The position numbers were made by a program, and so were the translations under genes. Below are positions 1 to 31,258 of a stretch of 31,258 nucleotides of DNA, in pieces. Source of the DNA: a virus (Duplodnaviria > Caudoviricetes); IMG/VR virus record IMGVR_UViG_3300031452_000016, positions 1 through 31,258 of that record; one strand, written 5' to 3'. Under the pieces are notes generated by a model. The model was not told where the DNA came from. It did no database searches and saw only the letters and a list, made by a program, of their open reading frames with translations. Numbering within the stretch: position 1 is the stretch's first letter; the number at the start of each line of letters is the position of its first letter.

Positions 1-127
1 GTCGTGGCCTGGTCCCGGTCGGTCGTGGCCTGGTCCCGGTCGGTCGTGGCCTGGTCCCGGTCGGTCGTGGCCTGGTCCCGGTCGGTCGTGGCCTGGTCCC
101 GGTCGGTCGTGGCCTGGTCCCGGTCGG
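1..127. repeat. Perfect 21-bp tandem repeat (GTCGTGGCCTGGTCCCGGTCG), 6 copies, running off the window edge
   Basis: Read directly: units start at 1, 22, 43, 64, 85 and 106, with no spacers. Encodes DRDQATT on the minus strand. Confidence 0.97.
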
Positions 128-209
128 CGTGGTGCCCGTGGCCGTCAGCCAAGTGCTCATCCACCTCCGCGGCCCAGTCGGCATCGGACGCCGGCATCGG
201 GTCAGTCAT
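1..209 (-). CDS. 5' part of a truncated gene (MTDPMPASDADWAAEVDEHLADGHGHHA-(DRDQATT)n); position suggests lysis cassette, possibly endolysin
   Basis: ATG at 209 with GAGGGAG upstream and an ATGA overlap with the preceding small ORF; frame is open to the edge. Function inferred from position only. Confidence 0.55.
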   Translation of the reverse strand, partial: MTDPMPASDADWAAEVDEHLADGHGHHADRDQATTDRDQATTDRDQATTDRDQATTDRDQATTDRDQAT

Positions 210-373
210 CGCATCTCTCCCTCGGGACTGTCGGCGGGGTCAGGGGCGGGGTAGCTGTCCTCAAGGCGGTCCGTCAGCTGCCCCAGCCGGCTGGTCAACC
301 CGTCGAGGCCGTCGAGGAGCTTGCGCATCTCGGGTGTGAGGGACCCGGCGAACAGCTCCGGACGGGCGGCCAT
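206..373 (-). CDS. Small hypothetical protein (55 aa, MAARPELFAGSLTPEMRKLLDGLDGLTSRL...)
   Basis: Hand-translated; coupled at both ends (TGATG at 373, ATGA at 209). Confidence 0.6.
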   Translation of the reverse strand: MAARPELFAGSLTPEMRKLLDGLDGLTSRLGQLTDRLEDSYPAPDPADSPEGEMR

Positions 374-738
374 CAGTGGAACCCACCAGCGGACGCGACC
401 GCGACGATCAGGCCGGCGCCGACGGTGACGGCACCACCGATGCCGATTCGGATCAGCGCTGTCCGGTTCTCTTTCACTGCCTTGTCCGCGGCTTCGGCGG
501 TCTTGTCGGCGGTGTCCATCCGGCGGGTCAGGTCCGTGGTCGTGACCCGGACCGCCTGCTCGGCCGCGAGAGCGACCCCCGTCGCGTTCGTGCGGTCCCG
601 GTCGTAGATCTCTTTCCGGACGTACGTGCCGTCGAGCGCCCCCAAGACGGTTTCGAATCGGCCGATGGTCTGGTCCAACCGGGCAGTGAGGGTCTCCAGG
701 ATGTAGCGCATGACTTCCGGGTCGGACGTTCCGGGCAT
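373..738 (-). CDS. Coiled-coil protein with C-terminal transmembrane helix (lysis-region membrane protein)
   Basis: ATG at 738 preceded by AAGGGAG; hydrophobic C-terminus IGIGGAVTVGAGLIVAVASAG; lies downstream of the tail genes. Confidence 0.7.
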   Translation of the reverse strand: MPGTSDPEVMRYILETLTARLDQTIGRFETVLGALDGTYVRKEIYDRDRTNATGVALAAEQAVRVTTTDLTRRMDTADKTAEAADKAVKENRTALIRIGIGGAVTVGAGLIVAVASAGGFH

Positions 739-755
739 CCGGGCTCCCTTCGGGC

Positions 756-2795
756 TCAGAACGCGAGGGCGGCAGCGAGGCTCGTGGGGCTCAGCAGGAG
801 CTGGACCTGCCACAGCCCGCCGAACGTCACGGTGTGCTGGATGTGCTCGACGTAGCAATCCATGCTGATCGTCGGGGCCAGGCGCTGGTTGACGTGGACC
901 CGCATCCCGCGTTCCAAGGTGAGGGCGGCGAGCCACGCGTTCGGGCACAGCACCGGATCCAGGGTAGTCGGGGTGAACGTCAGGACCCGGATGCGCTGGT
1001 GCGGGTGCTTGTAGGCAGCGAGCACCGCCGAGACCCGGTTCTGGACGGCGGTGTCGGTGGCGTAGGCGTTGAGGTTGGTGCTGATCGTGAGGGCGCGGGT
1101 GCCGTAGCAGCGCTGTGAGGTGAGGTCGGCGCGGTCCAGGGGGACGGTGATGTTCGGGCCGGTGACGCTGACGTCGTTGTAGATGTAGGTGGGGTCCAGG
1201 TCGGTGGCGAGGTCGTGCTCGACGGGGATCTCCCCGAGATCGACCCGTTCGCCGAAGGTGAACGCGACGGGGCCGGTGACGGTCCGGGCGTCGCGCTGGC
1301 GGAAGGTCAGGACCCCGGCGGCGTCGACGTAGAACGTGCCGAGTTCGTCCATGTCGGCGGTCGTGAGGATCGCGTCGAGGCACGAGCCGCCGCCCGGGAC
1401 GGCTGCGACGGTGGACAGGCCCCGGTCGATGGCGACTTTCGGGCTGGCGAGACCGGGCTGCTTGAAGTTGGTGTAGTCCAGCAGCCGTGAGATTCGGACG
1501 CCGGTGGTCTCCCCCGAAAAACCCGTCTTGCCGGCGTTGAACAGATCGGTGTGCCGCAAGCTGCCATTCGGGCCGGGCGTGGTGGGAATCGTAGTGTTCC
1601 GTAGAACGAGATGTGCCACAGTGCCGATGAAGTTGCTGAAATAGCCCGCTCCGACGTAGATGCTGATAATAGTAAGAATGCCGGGGGAGGCGCGTGGAGC
1701 GGTGTAGGGCGGCAGGTTGTCGACAAACGCGGTGTAGGTGCCGAACTCGACGTTGAGGCTAACGAGGTGCGACAGGCCGTCGTGAAGGTTCCCGGAGTTC
1801 GCGGCTGGCAGCGTCGTCGTAAGGCCACTGCCACCGTCCGTGATCTGCAAGCGCCCGGTAGAAGGGTCAATCGTAAATGAGAAAGCGATGGCACCGTTGC
1901 CATCGAGCAGACACATGGGGCTGCGCTGAAAGTCGGCGGTTGTTGTTGCCAGCCACAGGGAAGCGCTGATCCCGACCGTGGCGCTGACCCTCGGATAGCC
2001 ACCTGCCTGCAATGCGACGTTCGCGTAGGTAGCCCCATCGAGTTGTACGGCCTGCCCGCTGTCACCCTTGGGAACGATCGAGGCGACTGACGTGTAGCCG
2101 GTGCCGTTGTTGAACGTCAGCGGCGCGTTCCACGTCCCGGCGTCGGTCTTCGCGCTGTTGACGCTCGTACCGGGGCTGCCCGGGTTCGGAGCACTGACCG
2201 CGGCGAGCGTCCAGTAGTACAGCGGGTTGTCGGCCAGGATGGTGCCCTGCACCGCTGAGCGGTAGGTCGCCTGCGCGAGCAGGGTGAGGGCATCGACGCA
2301 CACCAGGTCGGACTGCCCGAACCTGCCGCCACGGGTCCACGCGTTCGGCCACCGCTCCACGAAGCCGGTGAACACGGGCCGGGTCGTGCCGTCTGGCATT
2401 GTCGCGAGGACCCGGAAGGGCCGCAGCGGCAAGATGTAGCCGTTGTACGGACTCGCCGCGTTAGCCGGGTCGAAGGCGCCGTCGCGGTTGTCCACCGGCA
2501 CCGTCAGCATGCCGGCCTGAGTCCGGCCGAGCTCGTACGGCGCGCCCCGGCCGGTCTGAAAGCCAGTCAGGACACGCCGGGTGAGGTTGATCGCCCCGGC
2601 CCAGTTGACCAGCGTGCCTTTGTCGTTCGGGTCGGAGTAGAGCGCGAGCTGATAGGTCAGGGTGGGCCACGCTGCACGGCCGGGCACGAACGGCTCGCCA
2701 CCCACCGCCTGCGCCGGGCCGGTGCAGGCACCGAGGCGCACCAGGCCCGGGCGGGACGCACCTGCACCGAGGCGGTCCCCGGCCAGGACGGCCAC
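756..2795 (-). CDS. Minor tail protein (hub/baseplate-like) with a central LamG/concanavalin-like segment
   Basis: 679-aa ORF after the tape measure gene; LDN/VDNRDGAFDP, FTGFVERWP, ILADNPLYYWTL and GTFYVDAAGVLTFRQR signatures seen in actinophage minor tail proteins. Confidence 0.8.
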   Translation of the reverse strand: MAVLAGDRLGAGASRPGLVRLGACTGPAQAVGGEPFVPGRAAWPTLTYQLALYSDPNDKGTLVNWAGAINLTRRVLTGFQTGRGAPYELGRTQAGMLTVPVDNRDGAFDPANAASPYNGYILPLRPFRVLATMPDGTTRPVFTGFVERWPNAWTRGGRFGQSDLVCVDALTLLAQATYRSAVQGTILADNPLYYWTLAAVSAPNPGSPGTSVNSAKTDAGTWNAPLTFNNGTGYTSVASIVPKGDSGQAVQLDGATYANVALQAGGYPRVSATVGISASLWLATTTADFQRSPMCLLDGNGAIAFSFTIDPSTGRLQITDGGSGLTTTLPAANSGNLHDGLSHLVSLNVEFGTYTAFVDNLPPYTAPRASPGILTIISIYVGAGYFSNFIGTVAHLVLRNTTIPTTPGPNGSLRHTDLFNAGKTGFSGETTGVRISRLLDYTNFKQPGLASPKVAIDRGLSTVAAVPGGGSCLDAILTTADMDELGTFYVDAAGVLTFRQRDARTVTGPVAFTFGERVDLGEIPVEHDLATDLDPTYIYNDVSVTGPNITVPLDRADLTSQRCYGTRALTISTNLNAYATDTAVQNRVSAVLAAYKHPHQRIRVLTFTPTTLDPVLCPNAWLAALTLERGMRVHVNQRLAPTISMDCYVEHIQHTVTFGGLWQVQLLLSPTSLAAALAF

Positions 2796-2796
2796 G

Positions 2797-3525
2797 TCAG
2801 TCGCTGACGCGGGTCACGGACATGAACGGGTTGGAGTACGTCACCGAGATGGAGACTGCGGTGGTGAGTGCCACGTACGCGGTGAGGGTGTCCCCGATCG
2901 CCAGCGGCACTTCCTCCGAGGCGTTGAGCGTGACCAAGGTGCCATCGATCCAGGCGTATCGGGGCGCGTTGGCGACGCCGTTCTTCGCCACCCATATCTG
3001 AGCGCTCTGGGTGGCACCTAGGAATAGACCGCCGACGCTCACCCGGTACAGACCGGCGCGCCGGACCGTCGCCACGCCGCCAGCGGCGCCCTCCATGCCG
3101 CCGGTGTCGTAGTCGAGCGCGTCCAACGTGAGGGCGAAGTTCCCGGTCGGAATGGCTTGCGCGGCGCTGGCGTGCCGGCGCCACCGGACCGGACCGACAA
3201 TGCTGTTCATCGCCCCGGCGGTCAGGTCGTGCGCGACCCGCGTCCCGACCGGCCACACCCCCGCCGGCAACGCCAGGGCGTCCTCAGCCTGCCGCACCAC
3301 GGTCAGGGTCGCAGTACGGGAGTCGGTGCACACGAACCGCTCCAGGACGTTGCCGGACGGGTCCAGGAACGAACCCCGCCACTGCGAGGGGACGGGCGTG
3401 GTCGGGTCCGCCGCCGGCAACCCCGCCGGGGTACTGACCGCCGCCGTAGTCGCTGACGCGGAACTGAGCGCCAACACCAACGTCGGGTCCTGCGCGGGGG
3501 CGTTCGCGAACACTTCGAGTGGCAC
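2797..3525 (-). CDS. Minor tail protein with probable C-terminal C1q/TNF-like jelly-roll domain
   Basis: Follows the tape measure gene; LTLDALDYDTGGM...TVRRAGLYRVS...LAIGDTL pattern resembles C1q-like domains. Confidence 0.65.
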   Translation of the reverse strand: MPLEVFANAPAQDPTLVLALSSASATTAAVSTPAGLPAADPTTPVPSQWRGSFLDPSGNVLERFVCTDSRTATLTVVRQAEDALALPAGVWPVGTRVAHDLTAGAMNSIVGPVRWRRHASAAQAIPTGNFALTLDALDYDTGGMEGAAGGVATVRRAGLYRVSVGGLFLGATQSAQIWVAKNGVANAPRYAWIDGTLVTLNASEEVPLAIGDTLTAYVALTTAVSISVTYSNPFMSVTRVSD

Positions 3526-3537
3526 AGCGCTCTCCTC

Positions 3538-6500
3538 CTATCGGGCGAACGCGGACCGGCCGTTACGCCCCTGGTACTGCAGCTCCTGCGTCTGCACCAC
3601 CGTGTGGATCTCTTTGCCGTCGACGTAGAAGTGGTTGTGGATGATCGGCGGCGCGTTCCTGCCACCCCCACCCGACCCAGCTGTGCTCTGCGGGATCCCG
3701 CCCATGCCGCCGCTGGGGGTCGCGCCGGACATGGCCGGCAGACCACCTACCGCCGCGGCTGCCATCCCCGCCGCCGCGTCCGCGATCATCCCGTGGGTGG
3801 AGGCGAGCCCGTTCGCGTAACCCTGCCCGGCGAAGCGGCCCATGTCGTGGAACAGCACCGAAGGGCTGTGCGAGACCTGCGCGGCCTGGACCGCCTGGAG
3901 AGCGGCCTGGGCGATGTTCGCACCCGCCATTGAGGCCTGCTGAATCATCCCCTGCATGCCGTTGACGTAGCCCTGGCCGGCGTTGGAACCCAGGGTGTCG
4001 AACCCACCGACGCTGGACACACCATCGCGCGCACCCGCCGCCAAGTTCTGGCCGGCCTGGTTCGCCAAACCCACGTGTGCCTGCACTCCATCGACGGCTC
4101 CCTGCGCCATCCGCTGCGAAACCGCGGACACCGGACCGACCCCGGACGCAAACCCGCTGGTCGCGGCCTGCGCCATGATCGTCGCTGCCTGCGCCGCAGG
4201 GATTCGGGCGTCGTGCAATACCTGCGGGAGTGTCTTGCCGTACTTGTCGGCGATCGCGAGATACGCCGGGAGCCGGTCCTCGATCCCGTGCTTCAGCGCC
4301 TGGCCGGTCAGGGCCGACTGGTAGGCGGTTTGCTTCGCCGCCGCATCCATCTTCTCTTTCATGCCGTCCCGAAGCCGGTCAATCGTGGACAGGGCGCCAT
4401 CCTTGAAGCCGCGGAACGCGTCGTCGGCGTGCTTGAGCTTATCGCCCAGTCCAGGCACCCAACTAAGCATCAGCCGGGCACCATGCAGGATCCCACCGGC
4501 GGTTTCCAGCCACGCCGTCAGCCACACACGAAACAGGCCCAGCCCCTGATAGACCATCCCGAAGAAACCTTGCTTGACCATATCAACGACGCCGATGACG
4601 ACGTCCCGGAACACCTCGGACTTCTGCCACGCAACGACGAAACCAGCAACGAGCAGAGCGACGGCGCCAACTATCGCCATGATGGTCAGGGTGACCGGGT
4701 TCGCGGCCAGCGTCACCAGCGCCACGTTCACCGCAACAATCCCACCGACCAAACCTATGGTCAGGGCAATAGCCAGGGCCTCAGCGACAGTCTTGTGCTT
4801 ACCGAGCCAATCCGCGGCAGACTTCACGACCTGCGTAACCTTGATCCAAGCGGGCATCAGTGCGGTCCCAAGTTGAATCGCAAGATCGACCAAGGACTGG
4901 CGAGCCCGGTCCGTCTGGATGTTAGAGAGCTTCAACGTCGCGTGCCAACCCTCGACATCCTTACCGCCGTCCTGCAGACTCTTACCGACCGCATTGACGC
5001 GGGTCTTCATGCCGCCGAGGTTCTCGCCACTGGCCTGCAGAATCGTGTTGAGACCGATGGCACCGCCGGCCATCTGCTTCAGGGCTGCGGTGTAGGTCTG
5101 CGCCGCAGGCGAGCCTGAGCGCAACAGGCTGTTGAAGCCATGGGCCTTGTTCTGCAAAACGGCAAACTGACCGGCAAGGGAAGCCTGATCAACCGGAAGC
5201 GCCTTCACTGCTTTGTGCCAGTCTCCGACGCTGATTGTGCCTTTCTGGTATTGCTGGGCGAGTGTGAGCAACGTCCCGTGCATCGTTCCCATCATGACGT
5301 TGACGTCCTGCGCCGCGCTCTTGCTCTGGTTGAACGCTGACGTCAGAACGAGCCCAGCCGGGCCCATGTGGCTCAGGATGGCGGTGGTCAGAAGCTCAAC
5401 GGTTCCCGTCAGCCCGCGCTTGCCGATGTTCTGCGACACGTCCGTCGCCGAGACCCCCATCCGGGCCATTGCCGCGATAGCCACGTTATTGGGGGCGACC
5501 AAACGGGAGATCGTCGCGGCCCACTCCTGGGTGGCCTCGGCCGCGCTCGTTCCGTGCTGAGTCAGGGTCGCGATTGCCCCGGCGACCTGCTCGAAACCGA
5601 TCTTGTTCGCCGACGCGATGGGGATGACGGTGGACAGCGCCGTCGCGTACTCCTCCATCGTCGTCTTGCTCTCACCAGCGGCGGTCTTCAGCGCGTTCAT
5701 CACCTGCACGGAACTACTGGCCCCGAGGTGGTAGGACGCCATCACCGACGTCATGGCGTTCGTGACCGCAGCCAGGTTCGCGTTCTCCTCCCGGGCGCCC
5801 TGCGACGCCGCGCTCATCACCTTCAGGGCGTCGGCGTCGCGGTACCCGGCCTTCTCCACGAGGTACATGCCTTCGGTGAGTTGCTTGAGTGGAGTGCCGG
5901 TGTCGGCGCTGATCGCCATCAGCCCGGAGCGGATGTGGCCGAGGGCCCCGGCGGATTCCCCGGCGGCGGTCACTAGAACACTGGTGTCTTTCTGGAAGTC
6001 CCCGGCGAGCTTCAGGCTTACGCCGATGAGGGCGACGACACCCAGCCCAGCCTTGTCCAGGCCGCCACGGACCTTCTCCAGCCCGGCCTTGTGCTTGTCG
6101 GCTGCCTCAACGGCCTGCCGGCCGGCCTGGAGCTGCGCGGCGCCTTCCCGTGCCGCAGCAGACGCCGCTCGGCCCGCGGCGGTGGTTTGGACGTTCATCG
6201 CCTCGGCGTTGCGGATCGCGGCGTCCCGCATCGCCTTCTCCGCCGCAGTCGCCTCACCCATCGCCAGGGCCTCCCGGCGGGCGGCGTCGGCGGTGGCCCG
6301 CATGTACGCGACCTGCTCGGCGTTCGCCCGATTGTTTGTCGCCACAGCGGCCGTCAACTCCCGCTGAGCGGCGGTCGCTTCCTTCACCGACGCGCCGCTC
6401 TTGAGCTGCTGCGCCTCCAACCGCTGCACCCCTACCGCCGCGGTCGAAGAAGCCTCACCGAGCCCAAGGGTGGCCTTCTCGGCCCGCTCAGCAGCCACGG

Positions 6501-6600
6501 CAGTGGCGTCACCGGACGCCGCGGCGCGTTCCATCGCGGTGGTGAACCCGGCAGTCTCACCGGACAGTCGGATAGCAAGGTCGGCGACGTCATCGGCCAC
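3538..6600 (-). CDS. Tail tape measure protein (TP901-type)
   Basis: 1020 aa, Ala/Gly-rich and helical, with hydrophobic transmembrane-like segments (ALTIGLVGGIVAVNVALV...) and a C-terminal SHSPS motif; longest gene in the tail module. Confidence 0.93.
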   Translation of the reverse strand: MADDVADLAIRLSGETAGFTTAMERAAASGDATAVAAERAEKATLGLGEASSTAAVGVQRLEAQQLKSGASVKEATAAQRELTAAVATNNRANAEQVAYMRATADAARREALAMGEATAAEKAMRDAAIRNAEAMNVQTTAAGRAASAAAREGAAQLQAGRQAVEAADKHKAGLEKVRGGLDKAGLGVVALIGVSLKLAGDFQKDTSVLVTAAGESAGALGHIRSGLMAISADTGTPLKQLTEGMYLVEKAGYRDADALKVMSAASQGAREENANLAAVTNAMTSVMASYHLGASSSVQVMNALKTAAGESKTTMEEYATALSTVIPIASANKIGFEQVAGAIATLTQHGTSAAEATQEWAATISRLVAPNNVAIAAMARMGVSATDVSQNIGKRGLTGTVELLTTAILSHMGPAGLVLTSAFNQSKSAAQDVNVMMGTMHGTLLTLAQQYQKGTISVGDWHKAVKALPVDQASLAGQFAVLQNKAHGFNSLLRSGSPAAQTYTAALKQMAGGAIGLNTILQASGENLGGMKTRVNAVGKSLQDGGKDVEGWHATLKLSNIQTDRARQSLVDLAIQLGTALMPAWIKVTQVVKSAADWLGKHKTVAEALAIALTIGLVGGIVAVNVALVTLAANPVTLTIMAIVGAVALLVAGFVVAWQKSEVFRDVVIGVVDMVKQGFFGMVYQGLGLFRVWLTAWLETAGGILHGARLMLSWVPGLGDKLKHADDAFRGFKDGALSTIDRLRDGMKEKMDAAAKQTAYQSALTGQALKHGIEDRLPAYLAIADKYGKTLPQVLHDARIPAAQAATIMAQAATSGFASGVGPVSAVSQRMAQGAVDGVQAHVGLANQAGQNLAAGARDGVSSVGGFDTLGSNAGQGYVNGMQGMIQQASMAGANIAQAALQAVQAAQVSHSPSVLFHDMGRFAGQGYANGLASTHGMIADAAAGMAAAAVGGLPAMSGATPSGGMGGIPQSTAGSGGGGRNAPPIIHNHFYVDGKEIHTVVQTQELQYQGRNGRSAFAR

Positions 6601-6615
6601 AGCAACCCCCTCGGC

Positions 6616-7029
6616 TCAACGGACACGGAACGCGGTGCGCATCGCGGTCTCAGCGATCGGGACGACGACGCCCTTGAGGAACTTCGCGGTCGGGAGCATG
6701 AACGCGTAGCCCTCGCCCTCGACCCACTTGCCGTACGGGGCTGAGCCGGCGACCCCGACCTTGGTCGTGAACACCGTCCCGGCCTGCACGACCGGTTCGT
6801 GGGTGACGCTGCGCACCAGGTTCCCGCTGATCCGGGCCGGCCCGGTCTCATACCGGGTCGCAGGTGTCTTCGTGCCCTTGCGGTGCGCCCCGACACTGGC
6901 GTTGATCTTGGCCTGGCGTTCCCCAGCGAGCGCCACGGCTGTCAACGCCTCCCGCATCCCAAGCTGGCCCCGTTCGGTGATCGCGGCAGTCACCCGGCGC
7001 ATCGCCGCGACACTCAAGTGCTCAGCCAC
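6616..7029 (-). CDS. HK97 gp10-like tail completion/neck protein (putative)
   Basis: GTG at 7029 with GGAGG upstream; ISGNLVRSV, APYGKWVE and YAFMLP resemble gp10-family motifs (TGxLxxSI, YAxxVE, PFLxP). Confidence 0.6.
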   Translation of the reverse strand: MAEHLSVAAMRRVTAAITERGQLGMREALTAVALAGERQAKINASVGAHRKGTKTPATRYETGPARISGNLVRSVTHEPVVQAGTVFTTKVGVAGSAPYGKWVEGEGYAFMLPTAKFLKGVVVPIAETAMRTAFRVR

Positions 7030-7386
7030 GACGCGCCTCCTGCTCAGCAACAGCTGCCCGTGCTTCGGCGAGGGTGTCCTGCGCCTCACGGCGGTCCTGG
7101 TCGGTCGGGGGGGCCGAGGCTTGCTGCCGCTCAGCCCGTTCCGCCTCGACCTCCCGCCGCACCATCAGCAACGCGAACCACAACCGGCGGATCGTCAGGG
7201 GGGTGTCCTGCAACTGCCCCCACGTCCACCGGAAGTGCTCGGCGAGCTCGAAGTCGGCGCCGGGACCGGACAGCGGGAACCCTGCGGGCACTCCTCGGCT
7301 GTCCAAGGCCCCGTCCGGGTCGAGTTCACCCGTCGCCCACTGCCGATACTCCCCGGCGATGGTTTCGACGGGGCTCAGGTAGGGTC
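7022..7386 (-). CDS. Tail assembly chaperone C-terminal extension (gpT-like), probably reached by -1 frameshift
   Basis: Open -1 frame overlapping the end of 7375..7746, with no good start of its own; LAEHFRWTWGQLQDTP resembles gpT-type sequence. Confidence 0.65.
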
Positions 7387-7746
7387 GGCGGCTGCCGTGA
7401 CCTGCTTCGCGATCCAGTTCGGGACGACGCCGGGCGCGAGGGCGAGGGTCTCGCCGCACGGCTCACCGAGGACGGCGGGGTCGTTGCTCATGTCGGTGAT
7501 GTCGTAGATCCGCCACGAGATGATGAAGCCGGCGAGCCAGGCGTTCATGATCCTGGTGCGTTCGTGCTTGTCCTTGACTTTGCTCAGGTCCCGGTTGGGG
7601 CTGAGGGCGTCGATGGGGAGCATCGACGGGTTCCGGATCTCGACGTACAGGCCGTCGGCGAGGTCATCGAAGTCGTGCCGCAGCGTGCGGTTGCCGTAGC
7701 CACCGGACGGCTTCGGCGCAGGGGTGGTGCTGTCAGGTTCGGTCAT
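7375..7746 (-). CDS. Tail assembly chaperone (gpG-like)
   Basis: ATG at 7746 with GGAG; lies between tail tube and tape measure genes; ends AAADPT*. Confidence 0.7.
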   Translation of the reverse strand: MTEPDSTTPAPKPSGGYGNRTLRHDFDDLADGLYVEIRNPSMLPIDALSPNRDLSKVKDKHERTRIMNAWLAGFIISWRIYDITDMSNDPAVLGEPCGETLALAPGVVPNWIAKQVTAAADPT

Positions 7747-7752
7747 GGCGGG

Positions 7753-7820
7753 TCTCCAGGGGTAAGTGGTGCTCTCACCCGCCCGCGCTGTCCCTGGAGA
7801 GCCAGACACGGACGGGTGAG
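7753..7820 (-). promoter_or_regulatory. Stem-loop whose loop is complementary to the chaperone ribosome-binding site (candidate pseudoknot)
   Basis: Outer arms at 7774-7785 and 7809-7820; loop sequence at 7792-7800 is an exact 9-nt complement of 7753-7761. Confidence 0.55.
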
Positions 7821-7833
7821 GCGTAACAGGGGG

Positions 7834-8373
7834 TCAGGCAGGGGTAGGCGGGGTGTAGGCCACCCACTCGGCGGACGCGCCGGTGTGGCCGGCGCCGGGG
7901 GTGTCGCCACTGAAGGTGTAGAGCGCCTCGCCGTTCGGGCCGGTCTCGGTGGCCTTGGGCCACGTGAGGCTGTCGACCGGGTCGTTGCCGACGTGGGTGT
8001 ACAGCGGCCGAGACGGTGCGGCGGGTGGGGTCGGTTCGGCAGAAGCGGCAGGCGCAGTCGGTGCCGCCGCTGGAGCCGGTGCCGGCGGGAGCGTGGGGGC
8101 TGGGGCGTCGGCCTGGAGCCGGGCGACCGCCGCGTCCAGGCCGGTGAAGTTCAGGCTCGTCGCGGCCGGCTGAGCCTTCAGCGCCGCGATCTCCACCTCG
8201 ACGTTCCCCAGCCCAGCGAGCAGTGCCTTCACGTCGGTGTCGAGCTTGTCCTGATCGGCCATGATGCGTGTCTCCATCCGGTTGAAGCGGTTGAGAAGTT
8301 CCTGCGCCCAGGCAGGCGCAGGGTCGTTGTCGGGGAGCAGGACCACGAACTCGTCGGGGCGGTCGTCGTCCAT
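7834..8373 (-). CDS. Hypothetical protein: coiled coil, Pro/Ala linker and small C-terminal domain
   Basis: ATG overlaps the tail tube stop (TGATG at 8373); 179 aa. Confidence 0.7.
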   Translation of the reverse strand: MDDDRPDEFVVLLPDNDPAPAWAQELLNRFNRMETRIMADQDKLDTDVKALLAGLGNVEVEIAALKAQPAATSLNFTGLDAAVARLQADAPAPTLPPAPAPAAAPTAPAASAEPTPPAAPSRPLYTHVGNDPVDSLTWPKATETGPNGEALYTFSGDTPGAGHTGASAEWVAYTPPTPA

Positions 8374-9314
8374 CAGTAAGCAGTGGCCTGCGGGCCGGTG
8401 AGGGTGACCTGCGCGGGGCCGGCGTCGGCGGCGTTGTACACCCCGTCGATGTTGACGTCGAGCGTCGCGTACTTCCCGGACGTGTCCCGCTTCGCCTTGT
8501 CCCACGACGCCTTGCTGCAGGTGACGGCCAGGATCGCGCCGCCCTGCGCGACGGGCTGGGTGAGGGTCGCGGTAACAGCCTGCTGCGCGTAGGTGAGGAA
8601 CCGGTTGAGGTCGCTGTTGTCCTCGAACAGGATCTTGGCGGTGGCGCTGAACTCCAACGCTTCGGCGAAGGTCTCGCGTGGGCTTTGGATGCCGTCGCTG
8701 CCCGCGATCAAGTCGATGGGGCGCTTGAAGTTCAAGTCGCAAGTCTCGACGCGGGTGCTGCTGACGCCACCGGCGGACCAGGTGAGCTGCCACCCCAACC
8801 AGGGCTGCAGGGCGGTGAACGGCGGAACGGGCACGGCAGAGGGGGCGCTCGGCCAGCCCATCCACTTCGCGTCGTACGTCACCGCACCCTTCGTGTCGAT
8901 CTTGATGTTGAGGTCACCGAGTAGGCAGCCGGGGAACGCCCGGGCTTCCACCAGGTCGTAGTCGGTGAGGGTGTAGGTGGGTGCTTGGGTGTTGTTGCTC
9001 TTGAACAGGTGGCTGCTGAGGGTCGCGGGCGCGACGGGGGCAGTGACCACGTCCGGGCCGATGATGGCCCGCAGAAAGGTTCCGAACGTGTCCGGGTAGG
9101 GCATTCCGGCGATGTCGTAGGTGCTGTCGGCGGCGCCGCCGTACAAGCCTTGCAGGAGCGTGTCGTTGCCGCGGAAAGACTCATCCCGCAACGGCGCGAT
9201 GATGTCTTCGGGGCCGTTCGCGGTCGTCGGCGGGAACACGGTGGGGGCGACCGCGGTCCCCATGACGGTCTCCTTGCCGAGCCCGACGTATGAGAGCCTG
9301 CTGAGCTTGGACAC
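8373..9314 (-). CDS. Major tail (tube) protein
   Basis: 313 aa; N-terminal YVGLGKETVMGTAVAPT motif of siphophage tail tube proteins; AGGAGG ribosome-binding site; gene order. Confidence 0.88.
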   Translation of the reverse strand: MSKLSRLSYVGLGKETVMGTAVAPTVFPPTTANGPEDIIAPLRDESFRGNDTLLQGLYGGAADSTYDIAGMPYPDTFGTFLRAIIGPDVVTAPVAPATLSSHLFKSNNTQAPTYTLTDYDLVEARAFPGCLLGDLNIKIDTKGAVTYDAKWMGWPSAPSAVPVPPFTALQPWLGWQLTWSAGGVSSTRVETCDLNFKRPIDLIAGSDGIQSPRETFAEALEFSATAKILFEDNSDLNRFLTYAQQAVTATLTQPVAQGGAILAVTCSKASWDKAKRDTSGKYATLDVNIDGVYNAADAGPAQVTLTGPQATAY

Positions 9315-9360
9315 GCGTCCTCCTGGGACTGACGAACTGGTCGGGGGTCAAGCGGGCAGG

Positions 9361-9657
9361 TCAGGCAGCGGGCGGGGTGTCCGGCGCGATCGGTTCGACG
9401 CCGGGGACGGTCGCGTCGGGATGCGCGAGCTGCACCGCGTCGGTCAGGACCGGCGGCGGCTCGGTCACCGGGACAGCCACGGAGGCATCGGCGGTGCCGG
9501 CGGTCTTGTCGTCTTTCTTCAGCGCCTTCTCGGTGCCGAGCAGGTCGATGCTGTCCTCGACGTTGGCCTCACCGACCTCGCCCGGTGCGAGGCTCAGCGG
9601 CGGGTTCAGCGTCGGGAAGATCAAGGTCTGGTCGGTGATGTTCCGGACGTTTTTCAC
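9361..9657 (-). CDS. Small hypothetical virion-module protein
   Basis: GTG at 9657 after AGGAG; fills the gap between neighbours. Confidence 0.6.
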   Translation of the reverse strand: MKNVRNITDQTLIFPTLNPPLSLAPGEVGEANVEDSIDLLGTEKALKKDDKTAGTADASVAVPVTEPPPVLTDAVQLAHPDATVPGVEPIAPDTPPAA

Positions 9658-9665
9658 AGCGGCTC

Positions 9666-10160
9666 CTAGGCGGTGAGCAGGTTCTCGGTCAGGCCGTACC
9701 GGATGAGTGCGGTCAGGGCCGGGTTGCCTTCGGTGAGGGTGCGCAGCGGGTCCTCGTAGGTGACGTCGATGCCGCGGGCGTTGCCGTCGGCGGTGTCCCC
9801 AGCGGAGGCGAACACCCCGCCGTGGGTGTGATCCCCCAACACGCCCCGGATCCGGGCACGCAGGGCGGTGCACGCCCCGTAGAGGTAGGCCTGGTCCTCG
9901 TTGAGGCTGCTGGCGGTGTTCGCGGTCGGCCACGCGACCCGCAGAATCACCTGGTGCATCACTTCGGACCGGCCGTTGGCCTCACGGCGTTCCTCGGTCC
10001 GCTCGAGCCGCAGTTCGGCTGACTTGACGCCCTCAGCGCGGTCCCGCACCCACGGCAGCACCCCGCCGGGCAGGTAGGCGGTCACTGCCGGGTCGGCGCT
10101 CAGCCACCCGCATTCCAGATCGACGGCGGTCCCGGTCGGTGGGGGCAGCGGCGCGGTCAC
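9666..10160 (-). CDS. Putative tail terminator/head-tail joining protein
   Basis: 164 aa; lies upstream of the tail tube gene and is coupled to the adaptor gene. Confidence 0.55.
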   Translation of the reverse strand: MTAPLPPPTGTAVDLECGWLSADPAVTAYLPGGVLPWVRDRAEGVKSAELRLERTEERREANGRSEVMHQVILRVAWPTANTASSLNEDQAYLYGACTALRARIRGVLGDHTHGGVFASAGDTADGNARGIDVTYEDPLRTLTEGNPALTALIRYGLTENLLTA

Positions 10161-10651
10161 TAGTAGCGCTCGTAGGCGGTCGTGACGGGCAGCGGGTAGG
10201 CGTAGACGCTCGGTTGGGTGATCGGGAAGCTGAACGACGGCGCGGGCGGCCGCTCATCCCCACCGGAGCCGCCTTTGCCGCTGTCCTCGGCGCTGACCGC
10301 GTTCGGGTCCCCGGTCGTGCTCGCGACATCAACGGCTTCCCGCAGCCGAGTCAACGACGACTGGTAGCGGGCGTCGAGATCGCGGTAGGTCTGGTCGTTC
10401 TCGAAGAACTGCAGGAGCACGAGGGTCGCGGTCCCGAGCTCGACGGCGGTCTGTGTCAGGCCGGCCAGGGCGGGCGGGATAACCCCGAGCCCGCCGGTCA
10501 CGTCAGCGGTGACCTTGCCGATCAGGGCTTGGACTTGCGCGGCGGTTGGGACTGTCGTGGTGTCCAGGACGCCGCCGGTGTTGCCGTCCCGCGTCCGGAT
10601 GCGTTGCTGCAGGTAGACCGCGACGTCCCCCGGCACGACGACGATAGCCAC
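10160..10651 (-). CDS. Putative head-to-tail adaptor
   Basis: 163 aa, helical; AGGAGG ribosome-binding site; first gene after the capsid block. Confidence 0.6.
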   Translation of the reverse strand: MAIVVVPGDVAVYLQQRIRTRDGNTGGVLDTTTVPTAAQVQALIGKVTADVTGGLGVIPPALAGLTQTAVELGTATLVLLQFFENDQTYRDLDARYQSSLTRLREAVDVASTTGDPNAVSAEDSGKGGSGGDERPPAPSFSFPITQPSVYAYPLPVTTAYERY

Positions 10652-10737
10652 AGCAGCCTCCTACTCCCGGCCGGGTATGGTCAGGGCGTCGCGGAGGCCT
10701 TCGAGGTAGCCATCGCGTTCCCCGTTTGGAAGATGGG

Positions 10738-10774
10738 AGGCCCACCGGGGGCGCTTGGCACCCCCGGTGGGCCT
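10738..10774 (-). terminator. GC-rich stem-loop after the capsid block (terminator/attenuator)
   Basis: AGGCCCACCGGGGGCGC-TTG-GCACCCCCGGTGGGCCT, a 17-bp near-perfect inverted repeat just after the stop at 10781; no U-tract. Confidence 0.7.
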
Positions 10775-10780
10775 GGGTTG

Positions 10781-11182
10781 CTACTTCTTGACCCCGGCGG
10801 CCGGGGTAGCGGCCGGGTTGTACTGCTGCTCGACCGGCGTCTGCGGGTCGGCAGGCGCAGCCGGCTCGGGCGGCTCCGGCGGCTGGAACGTCGCCAGGAT
10901 CTCGCCCCGCACCTCGTCCGGAAGCGCTGTCAGGTGCGCCTGCATCGACGTGGCCATCGCCTGGGCGCGCATCTTCTCGGCCTCCCCGGGCTTCACGACC
11001 GCGCCGGCCGTGACCAGCCGCTTGGCCTCCGTGACACTCAACGTCACCACGTCACCCTTCTTGTAACGGGTGAAATCGAACGGGTCGCTGGGCTTCAAGC
11101 CGGCCGCGGGCTGGTCGTACAGCTCCGCGACCAGCTCGTAGTCGCCCGCCGTGATGCTGTTCACGTCCATGGGGGTGGTCAC
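10781..11182 (-). CDS. Hypothetical capsid-associated protein
   Basis: GTGA overlap with the capsid stop; YKKGDVVTLSVTEAKRLVTAGAV motif is typical of small post-capsid genes. Confidence 0.7.
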   Translation of the reverse strand: MTTPMDVNSITAGDYELVAELYDQPAAGLKPSDPFDFTRYKKGDVVTLSVTEAKRLVTAGAVVKPGEAEKMRAQAMATSMQAHLTALPDEVRGEILATFQPPEPPEPAAPADPQTPVEQQYNPAATPAAGVKK

Positions 11183-12114
11183 GGCGCGTTCACCCCCGTG
11201 ATCCAGCAGGCAGCCAGGGGCTGGTCGGCCCCCATCGCTCGTTTGTGACTCACGTCTGATCTCCATGACTCGGTGGGACCGCCGTTCGGCCCGTTGCCCT
11301 CGCCGTACAGACCGGTCGCTTCCAGCGGCCGGGTGTCGCTGTAGAAGCCGAGCGTCTTGCGCTCGACGACCAGCGCCCGATCATTCGGCCAGGACCAGGA
11401 CAGCAAAGTGTCCAGACCCAGCACCTTCTGCGGCAGCCGACCGGTGTAGCTGATCGCTTCGGACACCAGCGGGCTGTTCACGTAGATCCGGTTGAAGTTG
11501 TCGCTGGCCTGCAGCACCGGCACGACGCTGTTCGGTAGGACCAGCGTGTCGGCGACGTATCCGAACACGTCGTCCTGCTGGCTCACGGTCGGCTTCGCCG
11601 AGCCCACCTGGAACGCGGCGTTGGCGATATCCCGGCGGACCTGGGCATTCGGGTCCGTCCAGGCCAGCGTCGCCGCGATCGTCGGGATGCGCGGATCCAT
11701 CAACGCGGCCCGCAGCGCTCGGTCGTCCGCCCGACGGATCGTGTTGACGAGCTGCGTGAGCTGCAGCGCGACGAGCTGCATCTTGTTCTCGTCCCGCATC
11801 TCGCGCGAGATCCGAATGCCGAGCGCCTTCTTGAGCGCGTAGGCGATGCGGGGCAGCCCGAGCTGACCGGCGGCGACGGGGATCTCCGCGAACTCCGCGA
11901 CGATCTCCACGTCCTGACCGAGGTACAGCGGGTTGCTCTCGTGGTACTCGACCAGGCCGTTGGCGTTCGGGCCGGCGTCACGGAAGATCGTGTCGGTGAT
12001 GAAGTGGTTGGACAGGAGATCCAGGATCCTGGCCGGGATCAGCATCGGCGCACCGATGAGATCGTTGACGGTGGTACGCGCACCGTCGGAAATGCTGAGA
12101 ACACCAATAGGCAT
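11179..12114 (-). CDS. Major capsid protein (HK97 fold)
   Basis: 311 aa; VAEFAEIP, KKALGIRISREM and C-terminal ADQPLAACWITGV; position after the scaffold and decoration genes. Confidence 0.9.
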   Translation of the reverse strand: MPIGVLSISDGARTTVNDLIGAPMLIPARILDLLSNHFITDTIFRDAGPNANGLVEYHESNPLYLGQDVEIVAEFAEIPVAAGQLGLPRIAYALKKALGIRISREMRDENKMQLVALQLTQLVNTIRRADDRALRAALMDPRIPTIAATLAWTDPNAQVRRDIANAAFQVGSAKPTVSQQDDVFGYVADTLVLPNSVVPVLQASDNFNRIYVNSPLVSEAISYTGRLPQKVLGLDTLLSWSWPNDRALVVERKTLGFYSDTRPLEATGLYGEGNGPNGGPTESWRSDVSHKRAMGADQPLAACWITGVNAP

Positions 12115-12125
12115 GTCGGCCCCTT

Positions 12126-12806
12126 CTAGAGGATGGTCATGAGACCGGTGGCCCCGGCGGCGACGCCTGCCGGGGTGGTGTCAGTGCACTTGCCGACGAC
12201 CGTGCCGGCAGCAGCCGGCGTGGCGGCGACTGCAGCGAGTGTGACGCTGACACCTGCAGCGGTGGCCGTGGCGTTCGCGCTCATCGTCAGGGACGTCCCG
12301 GACTGGACGGACAGCACGGTCGTGCCCGCCGCAATACCCGCACCAGAGATGCCGCGCCCGACATCTGCGGTAGTGAAGGCGCCAGTGACGCTGGTCACGA
12401 CGGCGCTGTTGAGGGTCGTCGCGCCATCGTTGAACGTGCGGGCCGGGATGGCAGCACTGCCGCCGGGCGCCACCTGGCCGTTCGCGGTCACGACGAGCTG
12501 CTGCCCGAGTGTGGCAGCGGCGCTGTAGGTCACGGGGACCTCCATGCCGCCGTAGGCGACCGCGACGGCCACCGGGGTGAACCCGGCGACCAGCAACGGC
12601 CGGCCGTTGACGACCGTGGTGCCCAGGGCGACTGCCTCCGGCGCCTCACCGTCGACCAGCGCCACCCCGAGGGTGGTCACGCTGCCAGCGGCGGCCACGC
12701 CAATGCGGCCGTTCGGGCGGGCCTCGACCACCTGGCCGCCGAGGATGTTCTCGGCGGGGGTGTAGGTCTTCGGCCCGGTCTTGAGGTGGATCGGGATACC
12801 GCTCAT
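12126..12806 (-). CDS. Head decoration/cement protein with an inserted beta-rich domain
   Basis: Lies between scaffold and capsid genes; cement-like motifs (ILGGQVV, LGVA, LGQQLVVTANGQV, VVGKC). Confidence 0.7.
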   Translation of the reverse strand: MSGIPIHLKTGPKTYTPAENILGGQVVEARPNGRIGVAAAGSVTTLGVALVDGEAPEAVALGTTVVNGRPLLVAGFTPVAVAVAYGGMEVPVTYSAAATLGQQLVVTANGQVAPGGSAAIPARTFNDGATTLNSAVVTSVTGAFTTADVGRGISGAGIAAGTTVLSVQSGTSLTMSANATATAAGVSVTLAAVAATPAAAGTVVGKCTDTTPAGVAAGATGLMTIL

Positions 12807-14209
12807 CGGCCGGCGCTCCAGTTCTTGTAGGCGGGGGTCTCACGGATGGCGGTGACGGTCGCCGCGACCTGACCGCTCTCGTCGGTGTCCAAACCCTTCG
12901 CGGCCAGCGGAACGGCGATGGGCGCGAGGGACGCCAGGACGGTTTCGGCGCCGGGGTCGGCGCTGAGCTGGGCGATCCACGCGTCCCGGCGGGCGGGCGG
13001 AACGCGACCGTCACCGATCGCGGCGTCGACCAGTCCGGTGCGCTGCTCCACGAGCTGGGTGGCGCGGGCCTGCGCCCCGGCGGCGGCGTCTACCCGGAGC
13101 TGCTGGAGCTGGGTGGCGTCCACCAGGACCGTGCCCGTAGCGGGCGCAGGGACGGGGACCGGGGCGGTCGTAGGCGCGGTGGGCGGCTCGGCGCGTTCGG
13201 CGAGTGCCTCATCGAGCGCGGCGAGCAGAGTGGCCTCGTCGGCGTCGTCGGCGAGGTTGCTGCCGCCGAGTCGCTTCCGCAGGCCAACGGACAGGGTGTC
13301 CGTCATGGGCTCCTCCAGTGGGGCGGTGCCACCTGCGGTGGCGGGGGGCCCGGCGGCGGGTGCCGACGGGAGAGTGGGGGCCGCGGCAGCGGCTTTGCTT
13401 TCCTCACGGGTCGCGAAGACGAGTGCAGGGACGCGGACGGTACGAGCCGCATCTACGTAGGTAGTGGTCACCGGCTGCGGGTCGCTGAAGGTGACCGTGC
13501 CGTCCGAGGCGATGCTGTAGGTGACCCTGAAAGTGTCGGTGGGGCCGTCTGAGTCGTCGTCAATGACGATGAGTTCAGCAGGGTCGATGAACGGTTCCTT
13601 GACCCAGATGTCCCAGTCCTTGCCGTAGTCGGTGGCATAGAACTGGCGTAGAACGTCGGTGACGGTCGCTGCGGCCTGGACCTGCTTGGGCATATCGGGC
13701 TCCTCGCGCTGGGCGGTTGCGGCGACGATGCCGTAGATATCTGCGATGGCATCGAGAGTGGAGACAGCGCCGTGCCAAACACCGAGCAGGCTGACAGCTT
13801 CAACGACAATGGGGTGAAGATGTCCAAGAGCGCAGACGACATTCCATGTGCACTCGACGCTGCGTTCGGGGTAGGTCGCGGCGAGAATGCTGACGCCTAA
13901 CTCGTCCCGAGCAGTGAGCCAAGCGGGCATTCCGCGCCAGTCGCTGCGCAGTGTCTGGCCGTTGTCCTCGACTCGGAGGTTGTCGACGTAACCGAGGGCG
14001 GCGTCGCCTTCGCCGTGGTTCCCGGTGTGACCGAGCTTGAGGATGGGGCGGTGTACCGCTGGGCATTGGACGGCGGCGGCGGCGGCGAGTAGGTCGGAGG
14101 CGGTTGGGTTGAACGCTCCTGTTGAGGCACTCCAAGTTCCAACGTCAACAAGGTCAACGCCCTCGACGTGGCCGAGGATCGGTGCGGTCGGGACGGTAGG
14201 GGTCGTCAA
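12803..14209 (-). CDS. Capsid maturation protease-scaffold protein (Mu gpI-like organisation)
   Basis: N-terminal PILKLGH...ALGYVDNL...YPERSVE protease-like motifs; C-terminal LVDAAIGDGRVPPARRDAW scaffold motif. Confidence 0.82.
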   Translation of the reverse strand: MTTPTVPTAPILGHVEGVDLVDVGTWSASTGAFNPTASDLLAAAAAVQCPAVHRPILKLGHTGNHGEGDAALGYVDNLRVEDNGQTLRSDWRGMPAWLTARDELGVSILAATYPERSVECTWNVVCALGHLHPIVVEAVSLLGVWHGAVSTLDAIADIYGIVAATAQREEPDMPKQVQAAATVTDVLRQFYATDYGKDWDIWVKEPFIDPAELIVIDDDSDGPTDTFRVTYSIASDGTVTFSDPQPVTTTYVDAARTVRVPALVFATREESKAAAAAPTLPSAPAAGPPATAGGTAPLEEPMTDTLSVGLRKRLGGSNLADDADEATLLAALDEALAERAEPPTAPTTAPVPVPAPATGTVLVDATQLQQLRVDAAAGAQARATQLVEQRTGLVDAAIGDGRVPPARRDAWIAQLSADPGAETVLASLAPIAVPLAAKGLDTDESGQVAATVTAIRETPAYKNWSAGR

Positions 14210-14226
14210 GGCGGCCTCCCACGTGT

Positions 14227-16431
14227 CTACTCGGCGCTGAGACCTTCGGATGCGGGGGCGAGCAGGGTGCGGATCGCGTCGTCGGCGGGCATGAGGCTGC
14301 AGCGGCAGTTCACGTGGGCTGGCACGCTCGGCGCACTCGCGAGGGCGTACGGGCTGTTCGTCTCGTACGTCTCGCAGACCTGATCGACGCGGCTGTCCCC
14401 GGCGGTAGACCAGTCCACGGCCGTCACGTTCTCCGAGGCGTACAAGTCCGCTGCGCCCTGGCCGAGCGCCGTTGCCATCGCGTGGTCGTACAGCACTTCA
14501 GCGAGCGCGCTGTCATCGATGACGCCCTCGAGGGACGTCAGGAGCTCGTCGCGGCTGGTGCCGTCGGTCAAGGCCTGGCCCACGGCGTCACCGAGGGCGC
14601 GGGACACCACCCCGACGTGCTCAGCCAGCCACGCGTCGGCGTCGGACCACAGCGAGTCGAGGTTGTCGGCGGCGGCGACCGCATCGGCGAAGTCCACCGT
14701 CATGCCGGCCAGGTCGATGCCGATCTGGCCGCGGGTGACGCTCACCAGCTGCGCCGCGCCGGACTGGCCTTCGGCGTAGGACTGGACCAGGCCGGTGTGT
14801 GCGGTGTCCCGCAACGCCTGCCCCGCATTGGATGCCAGGGAAGCGGTCAGTGCCTGCCGAGCGGCTATCTCAGCGGCCACCGTACGCGGGTCCGGGCCAG
14901 CGGGTTGGGTGCTGTCCGCCTGCACGATGCCGGTGGCGTCCAGGACGGCGGTCAGGTCCACCGTGGCCCGCCAGACGGGCAGGACAGCTGCCAGTGAGGC
15001 GTTCCGGGCCGCCTCCAGGGTGTGCCGGCGGCGGTAGAGGGTGCCTAGTGGTTCGGGGAGGTCGTCACCGGCCGCACCACCATCGCCTGACGCGGTCGCG
15101 GTGACGCGGTGCGAGGTGGTCCGGCCCTGCCTGGCGGCGACCAGCGGAGTTGTGCCGCCGCCGAGACGCTGGACCGGCCGGGGTTCGCCGTCCGGGCGTC
15201 GGGGAAGGCGGTAACGGGTCCGGAAGTACGCCTCGAGGTCGTTGTCGGACGTCAAGATCCCAGCCTCGGACATGGCCACGGCCTGTTCCGGCGTCAGGTC
15301 CTCATTGATCGCGACCTGCGCGACCATCAACCGCGGTGAGGGAGTGTCCTCGCCGAAGTTGAGGTCAACGATGTCCTCGACGATGTGGTCGGTGCCGGTG
15401 TCGGCGATGCCCTGGGCGATCGCGTCCAGGCCGAGGTCGAAGAAGTCCCGGAACACTCCGGCGAGCGCCCGGTTCCCTGACGTCTTCTGCCCGCCGAGCT
15501 CCAAGAACTGGGCGTGGACGAGTTTGCTCATCGCGGCGTCGTGATACTGCAGGGCGGCGAGGATGTCCGGCAGGCTGCCCTGCACACCCATGAGGGCGAG
15601 CTTCGTGCCGTGCGGAATTGCGCCGCCGGCCTTGTCCCCGGCCCGCCATTCCTGCGCGAGCTTCGCGAGCATGTCCATGTCGGCCTTGATCGCACCGGGT
15701 GGGGCTTCGATGACCGGTATTCCCATGCCGTTGCGTTCCAAGGTCATGGCGTTGACCCGGATCAGCCGGTCTTTCAGGAGCCACTCGCGGTACATCGGCC
15801 GGAGCAGGCTGACGCCTTGCCAGGCGGCTCCTTCGCGTTCGTGGCAGTAGAACACCAGCCGGTCAACACCGATGTCTTCCGGTGCGCCGCCTTTCTGGCC
15901 GGCGATGGCTTGGGTGACGCTTGCCAGGCCACCGTCGGAGGCGGTGCTGATCTTGGTGATGGTCTGGGGCATCCGGGGGCCAAGCTTGCGCAGGTGCGCT
16001 CGTGCGTTTGGGCCCGTCCCGGTGATCCGGTAGGTCTGCTCGAACGGGAAGAAGCCGTACCGGAGGCTGAGCAGCGCTTGACGTAGGTGGTCCGGCCAGG
16101 AGAACCGGTCTTTGGCCCGGCGGCGGGTCGCGGGTTCGGCGCCGAGGATCGGCAGGCCCAGGTCGTCGGCGACGAACGCCGTCACCTCATCGGAGGCGCC
16201 GTTCGGGTCGATGCTCCACTTCGCCTGCCGGATCGGCAGGGTGACCGCCCGGTACAGCGACGCGACCTGAGAGTCCTTGCTCATCAGGTCGTAGGTAGCG
16301 ACCGACGCCGGCCAGGCGGTGGCGGCGTTCTGCTCGGTGAGGTCGATCGGGTAGGACGACGTTGAGTAGTTCCAGCCGTAGGGCTGGGCTGTGCCGATCT
16401 CAGTTTCGATCAGGGGGGACAGCTCGGGCAC
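14227..16431 (-). CDS. Portal protein (DUF935/Mu gp29-like) fused to MuF-like minor head domain
   Basis: Follows terminase; YGFFPFEQ, GVSLLRPMYREW and ERNGMGIP portal motifs; C-terminal WSTAGDSRVDQVC...PAHVNCRC MuF motif. Confidence 0.88.
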   Translation of the reverse strand: MPELSPLIETEIGTAQPYGWNYSTSSYPIDLTEQNAATAWPASVATYDLMSKDSQVASLYRAVTLPIRQAKWSIDPNGASDEVTAFVADDLGLPILGAEPATRRRAKDRFSWPDHLRQALLSLRYGFFPFEQTYRITGTGPNARAHLRKLGPRMPQTITKISTASDGGLASVTQAIAGQKGGAPEDIGVDRLVFYCHEREGAAWQGVSLLRPMYREWLLKDRLIRVNAMTLERNGMGIPVIEAPPGAIKADMDMLAKLAQEWRAGDKAGGAIPHGTKLALMGVQGSLPDILAALQYHDAAMSKLVHAQFLELGGQKTSGNRALAGVFRDFFDLGLDAIAQGIADTGTDHIVEDIVDLNFGEDTPSPRLMVAQVAINEDLTPEQAVAMSEAGILTSDNDLEAYFRTRYRLPRRPDGEPRPVQRLGGGTTPLVAARQGRTTSHRVTATASGDGGAAGDDLPEPLGTLYRRRHTLEAARNASLAAVLPVWRATVDLTAVLDATGIVQADSTQPAGPDPRTVAAEIAARQALTASLASNAGQALRDTAHTGLVQSYAEGQSGAAQLVSVTRGQIGIDLAGMTVDFADAVAAADNLDSLWSDADAWLAEHVGVVSRALGDAVGQALTDGTSRDELLTSLEGVIDDSALAEVLYDHAMATALGQGAADLYASENVTAVDWSTAGDSRVDQVCETYETNSPYALASAPSVPAHVNCRCSLMPADDAIRTLLAPASEGLSAE

Positions 16432-16447
16432 GGCTGCCTCCCGGCGG

Positions 16448-17968
16448 TTAGAAGGCGGCGCTGAGCAGGTCGTCGGTCAGGCCACGGCCGGTCCGGTCGT
16501 AGTCCGGCGTCGGGTTCGGTAGGAGGATCCGGCTAGGTCGGTCCGGGAGCGCCATGAGGGCGTAGCGCAGGCTGTCTGCCGCGTCGTCCTTCGTCTTCTT
16601 GAGGTCTTCGGGCCGAAGCTTGTCGTGGATCAGGTTTGGGATCTCGCCAATGACTCCGGTGCAGGTCGAGAAGATGTGCAGCAACGGGCAGGTGTCCCAG
16701 CCTTGTGCGCGGTGGGAGTCGCAGGCGGGGGCTTCGTTGAGGTAGGTCCGCATCCGGTCCCAGCCGGGGATGCGGCTGATGTCGGCTTGGACGAGCCGGA
16801 CGTCAGCAAGGCGGTACCGCTCAGCGGCGGTGTGCTGCTCCCCGACTTTGCCCCACAAGTCGTGCCCACCGAAGTGCACGACGCCGAGCTCGCCCGCGGC
16901 GGTTTCGGCTTCGGTGATGAGCCGCCCCTGGTCGTCGTTCAGGACCCCGGTGCGGTAGATCTCCCGGTACACGTACGCCCGGCCGTCGCCGTCCTGCGCG
17001 ACCCACTCAACTGCCCACGGGTGGATGTTGCCTTTGTCCACCCCGGCGACGCGATGCCACGACGGCGGGACCGCGAACGGGCGGATGACGTGCCGGTCCC
17101 GGTTCCATTCCGGGAAGTACATGCCGGCGAAGCTGTCCCACGAGCCGTCTCGGAAGGCGGCTCGTTGTGCTTCGGGGAGGCCGTCGAGGTCGGTGAGGTA
17201 CTCGGCGTTTAGGTGCGGGTTGTCCGATGCTCGGCTCGGGATGAACCGGACCTGACGCCCGCGGATGTCGGTGTAGGTGCGCTGCCCGTAGTTCGTGCCG
17301 GCGACCCGCTGGCCGTCCACAACGGTCTCCGCGTCGATGTAGCGGGTCTTCACGGCGCCGTGGCCGACACCGCCCGGGTTCGCGCTGGACCGGATGCCCA
17401 GGACGGGAATGCTCTTACGCCCGGACCGCAGGCGGCTCTCCAGGTAGGTGATCACGTCGGGCGGCATCAGCGTGCGCTCGTCTACGAGCAGGCGCTGGAA
17501 CTCCCCGCCCTGCTGCCTGCTGGCGTCCTGGAGGTTCTCGGCGTACCGGAACATCATCACACTGCGGTTCGGGAAGGTCAGCACCCGGTCGGTGCCGTTC
17601 CACGACGCTCCGAGCGCCTGGGCGAAGCCGTACTTGCCCAACTCCGCGATCAGCGAGCCTTGCAACTCCGGGTAGGAACGACGGAACGCACCGACCCGTA
17701 GCCCGGCGTGGGTGGCGCAGTCATGGACGCCTTGCATCAGCAAAGCGAGGCTTTTGCCACCACCGAGGCTCCCGCCGAACATCACATCGAACTCGGGAGC
17801 GTCGTGGAAGGTCTGCTGCTTCGGGGTCGGTTCGTAGCCAAGGAGCGGAAACACCCGGTACTTCATGTTGTCGGTCTGTGCCTGCCGCACCCGCTCCTGT
17901 AGCTCCGCAAGCCGCCGGATCTTCTCGGCTGGGGCTTCGATGACAGGCTTGGGGACGGCTGCCGTCAT
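16448..17968 (-). CDS. terL: Terminase large subunit
   Basis: PTPKQ adenine-binding motif, Walker A GGSLGGGKS, Walker B LLVDE, SANPGG coupling motif, nuclease motifs GVDKG and DDAADSLRY. Confidence 0.95.
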   Translation of the reverse strand: MTAAVPKPVIEAPAEKIRRLAELQERVRQAQTDNMKYRVFPLLGYEPTPKQQTFHDAPEFDVMFGGSLGGGKSLALLMQGVHDCATHAGLRVGAFRRSYPELQGSLIAELGKYGFAQALGASWNGTDRVLTFPNRSVMMFRYAENLQDASRQQGGEFQRLLVDERTLMPPDVITYLESRLRSGRKSIPVLGIRSSANPGGVGHGAVKTRYIDAETVVDGQRVAGTNYGQRTYTDIRGRQVRFIPSRASDNPHLNAEYLTDLDGLPEAQRAAFRDGSWDSFAGMYFPEWNRDRHVIRPFAVPPSWHRVAGVDKGNIHPWAVEWVAQDGDGRAYVYREIYRTGVLNDDQGRLITEAETAAGELGVVHFGGHDLWGKVGEQHTAAERYRLADVRLVQADISRIPGWDRMRTYLNEAPACDSHRAQGWDTCPLLHIFSTCTGVIGEIPNLIHDKLRPEDLKKTKDDAADSLRYALMALPDRPSRILLPNPTPDYDRTGRGLTDDLLSAAF

Positions 17969-17978
17969 CGCTCACTCC

Positions 17979-18209
17979 CTAGCGCTCATTCTCCCGCCCA
18001 GATCCCGGAGCAATAGACCAGCCAAGATCGCAGGACACGCCGTAGTCGTAGATCCGCTTGCGCGCCCACTTCTCGCAGAGGTACTCAACGCGTCTGGTCG
18101 GCATGCCAAGCGTCGTCCTGGCCTGCCGTGGCAACTGCCCTACCTCAAGAGCGGTCCATAGGTCCCGCTCGTCCTGGCGGGCGCCTTCGCCCAGCGGGGA
18201 TGCGGTCAT
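17979..18209 (-). CDS. Small hypothetical protein
   Basis: 76 aa; ATGA-coupled to the upstream ORF. Confidence 0.55.
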   Translation of the reverse strand: MTASPLGEGARQDERDLWTALEVGQLPRQARTTLGMPTRRVEYLCEKWARKRIYDYGVSCDLGWSIAPGSGRENER

Positions 18210-18367
18210 GCCGTCACCCGAACCTCGGTCACCCGGAAGGTGGCCTCGACATCGTTTAGGTGTAGGTGCCAGAGCGCTTTGCTCAGCGAGTCCTCCACCT
18301 GCCGGTCGGACGGCTCGTCGCAGCCGTCCAGTGGTTCCACATCAACGTGCAGGTTGTAGCAACTCAC
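18206..18367 (-). CDS. Small hypothetical protein (53 aa, VSCYNLHVDVEPLDG...)
   Basis: Hand-translated; GTGA and ATGA overlaps at its two ends. Confidence 0.55.
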   Translation of the reverse strand: MSCYNLHVDVEPLDGCDEPSDRQVEDSLSKALWHLHLNDVEATFRVTEVRVTA

Positions 18368-18849
18368 GTCGTCATTCTATCCGGGGCCTCCCCGTCGAGC
18401 GTGGCCAGTTCGGTTTCCAGCCGCCGCAGCTCGGCGTCCACCGCGTCCTCGGTGATGACGGTGATGACCTGCCGGGCCGGGGCGTCCAGGCCGTACAGCT
18501 TCCGCAGGCTCTCCGACGTCGTGCGGATCAGGTTCAGGGCCGCGAGGACCGGACCGGCGTCCTGCACCCCAGTGAGCAGGCGGCCGGCACTGACGTACGG
18601 ATGGTCAGCGTGAACGATCTCCCACGCCTTCGCAATCACCGCCGTCAAACGCTCGGACTCAATCGCCCGGAGTTCGTTCGCTCCCTCAGCAGGCGCCCTG
18701 GCGATAGCACGGGCGACCATCGCGTAGGCACTGCCGGTGTTGACGTTGAGCTCAGCGCCGATCCGACCGTAGGTCCAGCCCTGCGCCCGCAGGTGCGCGG
18801 CGCGGCCATCACGCTCAGCGGTGACGATGGAGCGCTTCAGTCCCGCCAT
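18364..18849 (-). CDS. terS: Terminase small subunit (helix-turn-helix)
   Basis: LRAQGWTYGRIGAEL helix-turn-helix; KLYGLDAP motif; upstream of terL. Confidence 0.75.
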   Translation of the reverse strand: MAGLKRSIVTAERDGRAAHLRAQGWTYGRIGAELNVNTGSAYAMVARAIARAPAEGANELRAIESERLTAVIAKAWEIVHADHPYVSAGRLLTGVQDAGPVLAALNLIRTTSESLRKLYGLDAPARQVITVITEDAVDAELRRLETELATLDGEAPDRMTT

Positions 18850-18976
18850 CTTCGTCTCCCTGTGTGTTGCTCGGGCACTTGTGCGGGACGTTGGGGCTGT
18901 CTGCCAGCCGGGCGGTCAGGGTGGGCTCCTTCCCTGTCGTCTGCGCCAGAACACTGTAGACAGCGGCTGGCGTGGG

Positions 18977-19246
18977 TCAGGGCTCCGAGGGCATGCGGCT
19001 ACGCGCTGCGCAACTCTTACCCTCGCTGGCGATCTTGTCAAGTCGCTGGGTCCGGGTAGTGCCTCGCCACCTACCGGGCTGCAAACTCGCCTCCGTCGCG
19101 AGGCGCAGGCAGTCCGTGGGGCTGACCTCGAGCCGGCCGTTGACCTTGGCGTGCCGGACCTTGCCTTGCGACGCCCAGTTCCGCAAGCTCTGCTCGGGCC
19201 AGTCGAGCCACGTCGCCACGACCGGGAGGGGCGCGAGGTGCGTCAC
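18977..19246 (-). CDS. Small helix-turn-helix DNA-binding protein (excisionase/MerR-like)
   Basis: VATWLDWPEQSLRNWASQGKV pattern; GTGA coupling at 19246. Confidence 0.55.
   Translation of the reverse strand: MTHLAPLPVVATWLDWPEQSLRNWASQGKVRHAKVNGRLEVSPTDCLRLATEASLQPGRWRGTTRTQRLDKIASEGKSCAARSRMPSEP
19013..19041 (-). promoter_or_regulatory. Candidate promoter for the virion gene block
   Basis: Perfect TTGACA (19041-19036) followed 16 nt later by TAAGAGT, an imperfect -10; about 160 nt upstream of terS. Confidence 0.4.
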
Positions 19247-19452
19247 CGGTCGTCCACGGACCGTTCCAGCGCTCTGTCTATCGCCACAGTGAGCGCTTGC
19301 ATGTACCGCTCGGAGAAGTGATCCCAAATCGACGGTGACAGAAACGGAGGTGGTGCGGCTGATACCTCGCCGCGGGTGATCCGCATGGCGTCGTCGCTGA
19401 CTTCCCAGTCATCGATCGCGGCGTCGATAGCGGCCAGCACGTGGCGGGTCAC
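19243..19452 (-). CDS. Small hypothetical protein
   Basis: GTG at 19452 just after the rtcB stop; stop overlaps the next start. Confidence 0.55.
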   Translation of the reverse strand: MTRHVLAAIDAAIDDWEVSDDAMRITRGEVSAAPPPFLSPSIWDHFSERYMQALTVAIDRALERSVDDR

Positions 19453-19459
19453 GACGCTC

Positions 19460-20629
19460 TCAGATGCCCTTGTAGTTGAACACCTGACGCAATGTGTGCA
19501 GCGGCCGGACGAGATCGACCTGATCGGCCATGACCTGCTGAATGTCCTTGTAGGAGGACGGGTGCTCGTCAAGTAGCTGCTCTGCCTTGCCGGACAACCA
19601 CTCACGATCACCCATCGCCTCGCGGAAGGACTCGACGGTCAGTTCCTGGCGTGCGCGCTTGCGGGACATGCGCCGGCCAGCACCGTGTGAGCAGGAGTTG
19701 TACGAGGCTGGGTTGCCGAGTCCTTCCACGATGTAGGAGCAGGTGCCCATCGACCCAGGGATGACGCCCAAGTCACCGACGCTGGCCTTGATGGCGCCTT
19801 TGCGGGTGATCCACATGTCGCGGTTGTGGTGGTGTTCCATCTGCGCGAAGTTGTGGTGGCAGTTGATCGTTCGCTTGACGACGCCGCGCCCTGCGACCTC
19901 AAACAGCGACCGCTCGGCGGCGTTCATCATCGCCTGGCGGGAGCCGAAAGCGTAGCGCTGCGCCCACAGCATGTCCGCGATGTAGTGCTCAAACTCCGGT
20001 GTGCCTTGCGCGAGGTAGGCGAGGTTTGGGTCGGGCAGGTCGATGAACCATCGCCGCATTAGGCCCTTGGCTTCCGTGACGGCCCGCTGAGCGAGCTGGT
20101 TGCCGATGCCACGGGACCCGGAGTGCAGGACAAGCCAAACGCGGTCGCTTTCGTCCAGACAGACCTCTACGAAGTGGTTGCCGGAGCCGAGGGTGCCGAA
20201 CTGAGCGGTGGTGGTCGCTTCCTGCTTCGCGGTGAGTTCGGTCGCTGGCATCCCTACCTGCTCGAACGCCGTGTACTCGTCGGGCTGTGACGGACCGGCG
20301 AACTGCTTCCCGACTCCGGCCGGGATGCGCTGCTCGATGAGCGGCATCAGGGAGTGCAGGCTGTCCGGTAGGTCGCTGGCGGTGAGGTCGGTTTCGGTTG
20401 CGATCATGCCGCAGCCGATATCCACCCCGATGGCGTAGGGGATGATCGCGCCGAGCGTCGGAATGACTGTCCCGATGGGCGGACCGAACCCGCTGTGCGC
20501 GTCTGGCATGAGCGCGACGTGTGACGGCACGCACGCAAGGGATGCCGCGATGGCCGCATCGTCAAGTGTCTTGTCCTCGACATTGCTGCCCCAAGAAAGC
20601 ACCTTTGGGCGGGGGGTCGTGATGGTCAT
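19460..20629 (-). CDS. rtcB: RtcB-family RNA 2',3'-cyclic-phosphate/5'-OH ligase
   Basis: MPDAH, GVDIGCG, GTLGSGNHF, HSGSRG, HHN, RKGA, PGSMG, SCSHGAGR and DEHPSSYK motifs all present; GGAGGA ribosome-binding site. Confidence 0.97.
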   Translation of the reverse strand: MTITTPRPKVLSWGSNVEDKTLDDAAIAASLACVPSHVALMPDAHSGFGPPIGTVIPTLGAIIPYAIGVDIGCGMIATETDLTASDLPDSLHSLMPLIEQRIPAGVGKQFAGPSQPDEYTAFEQVGMPATELTAKQEATTTAQFGTLGSGNHFVEVCLDESDRVWLVLHSGSRGIGNQLAQRAVTEAKGLMRRWFIDLPDPNLAYLAQGTPEFEHYIADMLWAQRYAFGSRQAMMNAAERSLFEVAGRGVVKRTINCHHNFAQMEHHHNRDMWITRKGAIKASVGDLGVIPGSMGTCSYIVEGLGNPASYNSCSHGAGRRMSRKRARQELTVESFREAMGDREWLSGKAEQLLDEHPSSYKDIQQVMADQVDLVRPLHTLRQVFNYKGI

Positions 20630-20659
20630 AGTTCCTCCATGTCGATCATGTGGGTTGTG

Positions 20660-21607
20660 TCATCCGCTGGCCTCGAACGCTGCTTGCGCGGCCTGCCGCT
20701 CGCGCTCCCGGTCGCGTTCCCGTTCGAGCAACTGCCGGCGGGCGAGGGCGTAGGCGGCGGCGGTGTAACCGCGGTGGCAGCGCTCGCAGGTGATGCGTGG
20801 CGGGTCCTGCTCGACCAGGCCGGTCCACGACGCGGTGGACGGCGCGGGCAGCGGCCCAACCTGGCCGGGAAGCCACCACTGGTGCGGTGTGACGACCTGC
20901 GCGACGGTGGCCTCGACCAGCTGGACGATGAGCTGGCCGCCACAGTCGAAGCACGCCGCTTCCGGCCGGGCGGGTGTGCGGATCAGCGCCGATGCCCGTT
21001 CCAGGGTCCGGTGGAGGTTGCGCAGGTCGGCGGCCAGCTCGTTGAACGCCGGGTGTTCTCTACTGGCCTGTCGCATCCGTCGCTCAAGGTAGGCGCAGGC
21101 CTGCCTCATCTGCGCAGCCGGGGTGCGCGGTCGGACGTCGGCCGCCTGGTCGCCGAACCGGTCGGCCCAATCCTCGGCCCACCAGCCGAGTTCGTAGGCG
21201 ACGCTCACGGGGTCGCCGTCCTTGGTCGTGTGGCCGTCCTCGCTGTCCCCGCGGCTCCCCGGGCCGAGCAGGGCCAGGACGTCCCCGCCGGGCAGGGGCC
21301 GGCCGTCCGATGCGCTCGGGCTGCTGCAGCCCAGGCGGGGGCCGCGCAGATGCCCCAGGTGCGAGCCAAGGTCGTCGTACAACGTGCGGATCCCGGACAG
21401 ATGCTCGCGGGCGGTCTGGAGGCACGGGGTGCCATCGCCGGGGTCGCGGGTCTCGCAAACACCGAGCTCTCCACGAGGGAGGCTGCGACCACATACGACA
21501 CAACGGGGGTGATCGAGGTCGGTGGCGTGGACCTGGGCCTGCTCGCGGGCGGGGACGTCGCTGTCCGGGTCCGGCCGCCATGGGCAACGGGCGCAGGAAG
21601 TTGTCAC
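20660..21607 (-). CDS. Multi-zinc-finger hypothetical protein (possible late regulator)
   Basis: CxxC pairs: CARC, CVVC, CFDC, CERC; GTGA coupling; position at the end of the early region. Confidence 0.6.
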   Translation of the reverse strand: MTTSCARCPWRPDPDSDVPAREQAQVHATDLDHPRCVVCGRSLPRGELGVCETRDPGDGTPCLQTAREHLSGIRTLYDDLGSHLGHLRGPRLGCSSPSASDGRPLPGGDVLALLGPGSRGDSEDGHTTKDGDPVSVAYELGWWAEDWADRFGDQAADVRPRTPAAQMRQACAYLERRMRQASREHPAFNELAADLRNLHRTLERASALIRTPARPEAACFDCGGQLIVQLVEATVAQVVTPHQWWLPGQVGPLPAPSTASWTGLVEQDPPRITCERCHRGYTAAAYALARRQLLERERDRERERQAAQAAFEASG

Positions 21608-21918
21608 AACCGGATGAATGACACCGGCAGGACAAAGCCGCAGACTTGGCAGCGGTAATATCCCGCTTTGATCGTATACATTCTTCCCTGGAAGATCGTC
21701 CCTTTGTCCTCGTGGTATAGGCGCATCCAGTCTCCATCTCCCTCGGCGGCACGGTAGATGCGTTCTTGATCGGCGGGGGCTTCTAGCGTGTCGTCATCGT
21801 GCTCCATCACGCCGTACATACGGTTGAGCAATGCGACTTGCTCGGCATGTTCTCGGGCTTGAGGACTGAAGGACTGCGGGCAGAGGATCCGTGCGTTGGG
21901 ATCGTTGATAAGAGTCAC
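21604..21918 (-). CDS. Hypothetical protein with C-terminal CQVC
   Basis: Coupled at both ends; visibly lower GC. Confidence 0.6.
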   Translation of the reverse strand: MTLINDPNARILCPQSFSPQAREHAEQVALLNRMYGVMEHDDDTLEAPADQERIYRAAEGDGDWMRLYHEDKGTIFQGRMYTIKAGYYRCQVCGFVLPVSFIRL

Positions 21919-22208
21919 GCCGCTCCTGTCTGTGCGCCGTTCTGCGGGCCGTTCAGGTGCTGGGCCTTACCCGAGTGTGGGGCTGGCGCCGTCGTTGCGG
22001 GTGGGGGCCGGTCGGGCCAAGCAGCCCGGAGTGCCTCGGTGCGGGTGCGGCCCTCGGCGAGCAGTTGCATGCTGAAGCCGTAGGCGCCCCAGCACGAGTA
22101 CCAGGCGATGACGCAGCCCAGCGGTCCACCGGTCGCCCTGTCGTGCACGAGGTACGCCTTGTCGTCGTAGCAGCGCAGGACTAGCCCGGACGGCGGCTGG
22201 CGGGTCAT
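21915..22208 (-). CDS. Hypothetical protein
   Basis: ATGA coupling at 22208. Confidence 0.55.
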
Positions 22209-22573
22209 GTGCAGACCGTCGTGGGGATGCCGTGATCCCGTGCTAGCCGAGCGGTGTGAGTGGCCCCTCGGCTGCCGTCTCGGATAAACGCGAGGCACAC
22301 GTCGGCCCCGAGGTTGACCATCTCGGTGTTGCGCCGGAAGCCCGCTGCCTTGCCGTGTTTCTCCCAGTCGGCGGGGTGCCGTTCGATGGTCCAGCTAAGC
22401 CAGATGGCATGCTCCTCGGCCATCCGGTCGGCGCCGGTCGGGCAGGCGCCGCTGACCAGGACACAGCGGCCGTGCGCGTCGTGAACTAGATCCAAGGCGC
22501 GGTGAATGACCAATCGGTTCTTCCAGTCGCGGGAGCCGGTGATGAGCACGCGGTAGAGCTTGATCTCGCTCAT
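22205..22573 (-). CDS. SLOG-superfamily protein (DUF2493/YspA-like)
   Basis: [40 protein letters not shown] and SRGATHT motifs. Confidence 0.88.
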
Positions 22574-22845
22574 GACGCTTCCTGTCCGCTGAGGGTGTCG
22601 GCTCGGCACGGTCCGCACGTCCTGGCCCACTGCCCGACGTGCTCGGGGCAGCGGTCGGGGTCGCGGTGGTTCGGGGAATCTGAGGAAGTCGAAGTGGAGC
22701 TGGCTGGGCTGGTGGCGGCGGGGAGCACGAGGGTGTGCCGGCAGTCGAGGCAACGAAGCCGCCGGACGTCGAGCAGGACGCAGCGGTGGCGGTCGTTGCC
22801 GGCGGGGTTGTCGAGGTGCCGGGTGAGCAGGTTATCGGCGGTCAT
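22570..22845 (-). CDS. Cys/His-rich protein resembling the C-terminal module of actinophage replication initiators
   Basis: ATG at 22845; CLDC and CPEH...CGPCRAD motifs. Confidence 0.55.
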
Positions 22846-23018
22846 CGGGGGTCCGCCGTCGTGTGCGCGTAACTCCACTTCAACGGTCCTCTCAAGGTAA
22901 CCACAACCCCAGAACCAGAACCAGAACCAGGCCATAGGTCGGCCATCCATTTGCCATAGCACTTGGCATGGCACTTGCTACGGCGTTTGCTATGGCACTT
23001 GCCATCGGTACAGGTCAT
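22842..23018 (-). CDS. 58-aa ORF spanning the repeat array (MTCTDGKCHSKRRSKCHAKCYGKWMADLWPGSGSGSG...)
   Basis: Hand-translated; ATGA overlap at both ends. Confidence 0.45.
   Translation of the reverse strand: MTCTDGKCHSKRRSKCHAKCYGKWMADLWPGSGSGSGVVVTLRGPLKWSYAHTTADPR
22909..23005. repeat. Iteron-like 12-bp degenerate repeats x5 plus (CCAGAA)3; candidate replication origin
   Basis: Minus strand ATGGCAAGTGCC/ATAGCAAACGCC/GTAGCAAGTGCC/ATGCCAAGTGCT/ATGGCAAATGGA at 23005-22946; lower GC; adjacent to the initiator-like gene. Confidence 0.65.
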
Positions 23019-23410
23019 CTGCCCCTCACATCCGCAAGCCTCGTGACGTCCTCAAGGCGGCCACCCCACCGCTTCGCCGCACCCTTCCGACCTGCCGCAG
23101 ATCGATGGCGCCGCAGTTCCTCCAACTCCTCAGGCGTTCGGTTCCAACCGAAGTAGTCGTGGATCTGCCAGCCGCCCTCAACTTGAATCCACAGGCCAGC
23201 GCCGACCAGACCTTTGATACGCGCCGCTGTCTTTGTCGGCGTGAGCATTGCTGGCATGACTTGCGGAATGAACCCGCCGTTCTGCTGCTCATTCACGTAG
23301 TCCAGCCCGCGGCACCACAGAACCTCGGCCAACTCGCCGCCGCTCGTAGCATTCGCGGCGAGCATCTTCGGGTGCCGGTAATAGCCGATGACCAGGATCG
23401 TGACTGGCAT
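23015..23410 (-). CDS. Phage replication-initiator-like protein, N-terminal domain
   Basis: HPK...LVGAGLW...GWQIHDY...R-rich AAGRKGAAKRW pattern seen in actinophage RepA-like proteins. Confidence 0.7.
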   Translation of the reverse strand: MPVTILVIGYYRHPKMLAANATSGGELAEVLWCRGLDYVNEQQNGGFIPQVMPAMLTPTKTAARIKGLVGAGLWIQVEGGWQIHDYFGWNRTPEELEELRRHRSAAGRKGAAKRWGGRLEDVTRLADVRGR

Positions 23411-23619
23411 CAGCGGCCACCCGCCGGGTGCTTGTCGAGCAGCGTCTTCGTGAACAGCAGTATCGCCGCGTCCATCGGCAGACCGCCGCGGTTGTACTCC
23501 CACCAGTACCTGAGGAGCACGAGGGCTTCCCGCTGCTCCTCCAACGTCAGGTGCGAACGGTCGTCGTCGGTCATCGGCTCTCCTCCTGCTGCACAGCCCG
23601 CCGGCAGGGCGTAGGTCAC
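23410..23619 (-). CDS. Small hypothetical protein
   Basis: Coupled at both ends; alternative ATG at 23574 with AGGAG. Confidence 0.55.
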   Translation of the reverse strand: MTYALPAGCAAGGEPMTDDDRSHLTLEEQREALVLLRYWWEYNRGGLPMDAAILLFTKTLLDKHPAGGR

Positions 23620-23909
23620 GGGGTGGCCCTACGGCGCCGGTTGCGAGCAACGGCCTCGGCGCTCCACGCCGTGGTGCACGGGCGGCAGCGGCACCTCCAG
23701 TTGCTGTACGTGTTGGCCTCGCCGTGTGGCGCCAAGCTCGGGTCAGCAGCGAGCCGAGTCGCTCGGACGCTGCGCTCTCCCTGGATTCTTCGCGCGTTCG
23801 CAGCTTGGCAGTCAGGGCAGCGGCACCTGAGGTTGGTGTAGCCGTTCGCAGTCCCGTGCCTTGGGTCGCCGTAGGGCAACGGGTGCGGCCAGATGTACGA
23901 CGTGCTCAT
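23616..23909 (-). CDS. Protein with two HG-x4-Y-x3-RCRC-x2-C zinc-binding repeats
   Basis: HGTANGYTNLRCRCPDC and HGEANTYSNWRCRCRPC; AAGGA ribosome-binding site. Confidence 0.75.
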   Translation of the reverse strand: MSTSYIWPHPLPYGDPRHGTANGYTNLRCRCPDCQAANARRIQGERSVRATRLAADPSLAPHGEANTYSNWRCRCRPCTTAWSAEAVARNRRRRATP

Positions 23910-24130
23910 GGCGTTCCTTTCCTCAGTGCCTGGCGGATCCGGCCGGTGAGCAGGACCCGGCTGTGCCCCACATGCCAGTGCTCCGGGCCCTGCACGGGGC
24001 ATCTGTAGACCGACAGATCGCGGTGGTGGGTGTCCCGCTGGAGGTCGGTCATCGCGGCCACGGCGAGGTTGCGGGTGGGGTAGCGGCGTTTCTCCAGCCG
24101 CAGACACGGACCGGACAGGGCGGTGGTCAC
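23906..24130 (-). CDS. Small Zn-binding hypothetical protein (YRCP...HWHVGH)
   Basis: GTGA coupling with the methyltransferase stop. Confidence 0.65.
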   Translation of the reverse strand: MTTALSGPCLRLEKRRYPTRNLAVAAMTDLQRDTHHRDLSVYRCPVQGPEHWHVGHSRVLLTGRIRQALRKGTP

Positions 24131-25227
24131 GCGTGCGTCCAAATCAGCAGGCAGCAACCGAACGGTGGGCGCTCGTTAGGTCCGACGTCGAGCTGCCCGG
24201 CCTTGATGAACCGCATGCGACCGGGAAGGAACTCGACTCGTAGGCCGGATCCGGCTCGGTCGCGGTGCGGCTCGACCTGCTGCTGCCACCACTTCTGCTC
24301 GCAGCGGTTCGCAGGCAGGAGCATGACGATGCCGAGGGCGCGGTCTGCCTCGAGCCATGCCTTGCGAACCCACGGCTCGATTGAGCTGTATGGCGGGTTG
24401 CAAAAAACGGTCTCAGGCCGCAGCGAACATGCGATGCATCTCATACAGGAACTGCTCGATGACCAGTCGTCGTTCGGCTGGGACCCACTCAACGGGGAGA
24501 CGCGCTCCCTCCCGTCTATTGCAGGACTGACAAGCTGGGACGATGTTCCAAGGAACTGTGCCGGGACAATCGGTGGCGGCGAAGGGAATGTAGTGATCTT
24601 GCTCAAGGGCTCCGTCTGCGCCGCAGTAAGAGCAGCAACACCTCCAGAAGTCGCAGGCGCGCTGCCATGCTTCGGCGGACCACTGGTAGGGAAGTGATTC
24701 GCGCCGCTGACGCCGCCAGTTGTTATCCACCCGGCTGGCATCCCGCTTCCACTGACGTCCCTGCGGCGAGACTCGATACCGCTCTTTTTCTGCGATAAGT
24801 TTTGAGCGAAGTTGAGGGTCAGCTCGTCTTGCAGCTTGCCGCTCTCGAGAACGTCGTCGGTCGCATTCTCGGCACTGACTGTATCGGCCGTTTCGCTTCG
24901 CAGTGCGGGGAACGAACGAGCATCGGTCACGCCAGACTCGGCAATTGGTACATCGGATGAGTGACACGAGCATCGGCAATCCACTCCGTAGGTATTGATC
25001 CATCTTGGCCCCCACGACTGTCTCAGCCCGTCCGTCGTCCGGTCGAAGTAGCGGTGACACTTCGTGTTGTGCGCGGCAGCTGCCACGTCCAGGGTGAACG
25101 GGCCGAGGCGCTCGGAGAACTGCTCGAAGTGGAGCGGGTGTGTTGCGCGGTCGTCCACATCGTCTAGCGGTCCTGCAGGAAGGGTCTGCTGCGGATGGTT
25201 CTGCGCCTTGAAGCCGAGCAAGCTCAT
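24127..25227 (-). CDS. dam: Phage DNA N6-adenine methyltransferase (Dam/PF05869-like) with a 197-codon in-frame insertion
   Basis: FTLDVAA..HNTKC..YF..DGLRQSW before the insert; VFCNPPYS, VMLLPANR, WWQ, GRMRF and PPFG after it; ATGA-coupled start at 25227. Confidence 0.9.
   Translation of the reverse strand: MSLLGFKAQNHPQQTLPAGPLDDVDDRATHPLHFEQFSERLGPFTLDVAAAAHNTKCHRYFDRTTDGLRQSWGPRWINTYGVDCRCSCHSSDVPIAESGVTDARSFPALRSETADTVSAENATDDVLESGKLQDELTLNFAQNLSQKKSGIESRRRDVSGSGMPAGWITTGGVSGANHFPTSGPPKHGSAPATSGGVAALTAAQTEPLSKITTFPSPPPIVPAQFLGTSSQLVSPAIDGRERVSPLSGSQPNDDWSSSSSCMRCIACSLRPETVFCNPPYSSIEPWVRKAWLEADRALGIVMLLPANRCEQKWWQQQVEPHRDRAGSGLRVEFLPGRMRFIKAGQLDVGPNERPPFGCCLLIWTHA
24413..25003 (-). CDS. 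HNH endonuclease nested out of frame within the methyltransferase gene
   Basis: N-terminal CTNC...CREC zinc ribbon, then CSYC...EQDHYIP...WNIVPACQSCN HNH motif; start at 25003 or 24973. Confidence 0.9.
   Translation of the reverse strand: MDQYLRSGLPMLVSLIRCTNCRVWRDRCSFVPRTAKRNGRYSQCRECDRRRSRERQAARRADPQLRSKLIAEKERYRVSPQGRQWKRDASRVDNNWRRQRRESLPYQWSAEAWQRACDFWRCCCSYCGADGALEQDHYIPFAATDCPGTVPWNIVPACQSCNRREGARLPVEWVPAERRLVIEQFLYEMHRMFAAA
24418..25008 (-). mobile_element. 591-bp homing-endonuclease-like insertion element
   Basis: Removing it restores QSWGPETVFCNPPY; GGCC occurs at both junctions; lower GC than the flanks. Confidence 0.75.
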
Positions 25228-25655
25228 GCGGCTCCTTCGGTGGGTTGTGTGGCGCGACGCCGGATCTGGCGGGCGGCCTGGTAGGCGATCTCGGCAGTGG
25301 CGCACGGCTCGCACGCGGTCTCGCGGTGGCTTCGGTGCCGGTTGAAGGCGGCGTGCGACCCGCACGGCGCCAGTCCGCGAGAAACGCGCAGCAACGGCTC
25401 GTACGGCACTGGGGCGCGAGGAACCAACAGAAGTGATCCGAGGGGTGTCAGCTGGTCTGTCCAGGCCGGCAGGTCACCAGCGGTGCAACTGTCATTGACC
25501 ATCCCAGCGAGCAGCACCACAGCGGCCGGCAAGTCCAGCAGGTCCACTGCGGTCTTGACCTCGTGGACATCGCCACTGCGGACCGCCCCGATGAGTTCCA
25601 GGATGGTGGGGAGCGCCATCTCGACCCGGCGGGCACCCTGACGTGAGGGGGTCAT
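25224..25655 (-). CDS. Hypothetical protein with C-terminal PCG..RH...C..C zinc motif
   Basis: PCGSHAAFNRHRSHRETACEPC; coupled at both ends. Confidence 0.7.
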   Translation of the reverse strand: MTPSRQGARRVEMALPTILELIGAVRSGDVHEVKTAVDLLDLPAAVVLLAGMVNDSCTAGDLPAWTDQLTPLGSLLLVPRAPVPYEPLLRVSRGLAPCGSHAAFNRHRSHRETACEPCATAEIAYQAARQIRRRATQPTEGAA

Positions 25656-26083
25656 GACGCGCGCCGCCGCTTCGCTTTCGCCTGTCGTGCTTGCCGGCTG
25701 GCTTCAACCATCGCAGCCCTACACAGCGGGCACGGCGTCTCGTGCTGGCTCCGGTGGCGCGTGTAGCCAGCAAAGGTGCCGCACGGCTGTAGCGGCCGAG
25801 GTGTGGGCCGTTCGGCGGCTACCCGAGGGGCACCTACCGGCGCCGGCTTGTCCCCGTCCCTGAACAGCCACCCGCCCCAAATCCCTAGCGGACGCTGGTG
25901 AATGCCAGGTCCGGGGTTGGCGTGCCACTGCTGGGCGTAGGTGAGGCACTCGGCTTGGACGGGGCAGCTGTGGCAGACCTGGGCGGCGGCCTGCTGGTCG
26001 TGGTGGTCCTCAGACAGCCACAGGTTCGCGGGCCGGCCGGCGCAGGCAGCCTGGTCCGCCCACGCACCGAGCGCGGCGGTCAT
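25652..26083 (-). CDS. whiB: WhiB-family transcriptional regulator with C-terminal zinc motif
   Basis: W..QAAC...VCHSCPVQAECL...GIWGG; WhiB is an actinobacterial marker. Confidence 0.9.
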   Translation of the reverse strand: MTAALGAWADQAACAGRPANLWLSEDHHDQQAAAQVCHSCPVQAECLTYAQQWHANPGPGIHQRPLGIWGGWLFRDGDKPAPVGAPRVAAERPTPRPLQPCGTFAGYTRHRSQHETPCPLCRAAMVEASRQARQAKAKRRRAS

Positions 26084-26340
26084 AGCCTGATGCTCGGATC
26101 CCACTCGACCCCGTATTGCCTCAGCTCCTGCTGGTCAACGCGTGCTTTGGTCTCAAGGGACGCCGGGGTGGCGATGTAGGAACACATCAGGCAGCCGTCC
26201 TGATCGTTCCGGTGGTCCTCCTTGATGGTGAACAACCGCGAGTTGTAGGTGGTGTGGTAGTAGCCGGCCGCGGCGATCCGGTCGTGCTCGGTCTGGTCCG
26301 GCTGGTTCAACCGGATCCACTCTGAACTCGAGTCGCTCAT
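26080..26340 (-). CDS. Hypothetical protein
   Basis: ATGA coupling at both ends. Confidence 0.6.
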   Translation of the reverse strand: MSDSSSEWIRLNQPDQTEHDRIAAAGYYHTTYNSRLFTIKEDHRNDQDGCLMCSYIATPASLETKARVDQQELRQYGVEWDPSIRL

Positions 26341-26654
26341 GGCGCGAGTTCCGCGCGGATCCGGTCGAGGTCCCGCGGCCGCCACACACCAACGTCAACC
26401 CCTGCCAGCCTCAAACCGTTTATCGTTATGTACTGGGCGTCGCTAACGCGACCCTTGTCTGTCTTCAGCTCACGAAGCATGAAGTGGCCCGGCCTATAAA
26501 TCGCCAGATCCGGCCAACCGGCCTGTGAGCGTCGTGAGTCGTGGGTGTGGTAGTAGCACCAGCCCCGGAACAGGGCGAGGTCGGTGACGATCTGCTGGAA
26601 GTCCCGCTCGCTCATCGGCGGGAGGGTCGGGACTGCGGCGCCCCAGCTTCTCAC
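26337..26654 (-). CDS. VRR-NUC domain nuclease (PD-(D/E)xK)
   Basis: MSERDFQ...GWPDL...ELKTDKGRVSDAQ...VWRP. Confidence 0.88.
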   Translation of the reverse strand: MRSWGAAVPTLPPMSERDFQQIVTDLALFRGWCYYHTHDSRRSQAGWPDLAIYRPGHFMLRELKTDKGRVSDAQYITINGLRLAGVDVGVWRPRDLDRIRAELAP

Positions 26655-26974
26655 GCGGCGCCCCTACGGATGAGCCAACTCTCGGCGTACGACTGAGCAG
26701 GACTCGCGTGAATCTCGCCATGGCACTTGCGGCAAAGGCAGAAGTAGGCACCCGCTGTGTCGGTGATCGCGCCACCCTGTGACCTCATCAGCGGTTCGTG
26801 GACGTCGGTAGACCGTTCCTGCCCGCACCGCTCGCACCACGGGCGCTGCTCAAGCAGGCTGGCCACCAGCGCCCGACGCTGCACGTACGTCCGGGCTGTC
26901 TTCGCCGACCTGGGCCGGAGCCGTCCGGTGCGGCGCATCGGTGCGGTCCGCAACGGGAGGCCGCTGCGCTTCAC
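26651..26974 (-). CDS. Small HNH-like endonuclease
   Basis: CERC...DVHE..RSQGG...LCRKCH. Confidence 0.75.
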   Translation of the reverse strand: MKRSGLPLRTAPMRRTGRLRPRSAKTARTYVQRRALVASLLEQRPWCERCGQERSTDVHEPLMRSQGGAITDTAGAYFCLCRKCHGEIHASPAQSYAESWLIRRGAA

Positions 26975-27177
26975 GGTTCGACCTCATCGCAGATCGCCAA
27001 GAACTCATCCCTGAGACTGACCCTCAGTTTCAATAAAAAGGCCGAGGCTCCGTATTCATGCGTGTAGGTCGGTCGCCCCATCGCGTCATCACCGATGGCT
27101 TGTACGTCCGTCCAGCGACCCATAAGGATGCCGGTGTAGGCGCCGATGACGGCCGCTTCACGTCGGGTGAGGCTCAC
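26971..27177 (-). CDS. Small hypothetical protein
   Basis: Coupled at both ends; GRPTYTHE motif. Confidence 0.65.
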   Translation of the reverse strand: MSLTRREAAVIGAYTGILMGRWTDVQAIGDDAMGRPTYTHEYGASAFLLKLRVSLRDEFLAICDEVEP

Positions 27178-27548
27178 GGCGCTACCTCCGTCGCGAGGTG
27201 CGCGCCCCTGCCCTCACACGCGGGGCAGATGACAGCGGTCCAGACCACGACGTCGGTGTCGTCCACGTCGTAGGAGCGCACGGCGCCGGCGCCTGCGCAG
27301 ACCGGGCACGGCACGACCGTCGCGGTCATGACGGGCACCGGAGTCAGGAGGCGCACGGGCCATCGGCAGCCCTCGCGATGACACAGCGGGCAGCGCATTT
27401 CGCCTGCCGCTGCGATCATGACGTGCCGGCGGCACACTTTCCCGGACATCTTGTGCTCGTGCACGCACATTGCTTCGGCGTCAATGACGCCTTCAGCACC
27501 ACAGTCCTCGCCCGCCTCGATGCATCTGCACGGCACGATCGCGGTCAC
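27174..27548 (-). CDS. Cys-rich zinc-finger protein
   Basis: MCVHEH, CPLC, CPVCAGAG and CPACEGRG. Confidence 0.6.
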   Translation of the reverse strand: MTAIVPCRCIEAGEDCGAEGVIDAEAMCVHEHKMSGKVCRRHVMIAAAGEMRCPLCHREGCRWPVRLLTPVPVMTATVVPCPVCAGAGAVRSYDVDDTDVVVWTAVICPACEGRGAHLATEVAP

Positions 27549-28084
27549 TCGGTGCCGTCCTCAATCGCGGCGAGGTCAGCGAACCGCAGCCGGCCGTCCG
27601 CCCACGCCGCCCGGACCTCGGCGTCGGCGTTGTCGGCGGGCTTCACCATCAGACCGGGCTGTCCGCCGGTCGGGGGGGTGACGGTGATTCCGTCCACCGC
27701 GACGATCTCGCCAGTGATCGTGTCGTGCCAGCCGCCGTCGCGCTTACAGGCGTCGAGCAGTTTGCGCTGAAACGCTGGCCGGACGATCCACACGACTTCG
27801 GCTTCGCTCGGAGCATGGTCTCTACACCAATGGACGAGCGCGTTGAGGTCGGTCACGGCGGCGGTTGTGCTGCCCGCTGACGGTTTCGTGGCGGTGACCG
27901 CGCCGATGGTGACGGGCTCCCCGTCCGGGCCGGTCACCGCGGCTGTGGCGCGGTCCCCGACGAGCAGCGCGTCGAGTAGGGCGGCGCGGGTCGCAGTGTC
28001 GGCGGCGGCCACGGCGTCCTTCAAGACGCGGAGCGCGACGAGCCGGGTCGCGAGGGCCCGGGTGTCCACCACAGGGGCGGTCAT
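27545..28084 (-). CDS. Hypothetical protein of the recombination module
   Basis: 179 aa; coupled at both ends; TGEIVAVDGI motif. Confidence 0.7.
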   Translation of the reverse strand: MTAPVVDTRALATRLVALRVLKDAVAAADTATRAALLDALLVGDRATAAVTGPDGEPVTIGAVTATKPSAGSTTAAVTDLNALVHWCRDHAPSEAEVVWIVRPAFQRKLLDACKRDGGWHDTITGEIVAVDGITVTPPTGGQPGLMVKPADNADAEVRAAWADGRLRFADLAAIEDGTE

Positions 28085-28296
28085 GCAGGCACCGCCGACA
28101 GCAGTCGAGCTGTGCAGTGGTGACCCTCTGCGAGACAGAGGCGACAGATTAGGCGTTCGATGACAGCGGCGTGCATGTGTCGCTCACACACTGTCTTGAC
28201 TCGTTCATGCTCGTGCACACACATGGACGTTGTTGTTGCGATAACAGGTGCGTCACACGGGACCCAACCAGCCGTGCAGTTCTCGTCGCCACTCAT
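28081..28296 (-). CDS. Cys-rich small protein, paralog of the N-terminus of 27174..27548
   Basis: MCVHEH...VCERH...CRLC. Confidence 0.6.
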   Translation of the reverse strand: MSGDENCTAGWVPCDAPVIATTTSMCVHEHERVKTVCERHMHAAVIERLICRLCLAEGHHCTARLLSAVPA

Positions 28297-29459
28297 GCGG
28301 GCACCGGCTCAGGCTCGGGATCGGCGAGATCGGGTTGCTTCAGGTCATCGGCGCGTTCCAGGCAGAGCGCCTCACCGTCGTTGCGCATCTCATCGGTTGC
28401 GTGCCTGGCCTCGTGCTCGCTCTTGAGCTCGCCGTGCAGGCCTCGCAACTGCGGGAGTGTCGGGCAGGATGCGACCCGGCCGGCCCAGCCTGCGTACCAG
28501 GTGTGCGCCTCGCCGCTCGTGTCCGGTGGTTGGGCGACCGGTTCGGCCCAGCGTGGGTCCGGTTCCGGTGGTGTCTGCGGCTTCGCGGCCCGCGGCGGCT
28601 TCTTGGCCTCCGGGTCGTCCGAGATCTCGTCGGCGCTCAACTCCCCACCCGTCAGCGGCGCAAGGTTACGGACCTCAGCCGAGCCGGCGTCCACCTTCAA
28701 CACGTCGAAGATCAGCCACTCCAGCAGGTTCTGGCTGTTGTGCGTGATCGGCTGGGGCTCGTCCTTGCCGGGCACGAGGCCGGCGTGGACCGACCGGGCG
28801 CCGATGACGACCGGGGGGCGTTCGCGGCTCATCCGCACCCACAGCGACGCGTTCCACGGCAGGGTCTTGTGGCCCTCGACGCGGTAGTCCTTCTTGCCCT
28901 CGACGGGGCGCCCATCGTCGCTCATCTGCGCGACTTCCTTGCCTCGCGCGGTGAGCACGACGATGCCCGGGAAGGTCAGCAGGACGTTGTTGACCTTGCT
29001 GTACCGGGCGAAGGCGTCGTTCCAGAGGTTCATCGTGATACTGACCTCGGCGGATGGGTCGGCGGCGAGCTTGCTCCGGTTCGCCTTACTGCCCTTGGCG
29101 CGTTCCGATGCCCAGTCCTTGAGCATGTCCCACAGCGCCGACATGCTGTCCACGACCAAGACGGTCGGTGGTTCGCCGGCCTTCTTGGCAGCGGCGGCGG
29201 CTTCCTTGACCGCGATGACCTGCCCCAGAACAGAGGCGTAGCTGCCGTCGTGGTCCAGGACGAGGTAGTTCGCGCCGGGGATCGCGGCGTACTCGTCGGC
29301 TGCGCCTTCGTTGAGGTCAAGCCAGTACGTCTGCCCGACCTTCTCCGATGCCGAGAGCAGGGCGCACGCCCAGGACTTTCCGCTCTTCTCGGCGCCTTCG
29401 AGCAGGACGACGGGGTAGGGCACGAGGCCGGTGGGCTTGCGTGTGTGGAGCGCGGTCAT
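28293..29459 (-). CDS. AAA-family ATPase (Sak4/AAA_24-like recombination protein)
   Basis: Walker A LEGAEKSGKS, Walker B VLVVDS; GGAGGAG ribosome-binding site. Confidence 0.85.
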   Translation of the reverse strand: MTALHTRKPTGLVPYPVVLLEGAEKSGKSWACALLSASEKVGQTYWLDLNEGAADEYAAIPGANYLVLDHDGSYASVLGQVIAVKEAAAAAKKAGEPPTVLVVDSMSALWDMLKDWASERAKGSKANRSKLAADPSAEVSITMNLWNDAFARYSKVNNVLLTFPGIVVLTARGKEVAQMSDDGRPVEGKKDYRVEGHKTLPWNASLWVRMSRERPPVVIGARSVHAGLVPGKDEPQPITHNSQNLLEWLIFDVLKVDAGSAEVRNLAPLTGGELSADEISDDPEAKKPPRAAKPQTPPEPDPRWAEPVAQPPDTSGEAHTWYAGWAGRVASCPTLPQLRGLHGELKSEHEARHATDEMRNDGEALCLERADDLKQPDLADPEPEPVPA

Positions 29460-29758
29460 CGCGTCTCCTCCGCAGTGCGTCCCATGGTGCGGAGTGCGTC
29501 ACCTGCGGCGCGTAGGCCGCTGCGGTAACCCCCATCCCATGTCTGGTCGAGCACGATCTGGAAGACACGCTCGGCGTCGTCTCGGATGTGTTCCAGCACC
29601 TCGTCCTCGATGACGCCGGCGTGCAACTCAAGCCGAGTCTGCTCAATCGCCCATCGCTTCTGCGACTCCGCGTACTGCTCCCTCAGATCAGCGAGAGTGT
29701 CCAGGATGTCGGCGTGCATCCGGGCCAGTTCGTTGCGATCCGGGAACTCGGCGCTCAT
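29456..29758 (-). CDS. Coiled-coil hypothetical protein
   Basis: ATGA coupling at both ends. Confidence 0.6.
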   Translation of the reverse strand: MSAEFPDRNELARMHADILDTLADLREQYAESQKRWAIEQTRLELHAGVIEDEVLEHIRDDAERVFQIVLDQTWDGGYRSGLRAAGDALRTMGRTAEETR

Positions 29759-30174
29759 GTCGCGTCCTGGGCGGCGCGCAGCAGGTCCGCCGCAGCACGG
29801 GCCTTGATCCGGTTGACCTGACGGCGGAGGGCCGGCAAGCCGTTGTTGCCCGAGAACAGCGCATGCGCTTCGGACTCGGTGAGCCCTAGGACCGCCAGGG
29901 CCCGGTCTCGCACGAAGGTCATCTTGACTCCGCGGCTGGTCGGCCCGAGCGTCTCTCCGTCGCGGGCGACCAGGTACTCGCTGTGCAGACCGTCCGATCC
30001 GGTGGCCCAGGTCCCGCCGTCCAACTCGCAAGCCCAGCCCGCGGAACAGAACGCGGTGCCGCAGCCATCGATGGACGGTTGCCGCCAGTCGCTCTGGTTC
30101 CAGTGGTCGGGGTCGGCCTCGATGACCGCAAGCACCCGGTCGAGCAGCTCGACGTTCGGCGTCGGCGCGGTCAT
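29755..30174 (-). CDS. Conserved-looking actinophage protein (WNQxxW...CGTAFCxAGW)
   Basis: ATG at 30174 with AGGAGG; motif recognised from memory only. Confidence 0.7.
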   Translation of the reverse strand: MTAPTPNVELLDRVLAVIEADPDHWNQSDWRQPSIDGCGTAFCSAGWACELDGGTWATGSDGLHSEYLVARDGETLGPTSRGVKMTFVRDRALAVLGLTESEAHALFSGNNGLPALRRQVNRIKARAAADLLRAAQDAT

Positions 30175-30608
30175 GACGCACCTCCTGCGGCGCGGAGCAG
30201 GTCGTCCAGGCTGTGCAGGTGGTCGAGGTGGTCGGTGAGGTCCCGCTGCGCCTGCCACAGGGTGGCGGCAGGGTCGTTCTCGCAGTGCCGGCAACGGGGG
30301 GTATTCGGCCCCAAACACATGCAGTCCCCGCCGCAGCACTCGTCGTGGCCTCTCGTGTCCCGGTGCCGTTCTAGGCGGGTCGAGGCGGTCGCGAGATCCT
30401 CCAGCAGCGCGGCGGTGACCTCGCGGTCGGCGAAGGCAGCGGCGATCAAGGCGACCACGACGTGCGGCGTCAAAGCGCCATGGTCGGAGTCGAAGAGGTC
30501 GTAAAGGCCGTCAACGATTTCCCACCGGGTGTCGATGCGGACGGCCATGTCGGTGAGGGTGTCCGCGACGATCTGCCGGGCGTCAACCGGCGCGGCCTGG
30601 GCGGTCAT
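30171..30608 (-). CDS. Hypothetical protein with Cys cluster
   Basis: Coupled at both ends (ATG 30608 or GTG 30611). Confidence 0.6.
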   Translation of the reverse strand: MTAQAAPVDARQIVADTLTDMAVRIDTRWEIVDGLYDLFDSDHGALTPHVVVALIAAAFADREVTAALLEDLATASTRLERHRDTRGHDECCGGDCMCLGPNTPRCRHCENDPAATLWQAQRDLTDHLDHLHSLDDLLRAAGGAS

Positions 30609-30868
30609 CACGCGCCGTTCCGTCGTGCGTGCTCCTGCAGGCTCGCCGCGATCCACGCGCCGTCCTGCGCGGTCGGGACGGACCGGAGCGTGCGGCCCGC
30701 CGGGTGCCGCTTCCGTGCCGCGAGCTCGTCCAGGGCGTCGTCGCAGGCGATCTCAGCCCGCAGTATCCACTTCTGCAGGTCCAGGCTGCCGCCCCGCCGG
30801 CAACCCTCGTAGGTGGCGCCGATCCCGAACCCGAGCAGGAGCGCGAGGACCAGCCACACGGCGGTCAC
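30608..30868 (-). CDS. Small membrane-anchored protein
   Basis: N-terminal hydrophobic helix VWLVLALLLGFGIGA. Confidence 0.6.
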   Translation of the reverse strand: MTAVWLVLALLLGFGIGATYEGCRRGGSLDLQKWILRAEIACDDALDELAARKRHPAGRTLRSVPTAQDGAWIAASLQEHARRNGA

Positions 30869-31059
30869 GAGGGGTCACCGTTGAAGACGCGCAGCACCGT
30901 GACTGTGGCCGAGGTCGGCACCGAGCGGATGCCGCCACTGCCGTCGCTCTCGACCTTGACGCAAAGGACGGGCGAGATGTCGCTGACCGTCCCTCGGTAG
31001 GTGACTTCCACCAGGTCGCCGGGCTTTGGCCGGTCGCCGCTGGGTTCTATGCTGGTCAT
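30865..31059 (-). CDS. Small hypothetical protein (KOW/SH3-like)
   Basis: GAAAGG ribosome-binding site; KPGDLVEV. Confidence 0.55.
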   Translation of the reverse strand: MTSIEPSGDRPKPGDLVEVTYRGTVSDISPVLCVKVESDGSGGIRSVPTSATVTVLRVFNGDPS

Positions 31060-31131
31060 GTCTGCCTTTCCGTGGAAGCGGATGGGGTTGGGCTGGGGGT
31101 GTCCGCGGGAATGGCGGGCGCCCCCCCTACG

Positions 31132-31258
31132 GCGCGGTGAGCACGACGATGCCCGGGAAGGTCAGCAGGACGTTGTTGACCTTGCTGTACCGGGCGAAGG
31201 CGTCGTTCCAGAGGTTCATCGTGATACTGACCTCGGCGGATGGGTCGGCGGCGAGCTT
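31132..31258 (+). repeat. Exact 127-bp copy of 28946..29072 (internal to the AAA ATPase gene)
   Basis: Direct base-by-base comparison. Confidence 0.95.

What the first reader, a model, noticed from the sequence alone, without database searches (positions are those of the whole stretch)
24127..25227. Dual-coded selfish element: an HNH endonuclease hidden out of frame inside a still-open Dam methyltransferase gene
Seen: the methyltransferase reads ...DGLRQSWG-P, then 197 extra codons, then P-ETVFCNPPY. Deleting 24418..25008 (591 nt) gives SWGPETVFCNPPY, the usual SWxxExVxCNPPY spacing, and a normal protein of about 169 aa. The insert has no stop in the methyltransferase frame, where it reads as low-complexity Ser/Gly/Pro sequence. 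In the -1/+2 frame it encodes a complete zinc-ribbon plus HNH nuclease that starts 5 nt inside one junction and whose TGA overlaps the other. It has no intein termini and almost no non-coding room for an intron core. Known: homing endonucleases target conserved motifs; from memory, the 'ShiLan' insertion in actinophage methylases is a similar out-of-frame HNH case, but I cannot tell whether this family or site is described. Inference: a splicing-free homing element that spares its host gene by overprinting.
Basis: partly seen in the sequence, partly recalled or inferred. Interest (0 to 1): 0.92.

Follow-up and report, generated by a model that had tools for sequence, protein, structure and literature searches.

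The report
Zinc-clasped hidden nuclease in Dam methylase
A DNA-cutting (HNH) gene sits in a shifted reading frame inside this phage's adenine-methylase gene, whose own frame stays open; it is likely a selfish homing element that is read straight through as a floppy loop, and conserved cysteine/histidine clusters at the loop's two ends likely bind zinc and pin it shut; the hidden-nuclease layout was published in 2025, but the clasp was not found in the papers searched.

Summary
A 366-aa Dam-family (PF05869) methylase, 25227→24127, holds a 196-aa HNH ORF in frame +2. Against the nearest empty allele (89% aa identity), 608 nt replace 17 nt just before catalytic NPPY. The insert is patchy on the host tree (AU p=3e-5), as expected of homing. 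Fourteen other full-length Dam proteins carry a related hidden HNH; one AT-rich allele with DNA shows clear stop avoidance (p≤0.007), whereas the window alone does not (p 0.08-0.15). No intron or intein signal was found.

The layout is published: ShiLan and Pacc40 (Arsenault 2025), with an unrelated methylase family and nuclease. They likely form a zinc clasp that replaces splicing. Zinc binding, cleavage and methylase activity are untested, and 3 of 15 alleles lack the clasp. This scan noted hidden HNHs (27 notes) and cysteine clasps before, on other DNA. Verdict: new variant of a known kind; interest 0.55.

The parts
24127..25227 (-). Dam-family (PF05869) N6-adenine methyltransferase gene, 366 aa, open across the insert
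   Evidence: model residues 23-366 match N6-adenine methylases, Z 8.7-10.7
25011..25227 (-). 5' host flank (codons 1-72; motif I-like LDVAA at 25078-25092)
   Evidence: 86% nt identity to empty allele L001; pN 0.042 vs pS 0.46
24127..24402 (-). 3' host flank, beginning at C276
   Evidence: 89% nt identity to L001; pN ≤0.06 vs pS 0.285; run X5 empty allele joins at 24402
24403..25010 (-). mobile element: 608 nt not homologous to empty alleles, replacing 17 nt (net +591)
24413..25003 (-). hidden HNH endonuclease ORF, frame +2: N-terminal CxxC..CxxC finger (C18/C21/C44/C47), helical linker, HNH core
24518..24634 (-). HNH core C124-N162: CxxC, D136-H137, N153, CxxC-N162
   Evidence: C124, C127, D136, H137, N153, C158 and C161 invariant in 4 of 4 aligned relatives; catalytic role from my own knowledge of HNH nucleases
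24961..24978 (-). host-frame N-terminal clasp half, CxCxCH (C84, C86, C88, H89)
   Evidence: present in 10 of 15 insert-bearing proteins; pLDDT 79 for residues 81-90
24427..24447 (-). host-frame C-terminal clasp half, CxxCxxC (C261, C264, C267)
   Evidence: [C/H]xxCxxC in 9 of 15; 10-12 residues before NPP in the 8 same-site alleles; pLDDT 73 for residues 261-270
24388..24399 (-). catalytic motif IV, NPPY (N277-Y280), immediately downstream of the element
24994..25005 (-). R-W-I-N, likely a decayed 5' copy of the host strand RVWCN (target-motif duplication)
   Evidence: clearer in P0009 (ERVWC), P0247 (AVWVN) and L136 (SNFVN); inference
24965..24987 (-). candidate internal ribosome-binding site GGAG (24984-24987) and likely HNH starts ATG 24973 (M11) or GTG 24967 (V13)
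   Evidence: relatives P0001 and P0003 have Met at the V13 position; inference

Best explanation
A 608-nt element encoding an HNH nuclease in frame +2 sits just before the catalytic NPPY of a phage Dam methylase whose frame stays open, and it is likely a homing element that is translated through rather than spliced, with CxCxCH and CxxCxxC at the ends of the host-frame insert likely binding zinc to close the loop. Steps: (1) shown: the HNH ORF, the open host frame, the site, and the patchy spread among Dam alleles. (2) Inferred: the HNH is made by internal initiation at M11 or V13, cuts or nicks empty alleles near the NPPY codons, and is copied in by repair; the changed codons around the site would make the occupied allele immune. 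(3) Inferred: ribosomes on the methylase frame read through about 200 extra codons, giving a disordered loop of about 170 aa. (4) Shown as conservation, inferred as function: seven Cys/His ligands, one or two zinc ions, hold the loop ends together next to strand β4, so both halves fold as one enzyme. My odds: homing element 0.9, read-through 0.85, zinc clasp 0.6, active methylase 0.6.
For: Hidden HNH core compatible with frame +2 in 13 of 18 long-insert proteins with the strict motif, plus 2 more with a relaxed motif, against 0 of 250 control Dam proteins. DNA confirms it in L136 (Lentimicrobium MAG, 32% GC insert, host frame open, p 0.007/0.002/0.0002) and in 5'-cut L138. The shifted frame is fully open in 0 of 80 other HNH-relative loci and in 7 of 317 overlapping windows of ordinary phage genes. 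The window's host is 89% identical to empty L001 but 62-65% to its nearest insert-bearing relatives; one clade for five close insert alleles is rejected, p-AU 3.3e-5. Cys make up 33 of 264 and 32 of 264 residues at the insert ends against 24 of 2,105 in the middle (12 same-site proteins). Neither motif appears in the shifted frame of 74 free HNH loci. HNH-frame residues under the motifs vary, and the triad lies 30-35 codons from the HNH core but 10-12 from NPP. A His-for-Cys swap occurs in P0247. AlphaFold: residues 71-90 and 261-270 have pLDDT 73-84 while 92-260 are under 50. Short zinc-finger-like inserts occur in this loop region of other Dam proteins.
Against: Stop avoidance in the window alone is weak (p 0.075-0.15). 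Protein searches can only find alleles with an open frame, and the profile came from five clasp-bearing proteins, so openness and clasp frequency are inflated; the stop-blind DNA scan gave only 2 true hits of 4. L136, P0208 and P0238 lack the clasp and P0250 and P0256 have part of it, so it is not required. Given the HNH protein sequence, C86, C264 and C267 are forced by Met codons, and all seven residues arise in 0.6% of synonymous recodings. C88 may be only a start codon that must avoid TGA. The second model (P0252) gave only pLDDT 47-63 at the motifs. No coordinates were returned, so no Cys contact was seen. A related phage lacks the whole gene, so selection on it may be weak. Non-monophyly cannot tell repeated gain from repeated loss.
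Confidence: 0.65

Rival explanations
1. The element is a plain ShiLan-type read-through insert, and the cysteines are by-products: host-frame Cys arise wherever the HNH has an L/M/V codon ending in TG before a pyrimidine, as at its start codon and along its last helix.
For: Three of the seven positions are forced by HNH Met codons and C88 coincides with the likely start; 3 of 15 alleles lack the clasp; the P0252 model is weak at the motifs.
Against: 0 of 74 free HNH relatives show either motif. C84 and C86 lie upstream of the likely start, where the HNH imposes nothing. HNH residues under the triad are not conserved and the triad tracks the host junction. His-for-Cys substitution in P0247.
Confidence: 0.17
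2. The insert is removed after all, by an unrecognised intron, ribosomal bypass, or a Cys-driven protein self-excision.
For: The insert sits right before the catalytic motif; a 4-nt GGCC repeat allows an in-frame deletion; no RNA or protein data exist here.
Against: No Rfam intron match at E≤5; RNA fold z-score 0.12; no terminal inverted repeat; no intein domain in Pfam, and the residue after N277 is Pro. An open frame and protein-level conservation of the ends would be unnecessary under RNA removal.
Confidence: 0.08
3. The insert inactivates a dispensable methylase; the open frame is chance or only avoids polarity on downstream genes.
For: A related phage in run X5 lacks the gene (skip 24126→25224); window p 0.08-0.15; polarised changes on the window's 3' flank are 7 synonymous to 5 non-synonymous codons; P0206 has NSPY and P0252 has a degenerate second motif.
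Against: NPPY or NPPF is intact in 14 of 15 alleles; flank pN is far below pS; conserved host-frame motifs across hosts of about 25-47% identity; the model folds as one methylase.
Confidence: 0.1

Closest known systems
ShiLan domain: hidden out-of-frame HNH in mycobacteriophage ShiLan gp65, and the Pacc40 gp60 insert (Arsenault, Gosselin, Gogarten 2025, PMC11855218; parts 1-4 and 6 of 6 read. Gosselin 2023, PMC9957025; passages only)
   Same: About 200-codon insert in a phage methylase; HNH in the third frame filling nearly the whole insert; no host-frame stop; no intron or intein; patchy spread; duplicated target motif; predicted loop.
   Different: Host is PF05869 Dam, not PF01555 N6_N4; nuclease is PF01844 HNH, not PF13392 HNH_3; no sequence similarity (best BLASTP E 1.0 and 3.0). 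ShiLan's ends have 1 and 0 Cys in 22 residues. ShiLan copies are near-identical, whereas these are diverged and reach Bacteroidota and Rhizobiaceae MAGs.
Inteins with a frame-3 endonuclease VII-like homing endonuclease (Gosselin et al., bioRxiv 10.1101/2025.01.02.630785; passages only)
   Same: Nuclease overprinted in frame 3 of an open host-frame loop.
   Different: There the loop lies inside an intein and is spliced out; here there is no splicing domain.
Aeh1 nrdA split by the HNH gene mobE (Crona et al. 2011, PMC3045599; abstract only)
   Same: [quoted passage not shown]
   Different: There the gene is split into two polypeptides with interaction tails; here one open frame with a predicted metal clasp.
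PF05869 phage N6-adenine methyltransferases, e.g. Gordonia phage Jambalaya gp58
   Same: Host family, 74% identity over the flanks.
   Different: No insert.

Membership tests
ShiLan-type hidden HNH (architecture) | Insert within a conserved motif of a phage methylase, length a multiple of 3 | tested here: met
   net 591 nt before NPPY
ShiLan-type hidden HNH (architecture) | No stop in the host frame | tested here: met
   also L136
ShiLan-type hidden HNH (architecture) | HNH ORF in another frame filling the insert | tested here: met
ShiLan-type hidden HNH (architecture) | Patchy distribution across the host gene tree | tested here: met
   (p-AU 3.3e-5)
ShiLan domain (sequence family) | Homology to ShiLan gp65 and its HNH_3 nuclease | tested here: not met
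ShiLan-type hidden HNH (architecture) | Homology to the Pacc40 gp60 insert | not tested
   Pacc40 was not fetched; the phage tblastn lists do not include it
Homing endonuclease | Cleaves the empty allele, not the occupied one | not testable with these tools
   needs an assay; core residues are intact
Group I/II intron | Ribozyme core detectable by covariance model | tested here: not met
   Rfam E≤5 over 23500-26000 gave one irrelevant miRNA hit; fold z 0.12
Intein | Hint domain and terminal splicing residues | tested here: not met
   Pfam finds only Dam; N277 is followed by Pro
PF05869 Dam methyltransferase | Motif I-like segment and NPPY within a SAM-methyltransferase fold | tested here: met
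Zinc clasp (proposed) | Conserved Cys/His at both ends, not explained by the nuclease frame | tested here: met
   partly forced by Met codons within any single sequence
Zinc clasp (proposed) | The two ends contact each other and bind zinc | tested here: inconclusive
   confident ends in model 1, weak in model 2; no coordinates returned

The most novel reading that the evidence does not exclude
The element carries a portable seven-ligand zinc clasp (CxCxCH plus CxxCxxC), written into the leader and tail of the nuclease gene, that works as a third way, beside RNA and protein splicing, for a homing endonuclease to sit inside a working enzyme. It evolved de novo in an overprinted frame and has travelled with the nuclease into Dam methylases only 25-47% alike.
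Probability: 0.45. Interest if true: 0.8.

Novelty: new variant of a known kind. Interest (0 to 1): 0.55.

Why it matters
The ShiLan papers left open how a methylase survives 200 unspliced extra residues. This family offers a concrete, testable answer: seven conserved ligands that can be mutated without touching the nuclease frame. If true, it is a function evolved de novo in an overlapping frame, a new host-sparing device for selfish genes, and a possible tool for inserting large loops into enzymes. It also shows that annotation misses these nucleases: the insert-bearing proteins carry only a Dam label or 'hypothetical protein'.

Tried and rejected
Viral-contig scans for other insert-bearing alleles found none: the single HNH, the HNH alignment (2 distant loci), a Cys-triad pattern (10 of 10 chance hits) and HNH-plus-NPPY patterns (0 hits). 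Genome scan: L135 and L137 were chance. So most insert-bearing alleles are known as proteins only, and their HNH is inferred from codon compatibility. The complex prediction of the two insert ends with zinc gave no verdict (score 0.16, mark 0.32) and is not used. No RNA holder was listed. No sigma-70 promoter or terminator was found in 24100-25400. I first read P0252 as proof of a different insertion site; its model places the 3' degenerate motif copy in the core, which my alignment favoured, so the site reading is open. The 5' figures were off by one codon and were replaced. I hoped run X3 (62% of words) was an empty allele; it holds fragments of the insert. Foldseek against the PDB gave no match at E≤0.001. 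Literature searches for a clasp or another description returned only the two ShiLan papers as relevant. Their supplements and GitHub alignments were not seen, and subscription journals are not covered.

Full report
Context. The window is a 31-kb virus record with terminase, portal, capsid, tape measure, WhiB and RtcB genes. Its methylase relatives lie in Gordonia and Mycobacterium phages, so an actinobacterial host is likely (inference).

Observation. The gene at 25227→24127 is a 366-aa open frame with a split Pfam Dam match; inside it, in frame +2, lies a 196-aa HNH ORF. All 38 empty loci printed have 33-35 residues between motif I and NPP; the window has 231. Against L001, identity runs 25228-25011 (86%) and 24402-24138 (89%), so 608 nt replace 17 nt. 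A contig in run X5 is an empty allele that breaks at the same 24402, and another X5 contig lacks the whole gene. L045 is an identical second assembly; L044 is the window's own contig.

It is a family. A search with the full protein listed 120 of 287 hits, four of them full-length insert-bearing relatives at 40-47% identity (P0007-P0010). A profile of these five listed 150 of 8,763 hits and added P0181, P0196, P0206, P0208, P0238, P0247, P0250, P0252 and P0256. I have no DNA for them, so I asked whether their codons allow an HNH core in frame +2. This held for 13 of 18 long-insert proteins with a strict motif and for P0252 and P0196 with a relaxed one, against 0 of 250 controls; the other three inserts fit a different motif in frame +1. 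A DNA pattern scan of species genomes gave 4 hits, 2 real: L136 (Lentimicrobium MAG; 410-aa Dam with a 238-aa HNH in frame +2) and the 5'-cut L138 (Rhizobiaceae MAG). That makes 15 full-length alleles including the window.

Is the open frame selected? In the window alone, not demonstrably: synonymous recoding leaves the frame open 7.5-15% of the time. In AT-rich L136 the figures are 0.7%, 0.16% and 0.02%. Ordinary genes of this phage are open in 7 of 317 overlapping windows, and 0 of 80 other HNH-relative loci are fully open (L053 has a single stop). Protein searches find only open alleles, so they are no evidence on this point.

Is it mobile? With insert columns masked, the window's host is 89% identical to empty L001 but at most 65% to insert-bearing hosts (124 rows). 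In a 37-row tree (five close insert alleles and 32 empty viral or phage alleles; the distant proteins were left out), one clade for the five is rejected, p-AU 3.3e-5. This fits homing but cannot exclude repeated loss. The flanks are under purifying selection: pN/pS 0.042/0.46 and ≤0.06/0.285. Several alleles keep a decayed copy of the host strand before the insert, like the duplication described for ShiLan.

No splicing signal. Rfam finds no intron, the RNA folds no better than shuffles, there is no terminal inverted repeat and no intein domain.

In the methylase frame the insert begins with CxCxCH (C84-H89) and ends with CxxCxxC (C261-C267), invariant in the five close alleles. Among 15 alleles, 10 have the first motif, 9 the second (one with His for Cys), and 9 both. 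P0250 and P0256 have part of it, P0196 has another Cys/His pair at a nearby site, and L136, P0208 and P0238 have none. Cys make up 12.5% and 12.1% of the terminal 22 residues and 1.1% of the middle in 12 same-site proteins; a few of the end counts are the host's own Cys. Neither motif occurs in the shifted frame of 74 distinct free HNH loci. HNH Cys appear as Ala or Val in the host frame, so these are not shadows of the nuclease's zinc ligands. They need an xTG codon followed by a pyrimidine, and the HNH residues there vary. The triad lies 30-35 codons from the HNH core but 10-12 from NPP in the eight same-site alleles. Against this: three positions follow from Met codons in the window's HNH, C88 coincides with the likely start, and my profile favoured clasp-bearing proteins.

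Structure. AlphaFold with 12 sequences gives pLDDT 84 and 79 for residues 71-90, 73 for 261-270, and under 50 for 92-260. The model superimposes from residue 23 to 366 on N6-adenine methylases (PCIF1 Z 10.7, M.TaqI 8.9, E. coli Dam 8.7), so both flanks form one fold round the loop. No coordinates were returned, so Cys contacts were not seen. The model of P0252 is weak at both motifs (47-63) and inconclusive. Supporting context: other Dam proteins carry short CxxCxGxG-type inserts in this region. In an N6_N4 methylase family, a native loop ending in CxxCxxC in short alleles (P0276-P0281) hosts an overprinted HNH in L081, and by codon compatibility in P0274 and P0275. A clasp could therefore be captured from a host as well as evolve anew (inference).

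Mechanism. Most likely the HNH is translated from an internal start and homes into empty alleles at the NPPY codons, while the methylase is read through, with a zinc-closed loop of about 170 disordered residues. Sequence anatomy, distribution and conservation are shown. Cleavage, translation, zinc binding and activity are inferred.

Known systems. The layout is that of ShiLan and Pacc40 (PMC11855218; parts 1-4 and 6 of 6 read), with no homology to ShiLan gp65 or its nuclease; ShiLan's ends lack the Cys clusters. Frame-3 nucleases inside inteins (passages) and the mobE-derived tails of split NrdA (abstract) are looser analogues. In the parts read, zinc is mentioned only for the nuclease's own fingers, and six searches found no description of a clasp. 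Earlier notes of this scan report hidden HNHs (27 notes), cysteine clasps, mostly two CxxC pairs, and Dam hosts, on other DNA. I did not check them, and I had noted the clasp before looking.

Verdict. Real; a new variant of a published kind, with a new host family, a new nuclease family and a seven-ligand clasp that is well supported as conservation but untested as function. Interest 0.55.

Noticed in passing
L081:1024-2832 (HNH 2075-2746): A second overprinted HNH, in frame +1 of an N6_N4 methylase, inside a loop that ends in CPGCxxC in short alleles P0276-P0281; P0273-P0275 carry similar long inserts.
   Followed up: partly
P0180, P0186, P0232: Dam proteins with 115-135-aa inserts upstream of the usual site whose codons allow a CVNPxHL-type nuclease motif in frame +1; 5 of 250 controls also allow it.
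   Followed up: partly
P0011, P0013, P0016, P0017, P0019 and others: Short CxxCxGxG...CxxCxGxG (DnaJ-like) inserts at the same Dam site, and other Cys-rich inserts slightly upstream.
   Followed up: no
P0196: Same hidden-HNH type inserted upstream of the DGL motif, with CxxC at one end and CxH at the other.
   Followed up: partly
window 24126-25224: A related phage contig in run X5 joins the neighbours directly and lacks the whole methylase gene.
   Followed up: no
window 24407-24420 and 25017-25030: A 14-nt direct repeat (12 of 14) near both junctions, 610 nt apart and out of codon register; may be chance.
   Followed up: no
window 19460-20629 (−): RtcB RNA ligase gene (Pfam E 2e-109) just upstream of the terminase region.
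   Followed up: no
L053:2109-3203: A free HNH relative whose shifted frame is open for 364 codons with no obvious host gene; a reminder that repetitive high-GC genes can do this by chance.
   Followed up: no

Follow-up and report, generated by a model that had tools for sequence, protein, structure and literature searches.

The closest described system to the locus reported here is the ShiLan domain, a hidden HNH endonuclease read out of frame in the mycobacteriophage methylase gp65, for which an unspliced loop, with no clasp, was proposed (PMC11855218). That paper leaves two questions open: what makes an unspliced passenger of 200 residues tolerable, and by what means the hidden nuclease comes to be expressed. 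The related literature on hidden HNH genes includes the insertion in Pacc40 gp60 (PMC9957025). Inteins with out-of-frame or antisense homing endonucleases have also been described (bioRxiv 10.1101/2025.01.02.630785). These inteins share with the present element an endonuclease in another frame and a host frame that is read through. However, inteins excise themselves, whereas the element here has neither a splicing domain nor junction residues.

Two further kinds of system are useful for comparison. In Aeh1 nrdA, the free-standing phage homing endonuclease mobE splits a gene, and the host protein is made as two polypeptides. The likeness to the present locus is that an HNH gene is lodged in a host gene without splicing; the difference is that here one continuous host frame is kept. 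Split zinc sites are the second kind, and they include the DnaJ-type CxxCxGxG ribbon, the CD4/CD8-Lck zinc clasp, and the Rad50 zinc hook. As in these, distant Cys pairs would be joined by one metal, but the site predicted here is intramolecular, encloses an overprinted selfish gene, and has the unusual spacing CxCxCH plus CxxCxxC. In the locus described below, a likely homing HNH gene is nested in a methylase gene whose own frame stays open, and the sequence comparisons indicate that the insert is probably read through as a loop of about 200 residues, likely closed by a zinc split ribbon.

The window, meaning the whole stretch of 31,258 nucleotides that was analysed (IMG/VR virus record IMGVR_UViG_3300031452_000016; Caudoviricetes), belongs to a GC-rich phage record and has a GC content of 68%. 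On its minus strand, at 24127..25227, lies a Dam-family DNA adenine methyltransferase gene (PF05869 Dam) of 366 codons, with no stop across the insert. The 366-aa methylase-frame product, P0001, matches PF05869 as two stretches (E 2e-18; 67.1 bits against a cut-off of 28.1), and its F-x-x-D-x-A and NPPY motifs are intact. The N-terminal half (25011..25227, minus) carries FTLDVAA at 25078-25098, which we take to be the likely SAM-binding motif I, and the C-terminal half (24127..24402, minus) carries NPPY at 24388-24399, the catalytic motif IV. The intact methylase gp58 of Gordonia phage Jambalaya matches both halves at 74% identity; relative to that protein, they are parted by about 197 extra residues. 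A full-length match to P0001 was found in 0 of 24 annotated-phage records.

The second ORF in this gene, at 24413..25003 on the minus strand, encodes an HNH endonuclease (196 aa from the first ATG; Pfam HNH E 1.7e-5). It lies on the same strand as the methylase but is shifted by one base, so that methylase codons begin at base 2 of the HNH codons. The product has an N-terminal CxxC..CxxC finger and an HNH core at 24518-24634, and the HNH and zinc-ligand residues of the nuclease are intact. Translation likely starts at the ATG at 24973, judging from the relatives P0122 and P0124, which begin near the same position, and a GGAG at 24984..24987 (minus), 10 nt before this ATG, is a candidate ribosome-binding site. 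No sigma-70-like promoter was found within the window's insert. Among the relatives, the 5' end of the L006 insert carries TTGACA-18-TATAAT (12/12) 7 nt before the HNH ATG, and L015 and L019 carry TTGCTT-17-TACAAT or TATAGT 6 nt before theirs; the position of these boxes suggests leaderless HNH transcripts. Between L015 and L019, dN/dS is 0.14 in the HNH frame and 0.13 in the methylase halves, which indicates purifying selection on both. The window's HNH protein is missing from a collection of 15 billion proteins, whereas the methylase-frame protein is present in it; nested HNH genes of this kind are missed by gene callers.

Empty alleles of the methylase gene make it possible to define the element. 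Four of the seven listed runs were compared, X5 and X6 among them. A contig in X5 is an empty allele of about 95% identical DNA (31 differences over 693 aligned bases). In it, 24402 and 25011 are separated by just 17 letters, different from those of the window, and the translation across the joint is SW-AGERVW-CNPPY. The element at 24403..25010 (minus) therefore replaces 17 nt by 608 nt, a net gain of 591 nt or 197 codons. Its 3' end restores the lost codons in recoded form, with PETVF in place of GERVW, and since the element carries its own copy of the target, the exact insertion point is ambiguous. Further loose ends of an empty allele occur at 24402 in X6. Of the listed changes between the window and the empty allele in the methylase halves, 15 of 18 are silent. 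A second pair is formed by P0134, which is invaded, and P0144, which is empty, at 85-86% identity. Invaded alleles are scattered among empty ones in a quick and weakly supported tree of the methylase C-half, built from 98 columns and 91 rows (11 long, 13 short-ribbon, 65 of the 210 empties, L001, and L024), with most forks open. When L015 is compared with L019, divergence is lower in the insert than in its flanks (dS 0.53 vs 1.79). Together, the empty alleles, the scatter, and the low insert dS are the marks expected of homing, from which cutting by the nuclease may be supposed.

The resemblance to the ShiLan domain is close in kind. In both, an HNH ORF of about 200 codons lies out of frame in a phage methylase whose own frame is free of stops, no intron or intein signature is seen, presence is patchy, and retention as a loop is proposed. 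A free-standing HNH gene beside an intact methylase is known for both as well, in Sashimi/Tiff81 for ShiLan and in L024 for the present family. L024 belongs to the same HNH clade and lies directly upstream of an intact Dam methylase, which is possibly a pre-insertion state. The start of the insert can mimic host sequence downstream of it in both families; here, the starts in P0005, P0129/P0134, P0140, and P0132/P0133 (ARERVWC, GGAWLN, GRVFMNP, and GRVLL) mimic the host motif 3' of the insert. However, this is not the ShiLan domain itself, as neither homology of nuclease and host nor a common insertion site was found. The host family is PF05869 in the window and PF01555 in ShiLan, with no BLASTP similarity, and the two HNH proteins have no detectable similarity (E 1.0). 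Unlike ShiLan, the present family uses two relative frames and has internal promoter-like boxes visible in relatives. The ShiLan insert (about 571-772) has Cys only at 578, 604, 670, and 680, and terminal clusters are absent. The hidden-HNH layout was already published (ShiLan, 2025), and the cysteine clasp, which has good comparative support at the sequence level, appears to be the new part. No published report of a clasp at hidden HNH insertions was found in the main texts of papers outside subscription, where only the ShiLan papers were relevant.

Whether the host frame is kept open can be judged from loci that were found by the HNH motif alone. This DNA scan, blind to both methylase context and cysteines, gave 23 loci: 11 sit inside a Dam methylase gene, all at one common site, and 12 are free-standing. 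The host frame is broken in 0 of the 11 nested loci. Host-frame stops number zero in all eight distinct nested loci, although 4-10 would be expected for the seven longer ones, and for the three full +2-frame loci the P of an open frame is below 0.001 under both models. In contrast, the free-standing HNH relatives have stops in both other frames (12/12). For the window alone, the P of the open frame depends on the model, at 0.001-0.16 in one analysis and 0.002 or 0.41 in another, so it is not exceptional under every model; across relatives, the open frame is highly significant. Four loci (the window, L015, L005, and L019) use the +1 frame and four (L003, L006, L009, and L022) the +2 frame, and in a quick tree both types fall, intermingled, within a single HNH clade (SH-aLRT 99). 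In the host frame, dN/dS between L015 and L019 is 0.91 in the middle of the insert and 0.10 in the last 20 codons, a 3' figure that covers those 20 codons only, while the first 26 codons, at 0.70, are not clearly constrained. Because the methylase frame stays open, the insert is likely translated straight through.

Members were collected by DNA pattern scans and by three protein searches of the word-based kind, and the list is not complete. A first HNH pattern run against viral sequences gave 0 matches, as did P0002 as a query, and two viral patterns combining HNH with NPPY gave 16 matches, in which the sole methylase, L120, is a repeat of L003. Among 80 more distant viral HNH loci, none is nested in a Dam methylase and two are nested elsewhere. 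One observation outside the family is L081 (634-1950), where an HNH gene lies out of frame in an intein-like segment of a 1095-aa open frame, terminase-like by eye; this is a case of the out-of-frame intein arrangement.

Translated in the methylase frame, the insert gives PRWINTYGVDCRCSCH, starting at 25008, and SCMRCIACSLR, ending at 24418. The initial annotation had pointed to Cys clusters at both ends with roughly 170 Cys-free residues between them, and this is what the sequence contains. The 5' half of the proposed clasp (24961..24978, minus) is C84-x-C86-x-C88-H89 and the 3' half (24427..24447, minus) is C261-xx-C264-xx-C267, with zero Cys among the 172 residues from C88 to C261. A further suggestion of the initial annotation, that constraint on the HNH frame is lowest at both ends, holds for the 5' cluster, which straddles the likely HNH start, and fails for the 3' cluster, which lies within the last HNH helix. 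When the HNH gene was recoded synonymously 20,000 times, 0.3-0.4% of the recodings showed the two-ended pattern; among 20,000 codon-order shuffles, 0 did.

Overlaps of the Cys codons with HNH coding are the basis of the main alternative, the one proposed for ShiLan, in which a read-through loop is tolerated with no metal clasp and the cysteines are by-products of HNH starts, promoter TG, and hydrophobic codons of the last helix. For example, the C86 codon overlaps the HNH ATG, and the 3' cluster is encoded across the L-Y, M-H, and M-F codons of the HNH gene, where M-H and M-F force Cys (joint P 0.34). With C86 tied to the HNH start and the 3' trio largely dictated by the HNH frame, selection in the host frame cannot be proved from the window gene by itself. 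A Cys codon of L006 likewise coincides with the TG of an extended -10 box (TG-T-TATAAT). The ShiLan insert, moreover, persists without terminal Cys clusters, which means that a clasp is not needed for the hidden-HNH lifestyle in general. Even so, comparison with related inserts makes this alternative an unlikely one.

Among those inserts, the terminal cysteines are conserved. Both CxCxCH and CxxCxxC are invariant in five of five close homologs, and four protein homologs with full-length inserts, at 40-47% identity, have both clusters unchanged. The clasp idea, put forward in the initial annotation, would have fallen if terminal cysteines were not conserved in homologous inserts; pairs occur at both ends in 11/11, and the idea is supported. 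Each of these long inserts has a Cys/His pair in the first 25 residues, a Cys pair in the last 25, and none in the middle, a pattern that was set after inspection of the data and scored on inserts that are related and hence not independent. Cys makes up 57 of 550 residues at the insert ends and 41 of 1888 in the middle (p 8e-15), and the shuffle P for paired ends ranges over 0.001-0.021 per insert. DNA is at hand for six of the 11; the other five (P0003-P0006 and P0140), whose HNH genes are presumed, are known as proteins and so could be found only if open. At least two conserved Cys/His ligands lie on each of two distant segments in all 11, as in a split ribbon. The spacings differ by lineage (CxCxCH/CxxCxxC; CxxH or CxCH/CxxC; CxxxC/CxC), and for this reason no single fold applies.

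Several of these results argue against cysteines as mere by-products. The Cys pairs recur in two relative frames, and because both frames occur in one HNH clade, no single HNH codon pattern explains them. Such pairs are also rare in free-standing relatives, where a 3'-end pair of this kind appears in 4 of 148 alternative frames. The 5' cluster of L003 and L022 precedes an HNH-frame stop and thus lies outside the HNH ORF; in L006, it precedes the first ATG. In all four +2 loci, the 3' CxxC needs T at two synonymous HNH positions (joint P 0.055-0.19 each).

Related evidence comes from inserts that have no HNH gene. Among 240 parsed methylases, none much shorter than 200 aa, an insert is absent from 210; a short CxxC..CxxC ribbon is present in 13, another kind of short insert in six, and a long insert in 11 rows. 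A further 12 proteins were unparsed. The short zinc-ribbon-like inserts occupy the same loop as the long ones, and in keeping the same kind of ends they again speak against a loop with no clasp. DnaJ-like inserts of 40-60 aa with CxxCxGxG..CxxCxG are seen in P0007, P0009, P0012, P0013, P0015, P0022, and P0026, and more of them, in the same loop, in P0028, P0033, P0053, P0066, P0073, and P0107. In P0067, P0070, P0096, P0113, and P0117, short Cys-rich inserts lie slightly earlier in the Dam methylase.

A parallel system exists in the N6_N4 methylases (PF01555), with a distant HNH. Three hidden-HNH inserts (L105/L123, L124, and L142) were found there, with the host frame open, as well as ten distinct loci without an insert and four unparsed. 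The hidden HNH sits after KPNPMPESV, with TACAAT 8 nt before the HNH ATG (3/3). Two short HNH-free inserts, L125 and L126, have the RH..CPGCxxC ends common to the three long ones, and none of the ligands of the long ones falls within the HNH ORF (3/3), which is a further point against cysteines that merely follow from HNH coding.

Structure prediction gives a picture of ordered ends and a disordered middle. In the AlphaFold2 model of P0001, pLDDT is 73-81 for residues 61-90, 64-88 for residues 261-300, and about 30 for residues 91-260; the methylase and the insert ends are ordered, with strands at 75-77 and 268-270. This model is of low confidence (mean pLDDT 48.7, pTM 0.42) and zinc-free, and it was read from its per-residue values. 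Across both halves (residues 29-366), the model aligns weakly with class I methyltransferases, among them ErmC' (Z 5.7, rmsd 4.3, 120 aligned), and Foldseek gave no PDB match at E <= 0.001 (best E 9.8e-3). A predicted complex of residues 68-98 and 246-276 with two zinc ions scored 0.15 against a mark of 0.32 and was counted neither way.

Under the zinc-clasp reading, which is the preferred one, a single mRNA most likely yields the methylase at full length; its passenger would be disordered, with zinc holding the two passenger ends together. The passenger is thereby proposed to become a closed loop that makes splicing unnecessary: the insert ends would zip around one or two zinc ions, bringing the methylase halves adjacent and letting them fold without RNA or protein splicing. 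The HNH protein would be made separately from an internal start, using GGAG and the ATG at 24973 here and promoter-like boxes 6-8 nt upstream in relatives. Its proposed targets are empty alleles, which it would cut close to the codons that precede NPPY; repair would then spread the gene, and the recoded target copy in the element would make the invaded allele immune. Selection purges stops from the host frame, which is presumably translated, while the middle of the passenger drifts. The sequences show the nesting, the open frame, the empty allele, and the conservation of the cysteines; from these we infer translation of the invaded methylase, metal binding, methylase activity, and HNH cutting.

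A broader proposal can be made, for which the chances are about even. Introns and inteins let homing endonucleases reside harmlessly in genes, and zinc clasps may be a third means to that end. A short split-ribbon module of Cys/His residues in a surface loop of the methylase would serve as the landing pad, with the nuclease, often with its own promoter, nested out of frame between its halves. This would have arisen independently in at least two methylase families, and the short clasp-only forms left behind would be akin to mini-inteins. The family offers testable answers to both of the questions left by the ShiLan work: the conserved clasp of Cys/His residues at the insert termini for the first, and for the second the ribosome-binding or promoter-like sites that lie shortly after the 5' end. 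Should this hold, selfish genes would have a way of living inside enzymes that requires no splicing, and a portable clasp for large passengers in protein loops would be of interest to protein engineers.

The cysteines could also be selected and join the ends by other means, for instance through disulfides, through a cluster or a metal other than zinc, or by self-cleavage with the help of a metal, in which the passenger is freed and two associated halves stay behind. The metal cannot be named from sequence alone, the window offers seven possible ligands, and the spacings vary between lineages, all of which leave room for such chemistry. Nevertheless, it is improbable: the CxxC/CxC pairs and the CxxCxGxG ribbons in the same loop are typical zinc motifs, disulfides are unlikely in the cytoplasm, and the insert has neither a conserved junction nucleophile nor a terminal Asn.

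Removal of the insert from the RNA, or skipping of it by the ribosome, is very improbable. An unrecognised intron, RtcB-assisted ligation, or a bypass of the gene 60 type would restore normal length once 197 codons go, and the phage does encode RtcB. However, there is no Rfam match of note, the folding z is 0.12, the HNH ORF occupies nearly the whole insert, no stop follows a take-off site, the junction codons are unmatched across relatives, and the purge of host-frame stops would stay unexplained. The specific candidates were rejected on similar grounds. P0001 has no Pfam intein match (L081 has one) and its junction residues vary, so it is not an intein. For a group I/II intron, the sole Rfam match was a chance miRNA (E 3.9) outside the gene, alongside the same folding z. 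Bypass in T4 gene 60 involves matched take-off and landing codons and a stop after take-off; here there is no in-frame stop, and the junction codons are neither matched nor conserved. The RtcB RNA ligase gene (E 2e-109) is at 19460-20629, upstream of the terminase by a few genes.

The weakest alternative, with the slimmest chance of all, is that the invaded methylase is dead and its frame is open by chance or only to avoid polarity on downstream genes; the gene's absence from a related phage and the P of up to 0.16-0.41 for the window's own frame under some models would fit this, but both conserved methylase motifs are kept in all 11 invaded proteins (as NSPY in one), dN/dS between two invaded alleles is 0.13, where part of the divergence may predate invasion, and, at 0.29 against a median of 0.33, the terminal branch of the window is not a long one. 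In the related phage, the flanks on the X6 contig are joined precisely and the whole methylase gene (window 24126-25224) is absent, which means that the gene is dispensable. Other genes in the neighbourhood are a WhiB gene at 25652-26104 and a YspA-type SLOG gene near 22205-22576.
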